A stretch of 61,849 nucleotides of DNA, filler included, from Diploschistes diacapsis (taxonomy: Eukaryota), in the NCBI GenBank assembly GCA_023645945.1. It is 15 parts of 15 records of this genome, joined end to end, with 100 filler letters (N's around TTAATTAATTAA, not from the genome) between each part and the next. Parts side by side here need not be neighbours in the genome. Positions count along the whole stretch, not along the records: positions 38,406 to 40,931 come from JALAIB010002173.1; 14 more parts are not named here. One strand, written 5' to 3'. Of this stretch, positions 1-61,849 are shown one piece after another. Every line of letters starts with the position of its first letter. The stretch's first letter is position 1. Both the position numbers and the translations under genes were made by a program. The notes under the pieces are model-generated. The model had not been told where the DNA came from. It saw only the letters and a list, made by a program, of their open reading frames with translations, and did no database searches.

Positions 1-1965
1 ATACAAAAGAGATCGATTAAGAACGTTTTCGTGGTTTATCTACTACGAAAGCCAAATAGGATTCTCTATAAACAAAATACTAGGCGATTATTGAACCTAA
101 ACGTCGCTAATTGAACCTTAAGTTCGTTAATTATAAACTTAAGAAAAACACGATTATTTAAAAAGCATAAATATATTTAATAAAACTTTTAAAGAAGCTA
201 TCGTATAAACGAAAAAAATACGCACTAAAGGTTCTCTTTTAATAATTACTTACAACATTGCCGCCTAATTATAGAATTATTATCGACGTTATTAATATCT
301 AGATCGATAGTATCTTATCCGTTAATATCGATTTTAATAGATGGCTTAATAGGCTCATCGATAAACAAGATAAGTTAATAAAAGAAATTATAATATATTT
401 CTTACGTTATAATAGATTACAGTATCTTAGGGGTTCCCGTTCCTAGAAACGATCCGACGAAAGACGACGCCGCTATTTTAATCTAATAAGAGGATGTCTA
501 TTTTACGGAGATAATAACCATCGCGCAATATAATACAAACTCGCTAAAGAATTCAGATAAATGGTCATTATAATAAAAAACAAGAAACGGGAGAAAAAAA
601 AAGAATCCCGAAACATCCGCGACAAAAAAGGTAAGAACAAACGCGCCTATAATACAGAATATTCAGACGATAAAAGTTTAAAAAATTTAAAATCTGAACC
701 TAAACCTAAACCTTAACTATAGAATAATAAAATTAATAACATAATTAAGGACGTTATCACTAAAAATAAAACTATTTTTATTAAATGGATCGGTGATACC
801 GGCGCTTTATCACATATGACTAACCAGTTACATCTACTTAAAAACCTGACTCCTATTCGAAGACGACGAATCAAAATCGAAAAAGGAATATTCTATTCAG
901 ATTATACTAAGAAGATTAAATTAAAGCAAAACAATAGCGTTCTACATTTGGGATATATGATGTATATATCTAGACTAAAAGCAAACCTTATATCGAGGCA
1001 AAAGTTATACAAAACAGAATTACGAGGGAGTTTTAATCAAAAGAATTTATATTTACACGACGAGGACGATCGGATCATTCTTATATATAAAAAAAAGAAT
1101 AGAGTTTATTACTCGAATAAAATTATAAAAAAAGAACATACGTATAAAACAACTACGTACCCAATAACTAAACCTGAACCTAAATTAAATTCAAAAGTTC
1201 AATCTAATAAAAACAATTATCAACTATAGCACGCACGCATAGCCCATATAAGACCTAAAAAGTTCTAAAACCTGCACGAAGTTACGATTCTCGCTAATTT
1301 TATCCGTATCGCACCCCATACGTGTACGATATATTAATTAACAAAAACTAGGTAATAAATTGACCGTATTTTGGCCAAACACAAGTAAAGCATTCTAAAT
1401 TTGGTAAACATCGACATCTATAAACCCTTCTTAAGATCACTTGACAACAATTAATACCTTATAGAAATTGTCGACAATTACTCGCGAAGAACCTAATCTA
1501 TTCTCTATAAAACTCGGAAAGATATTATTCGTATTTTATAATTCTAAAAAATGAATGCAGAATTTTAAAGCGGTAAGCAACTAAAAGCGATACATTTCGA
1601 TAATACATCTAAATTAATTTTTATAATCGAGAATTAAGGGAGAAGTTTAGGAATTTAGATAGAACCGATAATACTATATACGTTAAATTAAAATGGCACT
1701 GCCGAAAGATCTATATAAATTACCGAAATGAACATCCGTGCTATACTTAAAGGAGCGAAATAAAGATACGCTTTCTAAGACGAAGCAATATTGGCCTGAT
1801 ATTATATCCGAAATAAAACAGTAATAAAATTTAAATTAAACGGTTTAGTCGCGACGTTTATCGAGTATTAATTAAGCGAAAAGCCGTTAATAAATAATAT
1901 CCGTATCTAAAGATTAAGATGTTATAATTATATAAATCTTAAATCGTTACCTAAACGACAAGATA

Positions 1966-2180
1966 TAGAACGCCCCTACAGGAATACTACACAACCAGGG
2001 GCTGAGCCTAATCTGGAAGGATCACGTGTAGCTGCAATCTGTAGGCTGAATGGTTCAGATTCGAAAAGGTGAAAAAGAAACTATCTAGGTGGGAACAGGG
2101 CACATATAAATACTGGGTGCCAGCCCTACCAGCCCTACCAGGGTTCAACCCTTGAACCCACAAACGTTCAGGATGTTCCA
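1966..2180 (-). mobile_element. Solo LTR, family A (215 bp)
   Basis: GC-normal island with ends TAGAAC...GTTCCA, flanked by a 5-bp TSD AGATA (1961-1965, 2181-2185). It is the reverse complement of the LTRs at 39613 and 40693. Confidence 0.9.
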
Positions 2181-2261
2181 AGATAAGTTAATAAATAAAA
2201 CGAAACTAAGTATAATAATCGGATATATTAACACTAACGATCTAATATTTAATATTAAAGA

Positions 2262-2357
2262 TATCAACGACGGATTAATTATTCACGTTAACGACGGATC
2301 TATCCGCGTTAACGACGGGTCAATTACCCACGTTAACAACGGATTAATTACGCACGT
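2262..2357 (+). repeat. Four 21-24-bp tandem units (GTTAACGACGGAT..) in the copia linker
   Basis: The units translate to repeated HVNDGSI-like peptides in ORF 2152..2418. Confidence 0.7.
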
Positions 2358-2384
2358 CAAAAACGTATTAAAAATAAAGATAAA

Positions 2385-2531
2385 TGTTTGCCAACGTAAT
2401 GGATATATTGAAGTCTAGAGGTCTTAACTATGAAGTTATCCTACTGCGCAGACTTTATACCTTACGGGATACACTAAGCTGCGCCTCGTTATTACCCTTA
2501 ACTAGGTCTAGTTCCAACTCCAATATCAATA
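2385..2531. mobile_element. LTR-like repeat family D, partial (cut by contig end)
   Basis: TGTTTGCCAACGTAATGGATATATTGAAGTCTAGAGGTC recurs in reverse orientation at 30524-30619 and 37020-37117. Confidence 0.7.
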
Positions 2532-2631
2532 NNNNNNNNNNNNNNNNNNNNNNNNNNNNNNNNNNNNNNNNNNNNTTAATTAATTAANNNNNNNNNNNNN
2601 NNNNNNNNNNNNNNNNNNNNNNNNNNNNNNN
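2532..2631. other. Artificial contig spacer (N44-TTAATTAATTAA-N44); the same spacer starts at 5162, 30424, 33052, 35679, 38306, 40932, 43557, 46181, 48804, 51422, 54032, 56641 and 59246
   Basis: Identical 100-nt blocks containing a six-frame stop linker. Confidence 0.99.
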
Positions 2632-4400
2632 CGTTAGATCTGCGCTTTAGTACAATCTCGATATTCTATTGTTAATAAATAAACGCCTTTTTTATAATTA
2701 TTAATTTAGAATATACTCTGTACCGAAGTTTTTTATATTCTTTGTTACTGGAATTAGGAAAGAAAGCATCTATTCTAGCTTTTGTTTAATAGAATATTAA
2801 GATTATGAAGGGTATCTGAACTTTATTACGTGGATGTATAAAGATGGTGTCGTCGATAGTCTAGAAGGTTGTATTGAATTGGATCAGCTCGGTCTTGTTA
2901 AATAGATATTTCTTTTTTTTTTTGTTTATAACCACTTCCTCGTCAATTAATACCGTCCTAGTTAATAACGGCGAGATGCATTAGTTATAGAAACAGATCG
3001 GCTAGCAAGTACTTACTTGATATAATTTTTTTCTATCCTTTTCGTCGATTATTGCGATTTTAGGATTTGCCCTTGACCCGTAACGCGCGATGGAGAGCAG
3101 AGCGGAAGTTACTAAAGAGAGAAATGAAATGGAAAGGATGTCGAACTGGGCGAAGGTGTAATAATGCAAGAGCTTGAAAGGCTTTGTAATTTATTTCCAC
3201 TGCCGGTCGGGAGGTTCACTGGCTGCTGTAATTGGGTAGCGTTCGTTCATGTATTTTCAGAATTGCGCGAGCCATTTCTTAGATTTATAATTTAGATTTG
3301 ATGGTTAGTTTATCTTCATTTCGAGCAGTTTCCCGATATGGCTTTTGTTTAAGTTATAAACATAGAAGCGTTTAGAGTTCTTAATTTTGCCTGTGAATTT
3401 AGCATTTATTTTATCGGATTTAAAAATATTAATTATAAATGAGAATAGCTTCCTATTAATAATATTGATAGAGAAGTATATTAATTGACTCGACTGTGAT
3501 CGTGCTACGAGTGTATCGAGCGTACCGAACGTATTAACTGCGAGAGGTAAAATGTTTATTGAAATCAGCGTCTGTGACTGGAGTGACGTAGCGTAGAAGA
3601 GACTTGAGTAGACGATCTTTTCGTTTAATTAAGTTTATAAGATGGCTTATTGCTTCTTTTAACTGGAGTGCTTTTCGAATAAGAAATAGGTTTATGACAC
3701 GGATTCTGGGAAGCCGTTTTATATTATCTCGAAATGATTTTATCGGGTGTATAAGATTTTTGAACTAGAACGGAAGGATCGCGATAAGGTTTTTGGATAT
3801 CGACGTATCGAGTAGGTCGAACGTTGTTTTTTGAAAATCTATAAGCTGAAAGGCCTGGTACGGTCGGGGAACTTCTTTCTTTATTTTATTAATAGTATCG
3901 CTAGCGGAGACTTTTTTAACCACCGGATACAAACGGTGATAAAAAGTAGGAAGAAGATTCCAAAAAGACGATCGTATTAAATCGAAAAGAATTTCTTGAA
4001 TAAAATTTTTGATCGAAAAAAGCGAGAATAAGTTTATTTTAATCTCTTTTCTAATATCTTTAAGACGCGATAAATATAATTGCGGGATAGTTTTTTTTAA
4101 GAGCTATTTATTTAAATCCGAGGTAGTATTTCTGGCTATTTTTTTAACGGAAATATTCTAACGATCACCGGAAAGAAGGAAGATGACATATATATGTATT
4201 AGTAGGCTGGACTGGAATCGAAGGGGAAGATAATTGAAAAGACGGGGAGTAGGTTTTTTAAAACACGGCGTACGTGTTTTAAAAAAATTGTAAAATACGA
4301 GGACGGCGATTCTATATTTAATCTATTTTATCGTTCTTTTGTTACGATATTGTAGAAAGTCGGTATTAAATTTTAATCGCTCGCCATTATCCGTCAATCC
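2632..4400 (-). pseudogene. RIP-degenerate sacsin-like gene fragment
   Basis: The minus strand at about 4250-4060 reads FNYLPLRFQSSLLIHIYVIFLLSGDR*NI...DLNK*LL..IPQLYL. This resembles the sacsin-repeat motif F-x-x-LPL...LPVHIxxxFxLsxDR...WNxxLL. Downstream it reads KKWLAQF*KYMNE. Confidence 0.6.
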
Positions 4401-4607
4401 AAGACAAGGAATTAACGTCACGCGAGGATTTTCTTGACCATATCGGCAGTTAATCAAAAAATACGACGTTAAATTTGTCGGTTGTATAAGCGTACGATTT
4501 AAATTAATATTTAATATAGTACGAATAGAGTAGATTACTTATATTCGAACTTTGTTTTTCAGTACTTTGTTACAACGTGCGTTTTAATGGACTATATTTA
4601 ATATTAT

Positions 4608-5161
4608 ATGAAAAGTTTTATACTTCTCGAGTCGAATCTTGTTGAATTTAACGTTCTCATACATCGCTTAAATGTTTTAGATCTTTTAGAGCTTGTTGAT
4701 ATATTGTCGATCGACGAATAGTTAGGTCTTAATACAGTGGTCCGCCTTGTATTTGCGTTTCTGTTTGTATTATTTACGTCGAAGAAATACGAACTACGTC
4801 GGGCTATAATTAAAAAAATAGAGTCAAGAAATCTACAACATAAAGAACTTATTTAGATTGAATAAATTATTAATAACGTCTGTGGGCTTTATGCTCTCTT
4901 GCATGTTTTATGCGCCGCATAGTTACGGGGATTTATTAGTATGTAAAATCTCGATTCTAGAAACAATAGTAAATCTCATACGATCAATCAGAGATAGATA
5001 TTCTTTTAAGTGAAATCATGGCTTAACCTACGGAAAAGCGAGCAGAATTTCTAGAAAATTTAAGTAAACTCGAGAAAATTTATCAGGAAATCGCTTATAA
5101 TGATGATACTACGCCTTCAGTTCTTAAAGATTAAGTTAATCTTTATTATATCTATTTAGTT
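4608..5161 (+). pseudogene. RIP-degenerate ubiquitin C-terminal hydrolase (peptidase C12, Yuh1/UCH-L3-like), 3' truncated
   Basis: From ATG 4608: MKSFILLESNLVEFNVLIHRL..ELVDILSIDE*...RLVFAFLFVLFT...I*IE*IINNVCGLYALLHVL (catalytic Cys codon at 4881). After a probable intron it reads EKRAEFLENLSKLEKIY...DTT...VNLYYIYL. These match UCH motifs PLESNP, QTIxNACGxxALLH and HY/FICFV once C>T/G>A changes are reverted. Confidence 0.8.
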
Positions 5162-5261
5162 NNNNNNNNNNNNNNNNNNNNNNNNNNNNNNNNNNNNNNN
5201 NNNNNTTAATTAATTAANNNNNNNNNNNNNNNNNNNNNNNNNNNNNNNNNNNNNNNNNNNN

Positions 5262-6217
5262 CTTCCCACCAGTCCCAATGCCCCTTCCCCTCCATCACCT
5301 CGAAGCGCTTCTCGCCCCCCAGTGCATCGAACACCTCCGCCCTCTGCCTCGCGGGCGGCGCCATCGCGTCCAGCTCCGGCGCGACTACCATGACGGGGCA
5401 ACGGATGTGCGGCAGCAGGTCGACGACGGACCAGTGCACGAGGCGGTACGCCGTCTGCACGGTGAATCGGTTACTGAAGTGCGGGCTGCGGCGCTGCAGC
5501 TCGCGCACGGGGCGCGCGTCGATGGGCAGCCCGGCGAGGTTGGAGCCGTCGGCGACGGCGGCCATTGGAGTGTACGCGGGCGGGCCGTCGCTCGTGACGC
5601 GCGCGACGCGGTCGTCGGGCGCCTGCTGCAGGATCGCGGCGCGTTGCGCGGGCGCGATGTCGAGGCGGGCGGTCGGCGCAAGGGCGATGACGGCGGCGAC
5701 GCGCGGGTCGAGTGCGGCAGCGGCCAGCACGACAGCGCCGGACAGCGAGAGGCCCCAGAGCGCGATCCGGGCGCCGTCGACGAGCGGGTGCTGCGCGAGG
5801 AAGGTGAGGGCGTCATGGCAGTCGGAGACTTGGGCGTGCGGGTCGATCTGGAGCGGGGAGCATGTCGGGTCAAGGGGGAGCGGTGGGAGTTGGGGGCTCA
5901 TGTCTAGTGGGGGAGGAGCTTACGTCGTTTTTCGGCTCCCCGTTGCTCGAGCCAATCGTTCGGTTGTCGTACACCAGTGCCGTCACCCCCTTCTTCTGGA
6001 ACCATGCCGCAATCTGCGGTGCGAGTAGGTCCTTGGGCATGTTGAACTGTTTGCCAGGCTTTAGTTCCTTTCTCAACGGGTATGTCCGTGGAACAAATGC
6101 CCCGCAGGTTATGACCACGGCCGGGCTCTCAGTTATGGAGGCAGGGTAGAGCCATCCGCGGAGAGTGAGGCCGTCGAGAGTACGAAACTCGACGTCATCT
6201 TGAGGGAAGGAGGGCAT
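5262..6217 (-). CDS. Alpha/beta-hydrolase of the Af380 (Fma-AT)/thiohydrolase type, PKS partner; 3' end cut by the contig start
   Basis: Exons 6217-6101, 6046-5924 and 5847-5262. Motifs DVEFRTLDGLTLRGWLYPA, ALVYDNRTIGSSNGEPKNDIDP, nucleophile WGLSLSG, and GKGH. Intron 1 (6047-6100) is GC-AG and in frame. Confidence 0.85.
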
Positions 6218-7225
6218 GTTTGGTTTGCTGGGGGAAATAATGACGGACGGAGGCCGATGGGAAGATAGAAGGGAAGAAACTCAAAGAGTCTTGAGATGAC
6301 AGGTATCTGTAAAAAAAACTTGCCACAAAATGCTGAGACCATACATCCAGAACACTCCCAAGACCCGCAATATATTTAATTCAAGTATCTGGAGGACTCC
6401 CTGTACGTCTGAACCAGACGAAAACGTCGAGAGAGGGAAAGGATAGAGCGATTTTGTTTCAGGCTCTGCATGGTGTGTTCTATGCCCAAGACATTGTGAA
6501 ATTGGCGTATTGGACTCTCAGTGGCAGTAGGATTTTGCCAGCCGCAATAGACTGGAGTAGAGACCCCCACGTCCTCGGATGCTGTCTGTTCTGCTTTGTC
6601 CCTTCAGACACCCTCGCTGCGTTCGAGAAGAGTAGTCCAACCAAATTTGTCAGGTAGGTTCTCAGCAATTCGTCAAATGACCCTGGCATCTAGGTTAGAC
6701 CTGCCGACAGCCCGAAGTGACGATAAGCCGGCAAATCCGTCCAGAACCAAGGGCGGACGGAGGATAGGAAATTCAGTCTGGGGGGGAACCGGAGTCGGTG
6801 TCATCGGAACCGGGGCCGCTGGCGTCAGAGACGGAGGCCGGTGAGTGCCTCAAAAGAATCGGCAGAGTCGGAAGGCAAACTACGGTGAGCAACTTAACAG
6901 AACGAAGATGTTGAATTAAACCCATAAAGGTTGCCCAATCCCCGATCTGCGCAAAGCTAAACTCCGGTCGATCATCTGCAGCTACTAAATCCTGAGGAAG
7001 ATAGAACCAGTAGGTCTTACGAGCAGGAACAACGACCTTCGCTGGGTTATTACAGCATTTCCTAGAACCGCTCGGTAGCGCCCCAAAGTCATGCGTTACC
7101 TACTTAGTGTAGCTGAGGTACCCCTTGGTTGACTTAAGCGTGACGGTTTGGGATCTTTTCTCCATCTGTTAATAATACGGGAGTGCTCCTGGGGCGGATT
7201 AAAAGCCTGTTAGCGCTATATCGCA

Positions 7226-7264
7226 GAGGCAGATCCTGGAGGCAGATCCTGGAGGCACATCCTG
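7226..7264. repeat. 13-bp tandem repeat x3 (GAGGCAGATCCTG)
   Basis: Two perfect copies and one with a single mismatch. Confidence 0.85.
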
Positions 7265-7794
7265 AGTGAGGTTTGTTCCACTCACGCCTAGGGAACCTGG
7301 CGCATGACCCTTGGGCGTCACCTTCGTACGCGGTCATATAGTAAATGGCTCATCGAGCAACTTCATCATTTATAAGTTCCACATATCTTGTCTGCCGCAG
7401 GCAAGTTTCAAGTCCCGCAATAGAATTCAACACGTCGACATAGAGTTCCGATATCCCACCTCATTGTGCGTCATTTCGTAGGATAAGTGGGAAGCAGAGC
7501 TCGGAATGTACTTAGTATATTTGCCAAAGTGCTCGGCGGACATGGCTTGTCGTCTCGATGGAAAGCTATCATTTGCTTGAGAATCCTTGCGTCCGGTTGC
7601 GCGATTTGGACAAGGCCCAACCATTATAGGGCATTGCTTCCTAGCCAAAGTCCAAACCATGCGTGAAGAAAATAGAAAGACCCAGGGATGGGGAACATCT
7701 CGTTTCTTTTTCGAGGCCATAACAGTTCCATATCCGCGGACTTCCAAATTCACAAAGCCACTCTATCCAATCCATCCATCCACCAACCACTCTT

Positions 7795-9580
7795 TTACTT
7801 CTCCAAAACCACAAACACCCCCTTCGACCCCTTCCTCGGCTGCGGCACAAACATGTCGTACGCCATCTTTAAGTCCTCCTCGCTCGACGACTCGTGCAGA
7901 CGTATCTTGTGCCTGCGGAATAGCGTCGCCAGCGAGACCAGCAAGTCTGCCTTTGCAAGGTTTACTAAATTGTTTTCGTAACGTTAGCGCACAGTCCCTA
8001 GTAAACGAGACTCGCAGAATACTACACAGGCATCTAGGGCAGAATCTTGGAAATTCACTCACTTCCTAAACACATCCTCGTTCCCCTCGAGAAGCTCGTC
8101 ATGTAGTGCTCGAGCGACCTTTCCGCTAGCGGCAAGACCCCGTCCTTTACCAGCAACCTTGTCGGGGGCACCTTAGGACTGCCGAGCCAGCGGGAGGGAA
8201 CGAAGCGGTGCGGTTCGGGAAAGACGGCGTCGTTGAGGTTGTTGGAATAGTTGTCGTAACTGACGGGCGTGTGGGTAGGGATGGTCCAGGCCCCGTAGGT
8301 GAGATGGGTGTCACGGCGGATGCGGGGGAGGCGTTGGACAGCGCCCATGGAGAGACGGAGCGCTAAGATGGGCGAGGTTAGACAAATCTTGACCTTGGAA
8401 GCGGCAGAGATTTCAATGCTCACCCTCATTCGTAACTGCTACCAGATACTCCAGCTTTTCCAACTCCTCGAAATGAGGTATCTGCTCTGGGTCCGGAATC
8501 GCCGCCTCCAACTCGGCCCTTAGCCGCGCCTCGATCTCGGGATCCGCAAGCACGTAGTAGCACGCCACCGTCAGCGCCTGCTTGCTCGACTCGATGCCCG
8601 CCCCGATCATCAACATGGACTCATCCACGATCCTCTGCAGCCGCAAGTCCTGCGGCGACAGCTTCGAATCAACGATTTCGTGGAACAGCGTGCGCACCGC
8701 CATACTCTTGAAGCCCTTCCTCTAGTCTTCGCGCATCAGGAAGCTGATCTTGGCCTCGAGCGTGTCCCGGAAGTTGAGAAAGCACCGCAGGTCCGACCAC
8801 AGGGGCTTGAACCAGCTGAGGGGTATCCCCCTCGTCATAAACGCAAAGTGGTTCAGCGTGTGCGTTAAAACCGAGATGTTGTGCACGGCGAGAGGGAACG
8901 GGTTGGCGAAGCCAGGGGCATCGAGGTAGTGGCTGGGCTCGCCGAAGACGATACTGATGATGATATCCGTGACGGACGAGGCCCACATGTGGCAAATGAT
9001 AACGGGGACGCCGGTGCCAGAGTAGTCGTTGGCCAGGTGGTACGAGAGTCGGTCGATGACCTGCTGTATACCGGCGCCGTGTTCGATAACGCGGCTGCGG
9101 CTGAACATAGGCGCCAGAGCTTGGCGACGGGAGCGGTGCAATGCGGCTGGACAGGTGGGAGCGACCGTGTCCGGCATATTGAATTGGTGGGCAAAGAATT
9201 CGAACTTGTCGACCGGCTTGTTGCAGGGGTACACCACTTCATAGTAGGCTCGGTCATCGATATGGAGTTCGTCAGGGTTGATACGTACGATAGGGCCTGT
9301 ATGCGTTAGAGTGTGAAGAAAACACCATAGGAATTGAGTTAGGCATACCATAATTCTTGTGCATGCGCTTGATCTCAAACGTGAACTGTCCGCCGCCCTT
9401 CTTCACAGTGTCGAAATACGTCTCGTACCATTGTGTCGCAGCTGCTATCTTGGGGCCGGGGAAATTGGCAAGCGGATGAAAATATAGACGGTACACAACC
9501 AAACCGAACACGTAGCCGCACAACAGGATGCTGGCATAAATTGCGAGAGCAGTTCGATTCTCCCGAATAAAGTCTATCAT
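7795..9580 (-). pseudogene. Cytochrome P450 (trichodiene-oxygenase-like), one premature stop
   Basis: N-terminal TM plus [27 protein letters not shown]-x-LR, FVPSRW and the heme motif FSRGTRMCLG; three GT-AG introns; stop at 7795-7797. In-frame TAG at 8722-8724 (LMRED*RKGF), after which the frame continues. Confidence 0.88.
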
Positions 9581-10636
9581 TGTGGTTCGAGGTGTTCTCT
9601 TGGGATAGAACGTGAAACCCGGGTACAGATTATTCTTGTCGAGCGGGAATCGTCAAGGAACGTATCATTCCCATGTTTATTGGCAGAAATGTTTCCCCGC
9701 TTCTCTCGTTCTTGAGTAAATAGAGTGTGGTAAACCTCGCAACCACTATTACAGCTACTGCTCGTATCTGCTTCATAAACTTGTCTGGACACAACCCACC
9801 TAAACTGCCCCAAGGCGGCGGCACGACGATAGGTATGAATCCCGCAGACCTGAGTAAGCCGGAAAGATATCATTCTGCAGACTCCAGAGCGTCGAACCTC
9901 TTGACCCGATTGGGACCGGTTGATGTTGCAGAAAAGGGATGACACTCGGAGCATTATGCGCCCCACTCCGTAGTGGGACAATTCTCGATGTAAGCCGGCG
10001 GATAATATTCCGGCTCTGCTTTGCCCCTGAGGAATCTATAGAAGGGCCTTCGATTAGGAGGTGAGATCTCAGACATTCTGGTTGCTCACAAGACGCTACC
10101 GGCCGGTTTCATCACAGGAACCATAGTCAGAGGTCAGTTCCCGCTAGGTCGAGAACCATCTCGGACTCTTGAGTAAATCGCGTGCTTATTCCCTTATTTG
10201 GACGTACTTTGAGGACAAAGCTGGCTCTCAACACAGACGTGCCTGCTTCAGAGCCAATGTTATCCACCTCTCTTCCCATATACCCCTCAATGGCTCGTAG
10301 TATTATTAGCTACCAAGCTTTTCGGTGTAGACTTTTGCCTCATTCGTTTGACTCCCGATTCCAAGATTCCACGTGTTGATTGTCCACCACTATTTTACTG
10401 CTTTCGCTGGGTCACTGACCGCGAAGCCCGAAAGGTGCGCAGTCTGAGGCAAGGTCTTCTTCGATGAGACCAGTAGTCAGAAACCTCCCATCCTGAACCC
10501 GGTCTGTCCGCAAGCGTCCTTTGCCTCGATCGCTGCCTCCTTGAATATTAGAGCCTCCCTTTCGAGTTAGTTGGGACCCAGTCAAGGCCGAGACAAGCTC
10601 GTGTTGCAAAGGGAAATACGCGTCAAATCCTCATTG

Positions 10637-13600
10637 ATGTTCACCAACACGGAACCCAATGGGATGCACCACAGCCATCTGAGGTACAACTCTCCAGTGA
10701 ACCCATTGCCATCATCTCCTCCGCTTGCCGCCTCCCCGGCCACGCCAACAGCCCTCACCAGCTATGGCACCTCCTCTCCACCGGCGGCATCGCCGCCTCC
10801 AATGCAGTGCCGGCATCCTGCTTCCATGCCTGCGCCCATGTTGAAGGCTCTGGGAGGCCAGGCAGCATGATCGGTGGCGCGATGTTCATCGAGGATATTG
10901 ACCCAGCTGCGCCCGACGCAGCCTTCTTCAACATCAGCCGGGCGGACGCGGTGGCCATGGACCCACAACAGCGACAGTTGCTGGAGGTTGTGTACGAGTG
11001 CCTGGAGAACGGCGGCATCACGCTGGAGCGTCTTAACGGAGAGAAGGTTGGGACGTTCATCGGGAGCTTTATGAATGGTGGGCCATCTTCTTCCTTTCAA
11101 ATCAATGAATCTCAGTCCAGGCTGATATTGATACGGGTCCGCACCAGATTATCAAGACGTCCAAGCCCGAGATCCCGGAGATCGTCCTCCGGGCACCTTT
11201 GTCAGCCTAGGCCGTGCTATGCTCAGTAACAGGATCAGTCACTTTTACAATGTTAAAGGCCCTAGGTAAGTAAGCAGCGACACGTTCTCGCCTTCAAGTT
11301 CTGAGGGTATGGCCGTTGACCGATCTACCAGCATGTGCATCGACACAACCTGTTCAGGAGGCCTGACATCGGTCGACGTAGCCTGTCACTACCTGCGGTC
11401 AGGCAAGGTTTCGGGTGCTATCGTAGCCGCGGCATACCTCTAGCTCTCGCCCGAAGTGATGATGGATACGGGAAGCATGCGAGCGGCCTGGTCTCCAAGC
11501 GGCCGCTGCCACAGCTTTGATGCAAAGGCAGATGGCTATTGCCGCGCCGAGGCAGTCAACGCAGTGTTTCTCAAACTCCTCTCCGACGCCGTCCGTGACG
11601 GAGATCCTATCCGCGCGATAATCCGGGGGACAGCGACTAACAGTGACGGGCGCACTCCGGGATCACCAGCCCCAGCGGCGAGGCCCAGGCAGCTGCGATC
11701 CGCGCCGCATACGCGATTCCGGGCTCGATGGCGTCTACTCTGGGACAGGATTCCTCGAATGCCACGGTATGAGGACAATAGGCGACAGGATCGAAGTCAA
11801 GGCCGCTGCGAGCGTGCTTGCGAAAGGGCGGAACCCGCTTGAGCCGCTTATCATTGGCTCCGTGAGGGGCGACATCGGCCACTCGGAGCCGGCGGCAGGA
11901 ATCTCTGGGCTAATCAAGGCCATGATGGCGGTAGAGACGGGCATGATTTCTGGAAATCCGACCTTTGTAACTCCTAATCCTAACATCGACTTCTCCGGTC
12001 TGCATGTTCGCGCAACACGCGACAATATCCCCTGACCAGAGGCTTTGAGCCACTATCGCAGGGCCAGCGTCAACTCTTTCGGCTATGGTGGATCCAACGC
12101 CCACGTTGTTGGAGAACGCAACGCACTTTTTACAGCACAGAAATGCCGCCTTTCTAACCGCTCAGCCCTTCGTTGTCTCTTTAATAGATTGCAGTGCCAC
12201 GGGGTTAGATACAAAAAGTAACGGAACTGGGTCAGCTCTGGGACCTAGCATCAGACCTCAGGTCTTAGTCTTCTCTGCCAACGACGAGGACTCTCTGAAG
12301 CGCCAGGTCAATCTGCTCTCGCAACACGCCGTCAACCCTCGCGTTAACGTCAAGCTGTCCGACCTGAGCTACACCTTGTCTGCGCGACGGTCCCGGCATT
12401 TTTGCCGAGCATTTCTGTCTTACCGTCCAAACCCAAGCGGTTTCGTCGATCACATCCCGACGAACTTGGTACAATATGCTAAGAAACCCCAAAGCCTACC
12501 AAAGATTACGTTCGTCTTCACTGGTCAAGGAGCGCAGTGGCCGCAAATGGGTGCCGGGCTCCTCCGGATGTTCCCCAAGACGGCCAGGCGCTGCATACTG
12601 GAGCTCGACGACGTCCTGCAGGCACTACCGGAACATCTGAGGCCTCGATGGTCGCTGCTCCAAGAGCTCACAGAGCCTCGCGAGGCCGACCACCTCAGGC
12701 AGCCCGAGTTCTCCCAGCCACTATCAACGGCTTTGCAGCTCGCCATGATGGCCGTGCTCGATTCTTGGCATGTACAGGCGGACTTCGCCGTGGGACACTC
12801 CACAGGCGAGGTCGCCGCTGCGTGTTGCGCGGGGCTCCTGACGCCGGCACAGGCAATTCTAGTCGCCTATCTACAGGGACTGGCTGCCAAGGAGTTTCAT
12901 CCCATCCGAGAAATGGGTATGCTGGCCGTGGGGTTGTCTCCTGAGGGCGTCCAGCCATACTTGGAGTTGGGCGCTTACGCCGGCGGCGAGGTGTCTATTG
13001 CTTGTTATAACGGCCCATCCAGCCTGACGCTTTCCGAGCCTGCCGAGCTTCTGTCTGACGTACGCGAGACAGTCAAGTCGGATGGGCATTTTGCCCGGAA
13101 ATTGCAGGTCAAACTAGCATACCATTCCCGGCACATGGATGCTATAGCGGAACGCTGCGAGAGTCTGCTGCTAGATTATGGCCGCTTGGCCCCCGACGTT
13201 GAACCTAAGATGGGAGGGGGGCGGCCAATTATGGTTTCATCAGTCATGCAAAACCTGTCCCTGGGACGGCTGCTTGTGATGCGGCTTATTGGAAAGCCAA
13301 TATCAGGTCACCTGTTCGCTTCGCAGGTGCATGCGAGAGAATACTTACAGAGGAGTGTCAAGGAGAACCAAGCATCCTCATCGCGATCGGACCAAGCAAT
13401 ACCCTCTCGGGTCCTATATCCCAGATTGTCAGGGAAGCGAAAGTCGAAAATTCCGTCTACACGTCTGTCGCGAGGAGAGGCAAGACGGCGTTGATGCGAT
13501 CTTGGACGTTGCAGGCCAGCTCTTCCTGCGCGATGCCAGCATATCCCTTGAGAAGGTCAATACCGACGAGACCAAAGCGAGCAAAGCACCTCGAGTAGTC

Positions 13601-16600
13601 ATTGTGGACTTGCCCAACTACCCATGGAACCACTCCACGCGTTATTGGCACGAAAGCCTCGCTAGTTCGGACTGGAGGTTCAAGAACTTCCCGCAACATG
13701 ACCTGCTTGGAGACAAGGTGCTGGGGACACTTTGGAAATCTCCTTCGTGGCGCAAGACCCTGTGCCTTGCCAACCTGCCCTAGTTGAGAGATCACGGGGT
13801 TGGATCAGACATCCTCTTTCCCGCGGCCGGTTACATGGCAATGGCAATGGAAGCTGTCCGTCAGATCATGTGGTTAACAGCTGGCCCAGAAGACGTGTCA
13901 AATCTCGAGAGTCGCAACTATCACTATACGTTGAAAGACCTGCGTTTTCTGCGCGGGCTGATACTCGAAGACGGCGTCGATGTGCCGTTGATGCTCAGCA
14001 TGGCGCCCATTGCAAAAATGGGCTCGGGCTGGTGGGAGTACAAGATTATGTCGCGAATGGCTTCAGAATCGTCATCTGCACCCTCATCAACTGCCCCGGG
14101 CCAGTGGCATGAGAACAGTCAAGGTCTGATACGACTGGTGCTGGATAAGGATGCGCCGCTGCCTAGTATGCCTCGGCATGCTGGTTCCTTGCCGCTAAAA
14201 TACCCATCGGCGGGAAGGCTCTGGTACAAAGCAATGGCGGATGTTGGACAGATATGGGGACCCGACTTTCAACAGGTGCTTTCCGTCGAATGTACAGAAG
14301 GCCAACTATCCTCCCGCTCTATCGTTTCTCTAGTGCCGCCGTCCTCGAAGTGGGAACCACAGTCCGAGTACCCGCTCCACCCGGCATGTATGGATGGCCT
14401 CGTACAGGCTGTTTCCCTCGCATCACCACGGAAGCTACAACAACGTAGACGGCGTGCTGCTTCCAGCAAGCATCGATCGCCTTACCGTGTCGGGCCGGAC
14501 ATAGAACTCAAACGAGGCACTTTCTATCAGCACAAGCGAACTTCAGTGTGTGGGCATTCCCGGTGAGTCTCAAGAGTCTTTGTCCAATACATCCGTCTTC
14601 GATCCTCTCAGTGGTGATTTTATCATGGAACTCGAGGGACTCGTCTTCGCCCCATTGGACGTTGGCAAGAATACCCATCAGTCTCACACTTACGGTCGGC
14701 TATCTTGGAAGCCTGACTGGTTCCACTTGGATAGTTGTGAGAGGTTGCAGCAAGCGCTAGGCAGCGACAAAGTCGATCCCGAAAGTGAGGTCCAAGAGTT
14801 GTTAGATCTTATAGCCCACAAGAAGCCCAACCTGAAGATTCTCGAGGTCAACCTTGTTCCTGGTGATGCAAAGAGCCTATGGCTGTCGAGACCTTCGAGT
14901 GATCATTCGATCCGCGGCGCCTTCAGCGAGTTTCACCTCGCCTGTGACCACGCAAATGATGTGGATGCCGCTAAAGATTTGTACTCACAGACACCCGAAT
15001 GTCAGGTCTCTCATTTTCAATCCTCGTAGCGATACTTTTTCCCAACCAGAAGAGCTGGCAAATCTTGATCTTGTATTGGTCAAAGCCTTACATCTTTCGA
15101 CTCCTGTACTGGAGCGGATCGCCAGCAATGTACGCAGCTTATTGGCGGATGGTGGAAGCCTGATTATGCATAGAGACGAAGGTCCAGGTCTATCGAACGG
15201 CCACGCGCATGGTGAAAATGAAATGGTAGGCGAAGGCGAGTCGAAAGCCGAGTCAGAACTAGGAAGCAACGAAAATCCGGATACTGTGATAAATGGATAC
15301 CGCACTCTCAATGGGATGGACTCCGATTTGAAATCGAAATATCAGGGCATCATGGCCACAGACATCTGGGAGCGTCATCGATTTGCCAAAGTTAAGCACA
15401 CGGCAACGGGATCCATTGTTGCGGAAGCCGCCGTCGCATATGCGGCTCGGGTAGAGGTGAAAGCTGCTTCCATTGTCCTGTTACACCTTTTCCCACCAGG
15501 TGAAATAGTTTCAGAGGCACATACACGCCTACGGAATCGAGGCTGGGACATTTCCGAGCTGCACCTCCAAGACGATCCCTCGCTCTCTGGACTGAATTCC
15601 AAGTCGACTATCCTGGTTCTTGGCGAACTCTGTCAGCCTTTACTGGCAAGGGCGACCGAGTCCCAATAGACAGCCATCCAGACCATCATCCAGCGAGAAT
15701 GCAACCTCCTTTGGGTGTCACGGGGCTCACAGATGACGGTCGATTCGCCACTCAATGCCGTCTGCCACGGGGTCTTCCGCACCGTACGCGCCGAGGAGCT
15801 ACTGCTTCGTCTGGTGACCCTAGACGTCGAGTCAAACACACTCGAAGCCTTGCCTCAGACGATCTCAGCCATTGACCGGGTTTTGGGTGAATTTCACTCA
15901 CAATCTTTGACATCATCCGAATCCGAATATGTCGAGCGGCGTGGACTTCTGCATGTCAGCCGCATCTGGCCCGACGAGGCCGTAAACCGAGCCAGCAGGG
16001 AGGATAGTTCAGTTGGCCGCGCACCTGTTACGACTGACTTGCATGCTTGCGAGGCAACTGTTCCCCTTGTCTCGGAGAAGCTTGGAACCCTCGATTCGCT
16101 ATCGTTCGTCGAGGTCGGAGACGGGAGGCCGCCAGTGTTGGGGGCTAATGAAGTCGAAGTCGAGATCTTTGCGTCAGGTTGAAACTTCAAGGATGTTGCT
16201 GTGGCCATGGGAATTGTTCCTGAAGACCAGACGCGACTCGGACTTGACGGTGCCGGCCTGGTGGTGGGCCTGGGTGATGCCGTAAAAGACCGCCATGTCG
16301 GCCAGCGAGTCGCAGTGCTGCGCAACGGCTGCTACGCTAACCGGATCATTGCTTCTTCGGAGGCTACTGTCCCCATGCCGGATTTCATGACATTTGAGGA
16401 GGCCGCCACTCTGCCGCTCGTGTTTGGCACCAGCATCTATGGTCTCTATCACCTCGCCAATTTGCAGCGACGCCAGTGGGTCTTGATACACTCCGCTGCG
16501 GGGGGCATTGGTCTGGCCTGCATCCAGCTTTGCCAGCGCCTTGACTGCGAGATTTTTGTAACTGTCGGCAACACCGAGAAGAGAGTGTTTTTGGAGCGCG

Positions 16601-18415
16601 ACTTTGGGATTCCGGAGAATCGCATCTTCTCCTCTCGGTCCACATCATTTGGGCGCAGTGTCCAAGACGCAACTCAAGGTTATGGAGTTGACGTCGTCAT
16701 GAACTCGCTGACCGGCGCAATGCTGCACGAGAGTTGGCGTCTTCTCGCGCCAGGCGGAACGATGATGGAGATTGGGAAGAGAGATATTCTTGACCGAAAC
16801 TGGTTGCCTATGGATCCATTCTCGCATAACCGTTCTTTCCGTAGCTTGGATCTCAGTACTTTGCCACTAAACGTAATCGGCAGGTAAGATCCCGCTCGAC
16901 GACACAGTGAAGTCATGATATGTGCTAATGACTCGAATCCTAGGGTCCTCAGCGAACTTTCCGTTCTTATCCGCGGCGGTCATGTCAGACCCATCACGCC
17001 GCGGCGAATCTTTAGCTACCATGAAATCCCTACCGCCCTGCAAGTCCTCCGAAGTGGAAACCAAATAGGAAAGGTGGTCATATCGAACGGTTCAGATGCC
17101 AGGATCACTGTGTCGGTAGGTGCAGAATTCCTTGCTCGCGACCATGATTCCCTAGGCAAAGTGCTGGCAAGTTTCAGGTTCGGCCACCTCGACGCCACCC
17201 TAGTTTGCTTCTGCAGCGAGAACGCGCTATATTCATTGTTGGTGGGCTGAGGGGGGCCCGCGGAAGTCTCGCAGTCCATCTCGCGCGGCAAGGAGCCAAG
17301 CATTTGGCTATCATGTCACGCAGTGGATATCAGGACGACATGTCCAGGTCTGTTGTCCTCAACATCCGTGCGCTAGGATGTTCTATCGACTTGCTTCAGG
17401 GCGATGTAACAATCGTTCAGGACGTGCAGCGCTGTTTCAGCGAGGTCCGTCTCCCAATTGGAGGAATTATTCAAGGCGCAGTGGTCCTTAGAGTGAGTGA
17501 AAGTTCTACCAGTTTCCATCTCCCGCCACGCTGACTGGACTTCAGGACCGCATCTTCGCCTCCATGTCCTATGTCGATTTCACCAAGTCCCTTGCTTGCA
17601 AAGTGCAAGGTACATGGAACCTTCATACCATCTCCCTTGAGAGTCAGCAGCCGATCACCTTTTTCGTTACACTGTCGTCTGTATCCGGCCTCGTCGGCCA
17701 GAAAGCACAAGCCAACTATGCCGGTGGCAACGTGTTCCAGGACGCTTTCGCTGTCTATCGACGTAGCCTAGGCTTGCCGGCCATCAGCGTCAACCTGGGA
17801 CCTGTCGAGGATGTTGGTGTGATGAATACAAACGAGAGTCTCCAGGGCAGATTCGACGATCGGTTTTGGATGAGCATCAATGGGATTTTGTTGCGCCGGA
17901 TCCTCGATTGTGCTCTTTTGCAGCAGCATAGCGATCCGGAGCAGCGGCTGAGCAACAAAGGCGAGGTTTCACAGCTGATCACGGGCATCAAAGTTCCTCA
18001 GCCCGTGGACAGCCCGCTCCTGGCCGACGTGCGCTTCTCCGGTCTGCACACATCCTCTCATGCCATTAGTAGCCAACACGCCGCTGCTGCCCAAAAGGAC
18101 AAAGAAGTCCAAACATTCCTCCATGCCGCCCACTCCCCGAATCCCGACCGTACGGCCCTCCTATTAGCCGGGATTGCCGCCGTATCAGCACAATTCACTA
18201 AGCTGCTGGGTCTGAACAAGAACAAACCGATGGACCCGGCGCGGCCGCTCGCCGCCTACGGAATGGACTCGCTGGCAGCGGTGGAGTTGAGGAACTGGGT
18301 TCGCGGGACGGTAGGCGTGGAGCTCACCATCTTGGAGGTGATGAGTGCAGCGAGCTTGGTGGTCCTGTGTAAGAAGATGATTGGGAAGTTGCTTGGGTTA
18401 GCGAATGAGAAGTGA
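10637..18415 (+). pseudogene. Highly reducing iterative type I PKS (KS-AT-DH-degenerate MT region-ER-KR-ACP), disrupted
   Basis: [130 protein letters not shown]. In-frame stops at 11441, 12033, 13781, 15667 and 16180. Frameshifts near 11660, 11715, 12110, 13245, 13480, 14420, 15000 and 17220. No in-frame ATG directly upstream of the KS, so the start is approximate. Confidence 0.93.
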
Positions 18416-19414
18416 GTGAGGAAATAGGATCTTATTCGGGAGTAAACTTCGGTTGAAATCTCTTCAACCCTGCTTGAACGGATCATTCACCTGGTTATCG
18501 CCAGCTGTCGCGGCGCGATAACAAAAGTAGATTTCGAATAAATGAGAGCGATAAGGAAGGGCGCGGCAAGATTATGGCCGACGACCACGGTGAGGTGTAA
18601 ATAACTCGAGATATACAGACCCTTGATGGCTTATTGAATTCCTAAGGAATAGCTTGAGCTTCTCCCAACTCTCTGGCTGTCTTGCCCAGCTGGGAACGCG
18701 ATTGTTCATTGCAGCGCTGCTGTGTGCAAGATGTTTCCGTGTTGAGCTTCCTTGGAGTGAAAAATCTCGCTAATAGACCTCACGTCGAAAACTCGCCCTT
18801 TCTTCGCTTTACTTCATAAGCATGTCATGAGCTGAATGGGCATGTTCAAAGCCTTTTCGACTACCGGGGTCCTGCAATGGGGCCTGGTACAGAATGAGAC
18901 CATGGTGGAATGGAATTGCTGACAGCAGTAAGCATCTCGAAGCGCTCAAGGTGTATTATTTACCTCAGGCTGTGCGGAGCGGAAGGACTGAGGCGCTTTG
19001 AAACAATTTAGCACACCAAGAAGTAAGAAGTGCTCGCAGATGCTGGCGATATAAAACTATTTATGCATACTTTGTATTCCCAGTTGCAAATGCGACGCAA
19101 AGCTATGCACTTAAGTGTAGAATACTCTAGGAGGTTTAATTATTGGCGTTCTGCAAAATGAATCACAGCACGTGACTACGCTTGTGTGTACCTAAATTCT
19201 GTGCACATTCTTCATCACGCATGATACGACACAATTTGTGCGAATGAGCTCTAGCCGTAGATTAGCAATTTCAATCCATCCTGCCGTGACGAACTCCTCT
19301 AAAGGCAGGGTCCATCGCTGAAGCTTCAAAAGGACAGCTTCCTGCCTCTCAGCTCAAATCCTACCAAATCAAGAGCTGCGAGGTGATTCCGCAGCCTCCC
19401 CCACGGCTACTGCT

Positions 19415-21084
19415 ATGTCAGTGCAGAAGCGCCAGGGCGAGGAGCTCGAAGGCGACATCAGCTTCATCACTACTCCCGCTGCAGTTCACTCAGAGTTCGG
19501 GACGGGCGAGGACTGTGGCGTCAAAACTACCAATGTGAGCACCATTGAGGTCTTGTACCACGGCAATTGATATCAATTGACTACTGATTTCACTGAAGCT
19601 GACAGCCATTGAAGTCCCAAGCCATCCATAATCCTCCCTTACCCGCCGAGGGTCCCGGCAATGAGTCCTTCTCGAACTTACTCCTCGGGGCGCTGCTGTT
19701 GGGCATCCCGATCTTTGTTACCTTCAGCCTTGGTGGTGGCTTTAAGACGACTGTCTTTTTTCTCATTTGCTTCCTCCTGCCGATTCTTGTCACCTTCTGG
19801 ACCGTGGCCTCGGCCTATTCGCCGCGCATCAACGACAAGGTCAAGCTTCCCGGCCGCCCCATCGGGGACTACATCACGTTCAAGAAGGACAAAGACCGCC
19901 AGCGATGGAGCAGCCGCAACAAGATCCCAATGAAGACCTTTTACGAGATGTACCTGGACGGTGACGTTGACTTCAACGGCGACGTACTAGACGTTATGGA
20001 GTACCGCCATGACTGGGCCAGCTTCGCCTTCACGTGGCCGGACTTCCAGTTCATTTTCTTCACCTTCGCCCGAGACGTGCTCTTCCACTCGCGCAAGCAG
20101 GACGAGGAGCAGGTCCGACCCAACTACGACCGCGGCAACGATCACTACTCGTGGTTCCTTGGACCCCGCATGGTCTACACGAGCGGCATCTTCTCCGACC
20201 CCACACGCGAGGAAACGCTCGAGGAGATGCAGGATAACAAGATGGCCATTGTCTGTGAGAAGCTCGCTCTCAAGGAGGGAGAGTCCCTTTTGGACATCGG
20301 TTGCGGCTGGGGCACCCTTGCCAAGTTCGCCAGCGTCAATTACGGCGCCCATGTCACCGGCGTTACCCTTGCCCGTAATCAGGCCGCCTGGGGTAATGAC
20401 GCCCTTCGCCGCGCGGGCATCCCCGATACCCAAAGCAATATCTTATGCATGGACTATCGTGACATTCCGGCGAGGAAATTCCACAAGATTTCCCAGCTCG
20501 AGATGGGCGAGCATGTGGGCATTCGCAAGCTCACGACGTTCTTCCGTCAGTGCTACGATATGCTCGAGGACGACGGCGCTATGTATGTTCAGCTCTCTGG
20601 TCTGCGCAAGGCATGGCAATACGAGGATTTTATCTGGGGGCTTTACCTGAACAAGTACATCTTTCCAGGCGCTGACGCCTCCACCCCGCTTGCCTTCTAC
20701 ATAAGCTGCCTTGAGAGCGCCGGATGGGAGATCAAGAGGTAAGTCCCGAAGCCGCAAGACAAAACTCCTTATACTAACCCCGTCCCCAGCATCGACACGG
20801 TCGGCGTACACTACTCGGGTACCCTCTGGCGCTGGTACCGCAACTGGCTCGGCAACGCTGACACCATCAAGGCCAAGTACGGCCAGCGTTGGTACCGCAT
20901 GTGGGAGCTCTTCCTGGCCTGGTCCACCATCGCGTCGCGCCAGGGTAGCGCCGCCTGCTTTCAGATGGTCGTGGTCAAGAATTTGAACGCCACCCACCGC
21001 GTCAACGGATTTGCGTCCCAGTTCGGCCTCTCTGGCGCCCTTGCCGCGAGCCGCGCTGCCGGGAAGGCGACCTTTCCAAAGTGA
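19415..21084 (+). CDS. MTS1: Sphingolipid C9-methyltransferase (cyclopropane-fatty-acyl synthase family)
   Basis: Exons 19415-19534, 19615-20738 and 20790-21084 with GT-AG introns. Two N-terminal TM helices, YDRGNDHYSWFLGPRMVYTSG, SAM motif LDIGCGWG, KYIFPGAD. The frame is intact. Confidence 0.92.
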
Positions 21085-21828
21085 GCCATGTATTTGGCCA
21101 CGAAAGACGCCATTGTCGAACCTGGAGTCCTTGGAATAGAACCAAAAGGGGGCTCAGAAGCCTGGGGCGGGTGAAAATGACGTGTTCATTTATTATAAAA
21201 GTAAATACAGGTAACCGTAAGTATCCGTCGCGTAAAAGTACGTAATTGTGTGATAGAGAAGCAGCTATCACTTCACCGGAGGGGTAATGTTAACGTTAAC
21301 ATAGAATTCTATAAGCTTGGCAGCAAGGATAATCCTCCAGAAAATATGCACTTAGGTAGATGCCTTTTGCCAGCAATAATACAAATCAATACCTCAGAGG
21401 TAGCTTTCCCATCGAGCCAGCGAATTTATATCAAGCTGGCCTTCGCAAGGATCGCCTCTGTCTTTTATTTTATTTCTTTTCTTTAGTAAAGATCTTGGGG
21501 GTAATAATAGATCAAAAGCTCCGACATAACTTATAAGAAACACATCGCTAGAGCAGCAACCACGGTTTCAAAGCAGCATTAACGCTCAGGAAACTACGAC
21601 CACTATCACCAAGAAAATAGACTACACGTCGATGGTATGGAAACGCGCTTGCACCCACTCAGCAACCAAAGAACTGAACTGGGCGCAAAAGATAGGAGCG
21701 CAGGTTATCAACTTATTAGTCAGTTTATCCCCCGATTTAAGTAAGCTGTGGAATCAAGGTCATAATATAAATACAATCGTTCTGAAATACTCGAAACGCG
21801 CTTGACTCAATCAGCATCTCTTCTGGTC

Positions 21829-24058
21829 TCATCTCCTGCACCTTCTGTACAGGAAAATCCCCGCCACAGCGACCGCCGACCCAGCGCAAATCCATTTTCC
21901 AACGCTCACCAACGCTCCGCTATGGTCATCCTCTGTCGTGCATTGCTTCTCTGGTGTGCGTTCCGCTGCTTCGGATCCCGCTCTGTCGCTGCTGCTACGT
22001 GGAGCGCTCGTCAACCCTTCTTCGCCTTTCTCAAAGGCCGTCTTGTCGTGACAGGGGTCTCTCGCAATTGGCGCCCACTGTAGCTCGTTGAGTGGTTCGG
22101 TTTCTTTAAATACACCAGGCTCTGGTAGTGTGTCTACCTCGCCATACAAGAAGCCATTTTCATCATCAACATCTTCTGGCGATTGGGCTTCACACGCAAC
22201 TTTCGTGTCATCCTTGCTGATCGTTTGTCCAGCTGCTGTGGGATATTGCTCTTTAAGGTGCGTGACCAGAGCCAATAGTCGTTGAGTGGCAGGAGAGAGT
22301 CCTGTTGTAATACAGTCCTCAATATTCGGAAGCGCCGCGATGTCTATACTATCGACTGAAGTACTATTCGGCGAGGGCGTACTCGACTGTGGGCCGTCTA
22401 GGACACCTCCACAAGAGGAACCGGTTTCCGATAAGGAGCTGAAGGTTACAGAAGACTCTCCGTCGCTCAGCAACTCCGGCGTTTCTTCTCGAATCTCGAT
22501 GGACTTCAATTCTTCTACCTTCAGCTCCATGCCTGTTGCCTCTTCTACCCTACTTTCATTGTCCCATCGAATTTCTTGGCGGAGCGGAGAGGGACACCAG
22601 CTCCTCCAACCTCGTTTCGGATACGGTCTTATTGCGGAACCTCTCGCATTTATATGCGGCACTGTATGGTCCATGTCTCCGTCATAGATATAATATGGTA
22701 CAGGCAATAGCGGCCAATTACTTGAGTTAAAGAAAGCGGTACCAGGCTGACCAAGATGAGGAACATTCTCGTCAGGCCCATAGTAGTCATGCGTCCAGTG
22801 CCCTACTGGGGGATAGGTCTTCAAGACCAGTCCAATCACGGCCTCTCGCATCTTCGATCCGGTGAGTTTCAAATGCTCCGGGGGACCTGTGTAATGTATC
22901 GGATCTGCATACTTAGCAGCCTGAGCTGCTAAGATGCTCTCACGCGAAAAGCCTCCATCGTGAGTGTGATACCTTATTCCTGTACTGGTGGCTGCCCAGA
23001 GGGAAACCTCTGGGGCTGTGTCACTCTTTTCGCGGACAGGCATGTTGTTGAAATTTATGTGGTGCGTATCGTAAGGAATCTTATAGAACAGTGGCTCTGA
23101 ATAGGGATTAACGTATCCTTCAGGCGCCCCTTCAAATGCATCATGGAGCCCCAGGAGAGGACTCTCCCAATCTTGCTTCCGGTCTACTGGGAACCTCTTG
23201 GGTACCCGAGAGCGGACTTCATCTCGATTCATCTGCTGCTCAGTGGTTGCCGACGTTTTGTGTGTCGTAAAAGTATCTACCACTTCAAGGTCAGGTATTA
23301 CACCCATGTGCTTGGCCAGAACCCGAGCCTGGTCCAAGACGTGTGCTGCTGTAAAGCCGCAGGATACATTTTCTTCCTCAGCGCCAGCTATTGTCATTGC
23401 AACGGTCCGTAGCCCCTGCTCAAAACTCGGTAGTGTATCCCAATTGTCGTCCGAAGCATGTGCTCCGCATACTGGAACCTCAACACTGGATGAGACGGGA
23501 GACTTGGAACTCTCTGGGAATCGTGCGATCATCTTGGCTTCAGTCCGACCTGTGATGAATTCATCCATTGATCTTCTTGTTGCTTCCAAAGGGAATGGGT
23601 TTTGTTTTCCAAAACTAGGATTGGATCGCTTTGAAATAACATATGCATCTTCCAGTTGGCTCCACTCAATATAGTATCTGTCTATATTCTCGTCTGGCTG
23701 GATGGTTGGTGCACGGAATACTGTCCTAGGACATACGTCTTTGTCAATATTCTTGAAGCTTATCCACATCTCTATGCAGCTGCTATTGCTGTAGGTAGCA
23801 CCTCCCGCGAGTGATGGAACCTGAAAACGCTTTAGTTGAAACCACCATATGCTGGAGGTTTACTTACTGCTGTAACGTAATCCACCTCGACCCAGGAGCC
23901 TGCGGGAACGTATCTGAGCTCATTCTGTGCCTGTGGAGTTGTCAGCATCTAAGAAACGCTTGGTCAGGCAGACATACCGAGCTTTCGAAGAATGATTGGA
24001 TTAAACCGCACCATTTCCGGCAATCAATCAGGCTGCTTTCTATCATTGAAGACACCAT
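21829..24058 (-). CDS. Hypothetical 711-aa protein with a C-terminal tail anchor
   Basis: Exons 24058-23978 (81 nt), 23930-23868 (63 nt) and 23820-21829 join in phase 0 through canonical GTATGT/GTAAGT..CAG introns. The protein ends WICAGSAVAVAGIFLYRRCRR. Confidence 0.75.
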
Positions 24059-25386
24059 TTTCGCGAGTTCGGCTGTTGAAATAACGAGCCGACTTCAACT
24101 TCAATTTGTGTAACTACGCTTATAGCGACAGCTCAAACTTCGTTAAGGCTTTCTTGAACGATATGCTTGTCCGGTGTTGAGATTCTGTGGAATTCTTCAA
24201 ACAGTAGTAGAACTTGGATTCGAGTATGATACTAAAAGAGATATCGGAGCTACGACACATGAGGAGGGGAAAATAAATAGATGAGTCGAAGTGTTCAGTC
24301 AAGGAAAGTGAGGCTCTCTACTCCGGATTCTTGATTTGTTAAAAAGTGTTCACTTATCTGTTGTCTGATCGATGTGAAAAGCAAACTTGCCTGCGCTTGA
24401 ACTGCACTTTTGTTACCTTCTTCTCTAAATCATTGGACTAGCGTCATTCGTCTGTCTGGAGTTATCACTACATATATCATGGGATATATTAGACGATGTC
24501 AATTTCCGCAACCACTTAATAAGTCCAATTTACAATAGAGCGTTAACTACAAACTCTGAAACTTTACAAGCACCCTGGACTCGCGAACACTCTAACATCA
24601 GGCTGGAGAAGGAACCAAATCAAACTTTTCGTGACTGTCGTGACTGAAGAAGACAACAAGAAAGAACAGTCGGTCTTCCTCCTTTTAGACAACCCTTTCT
24701 CTTAGGTCGTGGCCAGAGTGCGGAACCATATCAGGCAATTTGAGACCGCCAAGACACCATGATTCAGGGGCTACCTTCAAGTAACAGAAACTACATACTT
24801 GAAGCTACATGTAGGGTAACTTGAAGTCGGTGCTTTCTTGCTCGGCCTCATGGACAAAGGATATTGAAACGATCTATCATTTAATTCTGTTACTTTGCCC
24901 ATGCGCTAAGGGACAGGCTTATGGCTGTCCTCTACGATATCACTGGATGTCCTTGACACAACACTGTCTGTAAAGAACTTAGTAATTTCTGTCAAAGCTC
25001 TTCTGCCCAACACTTGACATACTCCACGTGTGCTTTAACCGGCCTAAATTATCGAGATACTTCCATCTAATAATTCCAGTGGCCGTTGCAAACCAAGAAT
25101 TAACAGTAACAACATACCACAATGAAGGCTAGGTGCTGTAACGATGAATTGCTCCGTACTCGAGTTAAGATGTCAGCACTGAGATGCATGTCCTGTTTTT
25201 TACGAAGCACTTGTCTATTAGAGATTTTTTAGTAAAGTATTATAAGCCGGCTAGTGATTGTTTTTGGAATCTCATTACGGTCTCATTGAGACTGCGTCAT
25301 ACATCCCCCTGCATGCGGCAAAGGAAACGCCATCCACAGTCCACAAGGCCACTATTGAAAGAAACAGAAACCTTCCTAAAAGGCCC

Positions 25387-26490
25387 ATGTTAAGCGCCTG
25401 TAAGAACAGAGCTACCCTCGTGAAAAGCGCAATAGCCGCAAGCCCTCAGCCCCTCAATACCAAGCTCGTTCAAGCCTTTCACTCTGCATTTCCCACCAAG
25501 GCACATCTCTGGAAAAGAACCATGGCCTCCGCAGTATCCAAGCGCCTCGAAGGCAAGACCATCGTGATAACCGGCGCCTCGTCGGGGATCGGACGGAGCA
25601 CCGCCTTCGAATTCGCACGAACGTGTCCCAAATCACTCAAGCTCGTGCTCACCGCGCGGCGCATCGACAAGCTGAAGCAGGTCGCCGCCGATATTCAGAC
25701 GGAAGTCGGCGAGTCCGTCAAGGTGCTCCCCGTGCAGCTCGATGTGAGCCGGCCCTCCGAGGTCCGCTCCTTCGTGGACTCGCTGCCGGCCGAGTTCCGC
25801 GAGATCGATGTCCTTGTCAACAACGCCGGGCTGGTGAAGGGCGTGGCGCAGTCCCCCGCGATCGCGGAGGAGGATATTCATGCTATGATCAGCACTAATG
25901 TTACCGGGCTTATCAATATGACGCAGGAAGTTTTGAAGGTTTACAAGAAGCGAGACGAAGGTGGGAAGGGGGATGTTATTAATATTGGTAGTATTGCTGG
26001 CAGAGAGGCCTACCCTGGAGGGAGCATCTACTGTGCGACCAAAGCGGCGATACGAAGCTATACTACGGCGCTGAGGAAAGAGTTGATCAACACGCGCATC
26101 AGAGTTATGGAGATTGATCCGGGTCAAGTGGAGACTGTGAGCACACCAAGCTTGACCTCTGGGAGGGACTTCAATAACTAGTCATAGGAGTTCTCCATTG
26201 TCCGATTCTATGGGGACAAGGCAAAGGCTGACGCGATTTATGCGTAAATTGCCCTTATAACCTTTAGGGAGGATTTCTTGCTCACTCGAACAGGAACTGC
26301 GAGCCTTTGACGCCGGATGATATCGCGGAGACCATTGTCTTCTGCGCTGGTCGTAGGGAGAACGTGGTGATAGCAGACATGCTCGTCTACCCTTCCCACC
26401 AGGTTTGTGACAGCATACAGATTTCCGCGCTCTGCTGACTGTATCCAGGGAGGGGCTGGCGCGCTATACAAAAAGCCTACTGGGCAGTAA
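25387..26490 (+). CDS. NADP-dependent short-chain dehydrogenase (YMR226C/YdfG-like 3-hydroxy acid dehydrogenase)
   Basis: TGASSGIG, NNAG, YCATK and DPGQVETEFS. Exons end at 26136, then 26188-26243, 26294-26402 and 26449-26490. The conserved core starts at ATG 25522, with an upstream in-frame ATG at 25387. Confidence 0.9.
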
Positions 26491-26519
26491 GGACCGTACT
26501 AGTATCTCCTTCCTGTACA

Positions 26520-27104
26520 CTAGTCCTCGCCACCACCATCACCCAAGGTTTCCTCAATTTTTTCCAGTTCTTCTGCATCTGATACTTCTATCACCCTCCC
26601 GACTTCCGCCGTGTTCCTCATTAGTTCCTTCGCTCCAGCGTACAGCATGCGCAGCTCTGCATTGCAGGTCACTGGCATGTAGTATATCATCACGTAGGGC
26701 ACCGAGAGACGTCCGGAAGGCTTTGAAGCTATGGTCAGCTCATGTGCAGTCGGCAAGGCAAGCTGGACGGTACAAGGGTCATAGGATAGCTAAGCAAGAC
26801 ATATCGCGGGGAATGGCCCGGAAGGTCCTCGCCCAGGGCGCTCAAGTCTGTATAAACCTCATCGTCCGCTTGCGCGATTTCCAGAGTATCTTTGCTGATC
26901 TGATCTGGACTATCGTCTTAGCGCTGCCTTGGGCCTCGAGCTGTATCCGTACAAACGACGGCCTGCGCGTCCTTGGCCCGCGACGTGCCTAGCCGGAACT
27001 TGCGGAGGGCAGCCCGTGTCTCGGGAGAAAAGGTATAGAGGCGAGATTCGGAGGCCTGAAAACCGTCAGCCAGAGCGAATGCTAAAGTAAGAGGGCGCTA
27101 CCAT
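26520..27104 (-). CDS. AIM7: Glia maturation factor (ADF-H domain, Aim7/Gmf1)
   Basis: An ATG-only first exon (27104-27102), then ASESRLYTFSPETRAALRKFRL, LPGHSPRYVLLSYP, GRLSVPYVMIYYMP and RMLYAGAKEL; three introns. Confidence 0.9.
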
Positions 27105-27430
27105 CTACCCGAAGATCCAATCGCTACCAGAGTGTAGATACAATTGACCGCAAGAGGGGAGGGTAAACACTCAGTTACAAGTAAGCCATCGCGGGGCTGC
27201 CAAGCTTTGGAAATTTAATGTAGGTGTTTTTCTAGATCCAAGATTTTAGCAAAATATGCTTAGCTAAACTTTATTGGCACATTTATCTTAAACAAAGCCA
27301 ATGATAGTGTGTACTGCATTATATTCACTAACTGTTCGATCTGGGATAGACTTGAGGCTGTCTGACCATCGAACCTTCCGTTTCTTTAAGCATCTTATCT
27401 TGAGCTCTCAACTCAGCTTCTCCTTCGCCT

Positions 27431-28680
27431 ATGTTTTCTCGACTTAACCAGCTGAATCGGCATCTCTCAAAGCAGATACCTGCTGTCACCTACCGACCAC
27501 ATAACTTTTCTAGCTCTTCGTTACGCACAGGCATCATGACATCATCCGCAGAAGATAGGAGTAAGCGCACGTCAGTGTCCAGCTCATGCCGGCAGGTTTC
27601 GGAGCTGAACCAAACAGAATTCACACGGCTGGATGCATCATAATCGGCGACGAGGTCTTGGGAGGCAAGGTAAGCAGACACAGCGAGCAGATAGCCTCCA
27701 TGCAACGCATAACATCTGACTGGTTGAAGACTGTTGATAGCAAGTCTCCAGTCCCAACATAGCACCAGGATGCTCATGCGAGTCAGCCAATTCGACATAC
27801 CTTGCCAAATTTTGCTTCTCGTTGGGCATCAACCTGAAACGGATAGAGGTCATTGCCGATGATGAAGGAGAGATTGTTGAAGCCGCAAGGAGGATGAGCT
27901 CCAATTACGACTTTGTAAGATCGCGTTTCCTACAAGGGCGAGGTCCAGACATTGAATATCTTTAAGGTTGTAACAAGTGGTGGAATTGGACCTACGTTCG
28001 TGCCTGATAACAGGAGCTTTCTTGACCTACCCAGCTGATAATTCGCGTCTAGGCATGATGATATCACATATCCATCAATTGCAAAAGCGTACAACTTGCC
28101 CCTCGTACTTCATCAGGAAGCGCTCCAGAAGATGAAACAACTATCTAAACCACATCCTTCTCAGCCCCATTTTTCTTACGATACGCCTAGTCCCGCACTA
28201 GAAGCTAAGTTACGTATGATTCGACTACCCATAGACAGTTCGCGACCGGATCAGGAACAAGTGTTCTTCGTGAAAGACGACCTCTGGGTACCAGTTTCAG
28301 TTGTCAATGGCAATATCCACATACTGCCCGGTGTTCCAAGACTTTTCGAAGCACTTCTCGAAGGTATCAAGCCTCGTCTGGTTCCCCGGCTCACGGACCC
28401 TGAGGGCAAGGGCATCTATAGAATGCTTTTCTCGACTCCACTGGCGGAAAGTGAGGTTGCCATGTATTTAACGGATCTGGCGGGTCGAATCGAATCGCAA
28501 GGGATCAAGGTTGGAAGCTACCCTCGTTGGGGAAAGAGCAATAATACCGTGACACTGGTAGGGAGGAACAAGGAACTGATGGACAGTCTCGTCTCTGAAA
28601 TCGAGGAGAATGTCAGAGGCAAGAAAGTTGACAAAGAGGACGAGTTAGACAAAGAAGATGTGTCGGCGGATTCGGGATGA
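27431..28680 (+). CDS. Molybdopterin-binding (MoCF/CinA-like) domain protein, Fpy1-like FAD pyrophosphatase
   Basis: The spliced product reads AGCIIIGDEVLGGK-TVDTNS, FVVTSGGIGPTHDDITY, ILPGVPRLF and KVGSYP. Five introns, including a 10-nt exon at 27730-27739. Confidence 0.88.
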
Positions 28681-29669
28681 AGCTAAATTTGGTCTGTATG
28701 CGAGGATGAGTTAATTCCCTGGGGACTCTAATCGCCAGCTGATGTCGTCCGTGTCGAGTACCAGCGAAGATTTTATGGAATCTCGACATCGAGGAAACAC
28801 GATATAGCATCTCAAATAAGTGTTACCTGAGCGGATGCTGTGATGTAGTCCTTACAGATGCGAATTAGACAACATCGCTACTGCACCTCGCGCCTTGAAG
28901 ATTTCCTTGTTACGCCAATAGCCTCGAGTGGCTCACCCAACTGAGTTAAGTGGGATGTTTATTTTCTCCAAAGTCTGATTTGAGATTCTATCTGCTTCCA
29001 AGCCCCTTCCAGTTCGGATCACTTTGTCGATGAGGCGATAGTCAAGTTCAAGTTCTCTTTATCTTATCCATTTAGACGTTATTCTTTGCATTTATTGCAT
29101 TTGAATTGGTTGAATGGTAGTAGTTTTCAAAAGCAGTCACCCTCTCTGAAAACGCCTCACAAAATTCATCGAGGCAGCTTCTCTTTTGACTTATCATAAG
29201 GAGTCATATCTCAAGACGATACTCTAGGCTTCCCTTGCTTATCCGCTCACGTCTTTAGCACATTCGGTTGATTCCCTCACGCTTCCTTGTCATTCTGTTC
29301 CCAAAGCATGGCCCTCCGTAGCTTCATGATCCTTTTCCCTTGCCTCAGGACCCAGACCCGATAGCTGCGCTAGGCTTTGCCGGCTTGAGACTAATCCTCT
29401 TTCGAGTTAGCCTCTCCGCTAGGCTTTATCCGGGTTAGCGGATACTGACTTGATCGTTAGCTGCTATATGGTCTAGGGGCGGAATGTTATAAAAGAAACA
29501 ATTTAATCTTTATTTACGAAATTTAAATCATTTTGCACTATTTTACGCTATCTAGTCTATTTTAAACGCTACAAACACCTTTTTGCCACCAAATTTTCTA
29601 CGCCAGTAATTTGAACGCTTTTTTGAATTTTTATAACATTTTTCGAGCGTCTTTTTGAAGTATCTGAAG

Positions 29670-29983
29670 TAGGCTGGCCGTCACTGACACTGACACGGCC
29701 GTGTCAGTGACACGGATACTGACAGTATTAGTGTCCGTGTTTTAGATTTTTTAATTGCGGTATCCGTGTTCGTGGATTTACGGAAATATAATATTCGTAT
29801 TAATATTAATATTTTAAAATTTTTAATTATAATATCCGTGTCCGTGTTTTTACTGTAATGTAGTGTCCGTGTTAGTGTCCGTGTTTTAAAATTTTAACTA
29901 TCGTGTCCGTGTCAGTGTCCGTGTTTTGAAAATTTTTGCTGCAGTGTCCGTGTTAGTGACCGTGGCACGAAACGGCCAGCCTA
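29670..29983. mobile_element. Short hAT-like MITE (TIR TAGGCTGGCCGT) with GTGTCC subterminal repeats
   Basis: Inverted ends TAGGCTGGCCGT / ACGGCCAGCCTA; same family as 38406-38610 and 48985-49589. No TSD is visible. Confidence 0.75.
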
Positions 29984-30124
29984 CTCTTCAATATATCTTC
30001 ACTGTACAATAGTCAGCTACCAGGCTAGGCAGGCTAGGGATTATTTCCTAGTTAGGACTAGCTGCTGAATTCATCTTAGTCATCTGTTATCTATTAGGAC
30101 TTCCACCACTTTCAACACTATATA

Positions 30125-30423
30125 ACGTATATGCATAGCGAGCGGACACTCATAGCGAACGGACACCCCCTATTTAATTTTATAAACTTTTAACTTTTAT
30201 ATCAATTTCCTACGCGTACGATTATGGAATCATCTTTAATTTAAAATAAAATCATAATAACACTTTAGGCTATTAAATAAAACCCAAATCTTAATATAAA
30301 CCGCGTATTTTAAATATATAAAAATTTTTATACAACGTTTATTGCTCGACGCGATAATCGTATTTTAAAACACGATATTTCAACGAATTTAATAAATTAA
30401 ATTTTATTAAAAAAGAAAACGAT
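30125..30423 (+). mobile_element. Fot1/pogo-type DNA transposon 5' end, RIP-degenerate
   Basis: TA followed by ACGTATATGCATAGCGAGCGGACA; also at 32007 and 61840. It is followed by a decayed HTH-psq-like N-terminus. Confidence 0.8.
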
Positions 30424-30523
30424 NNNNNNNNNNNNNNNNNNNNNNNNNNNNNNNNNNNNNNNNNNNNTTAATTAATTAANNNNNNNNNNNNNNNNNNNNN
30501 NNNNNNNNNNNNNNNNNNNNNNN

Positions 30524-30619
30524 GCTTAGCGGATCTCATAAGGTATAAAAGTCTATATAATAGGATGTCTTTATAAATCAGACCTCGAGACTTCAATATA
30601 TCCATTACGTTGCCAAACA
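30524..30619. mobile_element. LTR-like family D, partial
   Basis: Ends CATTACGTTGCCAAACA, homologous to 2385 and 37117. Confidence 0.65.
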
Positions 30620-31007
30620 GTAGTAATATTGATATTTTTACAGTGTATTTTACAGTTATTAGTGTAATCCGACCTGGAGCTGCCACCTATTAACGAACAA
30701 AAATATTCATTCTTACAATCATCATTATTATTGTATTACTGCAAGTTATCTTAGTCATTTATTGCCTATTCAGTGATCCCCCTTGCCATTTTTAACAGTT
30801 TTTGAAATAAAAAGAATAAAGAGAAATATAATAAAATCCATTCGTCTTGATTAGATTCTGATTGCGATAATCAACTTATATATATGAACTCTAAAATAAT
30901 GGCAGTAACGACCTAATGGCCGCGTCCTGGAGGTGGCCAAGTTGGCCGTCAAACACGTCATATATAATAACTTCAATGGACACAAACTATCACATCAAAT
31001 ACCCATA

Positions 31008-31207
31008 ACGTGTTTCACCACGAAACGGAACACACCACCAAGCGGAACACTACATTATAATGTAATCAAAAAAGGCCGAAGAACGGGGGTAGTGTAGTTG
31101 AAAACAGATTTAGCTTCGTACAAATATGGAAGCGCTCGATCTAGCGCAATTACATTATAATGTAGTGTTCCGCTTGGTGATGTGTTCCGTTTCGTGGTGA
31201 AACACGT
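31008..31207. mobile_element. 200-bp Fot1/pogo-type MITE with 59-bp TIRs
   Basis: ACGTGTTTCACCACGAAACGGAACAC...TAATGTAAT is mirrored at the right end with 1 mismatch; TA on both flanks (31006-7, 31208-9). Confidence 0.92.
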
Positions 31208-31377
31208 TATAAACCTTCCTCAACAGACATCACTTTAGCATTGATTGATTCACTAGTTTATCATAAAGTACTAGGCATTAAGTTTTTCCCCCCTCCCGAC
31301 CACCAAAAAATTTATCTACTTTTTGAACGCACATAAACTTTATCAATATTAAAGATAATTAAATAATTTTTATTGCA

Positions 31378-31870
31378 TTAGGAAGCCAGATATCCATAGT
31401 TTTTTAAATATTTAGTAATCCTTCCTTTTGCCAATCTGCAAGCATCCAGCCGCCGCGGGATTGAATTGATTAATCGCTGGGATAAATCGAAAGAACTATC
31501 ACCTAAAATATTTCCAAAAGCATCCCTAATCGCTACTTTTAATGCTGCTTTAATCTTTTCTATATCTCCTATCATTAATTTAAGGTCATGATGAAGCTCG
31601 TAAACCACGCATTTTAGCCTCTATCAAAAATGTTCGATGCAATTAAGATCAGGACTGCGAGAGGGATGGGGTAAGTACCATACCCCGTATTCTTTTAAAG
31701 TTAAATAGTTTCGCGCGTAGTATATATCTTTATTTTACTCTGAATGAAAGTTTGTCACGCTTCGTAGAATTGTCATAAAAAATCGCGTAATAAACGGCGA
31801 TATCCAGCCCCCGTAAGATATTTATCTTTTAAATAATATTCGTCGTAAAAGTATTAAAATATTCGATTAT
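31378..31870 (-). mobile_element. Tc1-like transposase C-terminal remnant
   Basis: PHPSRSPDLNCIEHF* (WPxxSPDLNPIExxW) and LINSIPRRLDACRLAKGRITKY (SMPxRxxAVIxAKGxxTKY). Confidence 0.85.
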
Positions 31871-32006
31871 CGTGATATATAACAGCCTATATTATTACCG
31901 TATAGTTAGTATTGGCCGTTTCGCCGATATATTATAATAAATATTACTTTCCCGTATGTCTTTAAACTTATAGACGTTGTTTTCAATTTCTTATATAAAT
32001 TAAATA

Positions 32007-33051
32007 ACGTATATGCATAGCGAGCGGACATTCATAGCGAACGGATATCCCCCATCCGATTTTACGAACTTTCAATTTTTGTATTAATTTTCTACGCGTA
32101 CGATTATGGAATCATCTTGAATTAAAAATAGAATCATAATGGCACTTTAAGCTATCAAATAAAACCCAAATCTTAACATAAAACGCGTATTTCAGATATA
32201 TAAGGTTCCTCGTACGACGCTTATTGCTCGACGCGATAGTCGTATTTCAAGACACGATATTTTAATCAACTTAATGAATTTAAGTCTGTTAAAAGAGAAG
32301 ACGATTTTTAAACGTACGATTAATTTAATCGAATATAATTTTCCGCCGCGATAAAACGACAAACGCGACATAACCAACTTAATACGCGTATTGCTATGAT
32401 AGGGACAAATTATTAGATGGAGTGAAAAATAGATTCTAAAAGCTGCTGAGGACAACGAGCCTCTTATAGCTATAATAGGTAGATGCCTAATGGCATCATG
32501 GGCCTGGCGTTATAGCGACACTGGTAGGTGCAAGTAGATGCGAACCCAGTAACAGCAGTAGTAGCAAGCTTGGTAGCAGCTAGTAGTTGCTACACGTATT
32601 TCGAAATACGTTACCAACCGGATCACGATAAATATAAACCTTCGTATGAAAACAAGAAATGCTTAAAATATGTTATTAAAAAACATTAATTAAAGATTTA
32701 CGAATCGTACGAAACTAATTCGACCTCGTACGTAACGTAATTAATAAATATAATATTTTCGATTCGGATACGACGAAACCGGCTTTCTTATAGGAATGTT
32801 GAGTTATATAAAGGTCGTAATTACTTTAAATCGTAAAAATAGATTTCGTACGAAACAGCCCGGTAATCGAGAATAAATTTTTATTATTTAAATTATTTAC
32901 GCGGACGATTATACGTTAAATGATAATTCTTGAAATCGAGATTAAGACACTTCGTACGACGAATAAAATATTTAATAAACGAAAAAGAATTAAAAAAACG
33001 CGCGTACGAGTTGAAAGATTATTTAACGTATTAAAAGTAATCGTATTATAA
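32007..33051 (+). mobile_element. Fot1/pogo-type transposon, RIP-degenerate, interrupted by a solo LTR
   Basis: Same terminus as 30125. It reads RIIMAL*AIK*NPNLNIKR..QIYKVPRTTLIARR (HTH-psq), and a DETGF-like DDE motif occurs near 32770. Confidence 0.85.
32392..32594. mobile_element. Solo LTR, family E (203 bp)
   Basis: TG...CA ends and a 5-bp TSD CGTAT (32387-32391, 32595-32599). It is GC-normal inside an AT-rich host. Confidence 0.8.
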
Positions 33052-33960
33052 NNNNNNNNNNNNNNNNNNNNNNNNNNNNNNNNNNNNNNNNNNNNTTAAT
33101 TAATTAANNNNNNNNNNNNNNNNNNNNNNNNNNNNNNNNNNNNNNNNNNNNCACACACGCACACACACACAAACACAAACACACGTCAATTTCCCCTTCC
33201 CCTTCGACAAACAACTCGCGCCTCCGCCAAAACCTACCGTCAAAGAATCAGTCAGTCAGTCCTATGTTATTCTCGGGACTCGTCTTCGAATCATCCTTCT
33301 GTAGCTCTGGTGAGTACTGCTCTCTTTCCCCCATATCACCCACCCGAGTAAGCAATAGTCTCGAGACCCGACCATGCGATGCATGGACCCCACTAAAGGA
33401 CGACTACTGACAAACTCGTCCTCCTTTGCGGCAACAGGGAGTTGAGAACATCTGTCCATCCTTCCAAGTGATATCGGACCGTGCGCGGTTACTTTCAGAC
33501 TCTGTAAGTAAGAGCCCATGATAAAGCCGGTTCGCTCCGCTTGTCATGCACGCTTTCATCTAACAACATTTCAGAAGACTCGGCCAACGGCACCGAGTCT
33601 CTCTACATCTTCCTCGAAGGAGTAAACACAGAGCTCTGGAGCCACAACACGCAAGCTTTCCCTCTCCCGCACACCAATCCATCTACTTTCGGCGAAACCC
33701 CAATTCAACGGCCGGCCGAGTGTTGCACAGGCAGGCATCATCCCGAATCCGTCAACCAATCAATCTTCCGTGGACTCGTTCATCCCACTGAAACGTGCAG
33801 ACCTTCCAAATTTCGAATTTGTGGTCGAGCTCAAGCGGCTTACCAGTCGAGATCTGTCCACGAAACAATCCTCGGAAGGGTTCTGTGCCATTCAACATAC
33901 ATACAGCCAGGTCGGACACATTTGCAGTTTGGCAACAACGCAGCGGCCATTTCCTGGACA

Positions 33961-35514
33961 ATGTCGTCGAGCACTCGACCTGCAGGCTTCTCGGGTTTGC
34001 GTATTGGGGGTAAGGAAGCAGTTCGGCCAGCACGGACCTCTTGCACTCCCACGCAGTCGCTAACTGCAGGCAGAGGTCATCAGGGAGAAGGTACAAGACG
34101 GCTTGACCGGCGAGACCAAGGAAATTCAGTACACCCAATGCAAGATCGTCGGCAACGGTTCCTTTGGCGTCGTGTTCCAGACAAAGTTGTCTCCAAACGG
34201 TGAAGATGCGGCGATCAAACGCGTGCTGCAGGACAAAAGATTCAAGGTGACTGACTATGCACCCGCTACCCCCAACGACCGAGTCTGTCGGGGACTGACT
34301 GACGGGGTGTGAAGAACCGCGAGCTGCAGATCATGAGGATCGTCCGTCATCCCAACATCGTCGAGCTTAAAGCTTTTTATTACTCTAACGGTGAAAGGGT
34401 AAGCAGTGTGGGAATCACCTCGGCCTTGCAGTCCTTGAGTTTTTTTTTCTGACACTTGCCGCAGAAAGACGAAGTCTACCTCAACCTCGTACTCGAGTTC
34501 GTCCCCGAGACTGTCTACCGCGCCTCAAGATTCTTCAACAAAATGAAGACCACCATGCCCACGCTCGAGATCAAGCTCTACACCTACCAGCTCTTCCGCT
34601 CGCTCGCATACATTCATTCGCAGGGAATTTGCCATAGGGATATCAAACCTCAGAATCTCTTGCTCGACCCCAACACGGGCGTGCTCAAGCTTTGCGACTT
34701 CGGTAGCGCCAAGATCCTCGTCGAGAATGAGCCGAACGTCTCCTACATCTGCTCGCGCTATTACCGTGCTCCAGAGCTCATATTCGGAGCAACCAACTAT
34801 ACGACTAAAATTGGTAGGCTGCTGCTTCTCGATGTCGCTCGAACGAGTCGATCGCTAACCCCGTTGCCCAGATGTGTGGTCCACGGGATGTGTCATGGCA
34901 GAGCTCATGCTCGGTCAGCCCCTCTTTCCTGGGGAATCTGGCATAGATCAGCTGGTGGAGATCATCAAGATCCTGGGCACACCCACCAAGGAGCAGATCC
35001 GCACCATGAACCCGAACTACATGGAGCACAAATTTCCACAGATCAAGCCGCACCCATTTAGCAAGGCAAGTCGTAGCTTCGTCTTCAATGCGGGGGGACC
35101 CCAGCTTACCTAGGGAAACAAGGTCTTCCGCAAAGCGTCCATAGAAGCCATCGACCTCATTGCAGCTCTGCTCGAGTACACGCCCACCCAACGCCTCTCG
35201 GCCATCGAGGCAATGTGCCATCCCTTTTTCGACGAGATCCGAGACCCGGCCTGCCGCTTTCCCGATTCCCGGCATCCCAACGGTTCAATGAAGGATATGC
35301 CTGAACTCTTCAACTTCTCCAAACATGGTAGGTCAGCTTCGGACTCCACAGGTGGCCGCTTGCTGACGGAGTGACCGTAGAGTTGTCGATACGTACCGAT
35401 TTGAATGACCGTCTCGTTCCTGCGCACGCTCGGAAGACCCTGCTGGCCAAGGGATTAGATTTGGATAACTTCGAGGCCTTGTCGAAAGAAGAGATGAAAG
35501 CACACCTCGACTGA
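33961..35514 (+). CDS. gsk3: Glycogen synthase kinase 3 (GSK-3/Rim11 family)
   Basis: [41 protein letters not shown] and [12 protein letters not shown]. Seven coding exons; intron 35066-35122 is GC-AG. Confidence 0.96.
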
Positions 35515-35778
35515 GTACGGGATGATGATGCACGAGTCACGAAATACATATCCCGCGGGTTCTGTCGCTTGTGTGAATGTTGCGCCTGCCAATTTGGGTC
35601 CAATACTGTTCAACTGTGTTTTGCCCGAGCACGATGTAAGAGCATTGGCATCTTTTGCATACGTGGGCGGCGGTGGCGNNNNNNNNNNNNNNNNNNNNNN
35701 NNNNNNNNNNNNNNNNNNNNNNTTAATTAATTAANNNNNNNNNNNNNNNNNNNNNNNNNNNNNNNNNNNNNNNNNNNN

Positions 35779-36500
35779 GTATTAGGTAGTTATTGAACCT
35801 GAACGTCGTTAACTGAACCTCGAGTTCGTTAATTATAAAGTTAAGAATGGCACGATTATTTAGGAAATATAGACATATTTAATAAAAATTTTAAAGTAAA
35901 TATCGTATAAACGATCGAATTACGCCTTAAAGGTTCTTTTTTAATAATTATTTATAGTATTGTTGTTTGATTACGTAAATATTATCGACGTTATTGATAT
36001 TTAAATCGATGGTGTTTCATCCGTTAATATTGATTACGATAAATGGTTTAATAAGTTAATTGATAAGTAAAAAAAGTTAATAAAAAAGGTCGTAGTATAT
36101 TTATTCCGTTAAAAGGGATCTTTTCGGCGATTTAACGAGAAACGATGCCGTCGTTTTAGTTTAAAAAACTTATTTGAAGGATGTTTATTTTATAATGATC
36201 ATGATTATCGCGCGATACGTTATAAACTCGCGAAAGAATTTAAAAAGATAATTATTATAATAAAGGATAAGAATCGGGAAGAAAAATTCCGAAATATTCG
36301 TAATAAACAAAAAAGCAAGAAAAAACGCGCCTGTAAACGCAAAAAGTTTAAATAATAAAAGTTTAAGGATCGATACTGAATCTGAACCTGAATTTTAAAT
36401 TTTAATTATAATTAATTAGTTTATTTGTCTAGATATTGAATTTTTATTCGAAAACGACGAATTAAAGTCGGGGAAGAAATATTTTATTTAGATATTAAAT
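35779..36500 (+). mobile_element. Second RIP-degenerate copy of the copia gag seen at 78-900
   Basis: Colinear with contig 1, e.g. TTATTGAACCT.AACGTCG.TAA.TGAACCT..AGTTCGTTAATTATAAA; differences are mostly transitions. Confidence 0.8.
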
Positions 36501-36837
36501 CCTATCATTTAGAATCTTCGATAGATCACAATATTTTAAGAATTCTTGCTTCTTATAATCGTCTCGAACCAGATAATGGTGGCCGACGATCAGTAAAGTT
36601 AAAATAATATTTTTAGATTTTAATATTCTGCGATTGAGATATGTTGTGTTTTTCTTTCTATATTGTCGGAATAAAAGGTTATATAAAATAAAATTATGAA
36701 AAGGTCGTTGACGGAATTACGACGTTTACGATACTATTATATTATTTAAAAGTATAATATTTTTTAAAGATAATCGGTTCTAATCGAAAAGATATTTAAA
36801 TAAATTAATATATTAGATAACTCCGTCTATAAAGGAA

Positions 36838-37117
36838 TGTTAAACAGGTAAACGGAAGGTATGGCTGTAAGCTCGGCTTGTTTTAAGAGGTTTATTAAGA
36901 AAACCCGGGAAATTCAGTTCGAATGAATTTACCGAAATTTAATTCAGTTTAATTCAATTAAACCTTATAGAATCCGATAGAATCATAATTAGATCGATCA
37001 GGTGTAATATGGGCAATAAAACTTAACGAGTCCCGTGAGATATAAAAGTCTGCACAGTAGGATTACTTCCTAGGATAAGACCTCTAGACTTCAATATATC
37101 CATTACGTTGCCAAACA
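36838..37117. mobile_element. Probable full-length LTR of family D (about 280 bp)
   Basis: TGTTAAACA...TGCCAAACA ends, preceded by purine-rich AAAGGAA. The right part matches 2385 and 30524; the left boundary is inferred. Confidence 0.55.
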
Positions 37118-37460
37118 TTCGCCTTTAATATCGCTCGTTAACGTTCGACGTATAAAACGATTAAGTTTTCGAATAAAAATTAGCTTCGAAGCTTTTAAAA
37201 ACGTTATTTAATATTTAAATCACGACGAGTAAAAATAATCATTTAAAACCGTCACGAAAATAATATTTATAATAAGATAATATATTAATTTAAAATAATT
37301 AAGAAAATATTATAAAATCCGATTATCTTTTTAAAAATATTTATAATATAAACGAGATTAAAAATTATATTAAATATATTAAATTCGATTTAAGTTTTTA
37401 TAAACAAAAATAGTTCGCGAAATTATAAAAACGTAAATTATTAATATTATATAAAATTTC
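37118..37460 (+). mobile_element. Extremely AT-rich pogo/Fot1 DDE remnant
   Basis: About 37340-37400 reads YNINEIK..ILNILNSI*V, resembling YNMDETGxMLxxLGSxKV after G>A changes. Confidence 0.5.
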
Positions 37461-38405
37461 TTTTAATTTCTTTTTAAGCTGTAAATATTAAAAACAAATA
37501 TAGCAACGAGATAGAATAAGATGTTCGATTTAGAAAGAAATAAAGAAAAAAAGGAATCAAGAGAACAGAAGATTAAGGATACGGATGTAATTCTAATTTC
37601 TAAAAGACTCGGTTGAAAACGAGTAGCGCTTTCCAGACTCTATTTCAAAACGAGCTGAATGCGATGCTAAAACAGCCATATATCTTGGCAATACAAGCTA
37701 AAAAGTGTTACTTGTTTTTAAAACCGGGGAGCCGTAAAGCGCTACTTGTTTTCAATACATTAGAGACGCTAGCCTAAAGAAAGGTGGTAACCTATCTTCG
37801 TAAAACAGTAACCTAAACCTCTCTTTTCGAGAGCCAAATTACCGTCCATATAGCAAATCCGCGTTCAAAGAGTTTATATCCCGAATCATTGTTTTCGAGA
37901 TATCTTCATTAAAGTTACCCCATTGAATCTTTTAAGCACGCCGCTATTGTTTTTTTTTTTTCCAAATCCGTCAAAAATGTTTGCTGACGGGTTCTTCCAC
38001 CGCTAATCATCGCTACCGGAATTCCCCATCACCTCCTGCCGCCACGCCTACGCCCGCATCCAGATTGGGACGCGGAGAGAGAGAGGTTCGAGTCATTGGT
38101 ACCTCACATCGCATGTTTGATGGGGCGATGAGCTACATGTTCCGATATGATACGATGCTCTGCGCCGACCATGCTGGTTCAGCGAATGGTTACTGGGGTA
38201 TCGTGGTTCACATCTGCCGCTTACTAGTGTAAACATAAAACGTTGATGGCCAGTAGTCGGTGGTCGGGCGTGGTCCATATAGAGGATACCTCTTCCCCCC
38301 TCTCCNNNNNNNNNNNNNNNNNNNNNNNNNNNNNNNNNNNNNNNNNNNNTTAATTAATTAANNNNNNNNNNNNNNNNNNNNNNNNNNNNNNNNNNNNNNN
38401 NNNNN

Positions 38406-38610
38406 TTTTTACGGATATTATATTATAATAAAAGTACGGACACGGATATTACGATTAAAAATTTTAAAACACGGATACTTCTACGGATATTATATTGCAA
38501 TAAAAGCACGGACACGGACACTACGGCTAAATATTTTAAAACACGGATACTGCCACGGCCGTGTCCGTGGCACGGATACGGCCGTGTCAGTATCCGTGAC
38601 GGCCAGCCTA
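38406..38610. mobile_element. Right arm of the hAT-like MITE family
   Basis: ACACGG/ACGGATA repeats ending ...GACGGCCAGCCTA; cut by the contig start. Confidence 0.8.
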
Positions 38611-39612
38611 TTTTGTAGTTCTTGTCGATGTAGTCGTATATGAAGCTATGGTTTTGATGTTGAGTGTCGTGTAAAATATGTTCGTAGTATTATTCGAACG
38701 TTGCGTTTGTGATTAGTTTATTGTATAAGACATACTTCCCGTCTTAATATATTGAATATTCGCAGCGGAAATCCTTACATTTATTTAGGTATTTAAGGTT
38801 TAAGTAATTCAGATTATTGATAATAGTTTTCTTATTCTATCATTATTATATAAGTAAGTTCTATAATTCTTGTCGGTGCAATCGTATATAAAGCTATAGT
38901 TTTAATATTAGATGTCGTGTAAAACATATTTATAATATCGTTTAAACGTTACGTTTATGATTAGTTTGCCGTATAGAACATATTTCTTATTTTAATGTGT
39001 TAAGTATTCGCAGCGGAAATCTTTATATTCGTTTAAATATTCGTAGTTTGGGTGATTTCGATTATTAGTAACGAGAGCTTTTTTTCGAAAGTATTCCTTT
39101 TTAGTACTAACACGGTTATTAATACGAAATTCGTACGATGCGTTTTCGTTTAGATTGTTGTTTAAAGGTTTTTAGGTATTTAATTTAGTTTTAAGGATCG
39201 GATAATATATTTATATTTCCGTAAATAACCGTTTTATCGTTTCTTTATATTTCGTTGTATCTTCCGGAATATTGTTGTTCTTCGAAATTTCGTTTATTGA
39301 TATCAAGATTAATAAAGGCGTGGTTTCGATATCTTTATCAATAGAATCGTCGGTGTCGTTTTGCTAGGCTGTGGTGTCCGATTTAATTATAACTTCTTTT
39401 TAAGATTGTCCGTCGGTCGGACAGTCCTTTGTAGGGATAATTGTAGTTACGTTGAAATGGTGATCTGTCGCGGTTAGGATATCTTTTTTAGCGATTTTGT
39501 TCTTAGATCTATAATCTCGAGCGAAGTGGTTTATCTTGTTATATTTAAAGCATTTCTTTTCTTTAATTAAAGATTCCCCGTTGAGTATTTTAGCCCCTTT
39601 CTTCTGATTTGG
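38611..39612 (-). mobile_element. RIP-degenerate retrotransposon gag region with an internal ~248-bp tandem duplication
   Basis: About 39560-39510 reads KCFKYNKINHFARDY (CX2CX4HX4C after reverting G>A). CGCAGCGGAAATC occurs at 38761 and 39009 within two colinear blocks. Confidence 0.7.
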
Positions 39613-40909
39613 TGGAACATCCTGAACGTTTATGGGTTCAGGAGTTGAACCCTGGTAGGGCTGGTAGGGCTGGCACCCAGACTATTTATATGTGCCCTGC
39701 TCCCACCTAGATAGTTCCTTCTTCACCTTTTCGAATCTGAACCATTCAGCCTACAGATTGCAGCTACACGTGATCCTTCTAGATTAAGCACAGCCCCTGG
39801 TTATGTAATATTCCTGTAGGGGCGTTCTACATTCGAAAAAATCTTTCAAAACTACCTATTCGGCTTAGGATCTGAAGTATTCAGTTTACGTCATTTACCT
39901 ACCTACCTACCTATTTACGAAAAGAATCTAGACCTAATCTTATTTAATGCTACCTACGCGAGCTGGCGCGTTTTTGAAGATGAAGGTCTACGACACCTAG
40001 GAGCGACGAAAAACCTCTTACGACACCCACCAGAAGCGACGAAAACCTCTTACGACAAATAATAGATCGATAAATCAGAATTTTCGATCTAATTAGTATT
40101 CAGTTATAATTATAATTAAAATACTAAATCTAATCTTATCTATCGCGATAAAACATTATTTAAGCGAATAACCTGATAATAATAGATCTACGTACGACAT
40201 CTATTTAAAACGACGAAAAGCTTCTACGAAAAATTTACGATAAATAGATCGACGAATTAGAAACCACGATTTAATTAATTAGAATAAAAGAGCTTAAGGT
40301 CTTATATAAATTGAATATATTTTTTGAACCTTTCGAACCTTTATTTTATCGATAAACAAACCTTTATTCACTATTTTTCGAAAGCGGTTTCTGCTGCCAT
40401 GTTTACTGCTGCTATTACTGCTTTTCGTTCTGGGAATCGCCTGTTTTCAGTACTATTAGTCTAACAGCACCCATTTACGACGCCGAAACTTAAGAGGAGT
40501 AAAATCGGGCACGTGTCTACGTGTAATACGGGTTAAAAAGAATAAAAAGAAAAGGAACTGAACTAAGCCGAAAAGAATATTAAAGTATGAGAGGACTAAA
40601 AGTAGATATCCGAATTAAGAAAGAAAGAATAAGGGTTTTGTTTTGTTTTGTTTTGTTATTAGGGGACAGCAACAGTTTGGAAAGGGAGATAGTAGAACAT
40701 CCTGAACGTTTATAGGTTTAGGAGTTGAACCTTAGTAGGGCTGGTAGGGCTAGCATCTAGACTATTTATATATGCCTTGCTCCCATCTAAATAGTTCCTT
40801 CTTCACCTTTTCGAATCTGAACCATTCAGCCTACAGATTGCAGCTACACGTGATCCTTCCAGATTAGGCACAGCCCCTGGTTGTGTAGTATTCCTGTAGG
40901 GGCGTTCTA
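39613..40909 (+). mobile_element. Non-autonomous miniature LTR element (TRIM-like), family A, 1297 bp
   Basis: 217-bp direct LTRs at 39613-39829 and 40693-40909; TSD TTTGG on both sides; PPT GGAAAGGGAGATAG before the 3' LTR; 863-bp interior without an ORF. Confidence 0.92.
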
Positions 40910-41292
40910 TTTGGGCGGGGTTTGTTAGTTANNNNNNNNNNNNNNNNNNNNNNNNNNNNNNNNNNNNNNNNNNNNTTAATTAATTAANNNNNNNNNNNNN
41001 NNNNNNNNNNNNNNNNNNNNNNNNNNNNNNNAGTTATAAGTTAAAAACACGTAAAAGAGAAGGAGGTGGGCGGATGACTTGTGTGGGCGGGCATATGACT
41101 TATGAAATATGTTACTTATCAAGGGTTCTTATATAAATCGTCATCGTCGATGTTTTAATGTTCCATTCTCAACGTATGAGTACCACATACTTCATTAAGG
41201 CACATAGAATCTATCTTGCCGTTGAGAAGTGCGTTATCCGTAGCTATAATACAGATAACATAACTTTTGATCAACGCCAGGCTTCCAGCAGT

Positions 41293-42301
41293 TCATGCTG
41301 GCTGCTCATACGCGCGTCTTATAACCCTTGCAAATTCTACTTTAGTTAGCAAGCGGCGTATCAGGATGCTGTAGGGAGTGCTGCAAGCTTACGATCAAAT
41401 TGCACGTTCTCTCGAACCACAGTGCCTTTTGCCTCATTCTCTTTATTGACAGGAATAACTACTGTGCCCCCTTTACCGCCGTTGATGCTTTCTATATCCA
41501 GGCCCCAACCGCAGATGTCCGAAATGAACTTATCAAAATCTTGACCTTTCAGTTGTAGCCAGCTTTCCAGCACTGCTCGTTCAACCTCACGACAGCTTTG
41601 CCCCACTGTGACAGCGATCCGAACGCGCATGAGCTCCTCGAATCCACTAACGTCAGCCGTGAGATCAGCATATAGATCATCACTATCAAGTGTAGTCCAG
41701 AAGCCCTTGTAATTCGCTTCCGAAAGAAGCGTATTCAGTGTCGTTAGTTTCTGGACTGCTTCTGAGAGCGGCGCGTCGCCTGCTGCTGGTAGTGAAGAGG
41801 CTGTCGAAGTCGGGTGGAGGATATGCGGCGGAAGTAGGTGCAGACACAATGCAAAATCCGGCGTAGGGAAAACGGTCAAAGCCTTGACTAGAATATTTGT
41901 GATGGTCTCTTCGCGAGTGAGGTGTGGATTGAACTGATATCTGAAGTACGCCCTGTTAGCTGAGGTTTTCTCCGGTCATACTACTTCAGATACGCCAATA
42001 GGAATACTCAATCAGATAGAGCTAATAACGTTCGCTTCAGGAGCAGGGACTATAATGGACTCTGCTGATTCAGGTAATAGGAAACGTATTTGATCATCAT
42101 AGACCTTACTGATCGATTAGGAAGTCCTCACAGTTTAAGAAGAGCAAGATTGGCATAGCAGTCGTAAGTTCGATCTTCGCACTGTTGAACCACGTAGTCT
42201 TGAAATATGCTTGTTGTTTCTGGGTTATAACGATCAAGCCCGTTCAGTATATCGTCGATGTTGTGAGGCCTTTCTTGCGCAGTATCGAATGACTGACCCA
42301 T
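41293..42301 (-). CDS. eIF3k: Eukaryotic translation initiation factor 3 subunit K
   Basis: Exons 42301-42132, 41940-41393 and 41336-41293. Reads [43 protein letters not shown] and [20 protein letters not shown]. Confidence 0.95.
42008..42105 (-). ncRNA. Intronic box C/D snoRNA with an 18S guide (SNORD44-like) and a 25S guide
   Basis: Lies in the 191-nt eIF3k intron 1. Box C ATGATGA (42100-42094). D' CTGA is preceded by ACGTTTCCTATTA. Box D CTGA (42015-42012) is preceded by TATTAGCTCTA, complementary to conserved 18S UAGAGCUAAUA. Confidence 0.85.
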
Positions 42302-42646
42302 CTTCATCTAGAGATTTGTTTGAGAAGAGGAGATATGCAGCGAGGAAAGAAAATTTGGTCAAGCTTGATGGGTTCTGATACAAACTTGGTATTACCTCCA
42401 TAAGTAGTCCCCACAGGGACCAAGGGAGCCAATTATTATCTAGGATGGGATGCTTATTACTTAGCTAATCAAATAATGACATGGCATTATATTTTAACTA
42501 CTTTTAAAAGGATCTTTTTTATATACAGCATCTCTGAGGCCCAACCCTTATTTTATTAAAGTTCCCTACCAGACCTGTACTCAATAACCAGGTATTTGAA
42601 TATGAAAGCCAATAACGTGTTTCTCGGTCAGCTCGGCCACCCCCAA

Positions 42647-42819
42647 TGTAACAGCGGGGGTAGTGCCTAATAGGTAGCAACTATCCCACTGAGCCAAAAG
42701 ACTGAACACAATGCTTTCAGAAACCCCGAAAGCACTGTTTCCCTATTACACTATATGTAGGTGCGTGGCTGTGGCAGCAGGGGGACGTGAACCCCGGTGC
42801 GCACACTACGGGCGTTACA
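42647..42819 (-). mobile_element. Solo LTR, family B (173 bp)
   Basis: TGTAAC...GTTACA with TSD CCCAA (42642-46, 42820-24). Confidence 0.93.
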
Positions 42820-43220
42820 CCCAAAGCTCGGCCACTTCAAATTACTACCGCTAACATTCTACGGTTTTTAAAAACAACCTATTCGTCGCAATTAGAATTT
42901 AATCGATCTAAATCGAATTTATTTTCTTCCTTTTCATCCTTCTCGATTTTAAAAACGCGATAACGTTTTTTACGCGTTATAAATCATTTTGAAATTATCC
43001 GATTCAATTTAACCCGAATTATTATTTTAAAAACTTCGTTTATATTAATGATAAATATAACCGAAAAGATTCGACGCGAACGTATTCGATTCAATTGGAA
43101 TTTAAAAATTACGATCGCGAATCTTTAATTTATCGATAAATATTAAGTATCGCGATTTTACAAATGATTTGTTAAAATTACTAATCTTTAGACGAAATAA
43201 ATCGAGTCGAATAAATTTAA

Positions 43221-43392
43221 TGTAACAGCGGGGGTAATGCCTAATAGGTAGCAACTATCCCACTGAGCCAAAAGACTGAACACAATGCTTTCAGGAACCC
43301 CGAAGCACTATTTCCCTATTACACTATATGTAGGTGCGTGGCTGTGGCAGCAGGGGGATCTGAACCCCGGTGCGCACACTTCGGGCGTTACA
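43221..43392 (-). mobile_element. Solo LTR, family B (172 bp)
   Basis: TGTAAC...GTTACA with TSD TTTAA (43216-20, 43393-97). Confidence 0.93.
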
Positions 43393-43443
43393 TTTAATAC
43401 GATAAGTTACGAAGCTATATAACGGTGATTCGATATAGTAATA

Positions 43444-43556
43444 ACATCACGAAAAGTTTTTCAAGCAAAAAAAAATTTCTGGCGAAACTGGCGAAACTGG
43501 CGAATCCGGCGAAGATGGCGAGGCCAATCATTTTATTACGTAATCAAAAAATAAAA
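43444..43556. repeat. Dispersed repeat with GGCGAAACT 9-bp units
   Basis: Reverse-complement match to 59675-59880. Confidence 0.75.
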
Positions 43557-43791
43557 NNNNNNNNNNNNNNNNNNNNNNNNNNNNNNNNNNNNNNNNNNNN
43601 TTAATTAATTAANNNNNNNNNNNNNNNNNNNNNNNNNNNNNNNNNNNNNNNNNNNNCCCTTTACACCCAGCCATCCCCTGGCTTCACTTTGTCTATGCGT
43701 AAAAGTTCGTCGTTTGGGGGCTCTTTCGCTTTAGCGAAAGGTAAAGGCAAAGGGAAAACCGCTAACATCTGAATTTTCCCGTTTTCCACAG

Positions 43792-44024
43792 AGAACGAAA
43801 AGCTGCCCACGAAACTCGGATGGTCGACGCGCCCCACGGAGCTCACAATGCAGGGTCTGCTGGACGCTATTCAGAAGGTGGAGCTTGCTACGGGAGGAGA
43901 GTTCCCTTACCCGGTACCGTCGAACTCTTCTTCTTCTTCTTCTTCTTCCTCATCGTCATCGTCATCGTCAACTGGAGGGAAGAAGAGGGCGCTGCTGCAT
44001 GCGGGGATGGAGGTGTCGGTCTGA
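43792..44024 (+). CDS. Probable last exon of a heme-thiolate peroxygenase/chloroperoxidase-family gene
   Basis: After the branch site GCTAAC and acceptor CACAG it reads xNEKLPTKLGW (family motif ENERLPxxLGW), then a Ser run and a stop. The rest of the gene is off the contig. Confidence 0.5.
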
Positions 44025-47000
44025 ATGGTAAGAAGAGGGGTGGGGGATAGTCGCTAAGAGTATATAGCAGGGATGTTTTGTCGATCATTCTTTTTCGTAG
44101 AGTTGGGTTATTTACATATATGTACGCTTCATTGGATACAAATTGAGCGTTTTTGTCAAGCTTATCCGTCTCTTTTCTGCTCCTTCAGCTCGAAGAACTC
44201 GAACCCAGAAGTTTGGTTGTATCCGACCAATAATCTATCTCATCTCGCAATATCCCAGGAGCTGGCTAGATTGGTAGCCACTGCGAAGATATGCAGCTTC
44301 GCAGTCGCCTCAGGCCCTCGAGTCAGCGATCCCCCTAATTTTTGGAAAGCTGCACTGAGCAATCCTCCACCTCGACGAGCGCCAGGAACTACCAAGTGGA
44401 AAGGAGCTCTACAAGCTGAAGCCACTGGGGAATCTCCACCCTCTCCAAAGTGCGACGGTAGGGCCGATTGGGCGGTTGTACGAGATGCCTTCAATCTTAT
44501 AAGCAAGAAATGGGAGACACCGGGTGGTTTGACAACGCGGAGAGAGGGAAGCTCCCTGAAATCCCGCAAACCTGGATGAGGCATTCCTTCTTCCCATAGC
44601 TTCATGTCTTCTCGCTATAGGATGGAATATCTGACTGGCCTGTGTCCTTTTTTTTTGGTTTTGCCAAAGAGTAGCATTCGGACCGAGAGCGCAAGATGGC
44701 GCTCAATCGAGGTTTAAAACGCCTAGCTGACGGTGGATAAGATTTGCATCGTCTACCCTTGCTTCCGCAGTTGGTAGGTGTGTTAACGGCGAATCAAGAC
44801 CAACCGAGACTCCGATGATCTTCGCTGAGCGGTGAGGGATATATACCCCCCCCCCCTTTTACCAGTAGCCACTTCCTGAAAAAGATGATTTAGGCAGCAG
44901 CGTGGTTCTTGTATTCATCGTGTCCTTGACCAATGACGGAGCGGCGGAATACAGGACGAGTTTGAACGAATGGCGATTGCTGCGGGTTAACAGCGATATG
45001 GTTCGAGGGGATCTGAGTCTCATCTGAGAAATAATGCCCACCGAGGTGCTAGGCTTGTGCAGAGAGTATCCCCAGCATGAAAATCCTGAAAGGCGAGGCC
45101 GACGAATGAAATTACCTCTTTGGGTAGACCAAGTCGTATCTTCACCGCTAAACGATATAAGAGGACCTGCAAGTTGCATCGCATTGATGACTCAAGCAGA
45201 GCCGTTCCCATTTCTTCCTCGCCCCCTGCAGTCTTTTTGACACAATAATGGCTTTTGAGTAGAGGTAGATATCTGCGCTTGAACTTCCAATCCTCTCTTG
45301 TCGAGTCTATGTCAATTCTTATCCAGGAACGGACTAATCTCCTAGCATATGAATCGTACAGTGGAAGGTATAGACGAGAATTAGCAGCACATAAATCTAA
45401 CGTTAGCGCTGATATCTTCAAGCTTACTCCGGGTGAATATGGCACTATATTCTGTAAGGTTGTCACGGTGATGATAGTGAAGAAGAGATTACAAAGCCGT
45501 GTTAATAGCAATTCTTCGATATAATTCGACTTCATGATACTCGATCACTTTAATAGGGATAGGTACCTGCTGTGCTGTTGCAGGTCCAGTCTCTCACATG
45601 CAATCGTTGCTGCTTCCACTGCTGAAGTAACAAGAATCACGATGACCAGCATAACTTTATTATCATAAGCATTGGTAATACCTCCAATGATACGAAATCG
45701 AAGACGGCTGCAGAGGCAACCTCCCATCTCTCTATACCACCTTCGCGCCACTCTTGGAGACTTGGCTGGAGGAAGTCAGAGTCCGTTTGATGGACTGGCA
45801 CCCTTGTATCATATCTTGTATAGCAAGACTTGCTACAAGCCTCGACGTTGATGGGACACTAAGGTGAGAGCACGATATCACAGCAGGAGCCGATTGGAAT
45901 CGCGCTGATGCAAATGATGGTTCCTTGCCGTGGAATTGTTCATGCTTCATGGGGAGAATGTGTAGGATCAAGAATCAAACTGATAATTGTGTGGAGCCTG
46001 TGGAGATGCTTTGAGGGGATAACTAATCCCTCGGAATATCGGGGGGCAGTTATTCTGACCGAAATAAACGCTATTACATAAGTAAATTATCGGAGTTGAC
46101 ACTTCCGATCTTTCTGAATTTTCTATGTCTTCCCACTACATCTCAATATACGTGCACGGTTTATTTGAAGCAAAGAATATNNNNNNNNNNNNNNNNNNNN
46201 NNNNNNNNNNNNNNNNNNNNNNNNTTAATTAATTAANNNNNNNNNNNNNNNNNNNNNNNNNNNNNNNNNNNNNNNNNNNNGGCCGTGCGAGCGACGATCG
46301 ATCGATCTGCATTTACAAGTTGATTTTGGGGCCCCTGGATCCCGAGGGCTTGGGGGAATTGAGGGCTTGGGACCTGGGCGAGCTGGGAACCGAGAGTCGA
46401 GGAGTTCCTTCTGGTAGGGAAAAGAGAGAGAGAGAGAGGGATGAAGAGCACTTGTCGATCCGAGGCGTTGATTGGTGGTCGTGCTACTAGATAGGCTGGG
46501 CACCTACTTTATCCCTATCATTTGATCTAGCATGCGTGGTGGGGGCCCCGCGGGAACGTACTACTGCTGCAATGTATCGTCCTTTTGCATCTTGGGTGCG
46601 GCAGAATGCTCGGTGCTCGGTGCTCGATGTCCATTACTGGACTCATGCAAGTGAAATCATCGGAATCAGACTTCGGGGCCGAATTCGAAGAGTGGGCTGT
46701 GGAATGTGGGAACGCGCAAGAGGATGCTGGCAACCATGGCCGAGAGCTCCAGAGGCCCAAAAAAAGAAGCTTGAGCTTGAGCGAGAGCAGGTGGTGCTCG
46801 TCGAGGGGTCCCAATCTGGCTTGTAAAAAAGCCACCAGATACCGAGTAACGCAATTTTTACCATCACAATCTCTACCGTCGCAAAAATTGCCCCACAAGT
46901 TCCACCAACGATATACCCGGGAGCAAAGGTATCTAGCGAATACCCACTACGTGCTCTGAAACGGCATGGCTTCCAGCTAAACATTTAGCAACCTGGAGCA

Positions 47001-48984
47001 CCGTGATATATACGGAACCTCCTCCATCGTCTGAACGGTCCAGTTGGAATGGACCCAGCTTCCATCTCTCGGATTTATCACCAATGTAAGCAATAATCGA
47101 TGACGGTATCCTGCACGAGACTGGGTACTCCTTGCTTCCCCCTGAGAGAGAGGTGCCAGTACCAACGGCGGCCGTGAGAATCTGGGAACAACACCGGCTG
47201 GAGATTTGAAGGGAGGATCTGGAAGCATAGGGGCAAGATATTGGTACCTACATAGCTGTTGCGCACAAGGGAGACTTTGACGGAGGGGCCTCCGTGCATA
47301 CCTCGCCTCTCTCGCAGCCGACTAGCCGACAGCAAGAGCTGGATGGACGGTGCGAAGGTTATCCAAGCTCCATGTATTTGCGCTCTTGTACTATACAGTC
47401 TCGTAAGCGGCAACTCGCGACTTTGCTCGCGCGATGCCACCTTTTACCCGTTAGGCACCATGCAAGCGCCGAGGCATATCGTAGGCATGTAGAGCCCCCG
47501 TGGAACAAGCATTCCGTTTATGAAGGCAGGCAAGGACGATAGCGGGATCGTGTAATGCCTGCTCTTAGATGGGCTCCGACGACTTGCGCGCTCGCAGCAA
47601 ATACAACTTCTCCTGTCGAGAATGAGATGCCTGCTCCAGGTAGCTGCCATAACAATATGCCGCAAGATCAACAATGTTCACAAGGTTACGTCCGAGAAAG
47701 CTGTTTGAAAGATCGATACCTGCGAGATGGCCGGCACCTGGACAGGGTTGGACGTGTCAAAAAAGGTGGAGAGAAATTGGGACGGCATAATGTTGCAAAG
47801 AGCGAAAGCGAAGACAGAGCCCCGCCGAGAAAGATAATATAGAAGTTAGCCCGTGGCCAAAAAAAACGAGGGGCAGACGGTCCAGAGCGTCCAGCTTTCG
47901 AAAGCACTGCATTGGGTTGTGGACATCGGTCGTCAGAGATAGAGGACCTGATACCGACCGTGCGTCCTGTTTTGGCATCCCTTGGGATCGTACAGGGTGC
48001 TCGAGCCAAGATCGCCCGGCGGCTCTAGAGCCTGCATCAGGAGGAGGCACAATTGATGCGATCCTTGCTGGAGATCTTGAAGATCTCGGTCTGCAGCCTC
48101 CGGCTCGTACACCAGCAGTGTGGATGCAGAGACGTCGTTGTGTCTTCGCTCCAGATAGCGGCATTGAAGCAGAGACAGAAGCAAAGTTCCGAAGAGCTTC
48201 GAGTGCTGTGTTTTGTGAGTGCCTCCCCGTGGCAAGCACGACGCAGGCGCTTCCTGTCGATCCCGAAGAACAGGGCCCTCATACGCGCATCCGCATATCC
48301 GCGCTGCATGCGCCAAGATCGAGCCGTCCCGAGCAAGCCCTCGTAGTTAGGTAGCTACTTCTTCGCGTCAAGGCAAGGGAACGAGAATCGTACACGCCAG
48401 ACCAATCCACAAACTCCTCGAGCCATATCACCAAGTAAAAACACACCATAACGCATCGCGTCGCATCGAGCGCTGGCATGCATGCACCGCCAGCTCAATC
48501 ACCAACAAAGGCCTTCAACAACAACAACGACGCATGCCAATCGGGCCTGGCCGTCTCGGGCTCTGCGCTGTCTGCCTGCCTGCTTGCCTACTTGCTTGCC
48601 TGCGTCCATTGACTCCCGGTTTATAATTCATGAACCACGAGCCGCAGGCCCACGGCGTCTGACATGCCGTGCCAGATACGACCCATGCCCGAGCAAAGCA
48701 GCGCAGGCACATCAGACCTTCAGCTGCCGTTGAGGTGCCGTTGAGACGCGCTGCATATCCACGGAAGTATTACTATATGTACTTCTCGGGACCTGATGGG
48801 GGGNNNNNNNNNNNNNNNNNNNNNNNNNNNNNNNNNNNNNNNNNNNNTTAATTAATTAANNNNNNNNNNNNNNNNNNNNNNNNNNNNNNNNNNNNNNNNN
48901 NNNATATTCTGGTTAACGTAGTATCGTAAATATTGTTTTAAAATTTAATTTATTTTTTTTATTTGATCATCTGTTTGTGGGTAG

Positions 48985-49589
48985 TAGGCTGGCCGTCACT
49001 GACACTGACACGGCCGTGTCAGAGACCCGGACATTGACAGTGTCAGTGTCCGTGTTTTAGATTTTTTTGCTGCGGTGTCCGTGTCCGTGGATTCACGGAA
49101 ATGCAGTATCCGTGTCAGTATCCGTGTTTTAGATTTTTTAATTGCGGTGTCCGTGTCCGTGGATTTACGGAAATGTAATGTCCGTGTCAGTATCCGTGTT
49201 TTAAAATTTTTAATTACGATGTCCGTGTCCGTGTCCGTGTTTTCAAAAATAATTTCTAAAAAATAAAAGCGTGAGAAATAGGCGTAATAAATCCAGAATT
49301 ATTAAAATTAAAAAAATATGTTGAAGTATTTCGGTAAATGCACGGACACGGATACTATAATAAAAAAATTTTCGGTACGGATATTAATACGGACACTATA
49401 TTATAATAAAAGCACGGACACGGACACTGCAATTAAAAATTTTAAAACATTGATACTGACACGGACACTGCATTTCCGTGAATCCACGGACACGGACACT
49501 GCAGCTAAAAAATCTAAAACACGGACACTGACACTGTCAATGTCCGTGTCACTGACACGGCCGTGTCAGTGTCAGTGACGGCCAGCCTA
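48985..49589. mobile_element. 605-bp foldback hAT-like MITE
   Basis: About 175-bp near-perfect inverted arms starting TAGGCTGGCCGTCACTGACACTGACACGGCCGTGTCAG. The arms are built from CCGTGT repeats around an AT-rich spacer. Confidence 0.88.
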
Positions 49590-51130
49590 ACGCAAAGAAT
49601 CAGACTACTGGGCAAAACATCCCGAAAAGAAAAAGAAAAAAGTTAGGCCGGATTCGGAAAGCACGCTAGTTTCTTTAGAAACTAATACGCCTAATTCGGA
49701 AATTAGTTATACCTCTTTCGATCAAAAACGGACTGGATTCTCGATTCGGCAGCAATCTCGCATATATACTCGGATTTATCGGCTTTAAATCATTCGAGTC
49801 ATGTGATTCAGCCCTACGATGGAGGATAGTAGCATAAATCAACATCTTAGGTGTCGGAACAGTTAAATTCCGAATTAAATTCACCAATAAGATCCTTCGG
49901 CTGACAAATTGAAAATACGCGCCGGATTTAGGGACAAACCTCATCTCTGCTACCGCCATACGCGAAAAAGGCGCGAAAACCATTCTAAATAAGGATTATT
50001 GCCATATTATTTCAATGGGTTACTAGCAAAAGGTGCTTATTTAAATCAATTGATAATCATATCCACTGAACTAGTTAAAAAGGACCCCGCTTTTACTAGT
50101 CAAGAATTAGTCAGCAAGAACCTATAACACAAGCGAATGGGACACATCGGTTCTTCAGCCCTAGAGCAATTGCCTAAACAGGCAATAAAAATTAATTTCG
50201 CCAAATCAACCAACCAAAGCCTTATACAACATACATACAAGCTAAAGCGACAAAAAAGATATCCAGAAAACCCTCTCAGCCCCAAACTACCTATTTAAAA
50301 CTAATGGACTCGGATATTTGCGGTCCAATATCTCCGAAAACACTATTCACCAGAAACGTGACTACTCTTAAAGACACTAAGCCTATTCAGGCTAATACAT
50401 CAGATCCTGAATTATTTACGATAAAAGATTCAGAAGAAGAAAATCGACCTAATTATAACAACCTACCGGAAGATGTTAATAGTAATAATATCAATAACAA
50501 CGATGTCGATAACAATGATGTCAATATTGACACTGACCTAGGAAATTTCAGGCGACCTAGGCAATTCAGGCGACCTAGAAAATTTAGGCGATTTAGGCAA
50601 TCCAGGCGACCTAGATAATTCAGCGACTTAGGAGATTTAAGCGACCTAAGAAATTCAGGCCCCGACCATTTTTCGGCGCTAAACCGCATTTGGCAATACC
50701 TACATCATACCTAGAATTTCGGCATATCATATAATCAGACCTCTTATGGCCTAAAAGGCTACTGCGATTTTGATTAGGGGGGGATTATAAAAGCCGAAAA
50801 TCAATCAGCGGTTATTTATTCCTAATCGGGACTAACGTCATTTCCTAGATATCTACCCTACAAAAGACAGTGGCGCTTAACAGCTATGAGGCTGAATATA
50901 TGGCGCTAAAAGAAGCGACAAAAGAACAGCTGTATCTAACTAATACGCTTAGTCAAATTCCTTACCTAAATAAGGAATTAACTAAGCATATTTTTACAAA
51001 CAGCCAATCAGCGATCGAGCTAACAAAAAACCCGGTACACCACAAGCGAACAAAACATATTAATATTCAATATCATTTTATTCGGACAGCCAATAAAAAC
51101 AAAAATATATATTTAAAATATATATCCACC
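49590..51130 (+). mobile_element. Internally deleted Ty1/copia pol remnant
   Basis: YAPDLGTNLIS, HKRMGHI and DSDICGP, then a jump to RIWQYL, GYCDFD*G, VALNSYEAEYMAL and NPVHHKRTKHINIQYHFIR (RNase H). The integrase core and most of the RT are missing. Confidence 0.88.
50535..50660 (+). repeat. About seven 18-bp tandem units (GACCTAGGCAATTCAGGC)
   Basis: Degenerate units read directly; they sit at the deletion junction of the copia element. Confidence 0.85.
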
Positions 51131-51421
51131 TGTTATGATCTCTATCTCTACAACGTAGACACGAGGTATTGATTAAGGTGTATTTGGTCTCTAGTAGAAG
51201 AGGAGTATGGAAGGAGAAGAAGTAGATCGGTAATAGATTTGTTCTAATCTCTGAAAAGATTGCTATCTAATAATAGAGGTAAACGAATATAAATTAATCT
51301 CGAGTAATCGCTAAAGATATTTATAAAAATAAACATACCCCGATTTATAAAAGTTATGGCGCGTTTTTATATAATTAATTACTCTTTAACGGAATAAATT
51401 AATAAATAAATAAAATTACTG
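51131..51421. mobile_element. LTR-like family C, partial
   Basis: Starts TGTTATGATCTCTATCTCTACAA and truncates the RNase H frame. A reverse copy ends at 59596. Confidence 0.7.
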
Positions 51422-51521
51422 NNNNNNNNNNNNNNNNNNNNNNNNNNNNNNNNNNNNNNNNNNNNTTAATTAATTAANNNNNNNNNNNNNNNNNNNNNNN
51501 NNNNNNNNNNNNNNNNNNNNN

Positions 51522-54031
51522 CCGTAGGAGTTTTAATTCTATTTATATTAAAAAAGAATAATATTTTACGCTTATACGTCGATTATAAAAGATTAAATAA
51601 ATAACGAGGAAAAACCGTTATTCATTATTTTTAATTAACGAAACGCTAAATCGCTTTATAAACGCAAAATTATTTTCAAAAATAAATCTAAAAAATACGT
51701 ATTATCGCATCCGCATTCGCGAAAACGATAAATAAAAGACTACCTTCCGTACTAAATACGGTCATTTTAAATATCAAATGATACCATTTGGGCTAATAAA
51801 CGTCTTAGCTATATTTTAAACTTATATCAATCGAGTTTTAATAGGTCTAATTAATAATATTTACGTAATTTATTTCGATGATATTTTAATATATTTAAAA
51901 AACGCCGAGGAATACGCGGAGCATCTCCGGCTTATACTCGAAAGATTATGAGATTTCGAGCTATACGCGAATCATAAGAAATACGAGTTCTTTATATAGA
52001 AGTTCGAGTTCTTAAGGTATATTATCTCTATTAAGGGGATTAAAATGAACCCCGTTAAGATATAAAACGTAGCCGATTAACCTACACCCATTACTTTCTG
52101 AGAAGTTCAAATCTTTTTAACCTTTTGTAATTTCTATAAAAGATTTATTTATATATATTCCAGAACAGCAAACCCCCTAACTAACCTATTACAAGATAAC
52201 AAGGACGGGAAGAAATCTAGACCCCTATCGTAGGGCGATCGGCAGCAGGCCGCGTTCGAAAAATTAAAGGTTAACTTTACTCGAGCACCTATATTTATAC
52301 ATTATGACCTAGAAGTTCATATCCGGGTAAAGACCGATACGTCTAATTTTATTATAGTAGCGATTATATCCCAATTAATAACTACGGACGGAATATAATA
52401 TCCCGTCGCTTTCTAATCGAGAAAAATAATTCCCGCCGAAAGAAATTATAAAACCCACGATCAAGAATTATTAATTATTATAAAAGTTTTTAAACATTAA
52501 AAACATTATGTAACGCCCAAAGGTGCGCCCTGGGGTTCAGGTCCCCCTGCTGCCACAGCCACGCACCTACATATAGTGTAATAGGGAAACAGTGCTTCGG
52601 GGTTCCTGAAAGTATTATGATTAGTCTTTTAGCTCAGTGGGATAGCGTTACTTTATTAGGCATTACCCCCGCTGTTATAGTTATGCTTTCATTCTCTAAG
52701 TCGTTAATTCGAGCATAAGGCTTGTTACTTATATAATCGAATTTGTTGCGTTACAATTGAGCGTGCGATCTTACGGGATTAACGTTATATAAAATATACG
52801 ATTAACCTTAAATGCGGCTAAGTAATCCCGTCTCTAAATTCATAACGTAAATATTAGAAACGGTTTAAGATATCTAATATACTCGAGACGTTATATGAGA
52901 CGTGGCAGGTATTGGGGGGTTAGTACTATAAAGAAGGGAGATAATTAGAACGCCCAAAAATGGGCCCTAGGGTTCAGGTCTTCCTACTGCCACAGCCACG
53001 CATCTACATATAATATAATAAAGAAACAGTGCTTCGGGGTTCCTAAAAGCATTATGATTAATCTTTTGGCTCAGTGGGATAGCGCTACCCTATTAGGCAC
53101 TACCCCCGCTGTTACACATTATCTAGAAAACGCTCGGCATGCTATCGAAATCCTTACGGACTATAATAACCTAAAAGGTTTTATAAATCAAAACTCTCTA
53201 ACCGATAAGTAAATAAGATGGACAATACGCCTAACTTCTTTTAATTTTATTATTACGTACCGCCCCGATAAGATAAATCCTACCGACGCACCGTTATAAA
53301 GATTAGATTATTACGAAACGAACCATTAAATTAATAGGTTATTATTGACCCTAAAGCAAAAACTTATTAAATTAAATAAGTTATTCGTTATATCATATCG
53401 AAATATGTCCGATATAATGTCGTAAGCCCTGCGTAAAGACGCCGCGATGTTACGAAAGTTTAGAAAACTCCGCTTTAAATCAAAAAACCCGGAAGGCGAG
53501 AACGACGATAATATATCGTAAGTTTATCGCAGGTTAATAAAAACGCTGTTTAATTAAGAAAGCTTAGATACAGTGTTGTCAGCCTTTGATATACCTGGGT
53601 TAGAACACCGGGAAAACGAGAATAATAATCGAATACCGCAGGTCTATCGTAGGTTAACTGAAACGCTACCTACTTAAAAAGAATTAATAATAAAATATTT
53701 ATTTATCCCGCGAGTATTCGTGAAAGATATTACGAGGCGAAAGTTTACCGATACCTTACTTACGGAGAAACTACTCGACTTAATACGTATCCTATATGTA
53801 ACGGACGGTTTTATTAAAAAGAAAATATTTTTTTTATCGTAACTCATCCGTATTAATATCGTAATTAAAACGATATAATATTATAATAATATAGAATTAT
53901 TATATTATAAAAACCTTATATACGTTCTAAAAAACGACGATATTAAATCAGAACTCTTACGATTAATTTACAATTATAAATTATCAAATTATTATAACGG
54001 GGAACGTATTTACGAACTTATAACCCGAAAT
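51522..54031 (+). mobile_element. RIP-degenerate Ty3/gypsy pol (RT-RNase H), interrupted by a TRIM
   Basis: KTTFRTKYGHFKYQMIPFGL, VIYFDDILIY, KTDTSN and HDQELL. KH*KHYLENARHAIEILTD is restored when 52509-53121 is removed. Confidence 0.92.
52509..53116 (+). mobile_element. TRIM, family B, 608 bp
   Basis: 171-bp direct LTRs at 52509-52679 and 52946-53116; TSD CATTA (52504-08, 53117-21); PPT AAAGAAGGGAGA; 266-bp non-coding interior. Confidence 0.93.
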
Positions 54032-54796
54032 NNNNNNNNNNNNNNNNNNNNNNNNNNNNNNNNNNNNNNNNNNNNTTAATTAATTAANNNNNNNNNNNNN
54101 NNNNNNNNNNNNNNNNNNNNNNNNNNNNNNNCCTTCTTCTTCTTCTTCTTGTTCCTCGAGAGCGGCCGTGTCGGGGGTTAGAACGGTGCGGTGCGGTGCA
54201 GTGCAGTTGTGGCGGGGATGGGAAAAAAAAAAAAGACCGAGCTGAGGAGGGGGGAGACGCTGCTGCGATCCCGACGGATTCTGGGCGGGTCGCGTCCTGC
54301 CGCCCGACGCGACGAGGAGGATCCGGGACCGGCGGCGTTGGGATGGAGGCTGCGACTGCGTTGCGTCTCGGCCTTGCGGGGGATGTGGTTCGCGGCCCAA
54401 GTTGAAGGGAGGGAGGGGGGAGGTGGCATGGTCCGATCGATCCGAGATCTGGGTTGCCCCCCCCCCTTTTTTTTTTTTAAATTTAGCGTATCGGGGCCGC
54501 TGGATGGACGGCAGGGCAAGGCAAGGCAAGGCATGGCAAGGCGAAGAGGGGAGGGAAAATATAGCGTTGGATCCGATTCCGGCGCCACTGTATCATATTT
54601 GGCTTCCTAACGGACATGGGCTATGAATGGAAAAAAAAAAAAAACAACGCTTGGTGGTGGACGCTCGAGAGCGGCTTGGCTCTACGGCTGAAGCCCAAAA
54701 TACACTGCATTGCTTGCTTTCGCCGGCCCAGCACATTGAGCATAACGGCGCTTGGGGGCATGCTCCTCTCGACGCCGTGATGAGCATCGAGCTCGC

Positions 54797-55986
54797 CTAG
54801 TTGCCCTCCCTGCCCTTCCTGTACTGCGCCTCCTGCTCGACCTGCAGGCCGTCGACGACAGGAGCCAGCTCGCTGAGGATCTCGTACGCCTTCTTGTGGA
54901 ACTCGAGCTGCGCCGCGATCAGGTCGGCGAGGTTGCGGAGGGGCTCGGGAGTATCGAGGACCTGCGGACGACGTCGTCAGCAAGTCGTGAGAGTGCCGGG
55001 GAAAAAAAAAGAAGTAGCAAGGAGGCAGTTTCTCCGCAGCAATGGCTCCGAAAAGTCCCATCTGATGCCCTGCTCATCGGGAGCGGCGCTCGTCACTTAC
55101 GTTCTTCATCACCCCCACCGCCTCTTCCGTCTGTCCCACGAACTCGTCCTCCTTGTGCTCGATCTCCGCTCTCTTCTCCGCGCTGACCTGCTCCTCGTCC
55201 GGGTTCATGCCCTGCCCGCTGACGTTTTTCGTCTTCGCCCTTGCTGCGTCCAGGCTCAAGCGCGCATTCTCTACCGCCCTCCTCGCCCTTGTCGCGAACA
55301 TGATGTTCGTATTCAGCGTCGTGCTCCAGCCCGCCAAGAATCTATTCTGAATCTGGCTGTCCTGCGCCAAGCGTGCTTCCCCCACTTTCTCCTCCGCGAG
55401 AGCGTATTTTTCTAGAGCCGTCGCCAAAGGGTCTTCGGCCGCACCGGATTGGGAGGCGTTGAGCGACTGAGAGCCGGCAAGAGCGGCGCGGGCCATGGCA
55501 TGGTTGAACGTTTTGGGCTGCGGTTTGGCCGAGGGAGGAGCGGTGAAGGCGGCCTGAGCTTCCGCGGGGGAGGATGCGCTGGACAGGAGGGTAACCTTTT
55601 CCGAGATGGTGCGGCCGAGGTCATTGAACGATTCGCGCATGTTTGGGGGGTAGTCGTAGGCTTCGTTGGAGTACTGGGAGCTGTGGACATGGGCTACGGT
55701 GAGGAAGGGGTACCGAAGGGGATGGGGGACGGTGGCGGTGCTTACGTGACTTGGAGGAGCTTTTGGTGAACTGCCTTTAGGGCGTCGACACGCTTCTCGA
55801 GCTCAAGGTAGTCGGGCGGCAGCTCGGTCTTGTCGTCGGCCCCAACAATCCGCTCGCGGATCATCTGCTGGGTCCGCGCAGCAAAGGGGGTGAAGGAAGC
55901 GCTAGATCGATCAGCTTTCAAGATAAACGCCCAGCTGATGGAGTAGCTCACGAGATATTCTTCCCAAAAGCCCCGAGCTTGTCCAT
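54797..55986 (-). CDS. GVP36: BAR-domain protein, Gvp36-like
   Basis: MDKLGAFGKNISASFTPFAARTQQ, TELPPDYLELEKRVDALK, YSNEAYDYPPN, EDEFVGQTEEAVGVMKNVLDTPEPLRNL; three GT-AG introns. Confidence 0.88.
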
Positions 55987-58369
55987 TTTTGAAATCTCGT
56001 CTCTGGTGATATTGTCGATTGTTGTCGTGGAGATTAAAAGTTCAAGTCATGTAGATGGCGTTGAAGCTGGAGCTTCGGTAATACGGGTTACTGTAGTTCG
56101 TTGATTGCAACAAGATGCCAAGACATTTCTCGAAGCGGAACATACAGTACTAGTCCAAAAGTAATGGTCCCTCGGTTAAATCGGTGCAAATAAACAATAA
56201 ATGCCTATTATTATTTCTACAATAATGCCACCATATCGTCGTTTGAAGCTCTGAGAGCATTCTGAGCTTATAGGCGCATATAGATCAGATATTATCCTGA
56301 AAAATGCAGTGAATAAAATTAAATATTTTTTATTTTATAATTAAAAAGATAATAGCAAAGGTTTTAAAACGTGATAAAGATTAAAATGATTTAAAGCGTT
56401 CCGGAAGACCTCGAATAACGTCCGAAAATCAAGAAAATAGATTTTATCGAACGATTAGACGTTATTTAGAATCTAAATGATTTAAATTGTTCGATATCTC
56501 GTTTATTAGTAAAAATATAATACGCCGAAGATTCCGCGACATCGATTTCTCTTTTAAAAAATATAGAATACGATAAAAGTTATATTTAAAACTTAAAGAT
56601 GCGGAAAAACGCCTGAAATATTCCTGAATATACCGAACTTNNNNNNNNNNNNNNNNNNNNNNNNNNNNNNNNNNNNNNNNNNNNTTAATTAATTAANNNN
56701 NNNNNNNNNNNNNNNNNNNNNNNNNNNNNNNNNNNNNNNNGATCCGGTGACGGGGTTGGGGACGCCGAATGCGCCGAGGTTGTTGGAGGTGTTTTTGGGG
56801 CTGAAGTAGGGAAGTTGGGTTTGTGGTGATTGGGGGGTGTGTGTGGCTATGTATATTCGAGGTAGAGGTTTTTTGACGAGAGATGAGGAGGAAGAGGAGG
56901 ATGGATGGATGGATGATGGATTCGAATGCACATACGAGAGAAAATAATGAGCGACACAAAATACGTTCTCGGGAGCCAATAAAATACTATGAAATACAGT
57001 CAGTCTCCTTTATTCCAAAGTTCCATATTATGGGTTCTTCTACTACCCCTCGACGGGTCATGTCAATGACTGGTTACATATTTATAGGATCCGATCCCCC
57101 GAGCGAGGGGTTATTTGTAGTGTCATTGCGTTCCGTGTGGCCACCACGACCTCGATTAGGCTGATTTCGCCATGCCAAGAGAAGGCGAGAAGCGATATTG
57201 TCTTCCTTCTACAAAAGCTAGTTATTAAATACCTTGCCGACAGTTCAGCATATGTATGTATGTACAGGTACTGGGTTCTACACGTACGTACGCCGCCGTG
57301 CCATGCGCGGATGACTGATAGCTTGCGCGGCCACCGGGGGCGGTCATCGGAGTACCTGGGGGCCAAGGGGGGATGGTTGGTCCGGCTGGTTGTCTTCGGT
57401 GACTGCTGACTGACTGCTCCGAAGTCAGTCGGTCGAGCAGGAAAAGCCATTTGGGCGTGACGAGCTGTGTTTGGCTGTTGGATGATGCCTTGGCAGTTCT
57501 GCAGAGTTCCTTTCCAAAGCTATATATATATATACTGGGCGGAGATGTCATGTTGGGTCGAAGCTATCAGCGGGAGTTGTTGCACCTCGTTATACTTTTC
57601 TCCGCTGCTGTTCGATCGATGCGGAAGTCACGGACTGATGGTAAGATCCGACCCAATTATAATAACGTTATATATTAATATTGATTAATTAATACTGTGG
57701 CAACGGCCTCGGTACGGAAGGGAATGGATGGAATCTGGGTGCGGTTTACACGTGTTAATCGGATACAGGGAAACGTTGCCTTCCGGGGTACCAAATCCAT
57801 CTTTTTGGCAGCGTGTTTAAATTAGGCGGCCAAGGAGATATAAGCCGGTATCTGATGAGGTGATTTGGTTTTCTTTAACAGAGCATCTGATTGCTTCGGT
57901 TGCTGGTCGGTGGAGTCAATCGGCAACCTACTACTACCTACTAATTGTCTCGGTCCGGAAAGGCCCATGAGAGAAAAGGGAAGAGGGAAAAAGGAAAAAG
58001 GAAAAACGGCCATTATTACATTATTACTAGACTATACTACAAGACTGCTGGCTTTTCGTCCGACAATTCAACTCTGAGCTTTTGCTTCACCAATTTTTCT
58101 CCTCTAGATTTCCCAGATTCCAACACTCTTCTTCCTCAGCATAGCAGCCTTGCTTACGCTGCATACAACTCCTTTCCTCTTCCTCTTCCCCTTCCTCTTC
58201 ACCTTCTTCCTGCTTCGTTCCAAGTCGGTGACCTGTGCAAAACCTGCTCATTATGCAATTCAGCTTCTCGTTGTCGTCACTTGCAGCAGAATACTAGGCA
58301 TTCACCTCGGTGTTTCGTCACTTCCTTCCATTCGGTTCAACTTGGCCCAGAACTTCACATCCCGTCAGC

Positions 58370-59244
58370 ATGTCTACTCTCGAAACCCACGATCAGCTTT
58401 CACCACTGTCAAGTTCACCGCCAGCCATGACCGTCGAACTGCAAGCCCCGGAGAACTGCCAGATGAAGCTGAAGAGGAAGAGGGGAAACGAAGGGGATGA
58501 TGCACCGTGAGTGCTGGACCTCTCGGTCTGCTAAGAAGCCTTGTTAAAACCCTATACAGCTCACTTAACGCTCTTTCCTCTCCCTGCTTCGGTCAAATCC
58601 CTCTACCTACACCAGCACCATCCTACTCGAGCAGCTTCTACGATGCACCTTCGCCATTCGATCCATCACGCCTGTCACACCCCCTTCAGCTGAACATCAG
58701 CCACGACTCTCGCCGTTCGAAGCGTCTGCAACTCTCGCCGAGACCGAGACTCTGGAGACACGTCTCACAACCTTCGTCGAGCCTTTCGTCTTTTGCCTCG
58801 ATTTGCCCCCCTGCAAGCACTACATCGTGCCACATTTGTCAGCGAAGACCATCAACTCGCCAAGATCTACCCGGCTACGTCGACTGCGAAGTATGTGGAC
58901 TCAGGACATGCTTCGTATGCATACGCACATGTGAAGGTCCACAATGTCAATCTACTGCTGCTCGAAAATGCCTGGGCTTAGGATTAGCAGCAGAGGACCT
59001 GACCGGTGGGAAAAGGACTTGTGCCGGCTGCTGTGTCGAAGTTGGCTCGGAAGGCAGGGTATGGTGCCTGCCATGCTACAACGATGAGACCGAGCTCGAG
59101 CTTTACAACACCAAGAAAACCAAGGAAGAGCTGGGAGTCGAAAGTGCATGCAGAATATCGGACTGGCTAAACAGGACGGGTCCCGATGAGGAAGGTCTTG
59201 GCGAGCCGAGCTTCTACAGCGAAGACGTCGACGTCAACCATTAG
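58370..59244 (+). CDS. Hypothetical 273-aa protein with a basic NLS-like motif and a Cys-rich, probably Zn-binding C-terminal domain
   Basis: Exons 58370-58506 and 58560-59244 (GTGAGT..CTAAG..CAG). KLKRKR; CHIC, CEVC, CFVC, CAGCC and CLPC. Confidence 0.75.
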
Positions 59245-59345
59245 CNNNNNNNNNNNNNNNNNNNNNNNNNNNNNNNNNNNNNNNNNNNNTTAATTAATTA
59301 ANNNNNNNNNNNNNNNNNNNNNNNNNNNNNNNNNNNNNNNNNNNN

Positions 59346-59596
59346 TTAATTATATAAGAATTTTTATTATAACTTTTTTAAATCTTGATATATTTACTTT
59401 TATAGACATCTCTAATTATTATTCGGGATCAATTTATATTCGTTATTTTTATTATTAGAAAGCCTTCTTTCTAGAGATAATCTAAGACCTGTGATTGTTC
59501 TACCTTCTTTTCCTGCTTGCACTCCTTTTCTAAACGAGACCAAACCTACCTTGATCAAGACCTCTTGTCTACCTTGTAGAGATAGAGATCATAACA
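59346..59596. mobile_element. LTR-like family C, partial (reverse of 51131)
   Basis: Ends TTGTAGAGATAGAGATCATAACA. Confidence 0.7.
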
Positions 59597-59674
59597 AAAC
59601 GCTAATTATCCGACGCTAAATTAACGGATTGTTTGATATTTATTTCGATTTTTTTTTAAAATATTAAAAAAATG

Positions 59675-59880
59675 CCTTTTTTATTTTATGATTATGTAAT
59701 AAAAATGATTGGCCTCGCCATCTTCGCCCGTTTCGCCAGCTTTCGCCGGTTTCGCCGGTTTCGCCGGTTTCGCCACGTTTCGCCAAACGTTTTGGCGAAA
59801 ACTAGCGAAATGAGCGAAACCCGCAAAACAGGCACTTTCACCGGGGATTTTTTTTTTGCTTAAAAAACTTTTCGTGATGT
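59675..59880. repeat. Dispersed repeat with a TTTCGCCGG tandem array and partially inverted units
   Basis: 9-bp units at about 59722-59785, followed by GGCGAAA units; matches 43444-43556. Confidence 0.75.
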
Positions 59881-59882
59881 AA

Positions 59883-60102
59883 AGGAACATCCTGAACGTT
59901 TATCAATTTAAAGGTTGAACCCCGTAGGGCGGTAGGGCTGGCACCTATGTTATTTATTTATACCCTTCTCCTATTTAGATAGTTTCTTTCTTATCTTTTC
60001 GAATCTGAACCATTCAACCTATAAATGCCCAGCTACACGTAATCCTTCCGGATCAGGCTCAGCCCCCGGTAGTGTAGCACCTATTTCTGTACGGGCGTTC
60101 TA
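59883..60102 (+). mobile_element. Diverged LTR, family A
   Basis: GGAACATCCTGAACGTTT...TTTTCGAATCTGAACC...GGGCGTTCTA; no TSD. Confidence 0.85.
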
Positions 60103-60423
60103 AGATCTTCGATCTCGAAAACGGGTTTAAATTATGTTCGCCGTAGGTTTAAAATTTTTATTCATGGACGATTGCGAGAAACGTTTTTCGTTTTTATTTC
60201 AAATTTGATAGCGGATAGGAAGTGTAATGGGTAGAATCATGAAATTGTGGCAAGATGGCTCTACCAGGTAGATTTATGCTAGGACTAATTACTAAAGAAG
60301 AGCAGAGAATAAGAAGGGCAAAATCCCCCTTCAAGTACCAGCCAGCCAAGAGACCCTAAGCGCGGCTTGTGAGATTCTTGGTGTCCTTGGTATCCCAATA
60401 CCTTCTATTAGCTTAATCTTATA

Positions 60424-61830
60424 ATAATTCTTTTTTCTTGTTCTGGTCCTTTAGAGTTGTTTATTTAACCTTTTTATTGCCCAGCGTTGTAGATTATGTG
60501 ATTAATTTAATATATATATTAACATCTCGGTTTTTATATAGATTAAGTTTTATTAACACGTTGGGTTCGCGTCTTTCGCTTAGATCGCGTGTTGGTATCT
60601 TGCTTTCGTTCTCGTATATATATTTCAGACTTTATTAATAATTAATTACAAATGTCGATTGATTCCGGCGTCGGCGTTTATTATTTACGTATTTACTTAT
60701 AATACTTTTTTATTTTATTTCCTTTATCTTTCGATTTGTGGTTATTTTTTATATTATAGATCTTTCTAGCTCGTCATTTATTATCGTCGTCCTTTTGTTT
60801 CTCGTTCGTTACTTTCCTTTTATTTTTTATTGCCGTCTAACGTATATCTTGCTCATCACTCGCTTCATTATGGCCAAACGCGCAGTCATTCATTCTAAAT
60901 AAATTCCTGCCACGCCTCCGACGAAGCCTGTTATTAAAAGCAATATACTTATCGATAAACTCGCGTTTGTTATTAAAAACGAACTTATTATTCGCTTTAT
61001 TCCGCGTTCTGTTAATCGTCCCCGAAAATAATATATAATAATCACTTCTTCGCCTATTCTTAATCCTAATTTTTCGAGCCTTCTTATACTTATCGCCAAG
61101 ATTTTAATAAAGCCTGCAATAGAATTTATCTTTATATCCTTTTATTTATCGCATAACGCTGGCTTCTAGCCGAGTTCCGGCCCGTTATTTTCGTTATTTT
61201 CGCGTCGTTCTTCGATCGGGTTTTTATTTGAAAACCTTAATACCCTTAATTTTATTATTAATGCCGGTAATGCCGAAACCGTAAGTTCTAAAATTAATTA
61301 TACTTGCGAGTTATTTATTTTTCTTTCGATTATCTAGAAAGTGGATTTTTATTCTTTTTATTCTGGTTTTATTAATAGATTTATAGGAGAATATATCGTT
61401 TACGTAAATCGAACCGTAATAACATTTTCGATATAATAGATGTATTATTATAGAATTATTAAAAACCTACGTAAAACTTAAAAGTATTAAATATCGCCCT
61501 TATTTGTCATATCTTTACGTTAATATCAGTATTTCTTTCTTTTTTAAGGAATTATTAATAGAGTCTCTTTTAAATCCCCTCGGCCTTTTGGCCGCACGTC
61601 TATATATTATACTAGTAGCGGGATATGCATATTTTAATAAAATTTAAGCGTGACGGACCCCTCCCGGAATCGTATTTAAAGAATAAAGTTCTATATATTA
61701 AATAAATTAAGCGGTATACGAATAAACAGAAACAGAAATCGAAATGGCGACCGGAGTTTTTATAAACTTAGTTCTTACATCTTATTTCTTATTGTACTAA
61801 CATACTCATGGTTACTACTTTTATTTATTA
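60424..61830. mobile_element. AT-rich RIP-like repeat debris, family not assigned
   Basis: Same TpA-rich, CpG-retaining composition as the identified transposon remnants, but no diagnostic motif was read. Confidence 0.4.
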
Positions 61831-61849
61831 ATATATGTAACGTATATGC

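What the first reader, a model, noticed from the sequence alone, without database searches (positions are those of the whole stretch)
39613..40909. Second, unrelated miniature LTR element (1297 bp) with the same self-priming geometry
Seen: 217-bp LTRs, TSD TTTGG, PPT GGAAAGGGAGATAG. One base after the 5' LTR lies ATTCGAAAAAAT (39831-39842). It pairs with ACCTTTTCGAAT in the LTR (39725-39736): 9 contiguous matches, and 12/12 if two G>A changes are reverted. The LTR motif sits about 35 nt after TATTTATA (39683), and TTTTCGAAT is conserved in all four LTR-A copies. All four copies end in GTTCTA rather than CA. Inference: the same TATA-to-motif spacing and PBS complementarity in two families with different sequences makes coincidence less likely, and points to a class of self-priming mini-retroelements in this genome.
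Basis: partly seen in the sequence, partly recalled or inferred. Interest (0 to 1): 0.75.

Follow-up and report, generated by a model that had tools for sequence, protein, structure and literature searches.

The report
Self-priming fungal mini-retrotransposon with helper
A 1.3-kb non-coding jumping gene in a mould genome appears to start copying itself with a piece of its own RNA, a known trick that it shares with a related full-size retrotransposon which probably supplies its enzymes.

Summary
Window 39613-40909 is a RIP-damaged copy of a multicopy 1.25-1.3 kb non-coding LTR element (family A) in a filamentous ascomycete. The predicted PBS exists in sister copies: ATTCGAAAAGGT in 23 of 26 junctions, the exact complement of LTR motif ACCTTTTCGAAT. 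No tRNA among 44 pairs beyond 8 nt. The genome holds a related coding Ty3/gypsy chromovirus (family B, G000:C466; LTR 74-76% identical). Its motif and PBS differ by a compensatory C:G/G:C swap that RIP cannot produce. Best reading: a TRIM-like non-autonomous partner of a Tf1/sushi-type self-priming chromovirus. Self-priming is known in fungal chromoviruses, and this scan noted self-priming minis in other fungal genomes. Two extras. All 93 family-A right ends read TA, with target duplications next to them, whereas B ends CA in 28 of 47. Three loci join the PBS to an inverted U3 exactly through the 12-mer; one is a B-left, A-right chimera with a 5-bp target duplication, pointing to shared reverse transcription. 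The transcript start was not tested, and the third Tf1 'pretzel' duplex was not found.

The parts
39608..39612 (+). left target-site duplication TTTGG
39613..39829 (+). 5' LTR, 217 bp, TGGAAC...GTTCTA
39683..39690 (+). TATA-like box, 42 nt before the primer motif (same distance in 54 of 74 family-A and 29 of 31 family-B LTRs)
   Evidence: function inferred
39725..39736 (+). putative self-primer ACCTTTTCGAAT (inferred 5' end of the RNA)
39737..39829 (+). R-U5 segment predicted to fold as a long stem-loop that brings the primer to the PBS; two inner pairs change A:T to G:C between subfamilies or families
39831..39842 (+). PBS, here ATTCGAAAAAAT (two G>A changes); ATTCGAAAAGGT in 23 of 26 copies
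39830..40692 (+). 863-bp non-coding interior, RIP-mutated, multicopy, with an internal ~70-bp direct repeat
40679..40692 (+). polypurine tract GGAAAGGGAGATAG (GGAAAGGGGGATAG in less damaged copies; family B has GGAGAGGGGGGTAG)
40693..40909 (+). 3' LTR, TAGAAC (RIP-type change of TG) ...GTTCTA; primer motif at 40805-40816
40910..40914 (+). right target-site duplication TTTGG
1966..2180 (-). family-A solo LTR with target-site duplication TATCT
59883..60102 (+). degenerate family-A LTR (about 78% identical), no target-site duplication seen

Best explanation
Family A is a non-autonomous, TRIM-like LTR retrotransposon that primes its own reverse transcription in the Tf1/sushi way. Shown: LTR-PBS-interior-PPT-LTR anatomy, many insertions with 5-bp duplications, exact 12-nt motif/PBS complementarity, and its compensatory conservation in a related coding chromovirus (family B). 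Inferred: RNA starts at the motif about 42 nt after the TATA start; R-U5 folds so that the first 12 nt pair with the PBS; the reverse transcriptase's RNase H frees the 12-mer's 3' end, which primes minus-strand DNA; the PPT primes the plus strand; Gag, RT and integrase come in trans from family B or a close relative (about 0.6 for B itself); the integrase accepted a U5 end fixed as TA.
For: PBS ATTCGAAAAGGT in 23 of 26 junctions; 12, 11 or 10 Watson-Crick pairs in 13, 7 and 2 of 22 copies with the motif in view. Family B: motif AGCTTTTCGAAT, PBS ATTCGAAAAGCT in 31 of 47; the varying pair is C:G in 20 of 22 A copies and G:C in 25 of 46 B copies, 20 of the other 21 being G>A and/or C>T changes. 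B copy G000:C466 has RT, RNase H, integrase, Tf2-like SH3 and chromodomain in Ty3/gypsy order; best solved match includes Ty3 Gag-Pol, E 6e-51. A and B LTRs align at 74-76% over A positions 52-227/234, through TATA, motif, U5 and PBS, and their PPTs are alike. Same TATA-to-motif distance. Motif-to-PBS RNA folds with z -3.2 to -3.7 in 6 A copies and -2.1 to -3.9 in 3 B copies when cut at the PBS end. No tRNA among 44 pairs over more than 8 nt, none over more than 5 nt by its 3' 18 nt. Perfect duplications at 5 of 9 complete elements and 23 of 40 solo-type LTRs. A 753-bp chimera at G000:C2023 has a B left end, an A right end and CGGGC on both sides. Self-priming is described for Tf1/sushi elements (PMC4600332, PMC6317226, bioRxiv 2022.12.06.519325; passages).
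Against: The transcript start is not mapped. The leader-to-U5 duplex of the Tf1 'pretzel' was no better than shuffles in 9 of 9 copies (22 to 297 of 300 shuffles as good). The fold test is biased by cutting at the PBS; with 45 nt from the PBS start the z-scores weaken to -1.2 to -3.8, and in 4 of 6 A copies a leader hairpin takes the last four PBS bases. The motif is conserved but only ranks 22 of 204 windows in the LTR. The compensatory swap is one evolutionary event, however many copies carry it; the two inner stem changes are transitions that RIP could also make. The A interior and the first 51 nt of its LTR show no similarity to B, so descent from B by simple deletion is not shown. Three of 9 complete elements lack duplications, so recombination or misassembly among copies occurs.
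Confidence: 0.85

Rival explanations
1. Self-priming is right, but the helper is not family B: an autonomous element with A-type LTRs was lost, decayed or is not assembled.
For: A and B differ at both ends (TGGAAC...GTTCTA against TGAGAC...GTTTCA) and in the left part of U3. The assembly has 4361 contigs and most RT matches lie in short contigs unrelated to B at DNA level (only 2 of 29 other RT loci match B's pol).
Against: Of 25 A-type 5' LTR junctions, 23 continue into the mini interior and 2 into inverted U3; all 22 A-type 3' LTRs follow mini interior; none joins coding DNA. The B/A chimera with a target duplication puts both in one integrated unit.
Confidence: 0.3
2. The motif/PBS complement is a structural hairpin (packaging, dimerisation or polyadenylation) and priming uses a tRNA, a tRNA fragment or another RNA; TTCGAAT is also the tRNA T-loop sequence.
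For: TTCGAAT occurs in T-loops of 3 of 44 tRNAs checked. The tRNA set is a lower bound (63 of 1216 candidates scored). Fungal GalEa copia elements have a conserved hairpin in place of a PBS (PMC5445492, passages).
Against: The PBS does not begin with TGG; the longest tRNA complement is 8 nt and not 3'-terminal. One arm lies inside the LTR at a fixed distance behind the TATA box, unlike the GalEa hairpin, whose two arms lie 12-41 nt apart at and after the LTR end. The partner is a chromovirus.
Confidence: 0.08
3. The complementarity is chance in AT-rich, RIP-mutated DNA, or the element is an assembly artefact at a contig end.
For: The window copy alone folds no better than shuffles; its right end lies 22 bp from a contig end.
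Against: Nine full-length copies on nine contigs; 1 of 20,000 shuffles reach 12 nt; less damaged copies pair better, not worse; compensatory change in family B.
Confidence: 0.02

Closest known systems
[quoted passage not shown]
   Same: PBS complementary to a motif in the element's own 5' LTR behind a TATA box; no tRNA PBS; PPT; 5-bp duplications; the coding relative has RT-RNase H-integrase-chromodomain.
   Different: Family A is 1.3 kb and non-coding; its LTR ends TA where the fission-yeast elements always end CA; the leader-U5 duplex of the three-duplex pretzel was not found; priming is not shown by experiment.
TRIMs (terminal-repeat retrotransposons in miniature), including those annotated in Parastagonospora nodorum and other ascomycetes
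   Same: Short LTRs (217 bp), non-coding interior, PBS position and PPT, many insertions, dependence on a helper.
   Different: Longer than the under-1000-bp definition and without the tRNA-complementary PBS of that definition (PMC6934838); within the 30-2000 bp setting used by a fungal pipeline (PMC13041039). The passages read on fungal TRIMs do not address priming.
Non-TGCA LTR retrotransposons (TGTA type) of plants
   Same: TG...TA termini in a family that inserted with duplications (bioRxiv 137141, passages).
   Different: Those are mostly copia and plant; here a non-autonomous partner of a fungal Ty3/gypsy element whose own end is CA.
PBS-directed, integrase-independent insertion of Tf1 (PMC11042837)
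   Same: A single-stranded PBS at the cDNA 3' end anneals to matching sequence and gives junctions; a candidate route for the PBS-to-inverted-U3 joints.
   Different: The abstract, passages and one section read describe tandem and hybrid elements and PBS-matching sites; the words 'inverted' and 'self-primer' do not occur in that text.

Membership tests
Tf1/sushi self-primed chromoviruses (works like) | PBS complementary to a segment of the 5' LTR | tested here: met
   12 of 12 pairs in 13 of 22 A and 22 of 46 B copies; compensatory swap between families; shuffle control
Tf1/sushi self-primed chromoviruses (works like) | No tRNA-complementary PBS | tested here: met
   No TGG start; at most 8 nt against 44 tRNAs, an incomplete set
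Tf1/sushi self-primed chromoviruses (works like) | The complementary segment is the 5' end of the RNA | not testable with these tools
   No RNA run was listed; only the fixed 42-nt distance from the TATA-like box supports it
Tf1/sushi self-primed chromoviruses (works like) | Three-duplex pretzel structure | tested here: inconclusive
   Central duplex and a closing U5 stem predicted; leader-U5 duplex not above shuffles; the folding tools do not model pseudoknots
Chromovirus (family B, the likely helper) | RT-RNase H-integrase order with C-terminal chromodomain | tested here: met
   Pfam RVT_1, RT_RNaseH, Integrase_H2C2, rve (just under cut-off), SH3_Tf2-1, Chromo in G000:C466
Tf1/sushi clade (family B, membership) | RT groups with named Tf1/sushi elements in a tree | not tested
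   No named reference set was held; the best protein hits are mostly unnamed, 37-55% identical
Chromovirus (family A itself) | Encodes Gag and Pol | tested here: not met
   Longest stop-free stretch 76-102 aa in 4 interiors; no translated match to 30 RT-bearing loci
TRIM | Short LTRs, non-coding interior, PPT, target duplications, multicopy | tested here: met
TRIM | Under 1000 bp and tRNA-complementary PBS (strict definition in PMC6934838) | tested here: not met
   1245-1297 bp; PBS pairs with the LTR, not a tRNA; hence 'TRIM-like'
Fungal GalEa copia (conserved hairpin site) | Palindromic 9-mer after the LTR pairing with a second 9-mer 12-41 nt downstream; copia partner | tested here: not met
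   The partner arm lies 106-112 nt upstream inside the LTR; the related coding element is Ty3/gypsy

The most novel reading that the evidence does not exclude
Self-priming leaves a fossil signature: because the cDNA's PBS end is complementary to the primer motif in its own LTR, it folds back or anneals to a partner strand and copies U3 backwards. The three LTR-PBS-inverted-U3 loci (two families) would be such products, and the B-left, A-right element with a 5-bp duplication would be a direct record that the mini and the chromovirus were reverse-transcribed in one particle and inserted by an integrase that accepts a TA end. Such junctions would give a sequence-only test for self-priming and for helper-parasite pairs in any genome.
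Probability: 0.4. Interest if true: 0.62.

Novelty: new variant of a known kind. Interest (0 to 1): 0.42.

Why it matters
For filamentous-fungal elements, self-priming is usually inferred from one complementary stretch. Here it rests on many copies, a compensatory transversion in the related coding element and junctions that pass through the primer/PBS match. It shows that a non-coding mini element can keep the self-priming signal and spread, and that annotation tools which require a tRNA PBS or TG...CA ends would miss the family. It is not a new mechanism. If the fold-back reading holds, it offers a genomic test for self-priming and for which helper moves which mini element.

Tried and rejected
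RNA evidence: no RNA holder was listed for one intact copy; this says nothing on expression. Pretzel leader duplex: not above shuffles in 9 copies. Coding origin of the interior: no translated match to B or 29 other RT loci. An autonomous element with A-type LTRs: none among 25 5' and 22 3' junctions. TA end as per-copy RIP damage: rejected, 93 of 93 right ends are TA while 82 of 96 left ends keep TG and most CpA sites in the LTR are changed in 1-20% of copies, though two sites are near 48% and one is 82 of 88. A shifted right boundary ending in CA: rejected by duplications directly after GTTCTA. RLx_Ayoly of Leptosphaeria maculans, recalled for its 217-bp LTR: the table gives 10,397 bp (PMC3105345), so no match is claimed; sequences were not compared. 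The LTR pair at 42647-43392 as one element: rejected, each is a solo LTR with its own duplication. Fold-back loci as library or assembly chimeras: unlikely for C1724 and C2023 because the two U3 halves differ, but not checked against reads. Look-ups in this scan's notes for this genome and for fold-back junctions returned nothing. Paper searches for self-primed TRIMs (3 papers), fungal TA ends (none) and snap-back strong-stop DNA (listing only) showed no description of these features; the library lacks most subscription papers, and the original Tf1 priming papers were seen only as references.

Full report
1. Observation. The window is a chain of contigs joined by linkers; the element lies on G000:C1306. 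A host gene places the genome among filamentous ascomycetes. The interior shows RIP: against one less damaged copy it has 58 G>A and 40 C>T among 127 substitutions.

2. The family. A search of the genome gave 43 matches (40 of 219 candidates scored); 9 span the whole element and the 30 best include interior sequence. A pattern for the LTR start matched 82 places. Complete copies are 1245-1297 bp; 5 of 9 have perfect 5-bp duplications, 1 has 4 of 5, 3 have none. Of 40 solo-type LTRs with both flanks, 23 have perfect duplications. The interior has no stop-free stretch above 102 codons in 4 copies and no translated match to 30 RT-bearing loci.

3. The primer signal. In 26 distinct family-A junctions the PBS reads ATTCGAAAAGGT 23 times; the window copy is one of the three damaged ones. 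Among 22 copies with the motif in view, 13 pair at 12 of 12 positions, 7 at 11 and 2 at 10. The pattern used fixed most of the first nine PBS bases, so the free evidence is positions 10-12 and the motif. One of 20,000 shuffled LTRs gave a 12-nt complement; 202 other interior stretches reached 8 nt at most. The PBS has no TGG start, and 44 tRNAs (an incomplete set) pair with it over at most 8 nt, and by their 3' 18 nt over at most 5. Against this: the motif is conserved (variability 0.02 against 0.056 in R-U5) but ranks only 22 of 204 windows, and the window copy folds no better than shuffles.

4. The coding relative. A pattern for LTR end plus PBS matched 131 places against 2 for the control; 73 distinct junctions were examined, 26 of family A and 47 of a second family, B. 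One B copy, G000:C466, runs from LTR through a gag-like region with a zinc-knuckle-like motif, a protease-like motif (both read by eye, no Pfam hit), RT, RNase H, integrase, Tf2-like SH3 and chromodomain to PPT and LTR. It is broken by stops and frame changes. Its RT matches Ty3 Gag-Pol at E 6e-51; no tree with named elements was made. A and B LTRs align at 74-76% from A position 52 through the PBS, their PPTs are alike, but the left 51 nt of the LTR and the interiors do not match. B has motif AGCTTTTCGAAT and PBS ATTCGAAAAGCT (31 of 47). The one differing pair is C:G in 20 of 22 A copies and G:C in 25 of 46 B copies, and 20 of the other 21 B copies show G>A and/or C>T. This double transversion cannot come from RIP, though it is a single event. 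The TATA-to-motif distance is 42 nt in 54 of 74 A and 29 of 31 B LTRs. Two pairs inside the R-U5 stem also change together (A:T 46, G:C 25, G:T 2, G:A 1, A:C 0 within A; A:T 70 of 72 in A against G:C 17, A:C 27, A:T 1 in B), but they are transitions and count sequences, not events. Cut at the PBS end, motif-to-PBS RNA folds with z -3.2 to -3.7 (6 A copies) and -2.1 to -3.9 (3 B copies); with more leader the signal weakens and a hairpin competes for four PBS bases in 4 of 6 A copies. The leader-to-U5 duplex of the Tf1 pretzel was not above shuffles in 9 copies.

5. The TA end. All 93 family-A right ends seen read TA, while 82 of 96 left ends keep TG. B ends CA in 28 of 47 junctions. Most CpA sites in the A LTR are changed in 1-20% of copies, two in about half and one in 82 of 88. 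Duplications start directly after GTTCTA. So the TA was fixed before the family spread (inference: an early RIP-type change in a founder) and was accepted at insertion. TG...TA ends are reported in plants (bioRxiv 137141, passages).

6. Fold-back junctions. Three places join an LTR end and PBS to the reverse complement of U3, overlapping exactly in the 12-mer (3 matches, control 0). C1295 and C1724 are family A and run to the exact LTR start; C1724 has no duplication and its halves come from different subfamilies. C2023 is a 753-bp unit: B LTR, PBS, 126 nt of inverted B U3 (7 differences from the forward copy), the end of the A interior, PPT and A LTR, with CGGGC on both sides; TGAGAC is B's true left end. 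Inference: plus-strand DNA ending in the PBS annealed to the motif, copied U3 backwards and, in C2023, switched to an A template before insertion. This suggests that A and B were copied together. In Tf1 about half of the cDNA keeps a single-stranded PBS that directs annealing (PMC11042837; abstract, passages and section 9). Rearrangement between neighbouring copies after insertion, or misassembly, remain possible; no reads were available.

7. Mechanism and rivals. Most likely (0.85): Tf1-type self-priming by a non-autonomous element using the proteins of B or a close relative. Shown: anatomy, copy number, complementarity, covariation, absence of a tRNA match. Inferred: RNA start, cleavage, priming, trans-supply. 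Within that reading the helper may be a missing A-type element (0.3), although none of 25 5' and 22 3' junctions leads into coding DNA. Priming by another RNA with the duplex serving structure: 0.08. Chance or artefact: 0.02.

8. What is known. [quoted passage not shown] TRIMs are annotated in ascomycetes (PMC8549362, PMC13041039; passages). PMC5445492, PMC2864245, PMC3601003 and PMC3105345 were read as passages; no supplements were read, and element tables in supplements could hold this family or its PBS. Searches showed no paper on a self-primed fungal mini element or on such fold-back joints, within a library that lacks most subscription journals. Six unchecked notes of this scan report self-priming minis in other fungal genomes; they were not tested here and are not counted as support.

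9. Verdict. Real, well supported, and a variant of known biology: a TRIM-like partner of a self-priming chromovirus. It fails the strict TRIM definition on size and PBS type, and B's clade is not placed. The fixed TA end and the fold-back and chimeric junctions are the parts a specialist may not expect. Interest 0.42; the fold-back reading has probability about 0.4 and would deserve about 0.62.

Noticed in passing
L030 (G000:C2023), minus strand 605-1357: 753-bp chimera: family-B LTR, PBS, 126 nt of inverted B U3, the last part of the A interior, PPT, family-A LTR; CGGGC on both sides.
   Followed up: yes
L074 (G000:C1724:1897-2235) and L058 (G000:C1295:1-209): Family-A LTR, PBS, then inverted U3 ending exactly at the LTR start. 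C1724 is 339 bp, has no duplication and its halves come from different subfamilies; C1295 is cut by the contig start.
   Followed up: partly
window 52509-53116: Second mini LTR family (C, about 608 bp, duplication CATTA); 57 LTR-PBS junction matches in the genome; 9-nt complement between PBS and LTR; several tandem arrays sharing LTRs. No coding partner was identified.
   Followed up: partly
window 42647-42819 and 43221-43392: Two solo LTRs of family C, with duplications CCCAA and TTTAA.
   Followed up: partly
family-A leader, window 39839-39875 (damaged here): In intact copies the PBS end and leader can form a hairpin that competes for the last four PBS bases in 4 of 6 copies folded; not seen in family B.
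   Followed up: partly
window 39737-39742 and L057 137-142: The bases just after the primer motif resemble each family's own LTR start and pair with its LTR end (GAAC/GTTC in A, GAGAC/GTTTC in B).
   Followed up: partly
window 29668-29964, 38410-38610, 48970-49604; L016, L071: A MITE-like inverted-repeat family with internal repeats; copies interrupt family-A elements, one inside the LTR next to the primer motif.
   Followed up: no
whole window: The window is a chain of separate contigs joined by N44-TTAATTAATTAA-N44 linkers, so neighbours across a linker are not genomic neighbours.
   Followed up: yes
L007 and L172: The 3' flank of one A copy equals the 5' flank of another (ATAAG), a hint of recombination or misassembly between copies.
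   Followed up: no
window 12049-13494 and 19603-20742: Polyketide synthase acyltransferase region with frame breaks between open stretches, and a sphingolipid C9-methyltransferase gene, on the long contig.
   Followed up: no

What the first reader, a model, noticed from the sequence alone, without database searches (positions are those of the whole stretch)
52509..53116. 608-bp fungal TRIM with an apparent tRNA-independent (self-priming) primer site
Seen: two 171-bp LTRs, TSD CATTA, a PPT, a 266-bp non-coding interior, and clean insertion into a gypsy RNase H. No tRNA-type TGG... PBS follows the 5' LTR. Instead ATGCTTTCA (52683-52691) is the reverse complement of TGAAAGCAT inside the LTR. That motif is perfect in both solo copies (42711, 43285) and one transition off in each LTR here (52607, 53044), and lies about 35 nt downstream of a TATA-like TACATATA (52568). 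Known: S. pombe Tf1 and related Tf1/sushi chromoviruses prime reverse transcription by folding the mRNA 5' end onto the PBS. Inference: this is a minimal non-autonomous parasite of a self-priming gypsy element. TRIMs are described mainly from plants and animals with tRNA priming, so this could be undescribed.
Basis: partly seen in the sequence, partly recalled or inferred. Interest (0 to 1): 0.78.

Follow-up and report, generated by a model that had tools for sequence, protein, structure and literature searches.

The report
Miniature fungal retrotransposon, probably self-priming
A 608-base non-coding LTR retrotransposon sits inside a mutated gypsy element on a lichen-associated fungal contig, and its primer site matches its own LTR rather than a tRNA, as in the yeast element Tf1; this is a modest extension of known biology, not a new kind of element.

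Summary
Two 171-bp LTRs (52509-52679 and 52946-53116) flank a 266-bp non-coding interior. The element has a CATTA target-site duplication and a polypurine tract, and it splits a gypsy RNase H domain exactly. No TGG-type primer site follows the 5' LTR. Instead, ATGCTTTCA (52683-52691) is the reverse complement of TGAAAGCAT in the LTR, which starts 39 nt after the start of a TATA-like box.

Two new results support self-priming. A second, unrelated small LTR element in the window (39613-40909) has the same geometry with different letters (TTTTCGAAT/ATTCGAAAA) and the identical polypurine core AAGGGAGATA. Each match has an empirical P of about 0.004-0.005, and 12 of 12 control junctions gave only 4-6 nt. 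Contigs of three public runs hold many diverged copies of the interior, so it is not a one-off deletion.

Not shown: the transcription start, the autonomous partner, and a comparison with host tRNAs. No genome is held. The primer motif also lies in a strong hairpin inside the LTR, which is a caveat.

Fungal TRIMs and fungal self-priming gypsy elements are both in print. Only their combination appears undescribed.

The parts
52504..52508 (.). Left copy of the target-site duplication, CATTA
   Evidence: Read directly. Identical 5-mer at 53117-53121.
52509..52679 (+). 5' LTR (LTR-B), 171 nt. Starts TGTAAC and ends GTTATA, which is GTTACA in the other three copies.
   Evidence: Alignment of four copies; direct repeat D2/D10.
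52568..52575 (+). TATA-like TACATATA. Its start is 39 nt before the start of the primer motif.
   Evidence: Read directly. Invariant in all 4 LTR-B copies. Promoter function is inferred.
52591..52616 (+). Hairpin inside the LTR whose 3' arm contains the primer motif. It is weakened here by RIP-type changes and strong in the solo copies (42742-42704 on the minus strand).
   Evidence: Solo copy at 42700-42745: -19.7 kcal/mol, z -5.77, 0 of 200 shuffles as good. Solo copy at 43275-43318: z -3.59. This copy: z -0.94.
52607..52615 (+). Putative self-primer, proposed 5' end of the transcript. It reads TGAAAGTAT here; the family form is TGAAAGCAT.
   Evidence: At 52613, T>C in nearly all laid contigs of three runs (table 3). 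The C>T change here still allows a G-U pair with the primer site in RNA.
52635..52674 (+). Inner U5 stem: CAGTGGG (52635-52641) pairs with CCCGCTG (52668-52674), ending 5 nt before the LTR end.
   Evidence: Present in both MFE and centroid folds. Invariant in the 4 copies, so there is no covariation evidence. The fold z-score is only -1.08.
52680..52945 (+). Non-coding interior, 266 bp
   Evidence: No other copy in the window. Many diverged copies in runs X1 and X2.
52683..52691 (+). Putative primer binding site ATGCTTTCA, 3 nt after the LTR. It is the exact reverse complement of the LTR motif TGAAAGCAT.
52930..52944 (+). Polypurine tract AAAGAAGGGAGATAA. The core AAGGGAGATA lies at 52934-52943.
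   Evidence: The 10-mer occurs exactly twice in the window, both times just before a 3' LTR.
52946..53116 (+). 3' LTR, 171 nt. Starts TAGAAC (mutated from TGTAAC) and ends GTTACA. The primer motif copy at 53044-53052 reads TAAAAGCAT.
   Evidence: At 52948 the other copies carry T (table 3).
53117..53121 (.). Right copy of the target-site duplication, CATTA
51523..52508 (+). Host gypsy element, RIP-degraded: reverse transcriptase and the first two thirds of RNase H
   Evidence: Pfam RVT_1 E 3.6e-20, RT_RNaseH_2 E 4.1e-20, RT_RNaseH profile 2-66 (stops read as X).
53117..53242 (+). Host gypsy element: remainder of RNase H
   Evidence: Pfam RT_RNaseH profile 66-105, E 0.0022. Uninterrupted copies of this site exist in runs X2 and X3 (tables 5c and 7).
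43221..43392 (-). Solo LTR-B with its own target-site duplication TTAAA (43393-43397 and 43216-43220)
42647..42819 (-). Solo LTR-B with its own target-site duplication TTGGG (42820-42824 and 42642-42646)
39613..40909 (+). Element A, a second small non-coding LTR element of 1297 bp.
- LTR-A copies: 39613-39829 and 40693-40909.
- Target-site duplication: TTTGG (39608-39612 and 40910-40914).
- TATA-like: TATTTATA at 39683-39690.
- Primer motif: TTTTCGAAT at 39728-39736.
- Primer site: ATTCGAAAA at 39831-39839.
- Polypurine core: AAGGGAGATA at 40682-40691.
   Evidence: There is no significant similarity to LTR-B or to the TRIM interior.

Best explanation
This is a dead, RIP-mutated copy of a multi-copy TRIM-type non-autonomous LTR retrotransposon of a lichen-associated ascomycete. 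It is nested in a degraded gypsy element.

It most likely replicated by self-priming of the Tf1 kind, in these steps:
1. Transcription starts at or near TGAAAGCAT in the 5' LTR, about 35-40 nt past a TATA-like box.
2. The RNA 5' end folds back over about 75 nt of R-U5 and pairs with ATGCTTTCA, 3 nt past the LTR.
3. The RNase H of a helper element cuts off this short duplexed 5' piece.
4. The piece primes minus-strand DNA synthesis.
5. The polypurine tract primes the plus strand.

Gag, protease, reverse transcriptase and integrase would come in trans from an unseen gypsy element. That same helper probably also serves the unrelated element A at 39613-40909, because both share the polypurine core.

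Shown here: the anatomy, the clean insertion, the complementarity in two families, the shared polypurine tract, and the multi-copy interior.

Inferred: the transcription start, the cleavage, the helper, and past activity.
For: 1. LTR-element anatomy.
- The LTR ends are TG..CA-type (TGTAAC...GTTACA).
- 5-bp target-site duplications flank all three LTR-B insertions (CATTA, TTAAA, TTGGG). They also flank two of three LTR-A insertions (TTTGG, TATCT); the third, at 59880, shows none.
- The insertion splits Pfam RT_RNaseH at profile position 66.

2. No tRNA-type primer site.
- No TGG occurs in the 20 nt after either 5' LTR.
- There is no ARAGORN tRNA in the window and no Rfam hit. This holds even at E<=10 on the 851-nt stretch that carries the two solo LTRs.

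3. Complementarity of the primer site to the LTR.
- There is a 9-nt exact reverse complement between positions +4..+12 after the TRIM 5' LTR and LTR-B positions 100-108.
- The empirical null is 0.38% of 60,000 trials (30,000 windows of 15 nt from contigs without this LTR, each read on both strands).

4. Independent replicate in element A.
- Positions +2..+10 (ATTCGAAAA) match LTR-A positions 116-124 (TTTTCGAAT). The motif is conserved in 4 of 4 LTR-A copies; the null is 0.49%.
- LTR-A versus LTR-B, and the two interiors, align no better than shuffles.
- The pairing is therefore kept while the letters differ.

5. Controls. 12 of 12 other junctions gave only 4-6 nt. These were outer flanks, polypurine sides and solo-LTR flanks.

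6. Geometry. From the start of the TATA-like box to the start of the motif is 39-40 nt in LTR-B and 45 nt in LTR-A.

7. Folding. The MFE of the shorter construct of each element, and the MFE of the longer construct of element A, pair the 5' motif with the primer site. The centroids of all four constructs do so at least in part. An inner U5 stem ends 5-9 nt before the LTR end in both elements.

8. Shared polypurine tract. AAGGGAGATA occurs exactly twice in 61.8 kb, both times 1-2 nt before a 3' LTR. My own estimate of the chance expectation is about 0.1 exact matches.

9. The family form of the motif carries C at 52613 in nearly all contigs of three runs. By summed depth: X1 27097 of 27993, X2 63058 of 66063, X3 375 of 375.

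10. The interior is multi-copy.
- At 52886, 33 contigs in X1 and 44 in X2 carry a base other than the window's.
- One 288-nt X1 contig is colinear with 52654-52910 with 47 mismatches and no gaps.
- One contig joins 52910, then 36 unaligned letters, then the LTR start; the window has 35 nt there.

11. Uninterrupted gypsy copies at this site occur in X2 and X3.

12. [quoted passage not shown]
Against: - No transcript data. No listed run is RNA, so the start site is a guess.
- The pairing is 9 bp with no extension on either side, shorter than Tf1's 11.
- Fold z-scores are weak (-1.08 and -1.84). With a longer 3' tail, the TRIM's MFE no longer pairs the 5' end with the primer site, although its centroid still does in part.
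- TGAAAGCAT is also the 3' arm of a strong hairpin inside LTR-B, whose 5' arm (GTGCTT(T)CG) resembles the primer site. The motif may be conserved for the hairpin, and if transcription starts upstream the hairpin would compete with the primer site.
- Element A's motif contains the palindrome TTCGAA.
- The host tRNA set was not available, so priming by an internal tRNA fragment is not excluded.
- No autonomous element with LTR-B, this primer site or this polypurine tract is in the window.
- No single contig shows a second complete LTR-interior-LTR unit.
- The depths are sums over contigs and are not copy numbers.
Confidence: 0.6

Rival explanations
1. It is a real TRIM family, but it is primed by something other than its own 5' end, such as an internal tRNA fragment (as in copia or Ty5) or an unknown primer. 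The match to the LTR would then be a by-product of the LTR hairpin, with the primer site resembling the hairpin's 5' arm, or chance.
For: - A strong hairpin contains the motif (z -5.77 and -3.59).
- The pairing is only 9 bp and the fold z-scores are weak.
- The host tRNAs were not available for comparison.
- Half-tRNA priming exists in other LTR elements (PMC6317226, passage).
Against: - The same arrangement recurs in unrelated element A, which has no such hairpin (z +0.31).
- Taken as independent, the two nulls of 0.38% and 0.49% give a joint chance of about 2e-5.
- 12 of 12 control junctions show nothing.
- A hairpin does not explain why the complement sits exactly at the primer-site position.
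Confidence: 0.25
2. It is a one-off or rare internal deletion of an autonomous LTR element, not a propagating miniature family. On this view the interior pieces seen in other data are the leader and tail of full-length elements.
For: - There is only one LTR-interior-LTR unit of this family in the window.
- No single laid contig spans both LTRs of another copy.
- X2 depth across the interior is uneven (953, 13636 and 5879 in three bins).
- Several joints skip 79-168 nt inside the interior.
Against: - A diverged X1 contig (47 mismatches) is colinear over 231 of the 266 interior bases without a gap.
- Another contig continues from 52910 through 36 letters into the LTR start; the window has 35 nt there.
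- X1 depth is flat over the interior (1339, 1632, 1388).
- Among the loose ends shown, the only one inside the interior (52903, 7 contigs) sits at the diverged polypurine end, not at a possible deletion junction. A further 1424 loose ends were not shown.
Confidence: 0.1
3. It is not an LTR retroelement: for example two copies of a tRNA-derived SINE or a MITE that happen to flank 266 bp.
For: The LTR holds tRNA-like words, GGCTCAGTGGGATAG and GGGGTTCAGATCCCC (read by eye).
Against: - ARAGORN finds no tRNA, and Rfam gives no tRNA-like hit even at E<=10.
- The outer flanks share one 5-bp duplication, while the inner junctions carry a polypurine tract and a primer-site-like sequence.
- The repeat ends are TG..CA-type, and each solo copy has its own 5-bp duplication.
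Confidence: 0.03

Closest known systems
Tf1 of Schizosaccharomyces pombe and the self-priming Tf1/sushi group (Tf2, Tj1, Maggy, Skippy, Cft-1, Boty, Grasshopper, Afut1, Tcn1)
   Same: - No tRNA-type primer site.
- A short sequence just after the 5' LTR is complementary to a sequence inside the LTR downstream of a TATA-like box.
- A polypurine tract sits before the 3' LTR.
- The hosts are fungi.
(Mechanism: PMC7175516. List of elements: PMC6934838. Tj1: PMC4600332.)
   Different: - These are 5-6 kb autonomous elements that encode Gag and Pol. The element here is 608 bp and codes for nothing.
- The pairing is 9 bp here against 11 in Tf1.
- The transcription start and the cleavage are shown for Tf1 and only inferred here.
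Plant and animal TRIMs (Witte et al. 2001 type; PbTRIM in ants; biv-TRIM in bivalves)
   Same: - Total size under 1 kb.
- Terminal direct repeats of 100-250 bp.
- A short non-coding interior ending in a polypurine tract.
- 5-bp target-site duplication.
- Nested insertion in other elements.
(Definition as quoted in PMC6934838.)
   Different: - Classical TRIMs carry a primer site complementary to a tRNA. This one does not.
- The bivalve TRIM also lacks a conventional site, but its authors proposed no mechanism (PMC6934838, passage).
Annotated fungal TRIMs, e.g. RLX_TRIM_Sinope of Parastagonospora nodorum, and TRIM classes in Zymoseptoria tritici and rust fungi
   Same: They are small non-autonomous LTR elements in ascomycete genomes that carry RIP. 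They are multi-copy and short enough to partly escape RIP (PMC8549362, passages; the rust papers were seen only in the search listing).
   Different: Those are pipeline classifications. The passages I read say nothing about how they are primed.
LARDs and other non-autonomous LTR derivatives
   Same: Element A (1297 bp, 863-bp non-coding interior) is intermediate between a TRIM and a LARD. It depends on a helper in the same way.
   Different: From memory, not from any call: LARDs are usually several kb long with a conserved non-coding interior.

Membership tests
[quoted passage not shown] | Total length under about 1 kb with terminal direct repeats of 100-250 bp | tested here: met
   608 bp in total; repeats of 171 bp each
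[quoted passage not shown] | Short interior without coding capacity, ending in a polypurine tract | tested here: met
   266-bp interior. The only ATG ORFs of 30 aa or more (33 and 52 aa) start in the LTRs. The purine run at 52930-52944 lies 1 nt before the 3' LTR.
[quoted passage not shown] | Interior starts with a primer site complementary to a tRNA | tested here: inconclusive
   No TGG in the first 20 nt. No tRNA gene in the window and no host genome to compare with. A 3'-end tRNA site looks absent; an internal tRNA fragment cannot be excluded.
[quoted passage not shown] | Flanked by a target-site duplication (5 bp) | tested here: met
   CATTA on both sides
[quoted passage not shown] | A family of several complete copies at different sites | tested here: inconclusive
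   Many diverged contigs cover the interior in X1 and X2, and they are colinear in pieces. No second complete unit with its own duplication was seen.
Self-priming (Tf1-type) LTR retroelements | [quoted passage not shown] | tested here: met
   9 of 9 nt, P about 0.004. Replicated in element A with P about 0.005. 12 of 12 controls negative.
Self-priming (Tf1-type) LTR retroelements | The complementary LTR sequence is the exact 5' end of the element's mRNA | not testable with these tools
   No run on record as RNA holds the stretch. Only the distance from the TATA-like box is suggestive.
Self-priming (Tf1-type) LTR retroelements | RNase H cleavage of the 5' duplex releases the primer | not testable with these tools
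   This needs biochemistry or cDNA intermediates.
Self-priming (Tf1-type) LTR retroelements | Pol of the Tf1/sushi chromovirus clade (here: in the helper element) | not tested
   No element sharing LTR-B, the primer site or the polypurine tract is in the window. The host gypsy fragment is not shown to be the helper.

The most novel reading that the evidence does not exclude
Two unrelated non-autonomous LTR families (a 608-bp TRIM and a 1.3-kb element) in one lichen-associated fungus are both self-priming parasites of a single unseen Tf1/sushi-type chromovirus. They would be recognised through a shared polypurine tract and a shared fold-back geometry rather than shared sequence. In the TRIM, an LTR hairpin that sequesters the primer motif would act as a switch between hairpin and primer-site pairing. 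This would be the first explicit case of self-priming TRIMs.
Probability: 0.4. Interest if true: 0.5.

Novelty: new variant of a known kind. Interest (0 to 1): 0.4.

Why it matters
Self-priming has been shown or proposed only for autonomous elements. A miniature element that keeps nothing but LTRs, a 9-nt self-primer/primer-site pair, a U5 stem and a polypurine tract would define the minimal cis requirements for this replication mode.

It would also show that TRIM-finding pipelines which demand a tRNA-type primer site can miss fungal TRIMs. In addition, the family appears abundant in lichen and rock-associated fungal data, so it may be a useful marker for these poorly assembled genomes.

It does not change how LTR elements are understood.

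Tried and rejected
- Whole genome of the window: none is held. Counting all copies, a host tRNA scan and a search for the autonomous partner were therefore impossible.
- Exact-pattern scans with two conserved LTR-B patterns:
  - Metagenome contigs: 0 hits with each of the two patterns.
  - Genome contigs: 0 hits with the first pattern. The second gave 1 hit, a 24-nt match in a 60% GC bacterial MAG contig. It has no further similarity and is about what chance predicts, so I rejected it.
  - Viral contigs: 0 hits with the one pattern tried, the 21-nt one.
- RNA evidence: no RNA holder listed.
- Run X4: nothing was laid on the stretch.
- tRNA-like reading of the LTR (A-box-like and T-arm-like words seen by eye): not supported by ARAGORN or by Rfam at E<=10.
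I did not repeat it.
- Similarity between the TRIM and element A (LTRs and interiors): none above shuffles.
- Original Tf1 papers (PMC1369541, PMC109269, PMC230564, PMC6388632): not held. The Tf1 details come from a review passage.
Full report
**Context.** The window is not one stretch of chromosome. It is a chain of contigs joined by N44-TTAATTAATTAA-N44 spacers. The finding lies on a 2510-bp contig (51522-54031). No whole genome is held. The stretch is held best by a run labelled lichen metagenome (X1, 0.68 of sampled words). It is held in part by a run of 'organism A' (X2, 0.15) and by a rock metagenome (X3, 0.06), from three studies. Composition and the excess of transitions fit a RIP-affected ascomycete.

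**Checking the observation.** All coordinates hold.
- LTRs are at 52509-52679 and 52946-53116, 171 nt each. They differ at 23 of 171 positions, 21 of them transitions.
- The target-site duplication CATTA is at 52504-52508 and 53117-53121.
- The interior is 52680-52945 (266 bp). Only a 33-aa and a 52-aa ATG ORF overlap the element, and both start in an LTR.
- The purine run AAAGAAGGGAGATAA at 52930-52944 ends 1 nt before the 3' LTR.
- With stops read as X, the left flank matches Pfam RVT_1 (E 3.6e-20), RT_RNaseH_2 (E 4.1e-20) and RT_RNaseH profile positions 2-66. The right flank resumes at positions 66-105, a weak match on its own (E 0.0022, below Pfam's cut-off). The insertion is therefore clean.
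- Uninterrupted versions of this gypsy site exist elsewhere. In X2 a contig goes from 52499 through 14 letters to 53127. In X3, 11 contigs run on from 52513 into sequence like that after the element (tables 5c and 7).
- The two other LTR-B copies are true solo LTRs with their own duplications, TTAAA and TTGGG.

**The primer site.**
- No TGG occurs in the 20 nt after the 5' LTR.
- ATGCTTTCA (52683-52691) is the exact reverse complement of TGAAAGCAT at LTR positions 100-108 of both solo copies.
- The element's own LTRs each carry one RIP-type transition in the motif. The change in the 5' LTR (C>T) would still give a G-U pair in RNA.
- In three runs nearly all laid contigs carry C at 52613, so TGAAAGCAT is the family form.
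- I sampled 30,000 windows of 15 nt from contigs without this LTR and read each on both strands. A match of 9 nt or more occurred in 0.38% of the 60,000 trials.

**An independent replicate.** I call it element A (39613-40909).
- Its LTR-A copies are 217 nt (39613-39829 and 40693-40909) and differ at 16 of 217 positions, all transitions.
- Its target-site duplication is TTTGG, and its 863-bp interior has no long ORF.
- Two further LTR-A copies lie at about 2180-1965 (minus strand, duplication TATCT) and 59880-60100.
- One nucleotide after its 5' LTR comes ATTCGAAAA. This is the reverse complement of TTTTCGAAT at LTR-A positions 116-124, which is present in 4 of 4 LTR-A copies. The null is 0.49%.
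- LTR-A and LTR-B, and the two interiors, align no better than shuffled sequence. The pairing is therefore preserved while the letters differ, which amounts to covariation at the level of families.
- At 12 control junctions the longest complement was 4-6 nt. These were outer flanks, polypurine sides and solo-LTR flanks.
- The motif starts 39-40 nt (LTR-B) and 45 nt (LTR-A) after the start of a TATA-like box.
- The two elements share the polypurine core AAGGGAGATA. It occurs exactly twice in the window, both times 1-2 nt before a 3' LTR. This points to a common or closely related helper.

**Folding.**
- RNAs starting at the motif and ending just past the primer site pair the two in the MFE and centroid structures of both elements. 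An inner U5 stem ends 5-9 nt before the LTR end.
- The z-scores are weak (-1.08 and -1.84). With a longer 3' tail the TRIM's MFE changes partner, although the centroid keeps part of the pairing.
- In LTR-B the motif is also the 3' arm of a strong hairpin. The solo copies give -19.7 kcal/mol with z -5.77, and z -3.59. The hairpin's 5' arm resembles the primer site.
- If transcription starts in the hairpin loop, only the 3' arm is in the leader and it is free to pair with the primer site. If transcription starts upstream, the hairpin competes with that pairing.
- LTR-A has no such hairpin (z +0.31). This is the main internal caveat.

**Is the interior a one-off?** No.
- In X1 the three interior bins have summed depths of 1339, 1632 and 1388. 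The contig that matches this locus almost exactly (3 mismatches) has depth 19.5.
- At 52886, 33 X1 contigs and 44 X2 contigs carry a base other than the window's.
- One 288-nt X1 contig is colinear with 52654-52910 with 47 mismatches and no gaps.
- Another contig runs from 52910 through 36 unaligned letters into the LTR start, where the window has 35 nt.
- Eight X1 contigs show a purine-rich tail before the LTR start (all).
- Depths are sums over contigs and not copy numbers, and no single contig shows a second complete unit. Some joints skip 79-168 nt of the interior, so length variants probably exist.
- LTR bins reach far higher sums (up to 95,704 in X1), as expected if solo LTRs or related LTRs are numerous.

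**Mechanism.** The best reading is a TRIM-type non-autonomous element that copies itself by Tf1-type self-priming, using a helper's proteins. The steps are a start at the motif, fold-back onto the primer site, RNase H cleavage, minus-strand priming, and plus-strand priming from the polypurine tract. [quoted passage not shown] Anatomy, complementarity, its replicate and the multi-copy interior are shown here. The start site, the cleavage and the helper are inferred. I put this at 0.6.

**Rivals.**
- The same element with another primer: 0.25.
- A rare deletion derivative: 0.1.
- Not an LTR element: 0.03.

**Comparison with what is known.**
- It is proposed for Tj1 (PMC4600332, passages) and Tcn1 (PMC7175516).
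- It is predicted for 12% of plant LTR elements (PMC6317226, passage).
- TRIMs are defined as under 1 kb with 100-250 bp repeats, a tRNA-type primer site and a polypurine tract (PMC6934838).
- Fungal TRIMs are annotated in bulk, with 1229 TRIM insertions and 793 copies of RLX_TRIM_Sinope in P. nodorum, and are noted in Z. tritici (PMC8549362, passages). Papers on rust fungi appeared only in the search listing.

**Is the combination in print?** I ran three full-text searches.
- 'self-priming' + 'non-autonomous' + 'LTR retrotransposon' + 'TRIM': 3 papers.
- 'self-primed' + 'terminal repeat retrotransposon' + 'miniature': 2 papers.
- 'LARD' + 'TRIM' + 'self-priming' + 'fungal': 0 papers.

I read passages of two of these papers, and neither describes a self-priming TRIM. 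They were the bivalve paper, which mentions the idea without proposing a mechanism, and the Tf1 integrase paper. The other two I judged only from the title and the start of the abstract in the listing. Subscription journals are not covered, including Santana et al. 2013 on fungal terminal-repeat retrotransposons.

**Verdict.** The novelty is modest: it combines two known things, and a specialist would find it plausible rather than surprising.

Noticed in passing
window 39613-40909: Second small non-coding LTR element (element A, 1297 bp, 217-nt LTRs, duplication TTTGG). It has its own self-complementary primer site and the same polypurine core as the TRIM. Further LTR-A copies lie at about 1965-2180 (minus strand, duplication TATCT) and 59880-60100 (no clear duplication).
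   Followed up: yes
window 42704-42742 (minus), 43275-43318 (minus), 52591-52616: Strong hairpin inside LTR-B whose 3' arm is the putative self-primer and whose 5' arm resembles the primer site. z is -5.77 and -3.59 in the solo copies; the hairpin is degraded in the TRIM's own LTR.
   Followed up: partly
whole window; spacers at 2532-2631, 5162-5261, 30424-30523 and 11 more: The window is a concatenation of 15 contigs joined by N44-TTAATTAATTAA-N44 spacers. Fourteen contigs are about 2.5 kb and one is 25 kb. Distances across spacers are meaningless, and the tandem '2.6-kb repeat' reported by the repeat finder is only the spacer.
   Followed up: yes
window 48970-49604, 29668-29964, 38410-38556: A repeat family built of 72-bp tandem units rich in GTGTCCGTG. 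At 48970-49233 and 49341-49604 it forms a 264-nt inverted repeat (85% complementary). It may be a foldback-type element or a satellite.
   Followed up: no
window 42620-42835 (minus strand): The target of solo LTR-B at 42647-42819 already held a short direct repeat: GTGGCCGAGCT stands on both sides of the insertion, outside the TTGGG duplication.
   Followed up: no
window 52530-52613 and 53034-53117 (table 2): Summed contig depth peaks very sharply over the part of LTR-B around the hairpin and primer motif. It reaches 95,704 in X1 and 294,400 in X2, 10-50 times the rest of the LTR. This core may be shared by further LTR families.
   Followed up: no
L001:1258-1281: A 24-nt exact match to the LTR-B hairpin region in a 60% GC bacterial MAG contig. 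There is no further similarity, and the count is about what chance gives in a collection of that size.
   Followed up: yes
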